Assembly: GCA_045837725.1 (NCBI GenBank) | Contig: JBEWZL010000027.1 | Coordinates: forward strand, 53,168-73,167 | Length of the DNA: 20,000 nt | Reading direction: 5' to 3' | Origin: Vermamoeba vermiformis | Taxonomy: Eukaryota | Part shown: piece after piece, positions 1 to 20,000 of the stretch | Layout of the letters: each line of letters starts with the position of its first letter | How positions within the stretch are numbered: position 1 is the stretch's first letter | Notes under the pieces: model-generated | Database searches by the model: none | What the model saw: only the letters and a program-made list of their open reading frames with translations | What the model was told of the DNA's origin: nothing | Translations under genes and position numbers: made by a program

Positions 1-675
1 ATATGCACTTCTAATAAGGATTGCCCTTCTGTTCCCGATGGTAGACCTCAATACTGCCAGCTTCCAAATGTAAGTGCCGCTTAGCCCTAGATCCGAATTT
101 ACGAACGGATCGTCTGGTCTTAAACTCATTCTCATCGCCTCTTGATGCTTAAGATTATTAAATAATGTATACTAGGGTCAATGCAGTGGTCGTGGTCGAT
201 GCGCCGATTTGCCTGACAATTGCGAAGGCGTTGTTCGTGAAGTCTGCGGATGCGATGGAATTACTTACCTCAATGACTGCGATGCCGCTCAATCAGGCGT
301 TAATGTTAAGACCCGTAGCCATTGCATCAGTAAGTATTATATAATCATTACCTTAGCCTCATCAGTACTAACGTAAGCCGAATCCAGATCCTGCGTGCCG
401 CCAAAACTCGGATTGCACTCAACCCAACACTTACTGCAGCAAGCCCGAGAATAACTGCAACGCAAGTAAGTCATCTTAGCCATATATTACTAAGCGTACT
501 GTTACTAACGAGTGTTGGATCAGGTGGTGAATGTGTTGCGCGTCCCTTGACTTGCACGACAGAATTCAACCCCGTGTGTGGCTGCGACGGTCGTTATTAC
601 GGCAATGCTTGCTATGCTGCCGTCGATGGTACTTCAGTGCACAATGTAGGCTCGTGCTCGTCGAAGCAAATTTAA
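1..675 (+). CDS. 3' part of a cysteine-rich protein with tandem Kazal-type domains (5' end outside window)
   Basis: Exons <1-69, 176-329, 388-465, 524-675 with GTAAGT donors join in frame to ICTSNKDC..YCQLPNGQC..EVCGCDGITYLNDCDA..C / CRQNSDC..YCSKPENNC..PVCGCDGRYYGNACYA..GSC..KQI*. Two Kazal V-C-G-x-D-G-x-x-Y-x-N-x-C motifs. Confidence 0.85.
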
Positions 676-804
676 TAAACCTTCGCAAAGTCGGGGTATC
701 CGATTCTGAGCTAAATCTGCAATCACATCACTTTTACCTCAAAATTCAGTGAACGGTCACTCTGTTGCTACACTTTTACTGTTAACCATCGCAGCGGTGC
801 GCAA

Positions 805-1407
805 CTAACTATGTATCGATTCGTTGGCAAAGTCAGAATTCCATTTGGCTTCAAGTGCTTGGCAAATCGTATCCATATCCTACGGACAGTATCTCTTAGA
901 TTGACCGCGTGAAATTTTTATATATAAAAGACTTACTGGTCTCATTGAAGGCTCTTTGTTCCAGCACTGCGTCATCAGTTCGGCGATCGCTCGATCACAA
1001 TCAGATGGAATGCGAGGTGAGTACCCTTGGTCCCTATTGTAATACGATCTATTAGCACTAGGAACTGAATAGTAGGCAAGGTGGATTCGGCGATGTTGTT
1101 CAATTGACACGTGTCATTTTTTGACATGTTGTTTACATTACCTGATCTTCAAGCCAACAAACAACGTGTCTTCTTCAACATGAGGTTCACTTTGCGTCAT
1201 CACTTCGTACATGACAATGCCAAACGTCCAAATATCAGTTTTCGAACTGTAAACTCCTCGCAATGCTTCGGGTGACTACAACGCTCGTTAATTATGCATC
1301 TAATTAATCAGAAATGAAGTTATTACCATCCATCGAATTGGACCAGTGGTGTCAACTGTTGTGTTTGGTTCGTTGATGTCATCGACTTTTTTCGAGAGAC
1401 CAAAGTC
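805..1407 (-). pseudogene. 5'-truncated TK/TKL protein kinase fragment (subdomains VII-XI only)
   Basis: Exons 1407-1327, 1275-1142, 1033-937, 879-805 give DFGLSKK..TGPIRWM|SPEALRGVYSSKTDIWTFGIVMYEV..QCWNKEPSMRP|DMDTICQAL..*. No exon for the Gly loop, VAIK or HRD motif fits between 1408 and the next gene at ~1784. Confidence 0.8.
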
Positions 1408-1600
1408 CTACAAACAGAGCGATTAAATTAAGTAAGATACCGTTTAAATAGCAACAATTTTCTATTGTTTATAACATAATATTTATTTAATTGGCGGAGG
1501 GCATGATGCCAAGATAATTAATTTAATTGCTTAATTTTCAATTTTAGAAAAGTAATCACGCAAAAAAATTTGCATACCATTCTATACACTTGTAGGTGTT

Positions 1601-1684
1601 TCATTGGTTGCTACATTGTACGCTTCAAATTCTTAATTGGATGGAGTTCACTGGCCGATCGATCCAGAAATTCTCATTGGTTGC
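1601..1684. promoter_or_regulatory. Cluster of inverted CCAAT boxes upstream of the transporter
   Basis: ATTGG at 1603, 1636 and 1676; TCATTGGTTGC repeated exactly at 1601-1611 and 1674-1684, 100-180 bp before the ATG at 1784. Confidence 0.4.
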
Positions 1685-1783
1685 GTTGCATTTAAGCAAT
1701 CTTATTATAGAATATAATACCAAGCTAGTATTCACTTCCTAATCGCAAGTCATTTGTTGGGATCTTGTCCACGTTTCTATTTC

Positions 1784-3989
1784 ATGAACGAATCACAATC
1801 TAATCGTATTTTGCCGGATTTTAAATGATTCTGTTTATTCATTGAACAGTTACTACGAGCTCAGCAGAAGTAAGATCGAGGCATCGAATGAAACAACAGT
1901 TTTCTCACTTGCATCGAGCAGAGAGCGGCCTTTTTGCTGCGTTGCCAAACTCTCAACGAGGTACATCTGCCGCTGATGGAACAAGGTGCGTAGTATGCTA
2001 TGGATATGATTATTTTAGCGATATACGCTCGTTATAGAGAGCCGTATCAAATTCCTGTTCCATTCGGTAGATCGCAAGTGTCGTTTTCACTGACATTCCT
2101 ATTTTATTCAGTTCCTTCTCGATATTCATCACTACAATTAAGGGATATGTAGGCGTGGGTATATTATCTATACCTTTTTCATTTTATCAAGGCGGTTTGG
2201 CGGTAAGAATACTATTTCCGAAATATTTCAAAAATGGATCTGAATCCGTTATTCAGTTTTCTCTGGCTGCCTACCTGTTGATTGGGTTCCTATCTCTTCA
2301 TACAATGCTCCTTCTAGTAGACTGCAAAAATGCTCTATTGACACGCGGCAGATCTGTTTCAACGTTTTCGGATCTTGTAAGCATTCAGCGAACAATTTTT
2401 TATTTGTCATTCAGCATATTAATAATCAATATGCAGGGAGGAGAGCTATTAGGGCGCTACGGGACTCATTTAATTGATATACTGCTTTTGGGTTCACAAG
2501 TACGAAATGAAATTACGCCAGCGTGTCAAAGTGTCAAAACTCATCGAGCATTTCAATAGATAGCTTATGCGACTTCAGTGGTCATTTTTGTGAGCACTAA
2601 TTTGGCTTCACTATTTGACTGGCCAAGCGGCGTTTCCGAGCTCGGCCAGAGGTGGATCTGGATGTCGCTCATTTTGCCGATCTTGATCCTGCTTTCGCTG
2701 CTCCGAAGTATCAAATGGCTTACCCCTATTAATGTCGTAGCCTTATTCATATTCATGTTTGGATTCATCGTTGTGTGTTATTTCGGTATGTAACCAGGGC
2801 AATGAGATTTTGTGGTTCATTTTGCTGATCTTGTCCCATTAAGGAATGTCTTATCGCATGTCCATCCCCGGAGATACCTCCGATGATATAGGTCGCGTAG
2901 AGATGTTGCACACGAATATTTTCGATTGCACTTCTACGATAGCTTTGGCAATTTACAGTTTTGCTGCAATTGGAATGGTGTTGCCTATGGAAGAGTCAGC
3001 TAAAGATAAGCACAGTTGTAAGTCATATAACTCACTCTATTTAATACCATATGATTTCTTATCTTTCGCTTCCATACAATAGTTCCCATTGTGTTCGCTG
3101 CTGGCACTTGGATCATGGTTGCTGGTTTGATAATGTTCGGTGCTATTGGATACGTTTGTTTTGGCGATCAGATTGAATCTAGTGAGTACATCTATATAAT
3201 AATAATTGCTTAAATAGTGTTGTGCATTTCACACAATTGTTACGTAATTCTAACAGACTTGCCTTTTATAGTAATATTAATGAATCTCGACGACACCTTG
3301 CACCAAACAGTCATGTTGCATGCGTTGAAGAAAACAATTCAAATCGGATTCATCATTGGAGCGTTGTTCGGATACCCCATGTGCTTGTGGCCAGTGATCC
3401 AACGATTGGAAAATATGATTTTCTTCAAACAACCACCCGCTATCGCTCAAAGCATTAATTATGTGACATCTGACGAAGAGGCACCAGCAGATTTAACACC
3501 GCGACACTCGATCCAAGAGACCGAATCCGTGAACAGCGAAACTTCTGAGCCTGAACCAGACGTTAAAGTGATTAAGACTCCTTTTCCATTGAAGTTCAAC
3601 TTTGGCTTGGAAATGAAGCGAAATTTCTTGCGCATTGGTCTCGTGTTCGGCACTGTCATTCTCGCCGTCGTAGTGCCGTCATTTGATCTGTTCATTTCAA
3701 TCATTGGCGCTACTTTTGGTACTTCCCTAATGCTCATCGTAAGTATAATATTACCATTACTAAAATTAAATCGGTGGATATTGACTTACTTCGTAAAAAG
3801 GTTCCTCCGGTCTTGCACATCCAAGTCCAAAAATTGATGATGAACGAGCCTGAACAATCTCGCTATAAGATCAAAGCAGTTATTATTAAGGACATTATTT
3901 TAGCTGTTTTTGGCGGCTTTGCGTTGTTCCTCTGCACTTCAGTCACCGTTCGAAACATTATTTTGCATTACGTCAAGCATACTGAGTAA
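1784..3989 (+). CDS. Amino-acid transporter, Aa_trans/AAAP family (SLC36/AVT3-like), multi-exon
   Basis: Spliced exons give FITTIKGYVGVGILSIPFSFYQGG, Q|IAYATSVVIFVSTNL, ALAIYSFAAIGMVLPMEESAKD, FGAIGYVCFGDQI, GYPMCLWPVIQRLE and VVPSFDLFISIIGATFGTSLMLI|VPPVLH, typical of the family; many hydrophobic helices. The start codon is less certain than the core. Confidence 0.9.
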
Positions 3990-4094
3990 TGTTCATATAA
4001 TGTTCCGTTTCCTCTTATTTATTCTTGTAAATAGTACCGCATATTATGTTAATAAATTGTTTTTGAACTTACGGACCGTTTATTATTTTTTGGT

Positions 4095-7000
4095 TCATTC
4101 GTCTTGATCCGCTTCTTCGGCACCATCAACCGGCAAAATTTGTTCAATATTGTTCTTGATAATCTCGTCGATGTTATATTCGCTGTCTTGTAAGGTATAC
4201 GCCATTTTAGGATCGCCTTTGACGAACACTAGAACGTTTTGATGATTTCTTGCAATTTTCTTGCTGCTATTGTACATCTTCTGCACGGTGAATCTTTTGC
4301 TGCCGAGGTGATTGACTAATATCAATTCATTATAATACTGCATGCCTGCATTTTCAAAGGCTCTAATTGTATCGGCAACGAATGGAATGCTTTGTCCGAT
4401 GCCTTGTCGATCACGGAAATCGCACACGACGAATACAGCAAATCGATTTTCTTTCAATAGTGCCACCGTTTGTTGAATAATTTTCTAAGAAATAAATTAG
4501 GTTATTTTTGTTTCCTAAAATTCAGTAATTACCGAATAATCATTGAAAAATTCTTCGTATGACGGCAATCGACTCAAATCATAAGGATCATTGCTGTATA
4601 CTTCCAAGTCTGTAATAATCATTAGATGATTGCTTAAAATGAGTTAGATCCGTACCATAGAAAGGTGGACACGAGAAAATGAAGTCAAATTTGTCTTCCT
4701 CTTTGATGTTGTTCGGATCTAGGTTATAATGGCCGGCAATAAGGTTTGTTATATTTCTGCTGTCGCCTTCAATCCATGTCGCAGGAATTTTGGTGCGGAT
4801 GCGTTGAAGTTGGTACTTGTTTTGAGTAATTTGGTCTTTTCTTAGTTCGACACCAGTATACTAAAAAATAATTAGCTTAGTTTCAGCAATAGTTATATTA
4901 TTTGCTTACTTCTAGTCCAAGACAGCTAGCAACAATGCCTCGAATAGATCCGGCGAATGGATCCAGGACCCTAATAACACCATCAGAATAGTGATACCAT
5001 ATTAATGATGAGCGAATATTACCTGCCACTTGGCGGACAAAACCATCTAAACGATATTTCGGCCAATGTCGGATCGAACACACTCACATCCGCGAACGTG
5101 AGGACTTTATCCCAATACTGCTCTTTAAACTCTTTTGTCGTTAATTTTCTACCGAGCTCGGCCTCTTTTTTGCTCTTTTTCTGGTAAAACTGCGCATCTC
5201 GCAGATGAGCCGCATGGATCGTGTTGCTGGTTTTGTGCATCTCAATACCACGACTCCCTTGAAGCAAAAATCATTAATAAGACACCCATTATATAGTAGG
5301 ACATACTGTTAATGCCAAGACTATGCCACATCTTATTTCGTTGCCGCCAGTTTCCTTGTCTGGTGTCCAAAAATGACTGCGGAACAACGAGAAATCGCTC
5401 AGCCAAAGAGCCCTTTAATTTCTCGTGCTCGGTGACTTTGATTTTCTGTCTTTTGTTTCGAATAGCCTTCGTCTTTTTCTTCGCCAAATCAACAACCTCG
5501 CCGGTCTCCAAGTCATAAAAATATTTATAGAAAAACTCTTTGACCTTCGGTTCAGCGTCTTCTCCATTTTTAGCAGCTAGTTCTCGTTTTCTTAGAACGG
5601 ATTTATACTCTTCTAAATGATAAATAGCGCATTTTTCGAGAATTGTGTCCTCTAAAGAAAAGTCAAAAATATTTCCAAATATGGTAATATTAATTCAAAT
5701 TACCGTAGTTCTCGTCAAAGTGATTAGAAGAGACTAATTCATTCGGCTGAAATTCTTCTAAGTCATCGTCTTCCCATTTGAAATGCTTGGCAGGTTCATA
5801 GAACCATCGAACAACAAGCTTTCGCTCATCTGTTTCGTCGTCAGAACTCAACTTAATTTTTCATTAATATTAACGTACCGTCCTCAATTTTAATGTCTTC
5901 AATTCGGCAAAACCAATTTTCATCACCGCCGTTGAGAATAACGTAATCTCCTTGTTTGTACTCGACTCCTTCGAGCATGAAGGATTTACTGCTCGATAAC
6001 TGAGCCATGAATGCTGAATAGCTAAATAAAATATTAATAACATGTCTACGAATTATTAATATTATTTACCTTTTAACTGGCACGTCTTCATCGTTTGTTT
6101 CGTAGAGTTGTCTGTCATCAATAAATTCTTCTTCCTTCTCGCCGTTGGTATTATTATTATTAACGTTCGTATTATTTATATTAATATTGTTTCGTGGCTT
6201 GTAAATCGTTGTCAACGGCTCTTTTGGCTTTGAATAAGGTATTTTTTGAACGGATCCGTTTTGCTTTGTACCTTTTGCTCTTGGTTTTGGCTTTTGCTCT
6301 TCCTCGTCGGGAGGCGGGATTTCTTCTAATTCGTCGTCGAGTTCTTCAATAATTATTTCTTTCTTTTTGCCCGCTTTAATTCTGCGAATTGCTTCTTGGA
6401 TCGGCGACATCTTGGTGCGTGGCTCGTCGTCACTAATTTCTTCGATTTCATCTGCTCCATCCAATGAATTTCGTTTCAATCTTCTTAATTTCTTCGATTT
6501 TGGCTTCTTCTCGAGTATTTCGTTCACGTCAATGTCGTCAGACACGTACTCGGGTGTTTCTAGCGTAAATTTTGTTTGTTCAGTCGAGGCTTGAACTTCG
6601 ACAGAATTATCCACTTCAATAACTTCTTTAGTCTCCTCTATAACTTCTTCTTTTGCTACGATCTCTTGAGGCTCTTCGACAACATCCATTTTTGCTGTGG
6701 TTTCTTTAGTCTCTTCGACAACATCTTCTTTTGCTATGATTTCTCGAGGCTCTTCGACATTAGCTCTTGTTTTTTCGTCGAGCTTTTGTACAGACTCTTC
6801 AACAACATTTTCTTTTGTTTTGGTTTCTTGAGGCTCTTCGCCATTAGTTTTAGTTTGTTCGACTTGGGGTTTTTGTACACGCTTTTCAACAAGCGATGCA
6901 GGGACCTCTGTAACCTCTTCAGCGCTTTGCTGCTTTGCACCAACAAAAAGTCGACCAAATAGTCCTTTGCTTGGAGGACTCTTTTCTTCCACTTTCTCAT

Positions 7001-7760
7001 CCGGAACTTTTGGATGCAGCTCCTCAACGGCTTCTTCGATATTACTATCGGTAATGATATCCTCAACACCATTTTCATACATTTCAGGCTCGATTTCCTG
7101 CACGTCTTCAATAAGGTCTTCAGTTTTCTTCGGTTTCGCACGTGGATGAGCTGCAGATCTGTTGACTCGTGGTGCTTTAGCCTTGACTTTTCCTGGAAAC
7201 AGTTCCTTCTCTCGTAAAGGAGGTGGCGGTGATGACTTTGCACGATACTTTTGAACGACGCTGCTCGTGGTTGTCAAGTTTGGAAGATCGCCAAGATCCT
7301 CCTCTTTCTTTTTTTGAAAAGCTAAATTCTTTTTATTCTGATTTGAATTTGCTTGGTTGTAAATCATTTTTTTTCCATTTGGAGAATTTGTTTTAGCCAT
7401 TTTACCAGGAGGCGACATTTCAATAAGATCCTCATCTGCAAAATTATTATGTTTATTAATACTTCGAAGGAAAACGCAATAATATGCATAAATTAAGCAT
7501 TTTATATGATTTTTTTTGCAAATAAATTAAACTTAAAAATCAAAAAAAGAAGATATTTATTTACCTTCTCGTTTTCGCTTTTTAGTGTCTGATCCGGAGT
7601 CTTGATCGCTATCTGCACTGCCATTGTTATTATTAAGACCGGGTTCTTCGTTAGAATCGTCAGATATCTCTATTTGAGAGCGCTCATCTCTACGAGCCCG
7701 TTGATCGCCATCCGGCAGAACCGCAGAGAGCAGCCTCCGAAACGAAAACATTTTAAACAT
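4095..7760 (-). CDS. BAH domain fused to a prokaryotic/phage-type DNA amino-methyltransferase (N4-cytosine/N6-adenine), ~1047 aa
   Basis: Ten exons (7760-7565, 7435-6070, 6021-5879, 5829-5704, 5651-5307, 5257-5023, 4970-4910, 4860-4656, 4609-4533, 4484-4095; 3144 nt) with GT-AG ends join with no stop. KKRKR NLS; Glu/Lys-rich disordered region; BAH (SFMLEGVEYKQGDYVIL..WFCRIEDI..LVVRWFYEP..NELVSSNHFDEN..TILEKCAI..FFYKYFYD); MTase (SLAERFLVVPQSFLDTRQGNW, SVFDPTLAE, VLDPFAGSIRG, YTGVELR, WIEGDS, FDFIFSCPPFYDLEVYS, HQNVLVFVKGDPK). Alternative ATG at 7751. Confidence 0.88.
6610..6840 (-). repeat. Degenerate 39-nt (13-aa) coding tandem repeat
   Basis: EEPQETKTKENVV ... EEPREIIAKEDVV / EETKETTAKMDVV / EEPQEIVAKEEVI / EETKEVIE in exon 2 of the BAH-MTase gene. 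Confidence 0.7.
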
Positions 7761-8539
7761 AAATAACACACAATATTTAAAATGCTCGGCGACTTGAAAC
7801 TCGTGGTGGAGGTGCCTGAAGCGAAGGAACAAAGCAACAAAAAACTTTTCAGTCAGAAATCAATCAAATCAGCAAATGCAACAACAATGATAATACTTAT
7901 TAAACAAAATGCCCAATGATAAACAAAACCGAAGCCTACCTTCGCTTAAAAGGCTGGATGAAGTAATTTAGGGCGAGATTTGGTTGCTTATGTTTGGCTC
8001 TTTTATTTCCGAAATATTTCAATTAATTTTGCGCAATTAATTTTATAGAAGATGAAGCTGTAGCAATTCAAATTTTACAAGTCCGTCATAAAAAAATCGG
8101 ATGTGCCTTTGTCACAAGGTAAGTTGTTTAACTTGGCAATAATTATTTTATTTTGCTAACTAACTATTTCGGTGTTAACGAATTTTATTAATTCTAAATT
8201 TAGGTTTGTCCGCTTGGTCGAATCTCAAGATCAGTTCACCATTTATCCGTTTGACCGGTCACCACTCAAGTTGCCCTCGTTATACTAAGAATTATGTCGC
8301 TTACTCGAGTGATAGCCGTTCTACTTGCTTTAAGTGTTTGGCTGCCGCTCCTCGAAACAAAAGGTAAGCGCCCAAACGGCTTTGCTGATTACTATTAATG
8401 GCAGATATATCGTCGTTAGGCCGCAAAATTATATATAGTGACCCTTTCAATATTTTAACAACGGATAGTTGCTGTTTATAGTGTTGGGAATAACCTCCCA
8501 AAAATTCAAAAATAATATCTATCAGGGCAAAGAGCTGGA

Positions 8540-8571
8540 CCCGAAATGAGTTTCGGGAAAAAACGGCTAGT
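8540..8571 (+). mobile_element. Possible Helitron-like 3' terminus
   Basis: Hairpin CCCGAAA-TGAG-TTTCGGG (8540-8557), 9-nt spacer, then CTAG (8567-8570) followed by T. Confidence 0.25.
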
Positions 8572-9140
8572 TGCAAGGAGCGGCACTTTTATCGTCACTC
8601 GATAAAAGATAGCTCCTCAGCACGTCTACACATCTCAATTACATATTAAATATCAATATTGAATATATTTTATCTTGCCCTGTGCTCTGTTTTGTTGCGA
8701 AGAGTGAGCAAACGGAGAACGAAGCAGGAGAAGTTGGGCATGGATTCGCATCCGTACCAACAATCAACCCTACTATCTCTCCTCAAATAACAATCATATA
8801 TTACTATTATCCTCAAATAATTATTAATCACGTTATCGGACGATAAATCAAAAAATTCGGGTCATAAATTCAAAATGTTCGGGAAAAATCGCCCAAAATG
8901 TATGGCGAGCCCAAATGACGATATATCCAGTCCGACGATATACCTGTCAATGACAGTATTATGAATTACGAACCGAATTTATTCATTTTAATCGTGCCTT
9001 GGTATTAAGCTGTGAAGCGCCAATCCGCTCAGCATTCTTAAGCTTTTTCGCTAAAATTTAAAGCCAGATCCAAGTTTGATTTATTTTGTTAATTTGTGAC
9101 AGTTTTTTGATTTAAATTAATTGCTTGATCTAGCATATTC

Positions 9141-11972
9141 ATGCAAAAACTAACTATTTTTTTGGCAGGCAGCGTAATTGAATTTGTCACGACCACTAAA
9201 ATTATAGATGCATCCGTGGCACACAATTTCAGTGAATTAGAAACGCGAGTATATAAGAATCCTAGCGCGGCAAACAATACTTATATCATATGCAACTTGA
9301 TGTTATCTACGTCTGGCGAAGTGATATTCGCTGAACGCAGTTTTCTTTCGGGAAGTGGATTGAGCGGAGACACGATCCAAAACTTCCCTAATGACACCTA
9401 TATCGACATCGACGTTGTAGATGGTATAGATGCGTGTCGTTATGTTGCACTAACCAATTCAGTAAGTTAAATTAATAACAATAAGCAAGATCTAATTGTT
9501 TAGGTATATTGGATCATGCCGGATCAGCAGTCCGTCCCTGCAACAAATTTTTCAATTATAGAAGCTACTACTTCTGGAAATAATGACACCATCGCTATCA
9601 TGTGCAAGCCGGTGAGTACTGCAATATTCGAGAATTACTACGTTAATTAACGTTACGTAAACATAGGACACCACGATTGTCTTCCCTTCACCGCCGTTTA
9701 ACTGGCCCGCGTTATATAACTGCAAGACATTAGACGCCGTATATAACCGTAAGTAAAAATGAAACGTATCTTGAAATCGAGATTTCCTTTTATGGCATTG
9801 TGAGTTTTCGGATCCGAATTATGTTAACGACTTCGTTTACAGCGTTTGATGACGTAGTTTATACCGCCCGTCACGACGGATTGATGGACGCACCAGATCC
9901 GGTGATAGTTGGGCTATCCAATGGCACGGCTTTTATCGCCATGCAAGGACTCGTGGGTGCTTTTTCTGGAGGTGGTGCGAACCCTAGCTTCGCTATATGG
10001 CCAAACGGAAACTACATGTTATGTGGAGAAGGCAAAGGTCTAACAGTAAGCTTGACACGTGTCATCAGATCTGCTTTCTAACAATGGATCCATCATTTAG
10101 ATTATTTGTAGCAATCAACATTCATACGCTGAAGTGCTTTGGCTTAATAGCACTGCTGAATATTACTACTCAAGGCCAGTCATTTCAGCGCTTGACGATT
10201 CACTGTTCGCTTTGAGTGCGCTCAAGACGTACTACAATGGCACCGCAGGCGAATACACCGTGCTCGTAATGAATCAACTATTCGGAGTGATTAACACATA
10301 CACGAAGCAAAATGTTACTATTGTGACACAACGAGCAATGGACGGCTACATTTTTGTCACCTACTTCACAAACGAAGCGCTCTCAATAGACGTACTTCAA
10401 TATAAAACGGTAAGTGTTTCGTGCTGAAGTTGACACGTGTCAATCTAATTGCACTCTCAGACTGCACCTGCCGCACCTGTTACAGCACCAGTGGCAGCTT
10501 CACCAGTTGTTCAGGCCCCCTCAGTAACGCCGAGCGAACTGCCAACCCCGTCGTTAAACTCACCACAATCGTCTGTAGTTGCTCCTGAAGGCTTATCTCA
10601 AGACGCTACGATCGCTGTAGCAGTCGTAGTGTCGGTCGTTGGAGCAGGCTTGGTGGCATTTTTCATCGTGTTTTTCGTGAAGAGAAACAACAAAGAAAAG
10701 AACAAGAAAGAGCAAATTGAAGACGAAGACAAGACCAAGTACGAGCCAATTCAACTCAACAATCCCGTGGCACTCACCAATACCACGAGCTCGTCTTCTG
10801 GAACGTTTGACGCGGAGTCCATTGACAAGCGCTTGAGAATCCCGTACAAGAGATTGAAGTTCATTAAAGAGATTGGCGCAGGTAGCTACGGAAAAGTATT
10901 CTACGGGTAAGTCTAATCTACTGCACAACGTGAAAACTTTGCACTTATATAACCTCCGTGTTTCAGTGAATGGCGTGGCGCTAAAGTAGCGATCAAAGTC
11001 AACAATCAGATTGCCGACATTGAAGGATTTTTGCACGAAGCAAAACTTACGCTGTAAGTACTACAATAGGCAACAATACCTCAGTCATTCAAACGACTTT
11101 TGTTTCACTGAATGGTTCGTTCATGAAAACTAATGACATTTACAGTGGCATTGCACCACACCCTAATCTCGTGCAAACGTTCGGCGTGAGTCTCGACGGA
11201 CCCAATCCGTGCATTGTGCTCGAGTTCTGTGGCGGTGGCAGTCTCGACAAGCTCGTGTTCGACAAGAAGACCAAATTGACCAATCAGCAGCGTAAAGACT
11301 ACGCACTGAAGATTGCATATGGACTGTTGCATCTTCATCAAAACAACATTGTGCATCGTGACTTGGCAGCACGCAACATCTTGGTACGTTATGCTAAGTG
11401 ACTTCAGTTTGACATTACTGACATATGAGTCTAGTTGACTACAGATGGCGAGCCTAAAATCACTGACTTTGGCATGTCACGTATCATTCGCGATGATTTG
11501 GCACAAGGCAAAACGAGACAAACCGTCGGACCAATGCGATGGATGGCACGTACTTTTGACCCAAAATTATAGCTTGGATATATTTACTTATGTCCTATAG
11601 GCCCCCGAAAGTCTAGTCGACCAGACTTATAGTTTCAAATCAGATGTTTGGACATACGGCATTTTAGGTGCGTAATTTTGGTTGCGTAACATTGGATCTG
11701 ACGCGAACGTTGAAGTGTACGAGTTGGTTGCTGGGGAAGAACCTCACGATGACGAAGACCAATTATACATTGGTGCTATGATACGCGATGAAGGATACAC
11801 CCCTGAGATACCTAAAGATTGCGATCCAGCGTTGAGGCACGTGATGGAGATCTGTTGGAAAAAGGATCCAAATGACAGACCCGTAAGTCAATTCTTTTAA
11901 TTATGAGCCAAAGAAATTAACTCTTTTTTAAAGCTTGTAGAGGAAATAGTCGATTATTTGCAAAACAACTAG
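9141..11972 (+). CDS. Single-pass receptor protein kinase with tyrosine-kinase-type motifs (5' end uncertain)
   Basis: N-glycosylation-rich ectodomain over several exons, P/S/T stalk, TM helix IAVAVVVSVVGAGLVAFFIVFFV followed by KRNNK, then IGAGSYGKV, VAIK, HRDLAARNIL, DFG, GPMRWM|APE, KSDVWTYG, CWKKDPNDRP, stop at 11970-11972. A branch site and acceptor at 9149-9168 suggest an unlocated upstream exon. Confidence 0.9.
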
Positions 11973-12193
11973 CCAGGAAAACTGGATGAGATCTGGCTCA
12001 TCGTCACCGACCGCAGGCAAGTTGAATTCGAATTACCATGACCATATTTTGCATAGGAGTAAAGAATGCAACTAAAAAATTATGGCGGAAAAACTGACGA
12101 AGAATACAAAAAGATTTTTGTTGTGGATCGCTACTTTTTTTATTCTTTTTTGTCAATACGCATCATTTTAATTATCCTTAGCTAGTGAATACC

Positions 12194-14041
12194 ATGGAGA
12201 AAGACGACCTATACGTTAGCCCTCAACTTGACACCGAGAAAAAAGATAAAAGGTACCGCATCCACTGAAGCTTAATTAAAATAATCGATTATAATATTCT
12301 AATATTCATAGGCAACGATTATGCAAGAGTGTGGTGGAAGGAAACCGTTGCCGTTACCGGAATAAATCTTGCTGGCATGCCCATCCAGCCAAGAAAAACC
12401 TGAAAAAATTCGAGTTTGATTCTTACCTGTTTTACTCGTTTAAAACAAAGTTAGAAAAGATAGACAAATTGCTTTTTTGGATTGAAAAATCCAGCTCTGC
12501 CCGCAACATCCTGACGTACGCCAAATCAGAGGAGAATGACATGGAGCAAGCGGTCGAAGAAGCCTTTAAACAGGTAGTAGGTACCAATGACATGGCTTAT
12601 GAAGCAATCAGCCGCTGCGTGACGAAAATTCGAGAAAATACCGGATGCGGCACATACGGATTGGAATTACCTGAAAATCCTTATGTCATTCGCGAACGAT
12701 ATAATAATAACCCTCAACATATCGTTAAAAGTATTAACAGCCCCGAAGCACTGAAATTTTGGACTGTCAAAAAGGGTTGTTCCGACATCCACCCACTAAA
12801 CAAAACAGATCCGAGAGTAAGTAGGAGAATTGTGGATTTATACCGGTGCTAAAATTAAACTAGCCAACACTCCGCGGTGACATCAAGCTCGGCGACACAG
12901 TAGAAGTTATTCCCAAAAGTAACAACCCAAAGCCAGTCTCAGCTCTCGACGTTTCATGCGGGACAAAAGAATTTGCTGCGCATATTCTAGCTGTAGTAAG
13001 ATTTAATTCTTAAACTGATAATTCTATACACGCTTAATTTACGACTGCTAACTTATTTATTCTAGGAAAAAGTTTATGCTCCCGACATTGTCTGCTCAGG
13101 CTCTACGCTATCGCAGATTCTAAACTGGTTGATGGAGCTTCGTTATAACTGGGACAGACATTTAATTTGTTTTGAAAAGATGGGAGAATCGGTTTGGGCG
13201 CATTGCTTGTACGCCGATCCGGATCACGTTCCAACGACACAATCTGAAGATATGTAAGTAACGTATATTACTATAATACAATGAACGATAAATTAACGAG
13301 GAAAACTAGTATGGCCTTCACTACATCTATCGAAGAATTCCTTTTAACGAACGTACAGAAAGATGAATTTATCTACGCTACGTCACCATTCACCTTCGGC
13401 GAGTTTAAGTTCTTAACGTACTATGAAGTGGATGGATTTCTCGGAGATCAACCTCTCGAGATCAAAAGTCAAAAAATCGTTCCCGATTTTTTAGGAAGGT
13501 AACTAATATTGTTATTATTTATCATCTAAAATAACTCTGGCTTAACGAAAACTTCTGTAGGAATTCAGCCGAGAGTATTAAGAATTCGTACATCTTTACT
13601 CCGGGTAAAAACTGCTTTCGATACCTTCAATACTCAAAAAAGACCCTGAATAAGGATGGCTCGGCTTACAAAATCGAGAGCGGAATGATAAGCGACAGCT
13701 TAAGCGAAAATGGCAAGTCAAACAACGACGCGCAACGTCCTATGAACGAGTTGCATGGGCTATTAGCCAGGGTTAAAAGCATGCTGAAAGAAGAGGATTG
13801 CCATGCAGTCGTCCTTCAATTGCAACCACGTGACGCGAAGATAAAGTTCAGAAAAATAAAGAAAAATGGAGGAATAATCAAAAAGGAAGAAGAAAAAGAT
13901 AATCAGATCAAGTCGAAAAAAGTGACCAAGACGCATAAAAAAGAAGCAAAAGCAAACAAGAACACTTCCTGCACGAATACATTTGCTTTACTCGCTGGCG
14001 AAGAGGACGCCGAGGATGAAGACGATTCCTTATCAGCATAA
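12194..14041 (+). CDS. CCCH zinc finger plus divergent RAI1/DXO-like PD-(D/E)XK nuclease-fold protein, ~517 aa
   Basis: Exons 12194-12252, 12312-12816, 12864-12995, 13066-13253, 13310-13498, 13561-14041 join in frame (1554 nt). C-x8-C-x6-C-x3-H (CKSVVEGNRCRYRNKSCWHAH); PDIVCSGSTLSQIL; IEEFL; FGEFKFLTYYEVDG..PLEIKS; basic then acidic tail. Confidence 0.65.
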
Positions 14042-14140
14042 CAATAAAACTTGGCACGTGTTGTTAAGTAAAGACATTTTTTATATACTATAGCTATATC
14101 ATACACATGGTTTGTTTAATATTACAATTGTTACGACACT

Positions 14141-16678
14141 CTAGGGGGTTGGGTTTAGTTTTTGCTCATCTGTATCTGTTCTGTGAGAACTTTTTGATTG
14201 CTCGGCCGAGGACGATGAGGAGGAAGACGACGATGATCTTTCCTCTTGTTGTTCTTCTTTTTTCTCTTCTTGAGCGGGAGTTGATTGAGATTGTTGCTTC
14301 ATTTTAGCTTCAAATTCGCTAAGTTTTTGTTTCAGATCTTGGTTCTCTTTGACGAGCTTGTCCACCTGCTCACGAACAGAAGAGTCGCTAATCTTATTAA
14401 TGGAGTTGCTCGAGGTAAAGCCAGTGTCTTGAGTGGTTCCAGTAGTGTGGCCAGGCGAAGTAGAGTTGTCCAAGGTGCGAATAAAGTAGATCTTGTTGGC
14501 GTACAAACTGATCACGGCAACGGTGTTACCAATAACGATGGCAAGGGATCGCACGATGAATAAGACCTCTCGGTTAACGGATCCAACAAATTGCAAGATC
14601 GTGATCAACACTGACAGCAATGCAATGTTGTAGATAATGAAGGCCAAGATCCGTGACTCGTTGTAAAGTTTTCGCTTCAGCTTGCGAATTCTGATGGCCA
14701 AGTAAAGTCCGAACATAAGGAGGACGCCGTTGGCTATCACAGCGATGATCGTGAAGGCAAAGCTGACGGTGTTCTCGGAGCATTTGAGGTACCAAGTTGA
14801 GGGTCTGAACTGATCCGGAGTTACCATATCAACACCAGCTTGATAGTAAGCAATGACGATGACAATAGCAGCTTCAGACAACAGGAATGCCATCAAAATA
14901 AGACCAAGTCTGACGTTCGAGATCTTGAACATCTTCAAAGACTGTTCGTTGTAGAGCATGTGGATTCTCCAAGACTTGATGAACAACGCACCAAACGTCA
15001 TCACAAAGCCAATGCCGAGCAAGATAGGTGTCAAGGCGCACGTGGCGATGTTGTTGCTGGTCAGTCTCCAAGTGAAGATGGTCGAGTTGCCAATCATAGT
15101 ACCGATCAAGATAAGCACCATGAATGAGAAAGTCGATGCGCGCATGACGCGGTGGTTGCGGTGCTTGATTGTGTAGATTAAGAAGGCTACTGAGATCAAT
15201 GAAGCAACAATGGACAAGGCGTAAAGACCCCATTCGGTTGACGTCAGATCCGAGTTGTATTCTCGTTCAGCCCACTACGAATAACATGAGGTTAGTAAAT
15301 ATGACGCATATATGACGATCAACACTATTATAATCACTTACAGTTGGCATAGGATAAACGAATTGAACTTGTTGAATTCTGCTGGGACCGGCGATTCCAA
15401 CGGCGGCGGTTAGGTTGGTGATCGATGGATCAGAGGGAGCAACGTCGATCTGTTGAGTAATGTTGGGCAAATATTGCAGCAAGATTGTTGAGCGGAGTTG
15501 TGAGTGATCAGAAGCGAATTGGAACGAGCCAAAGAAGCTGTCCAAGTTGAGGCGTTGAATGGCTTGAGCGAGCTCGTCGTCGTTCAAAGAGCCTGCAGAC
15601 GTGATAGCATTCGCTAGAATAAGGCCAGCAACCGTTCCAGTCGCTAATTGGGCAGTCGGAGCAGATCCAAATCTAGATTGAATTCTGCTGGAATAGTTTG
15701 AAAAGGAACCGAACCATGGATCGCTGAATTGAATATCTGCCGCACATTATTAATATCAATCATGACATTTCAATTCATTACATTACCTGGATAGAGCACA
15801 ACGTGGCCCGCAGTAAACACTAAAAGTTCGGGATCAACCACGGTCGGAAAATTAGAATTGATATTGCCGATAATTATTGCTTTTGGGGTATATTGATGTG
15901 TGTTCTTCATTTCATGCAGCAAGTAGTTCAAAGAAGGAGTATCTGTGCACAAAACCATCACATCCGCATCTTTTTCAATCATTCCTACTAAAGCAGATTC
16001 GAGAGCAGCTTTTGTGGTGTTGCTTGGTTCTGCGGTGAAAACTGCAGGTACGTGCCATTCGTCCAATACTTCCAAGGCATAGTCAGCAAGGTTGGCTTTG
16101 AAACCGGCGCATTGACCAGCATTGAACGGATCTGAATCAATCAACATGGTGACATTTCGAGCTCCGGCAACGCGCAAAGCTGACATAGAAGGTAGCATGT
16201 AACGAGAAGTTGAAGGATAAGCTGAGTAGGCTTTCGCAGTGCCCAAGTAAAATTCTTGCGCGCCAACGAGAGTGCCGAGGATGAGCCTATTGAAACTTTC
16301 AGACACTGTTCTGGCAATCAAACTGAAGCTAGTAGCAACGGGACCAAATACAACATCGACTGTAGGGTCGTTGTAGAGCTCGGTGTAAGTAGATGCAGTC
16401 GTGTTTCCGTCACCGTAGTTCTCGAGCACTTTGAGTGAGAATAACAGCCGAGCTACTGTTCCGTTCTCTAATTTGACTTGCCAATCATACTCGTTGTTGA
16501 TCCAGTCCGTAAAGAAGGTCAATCCGTTAAGCAAATCCTTTGATGCGCAGTTGAGGAAAGGAAAAGGAGCTTTTTGGGCCAAGCTGATACCAATATTGAC
16601 CTGAAGGTTCGTCTGTGCAATGACAGAGCACAATATTAAGCTCGCAAAAAATAGACTAAGCTGAAACGTGCTCTTCAT
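14141..16678 (-). CDS. Class C (GABA-B/Dictyostelium Grl-like) G-protein-coupled receptor, ~806 aa
   Basis: Exons 16678-15787, 15736-15342, 15274-14141 (2421 nt). Signal peptide MKSTFQLSLFFASLILCSVIA; type I periplasmic-binding-protein-like ectodomain (VDVVFGP..., LDSFFGSFQF); 7tm_3 motifs (VMRASTFSF, GFVMTFGALFIKSWRI, YNESRILAFIIYN); C-terminal coiled coil. Confidence 0.9.
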
Positions 16679-17551
16679 TCTTGTGGATGTTCGTTAAATG
16701 AATACGTATTGGAAGTAAATTGAAATATTCATTTTTGTGATTATAAACTTTTCTCGTTTTGCATTTCCATAACTGTCTTTGTTCATGAAAAAAAACACTC
16801 TAAATACGGAGAAACTATTATTAGCCGCACGTTGACGTTTGTTGTCTGAGATTCACCGGGAGGCTCACACTGATTACATAGGGCATACCCGCGTTTAAGA
16901 TACTTGATTGGCTTCAGGTCAGAAACTAATATCTAACGGCTAATTGAGCGGCTCGGAGACCTTCCGATGATGGCAAGAATCGTTAAATTGCAAAGCCTGA
17001 TTGAAATGGCAATAATGACAATGTTGTATATCGAAAGGAGAAACGACGTGGTGCATACTAACCGCCTCTGATTTACCATTTCACGAAGCGGAAGATCTGG
17101 TTCAATTCAACGACAACTTTTAAATTAATTTCAGCGTTAAATCGGCGAATTGCGAATTTAATATCTGTTACAGCGGAGATAGCTTATTTTTGTCACGTTA
17201 GATTGCCGACAAGTAACCGGCATACGAGAGATAGCCATAAAGATACTTTCTGGATCTTGCAAATCATTGCAAGTTTGAATAAGTAATAAAAATTAATCTT
17301 ATAACCGCATCCCGCATTAGTATAACCTCGAAGTTTAAATTACCGAGCACGAGATTAAAATCAAAAACGCAATTTATTTCCCGATTCAAAGGCCAGTAAG
17401 AATATAAATCACTAAATTTCTTTACAACGTTAGGATCTTAGTCCCAAGTCAAGTGCGGAGAAATAGTGTTTTGGAATTTTACACATCTGACAGTCGTCAC
17501 GAGTTACATAAATAAGCTCGTAATGACGACCACAATTAATCAAACGAAACA

Positions 17552-18094
17552 ATGGATAAGACGCAACTTAATATTGTCAAGAATAAGCTAATGATGGAAA
17601 CAATGCGGAGCGTTAATCTACGCATTAAATCTGAAAACGCTGATACAGCAATTTCGGATGAGTGTGAAAGACGCTGGGCATTATTATTCGACAATAGAAT
17701 ACAATCACAATACACTCGATCAGTCAGTTTGCACGATTTTATGCCCGAGGCTGTATTTATTTCCCGGTTCTACCCTCTCATCGCACATCTCAGCAAGTGG
17801 AAGTGCTTCAAAACACGATCAGTTGCCAAGGCGAGGAATTATCCTTTTCAAGTCACGACCACCTTCGAGATTACAAGTCATGAATTGGCCGCTGCACTTT
17901 TTCCAACTTTGTGTCAGATGCGATCGCACTCGTTATCAAACAATGCAATAATATTTTATTTCTTCGATACAATAGATGAACCTCTTAAACTTACGTACAA
18001 CTGGACAACACAAGAATTAGCAGTATCATTTTGTTATCGTCTTTTTCAGCGGCGCATAGATGAAAGAAACGAGATTGTATTAGTTGAATTGTAA
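17552..18094 (+). CDS. Intronless hypothetical protein, 180 aa
   Basis: Open frame with A-rich ATG context and globular-looking composition, followed by AATAAA; an in-frame ATG may lie slightly upstream. No family recognised. Confidence 0.55.
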   Translation: MDKTQLNIVKNKLMMETMRSVNLRIKSENADTAISDECERRWALLFDNRIQSQYTRSVSLHDFMPEAVFISRFYPLIAHLSKWKCFKTRSVAKARNYPFQVTTTFEITSHELAAALFPTLCQMRSHSLSNNAIIFYFFDTIDEPLKLTYNWTTQELAVSFCYRLFQRRIDERNEIVLVEL

Positions 18095-18134
18095 ATAAAA
18101 TTTATTCTTATGTAAAAGTAATAATATAATAAAA

Positions 18135-18900
18135 TTAAAAGGTCGATTCCATGAGCACATCCTGGATTGGCTCGATCCCGTCTTCTAGTGGCAAAATTAT
18201 TTCGTCATTGTAAAAATAATCATCAACCTTCTCGGAAAGTGGAGGCACATCAGATCTGTAGTTAAAACTAAGTAATTGAAAGCAGATTCGAGTCATCTTA
18301 CGTTTTTTTGTCTTTTCGTCTCTTCAATTGCTTTTTTGAGTACGCCTGCAGCTTTGGAAATGTCGCGGAATGATGCGGCGCTATATTCAACTTGAGGCGT
18401 AAAAATATTGTGCGATAGACGCGTTGGAGTATTTGAATAGAAGCTGCCTTGCGTGTTAATCCACCATTGTGACTTGTTGCTCGTTGAAATATCCGTCGGT
18501 GAAACTTATGTGTTGCTTCGAAGCCCTCTTGTGAATATTGCGCAACCGAGCCACCATGTTGGAGCAAAATTTGTGTTAGGTGGGCACACAGGATGTGGAT
18601 GTACGGCGTTACAGCTTCGAACCCAAATGTGTCGACGTAATTATCAAAAAAATTCTTCAATAAATCAGGAAGTCTGCCAATTCGGTCCAATATTTCTGAT
18701 TGCTTTGTTTGTAAAAGAAAATATTGAATCTTCTTCCAACTAATCCACACTTCATTGTATTTTTGTCGCCTTTCTTCCTCCCGAGCAATTGACAATTTGT
18801 CAATATTTTCGAAAATTAGCTTTAGCTCGTGTCCGCGTAGCTCGCCTTGTCTTTCAATTCTGCATGAGGGATCGCTATCTTTTTTTGTTTTTTTTAATCG
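18135..18900 (-). pseudogene. C-terminal half of a RAG1/Transib/Chapaev-related DDE transposase, interrupted by an insertion
   Basis: GELRGHELKLI...VTPYIHILCAHLTQILLQHGGSVAQYSQEGFEATHKFHRR parallels the RAG1 core (MNGNFARKLM...[39 protein letters not shown]), including two Zn-binding His and the catalytic Glu. A 46-nt GT-AG intron (18301-18256) adds an acidic last exon ending at 18135. Confidence 0.75.
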
Positions 18901-20000
18901 GAGGGTATTGTAAAAATGCATTTGGGTATATTTCATTTTTTTATTCAGAAAACCCATAGTACATGGAAGTGCAAGTTGAACAAAAAAAACGGCGCATCAA
19001 AATATGCCGTAGAGCTGAAGTTACAGCCTGTTTTCTTGAAAATCAACTGGGAAAACCCCATTTTACTCTAAGGCACCCATATTAGGAAGAGTTTCACTGG
19101 TTTGTAATCATGATTTGATGCTTTGAAGGTTGCCAGATCATGGTACACAAAAGAATTGGAGTCTGATGCTTACTTGAGTGTTCCTAGGGCAAATACAGTG
19201 CAAAAAGCAAGTATATAGCATGGAATAGCCTAAAAAGGAAATTAGTGGTGCATATCAGGGGTCCATGAGGTAGACATTTGCAAAACACTCCTCTTGGCAC
19301 TTGTGTGCATATGATCTGGCAATTACTAACAGTTTCCCTCCATCATTTATATGCCTTGCACTTCCCAGCTGAAAACTGAGTTTTCTACTTGCCTAATATA
19401 GAAATATAGTAAAGTGATCAGCAAATCGTTAGTAATTGATAAAAACTGTTGGGACAAGTTTCAACTTTAGTAACCATGGTGCAACAAATGCCAACTGCCC
19501 CATCATTTCCTAATTTGGTAATTACTGTCAAATCCCGAAATTTCAGTTAAAAAACAGAATTTACAAGGATTACGAGCAACAAGGAAGTCGTTAGTAATTG
19601 CCAGAATTTGGTGCGGCAAGTTCAAATCATTGTTTTTTGTAAAGGTCCACTTATGATGTCCATAACCTCTTGCCATATATGGTTATATTTGCTAGTTACA
19701 CTAACTGCCTGTTACCACCTTGGAGCATTCTGGCAAACAGTTAGTAATTGACAGAATTTGACGGGACAAGTTGGAATGGTATGTACATGCTGTAAAGCAT
19801 TGTTTATGCTGGCAACCTTCCTAATTTGGAAATTGCTAATGATTTCCGAATGGGGCAGCAATGATTGAAAATTTGCAGATTTTTGCAAGTGATTTCAAGG
19901 GCCAACATCAAATTTTATTAAAATCTTACAAAACATCGATTTTCCAACAATAATCCTCCCAATGCCCCCCAAATATACCCAAATGCATTTTTACAATACC
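18901..20000. mobile_element. Non-autonomous DNA transposon (~1.1 kb) with terminal inverted repeats; right end runs off the window
   Basis: 18904-18933 GGTATTGTAAAAATGCATTTGGGTATATTT is the exact reverse complement of 19971-20000 (30/30). Interior has no long ORF, is CpG-poor and carries internal repeats. Confidence 0.85.
19315..19850. repeat. Internal direct and inverted repeats of the TIR element
   Basis: GTTAGTAATTG...CAAGTT units at 19428, 19590 and 19740; an inverted copy at 19315-19330 is a perfect 16-bp match to 19590-19605; TTCCTAATTTGG at 19507 and 19818. Confidence 0.75.

Follow-up and report, generated by a model that had tools for sequence, protein, structure and literature searches.

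The locus raises the question of whether an amoeba carries a single nuclear gene that joins a BAH domain to a phage-type amino-methyltransferase (MTase), and what such a protein might do. We analyzed a 20,000-nt stretch of Vermamoeba vermiformis DNA (contig JBEWZL010000027.1, positions 53,168 to 73,167; hereafter the window), and the coordinates below are positions within it. An earlier note, made from the letters alone, had spliced ten exons into one frame of ~1047 aa, and this gene model was borne out, as were all of the motifs that it quoted. On the minus strand, from 7760 to 4095, ten exons and nine introns give a single 1047-aa frame; the joined exons amount to 3144 nt, that is, 1047 codons with one terminal TGA. 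All nine introns have GT..AG ends, with lengths of 46-129 nt and a GC content of 0.15-0.31. The parts of the gene are as follows.

4095-7760, minus strand: whole coding region; joined frame with a single terminal stop, colinear with the ortholog P0001
7565-7760, minus strand: exon 1, aa 1-65, with the KKRKR patch; joined frame
7436-7564, minus strand: intron 1, 129 nt; open frame, GT..AG ends, colinear with P0001; outside read cover
6070-7435, minus strand: exon 2, aa 66-520, disordered arm rich in E and K; composition and low pLDDT of the P0001 equivalent
6022-6069, minus strand: intron 2, 48 nt; joint in run X1
5879-6021, minus strand: exon 3; joined frame
5830-5878, minus strand: intron 3, 49 nt; joint in run X1
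5704-5829, minus strand: exon 4; joined frame
5652-5703, minus strand: intron 4, 52 nt; joint in run X1
5307-5651, minus strand: exon 5, aa 611-725; encodes the C-terminal part of the BAH domain, a linker, and the MTase's N-terminal helix (SLAERF, aa 692)
5258-5306, minus strand: intron 5, 49 nt; joint in run X1
5023-5257, minus strand: exon 6; joined frame
4971-5022, minus strand: intron 6, 52 nt; joined frame, outside read cover
4910-4970, minus strand: exon 7; joined frame
4861-4909, minus strand: intron 7, 49 nt; joined frame, outside read cover
4656-4860, minus strand: exon 8; joined frame
4610-4655, minus strand: intron 8, 46 nt; joined frame, unbridged by reads
4533-4609, minus strand: exon 9; joined frame
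4485-4532, minus strand: intron 9, 48 nt; joint in run X1
4095-4484, minus strand: exon 10; joined frame

In the alignment to P0001 the junctions of exons 3-10 are free of gaps. P0001 begins at the position of the second ATG (7751), an alternative start, and translation may begin there. None of nine exons, translated singly, matched Pfam above the cut-offs, for BAH or otherwise.

Next, we asked whether the BAH and MTase parts could belong to two separate genes. Exon 5 lies within one open frame (5242-5694) and has unbroken contig cover in run X1, with joints on either side; since the C-terminus of the BAH domain and the N-terminus of the MTase are both encoded in this exon, the fusion is independent of splicing. 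Contigs of X1, one public run that we presume, as a guess, to be RNA and whose contigs are short (depth 2.8-4.5), are 95-99% identical to the gene and skip five of the nine introns exactly. The introns skipped are 2, 3, 4, 5, and 9, the other four being uncovered. In a sister organism, genomic contigs hold exon-sized ORFs only, with ends at matching boundaries. P0244 and P0247, by contrast, stay open for 990 aa with the same architecture on contigs of 4.4-4.9 kb; on account of this difference P0244 and P0247 are read as spliced mRNAs. We concluded that BAH and MTase form one gene and not two, which is supported by the shared exon, the spliced contigs, and the full-length transcript ORFs of the sister organism, and which agrees with the original claim.

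The gene is transcribed and kept by purifying selection. Nineteen coding differences separate the gene from near relatives; 16 are synonymous and the other three conservative, with the differences spread across both domains. Exons 3-10 are 79-100% identical to P0001 (100% in exon 7) and the arm 53-66% (53% in exon 2), and the KKRKR patch is kept in spite of the arm's lower identity. The GC content matches that of the neighboring genes, and the neighbors in the window are eukaryotic genes. Domestication, as proposed in the earlier note, is supported by the nine introns, the GC content, the excess of synonymous differences, and the conserved basic patches. The note had also read an NLS and an acidic disordered arm at the N-terminus, and both have their counterparts in the sequence, the NLS being predicted by motif:

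7569-7583, minus strand: KKRKR, putative NLS, aa 60-64; motif, conserved in P0001
6624-6840, minus strand: tandem repeat of 39 nt (13 aa), 5.4 copies, inside the arm

Exon 2 is rich in E (16.5%) and K (12.5%) and contains short conserved islands and a second basic patch, and pLDDT is below 50 across most of residues 1-470 of P0001, the equivalent of the arm.

The BAH domain had been placed at about 5985-5490, and it was found at nearly the same position:

5497-5975, minus strand: BAH domain, aa 537-662, over exons 3, 4, and 5, with introns 3 and 4 inside
5913-5915, minus strand: predicted cage residue W557 (in ENWFCRI, aa 555), aligned where BAHCC1-type BAHs have their first cage Tyr
5798-5806, minus strand: predicted cage residues W577 and Y579 (RWFY, aa 576), kept in four of four fused proteins
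5714-5722, minus strand: H605 and D607 (SNHFDEN), aligned with H.D of BAHCC1

Against a profile built from seven non-fused, Pfam-confirmed BAHs, the spliced window protein scored 61.7 bits (E 6.8e-19, aa 537-662), and the best of 200 shuffled sequences reached 10.0 bits. The ortholog P0001, with 79-88% identity to the window protein across the BAH exons, matches Pfam BAH (PF01426) with 45.4 bits (cut-off 30.8, E 8.9e-12). In the P0001 model, beta strands are found at residues 473-520 and 593-597, with a BAH pLDDT of ~40-70; the fold-search lists for the whole model were filled by matches to the MTase domain. The nearest solved BAHs by sequence are BAHCC1, AIPP3, SHL, and EBS, as weak matches (E 7e-4 to 0.06 vs PDB). 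Among 1.84 billion representatives, the BAH of the fused proteins drew 14 matches at E <= 0.001, and BAH-PHD proteins of one green alga and of choanoflagellates are among the closest BAHs in the database; the window protein is without a PHD finger and, unlike the H3K27me3 readers, has Trp and not Tyr at cage position 1.

Does this BAH domain read methyl-lysine? The aromatic residues of ENWFCRI and RWFY had been assigned to the methyl-lysine cage, and in the alignment W557, W577, and Y579 do fall on predicted cage positions. H605 and D607 are kept in all four fused proteins, and the cage and the His/Asp positions are shared with the H3K27me3 readers (BAHCC1, BAHD1, EBS, SHL, AIPP3, and fungal EPR-1/BP1). 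According to a BAH review, from which the cage rule is taken, the His/Asp positions of H3K27me3-type BAHs read Ser28 and Pro30 of H3. Judged by sequence, the domain matches the rule for H3K27me3-reading BAHs. The protein could instead be chromatin-bound through a BAH that reads no methyl-lysine and contacts a partner protein, a histone tail without modification or the core of the nucleosome. The same review credits BAH domains with diverse substrates, among them histones that carry no methylation, the nucleosome core, and further proteins. Such a reading draws on the Trp at cage position 1 (Tyr in H3K27me3 readers), the few close BAH relatives, and the low-confidence BAH model, but three aromatic cage positions with His/Asp persist in four of four fused proteins from two lineages and the solved BAHs closest to it in sequence read H3K27me3; we consider it unlikely.

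The same architecture was sought elsewhere, as had been suggested, and was found in P0260, which represents a second lineage with the same BAH-MTase fusion (colinear, 39% identity over 494 columns, E 2e-115; 68 bits vs Pfam BAH). A single clade unites the fused MTases (SH-like 0.981 with 353 tips, SH-aLRT 100 with 44 tips), and the two fused lineages are just ~30% identical in the BAH domain. From these comparisons the fusion appears to be old and retained in at least two deeply diverged lineages. It is rare, but this genome is not its only holder.

We then turned to the origin and the motifs of the catalytic module, which comprises the following features:

4143-5451, minus strand: amino-methyltransferase module, aa 678-1032, exons 5-10; family HMM
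4949-4963, minus strand: motif I, DPFAG, aa 807-811; the next residue is S, against G-S in the family
4660-4674, minus strand: motif IV, S-C-P-P-F, aa 887-891

Residues 678-1032 match positions 4-286 of the 304 in the family HMM with 343 bits and keep 63 of 72 near-invariant family positions. P0001 and P0260 match the phage families phrog_12517 and phrog_498 with E-values of 6e-60 to 3e-86 (P0001: 7e-82 and 6e-60, respectively), and exon 10 of the window alone matches phrog_498 at E 4.4e-30. Thirty phage records match the MTase part only, with 31-51% identity to phage genes, and ParB-MTases of the same phrogs adjoin TerS-TerL-portal in two of two loci examined. The motifs that the earlier note had attributed to amino-MTases of phages and prophages (among them SLAERF at aa 692 and HQNVLVFVKGDPK at aa 999) are the consensus of the phage and prophage relatives, many of which are fused to ParB. 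This sequence evidence places the MTase, by descent, in the ParB-terminase-locus family of phages (phrog_498/phrog_12517). Pfam detected no ParB domain in P0001 or P0260, and the window neighbors are eukaryotic, with no terminase neighborhood; the gene therefore descends from the phage family and stands outside the phage system.

The order of the motifs also stood: DPFAG at aa 807 precedes SCPPFY at aa 887, and a regular expression finds the same unpermuted order, I before IV, in 226 of 238 relatives. The motifs themselves are not canonical, as motif IV reads C-P-P-F after S and motif I is short of one Gly. A canonical motif IV, (D/N/S)-P-P-(Y/F/W), is ruled out by its first residue, Cys (C888). 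This Cys is family-wide (200 occurrences of SCPPY, 29 of TCPPY, 5 of TSPPY). N4C enzymes have a Ser there, with which Cys is isosteric. A Tyr-to-Phe change in motif IV and the loss of one motif-I Gly are peculiar to the window/P0001 lineage; Tyr is found in 100% of 348 prokaryotic modules, and both changed positions are 99-100% conserved there. P0260 retains the canonical family motifs. Pfam N6_N4_Mtase (PF01555), which is carried by 118 of 120 relatives among the matches listed, was reached by P0260 (29.2 bits, above the cut-off of 26.7) and approached by exon 10 (17.1 bits), and no match was obtained for P0001 at E <= 0.1; since PF01555 is built on the permuted order, its match to an unpermuted module splits.

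Is the enzyme active? A 2019 paper described ParB-MTase activity as ‘yet to be confirmed by experimental data’; our literature search found no published activity or binding data for members of the phage family. Hia5, a DPPY enzyme, lost its activity when the first motif residue was replaced by Ala, and for this reason the chemistry of the Cys form is uncertain. The MTase of the window lineage might be weakened or dead and the protein a chromatin- or DNA-binding scaffold or regulatory partner. The lost Gly and the Tyr-to-Phe change point that way, as does the count of near-invariant family positions kept, 63 of 72 against a prokaryotic mean of 70 (5th percentile 65), and Iyer et al. (2016; PMC4738411) describe inactive paralogs in other eukaryotic amino-MTase clades. 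Against it, all other motif residues are kept, including C888, P889, P890, D807, F809, H999, Q1000, and N1001, the MTase exons are under purifying selection, and the motifs of P0260 are those of the family. Moreover, the general (D/N/S)PP(Y/F) motif accepts Phe as its aromatic residue. We judged a weakened or dead enzyme to be quite unlikely and infer that the MTase probably acts on DNA.

The substrate could also be RNA (chromatin-associated, nascent, or tRNA). In the ortholog model the MTase has a pLDDT of ~84-98, and its best fold matches are TrmN, aTrm11, Trm11, and Trm14 (Z 17.8-18.4, rmsd 2.1-2.8 Å over 178-184 residues), the tRNA m2G enzymes lying ~2 Z above generic MTases, with Foldseek concurring. 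The relatives have weak Pfam matches to the RNA-MTase families Methyltransf_15 and Cons_hypoth95, and captured amino-MTases have repeatedly shifted to RNA, as described by Iyer et al. (2016; PMC4738411). The fold aligners are sequential, so permuted DNA amino-MTases cannot be matched by them. The family profile, in turn, favors DNA enzymes: TTHA0409 (E 9e-12), 8s9n/8s9m (N4C-MTase, 4e-6), CcrM, M.MboIIA, and M.PvuII are matched in two swapped pieces, compared with 4e-4 for aTrm11. TrmN, Trm14, and Trm11 (tRNA guanine-N2 MTases) share the unpermuted amino-MTase core, but the window MTase is 16-19% identical to them, is without THUMP, and is more weakly related to them by profile than to DNA amino-MTases. 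Pfam found no RNA-binding domain in P0001, BAH being the sole other domain, and the family belongs to a setting of DNA packaging in phages, with fusion to ParB. An RNA target is improbable on this balance. A non-canonical DNA mark, such as guanine methylated at N2 or the product of an initial hypermodification step, is very improbable: the family-wide Cys in motif IV, the absence of CPPY from papers on phage methyltransferases in a full-text search, the fold closest to guanine-N2 MTases, and the fusion of many prokaryotic members to PF00291 (PLP-dependent enzyme) or PF05118 (Asp/Arg-hydroxylase-like) speak for it, but the eukaryotic proteins are without PF00291/PF05118 and the other AdoMet-MTase motifs are ordinary.

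The reading we prefer, and regard as moderately probable, is that of a nuclear gene in which an amino-MTase captured from phages (the C-terminal 355 residues) carries BAH in place of ParB and serves mark-guided DNA methylation. In phages the enzyme is joined to ParB or lies next to it, and its presumed role is the modification of DNA during packaging. In the amoeba, the basic patches would import the protein into the nucleus, the BAH cage (W557, W577, and Y579, with H605/D607) would dock on trimethyl-lysine nucleosomes, most likely with an H3K27me3-like mark, and the MTase, with AdoMet, would methylate the exocyclic amine of a nearby base, at N4 of cytosine or N6 of adenine. It is doubtful, though conceivable, that a Polycomb-type BAH steers the CPPY/F MTase to place N4-methylcytosine on facultative heterochromatin; if true, this would be a second, independent eukaryotic origin of 4mC after bdelloid rotifers, via uncharacterised chemistry.

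Several known systems resemble the BAH-MTase protein in part. Phage ParB-Tls MTases share the N-terminal helix, a variable insert, the unpermuted motif order, [S/T]CPP[Y/F], and the C-terminal HQNVLVF-KGDPK block, and the window gene differs from them in the BAH domain, the NLS-like arm, the nine introns, the Phe of motif IV, and the loss of one motif-I Gly. DNMT1, plant CMT3/ZMET2, and Neurospora DIM-2 combine BAH with a C5 cytosine methyltransferase in one polypeptide. They follow the same logic of BAH plus DNA MTase with a catalytic domain of other chemistry and family; Pfam reported no C5-MTase family in P0001. In Iyer, Zhang and Aravind (2016; PMC4738411), the phage ParB-Tls MTase type is captured in eukaryotes once, as the FHA-fused amino-MTases of haptophytes (Emiliania; Group-1 clade 6). 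Compared by that description, clade 6 is likewise an unpermuted ParB-Tls capture with an N-terminal eukaryotic signaling or chromatin-type domain, FHA there and BAH in the window protein. Pfam reported no FHA in P0001, with BAH as the only domain, and no named haptophyte protein was among the best 120 matches listed in family searches. Bdelloid N4CMT, as described by Rodriguez et al. (2022; PMC8885841), is a permuted N6_N4 MTase with a C-terminal chromodomain. It is alike in being an intron-bearing bacterial amino-MTase joined to a methyl-lysine reader, with a proposed link between histone mark and DNA amino-methylation; its catalytic motif comes before the AdoMet motif, whereas the window protein has I before IV, an N-terminal BAH, and CPPF. 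Identity with N4CMT is ruled out by the unpermuted order and the N-terminal BAH. The claim of an independent domesticated acquisition accordingly holds with respect to the rotifer enzyme and has to be narrowed otherwise, as the fusion exists in a second lineage and the phage family had been reported in haptophytes earlier.

The rotifer N4CMT, the only experimentally tested eukaryotic case of a captured bacterial amino-MTase coupled to a histone reader, altered the view of eukaryotic DNA marks as essentially 5mC. The gene described here repeats that logic independently, with another reader (BAH), another topology, and another donor family, the MTases of phage packaging loci. Since selection has maintained it in two or more lineages that diverged deeply, it can be cloned and tested directly. 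If the enzyme is inactive or RNA-directed, the gene is still a clean replacement of ParB by BAH after phage-to-eukaryote transfer. Two questions are opened: whether chromatin-guided DNA amino-methylation is more widespread in eukaryotes, and what the function of the phage CPPY MTase family is. This rare fusion could write bacterial-style DNA marks at sites directed by chromatin.

The earlier note had claimed a single ten-exon frame of ~1047 aa, and this was recovered: joining the minus-strand exons from 3800-8100 gave 3144 nt, i.e., 1047 codons and a single terminal TGA. All nine introns start with GT and end with AG (46-129 nt, AT-rich, GC 0.15-0.31), and all the motifs quoted in that note were found in the translation, at aa 60 (KKRKR), 555, 576, 692, 807 (DPFAG), 887 (SCPPFY), and 999.

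Exons of the joined frame (coordinates in the window)
7760-7565, minus strand, exon 1
7435-6070, minus strand, exon 2
6021-5879, minus strand, exon 3
5829-5704, minus strand, exon 4
5651-5307, minus strand, exon 5 (open frame 5242-5694)
5257-5023, minus strand, exon 6
4970-4910, minus strand, exon 7
4860-4656, minus strand, exon 8
4609-4533, minus strand, exon 9
4484-4095, minus strand, exon 10

Two in-frame ATGs, three codons apart, are found at 7751-7760; the true start may be the second one (7751), because P0001, a 990-aa database ortholog with the same architecture, begins there (MFSF...). The acidic arm encoded by exon 2 contains a 39-nt (13-aa) tandem repeat at 6624-6840 (~5.4 copies, 66-75% matches) and a few short islands near-identical to P0001, e.g., around two basic patches. 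Judging from their predicted products, the neighbors are ordinary eukaryotic genes, each split by introns:

2071-3837, plus strand, Aa_trans amino-acid transporter
10449-11401, plus strand, single-pass receptor-type Tyr/Ser-Thr kinase
14141-16693, minus strand, family-3 GPCR with ANF-receptor/periplasmic-binding ectodomain

The long open frames at 12295-12852 (plus), 17540-18094 (plus), and 18298-18996 (minus), of 184-232 aa, matched no Pfam family at E <= 0.001. Bacterial contamination was ruled out by the nine spliceosomal-type introns, the eukaryotic neighbors, and the GC content of the gene (0.36-0.40), which matches that of its surroundings.

Exon 5, one open frame, encodes the C-terminal part of the BAH domain, the linker, and the first conserved MTase helix (SLAERF), so the fusion is independent of any splice. 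P0001 aligned end to end with the window model, gap-free at the exon 3-10 junctions; exons 3-10 are 79-100% identical, the exon 2 arm 53%. On genomic contigs, the largest 581 kb, its cluster has pieces the size of single exons: exon 2 is represented by P0240 and P0245, and exon 6 by P0239, P0241, and P0243, which stop at the window's exon boundary. P0244 and P0247, which share 99.7-99.9% identity with P0001, are uninterrupted 990-aa ORFs on 4.4-4.9 kb contigs; since the gene is split in the genome, such ORFs imply spliced mRNA. Contigs of the public run X1 (95-99% identical to the window), short, 2.8-4.5 deep, and RNA by guess only, cover 5048-6226 without a hole and skip introns 2, 3, 4, 5, and 9 exactly, all bounded by CT..AC as read on the plus strand. 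Introns 1, 6, 7, and 8 had zero cover. The raw RNA runs X6, X7, and X8 gave 4, 6, and 4 matching reads, mostly 90-95% alike, and were set aside as too few. Two separate genes were ruled out by exon 5, common to BAH and MTase, and by the transcripts (X1 junctions and 990-aa sister ORFs), which upholds the proposed single gene.

Selection was gauged by counting synonymous and non-synonymous differences between the window and matching reads or contigs. Among 19 single-base coding differences, which fall in BAH exons and MTase exons alike, 16 are synonymous third-position changes, and the others, L to M, I to V, and V to I, are conservative. By this measure, the window MTase exons are under purifying selection. 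A metagenome scan with P0001 found no orthologous genomic DNA, and the 47 loci from an exon 10 scan were all of <=54% identity and bacterial or phage-like.

We favor, with somewhat better than even confidence, a chromatin-targeted DNA amino-methyltransferase as the most likely reading of this protein. The BAH domain was confirmed by sequence profiles: Pfam BAH scored 45.4 bits in P0001 (residues 480-601, cut-off 30.8), and the spliced window protein reached 61.7 bits (aa 537-662) with a profile built solely from seven non-fused BAH proteins, vs. 10.0 bits for the best of 200 shuffles. When the BAH segment was run with HMMER against 1.84 billion representatives, only 14 proteins came up at E <= 0.001, three of which are close relatives' exon ORFs running on into the same introns. 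A Pfam scan of ten of the 14 detected BAH in eight, two of them BAH-PHD and one (P0260, from a second, deeply diverged lineage) BAH plus MTase; the clusters have named members from a green alga and choanoflagellates. P0249 (818 aa, highly repetitive, His/Gln/Thr-rich) matched the BAH query in seven stretches (E 4.5e-13) and has no Pfam family; its match is probably a compositional artefact. The nearest solved BAH domains by sequence are those of BAHCC1, AIPP3, SHL, and EBS. In these H3K27me3 readers, according to a 2026 review, the cage consists of a Trp at the back flanked by two Tyr, and H3 Ser28/Pro30 are read by a His together with a nearby Asp. The window residues at the cage and specificity positions are W557, W577, Y579, H605, and D607, and all five are kept in 4/4 fused proteins. 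The aromatics of ENWFCRI and RWFY, predicted to lie at the methyl-lysine cage, align with its positions (W557, W577, and Y579). That the BAH domain targets the protein without reading a methyl mark is, with these residues kept, unlikely.

None of nine single-exon translations reached a curated Pfam cut-off. Exon 10 alone found 847 proteins at E <= 0.001; among the best 120 of these, 118 carry Pfam N6_N4_Mtase, and 33 of the 120 also carry ParB_N. A family HMM of 304 positions, made from 32 short members, matched window aa 678-1032 at positions 4-286 with 343 bits. P0001 and P0260 matched phrog_12517 and phrog_498 ('DNA methyltransferase') at E 6e-60 to 3e-86, and window exon 10 matched phrog_498 at E 4e-30. 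Thirty phage records showed 31-51% identity, with matches confined to P0001 residues ~616-975, and at 2/2 relatives' loci examined the gene order was regulator, ParB-MTase fusion, small terminase, large terminase, and portal. These results substantiate the phage/prophage-type, ParB-linked assignment that the earlier note had made. Atlas search leads (scores <0.9) were phage N6_N4 MTase clusters. The window MTase falls in the 'ParB-Tls locus' class described in the main text of Iyer et al. (PMC4738411); according to a Paracoccus virome study, ParB-MTase activity had not yet been confirmed by experiment. P0121, P0122, and P0279 (417-427 bits) were rejected as closer relatives: they are tandem double MTases, so their scores are additive. 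Each has two complete family modules in 716-724 aa and a C-terminal Cys/His-rich tail (the P0279 cluster has 25 members). Nor is the insert that separates the N-helix from motif I a rare shared trait, its length varying widely across the family.

The family motif IV is [S/T]-C-P-P-Y (SCPPY 200, TCPPY 29, and TSPPY 5 occurrences; window 4660-4674), so a Cys occupies the usual Asp/Asn/Ser position of amino-MTases; N4C enzymes typically have Ser there, with which Cys is isosteric. A full-text literature search for a CPPY motif in phage methyltransferases found no paper. The main text of Iyer et al. (PMC4738411) places the ParB-Tls family among N6A-MTases by prediction. The Hia5 group of phage non-specific adenine MTases, with m6A proven, is a separate group with DPPY rather than CPPY/F; with this motif, and as its paper says nothing of ParB, its activity is not transferable to the ParB-Tls family. 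Among 72 columns conserved at >=90% in 348 prokaryotic/phage modules (mean 70.0 kept, 5th percentile 65), the window keeps 63, P0001 63, and P0260 65. Two of the nine window changes hit catalytic motifs: Phe replaces the motif IV Tyr that all 348 modules (100%) have, and one of the two motif I glycines is missing. P0260 keeps the Tyr and both glycines. A weakened or dead MTase acting as a scaffold would account for such changes, and we give it a slim chance. Because the changes are common to P0001 and the exons are under purifying selection, the window protein is functional, whether or not as an enzyme.

Motif I precedes motif IV in 226/238 relatives by regular expression (no motif I match in 11, no motif IV in 1). 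Against solved beta-class DNA amino-MTases the family profile matched as two swapped pieces (TTHA0409, 9e-12; 'DNA cytosine-N4 methyltransferase' 8s9n/8s9m, 4e-6 and 9e-6; also CcrM, M.MboIIA, and M.PvuII), which makes the ParB-Tls family their unpermuted cousin. An AlphaFold model of whole P0001, from a 66-sequence alignment, had a mean pLDDT of 55.5 (~84-98 over ~640-970, ~40-70 over BAH, and <50 over most of 1-470). Its closest folds are the unpermuted tRNA guanine-N2 amino-MTases TrmN, aTrm11, Trm11, and Trm14 (Z 17.8-18.4, rmsd 2.1-2.8 A, 178-184 residues), ~2 Z above generic class-I MTases; Foldseek concurs. RNA as the target, to which this fold likeness would point, is improbable beside the profile matches to DNA enzymes. 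Many prokaryotic/phage members (P0123, P0125, P0127, P0168, P0173, P0187, and others) are fused to PF00291 (PLP-dependent enzyme domain) or PF05118 (Asp/Arg beta-hydroxylase-like domain), and one phage relative's MTase gene adjoins an S-adenosylmethionine decarboxylase gene; these associations hint at a possible role of the phage family in more elaborate DNA modifications than methylation. Non-canonical chemistry in the window MTase itself is very improbable.

The search for the same architecture elsewhere yielded the second fused lineage: P0260 (535 aa; its cluster has a 617-aa member) shows BAH, linker, insert, and MTase in the same order and is colinear with P0001 (39% identity, 494 columns, E 2e-115). 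Among the best 120 of 847, of 209, and of 3832 significant matches, P0001 and P0260 were the only BAH-bearing proteins; their clusters are confined to JGI/IMG and Logan assemblies. The five fused sequences grouped as a single clade (SH-like 0.981) in a FastTree phylogeny of 353 MTase modules, with a weakly supported sister group (0.574) that includes Roseibium 'gp77'. A fast IQ-TREE run on 44 sequences (4 fused, the 22 nearest, and 18 drawn at random from the other 326 prokaryotic/phage modules; P0242 left out as near-identical to P0001) gave the fused clade SH-aLRT 100. The fused forms stood as one clade against phage/bacterial homologs, but with the midpoint root on the eukaryotic stem, rooting did not show nesting within prokaryotes. 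The case for the direction of transfer is therefore one of distribution and context: thousands of prokaryotic/phage members in a conserved phage context, vs. two intron-bearing eukaryotic clusters. A single capture, with ParB swapped for BAH and the two lineages diverging afterwards, would be the simplest history.

Bdelloid N4CMT has the same outline, a captured bacterial amino-MTase with a methyl-lysine reader, whereas its MTase is permuted and its chromodomain C-terminal; that paper (PMC8885841) does not contain the word BAH. Many eukaryotic amino-MTase fusions are catalogued in the main text of Iyer et al. 2016 (PMC4738411), including a haptophyte clade of the same phage ParB-Tls origin, but haptophyte-restricted and FHA-fused; BAH is absent from that main text, and a BAH form could be among the architectures and sequences given in the Supporting Information. 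A literature search, with subscription journals mostly outside its coverage, found no description of a BAH plus N6_N4_Mtase architecture. As a chromatin-targeted DNA amino-methyltransferase, the protein would be nuclear, its BAH domain would dock on a Kme3-marked nucleosome, and its MTase module would methylate N4-C or N6-A nearby.
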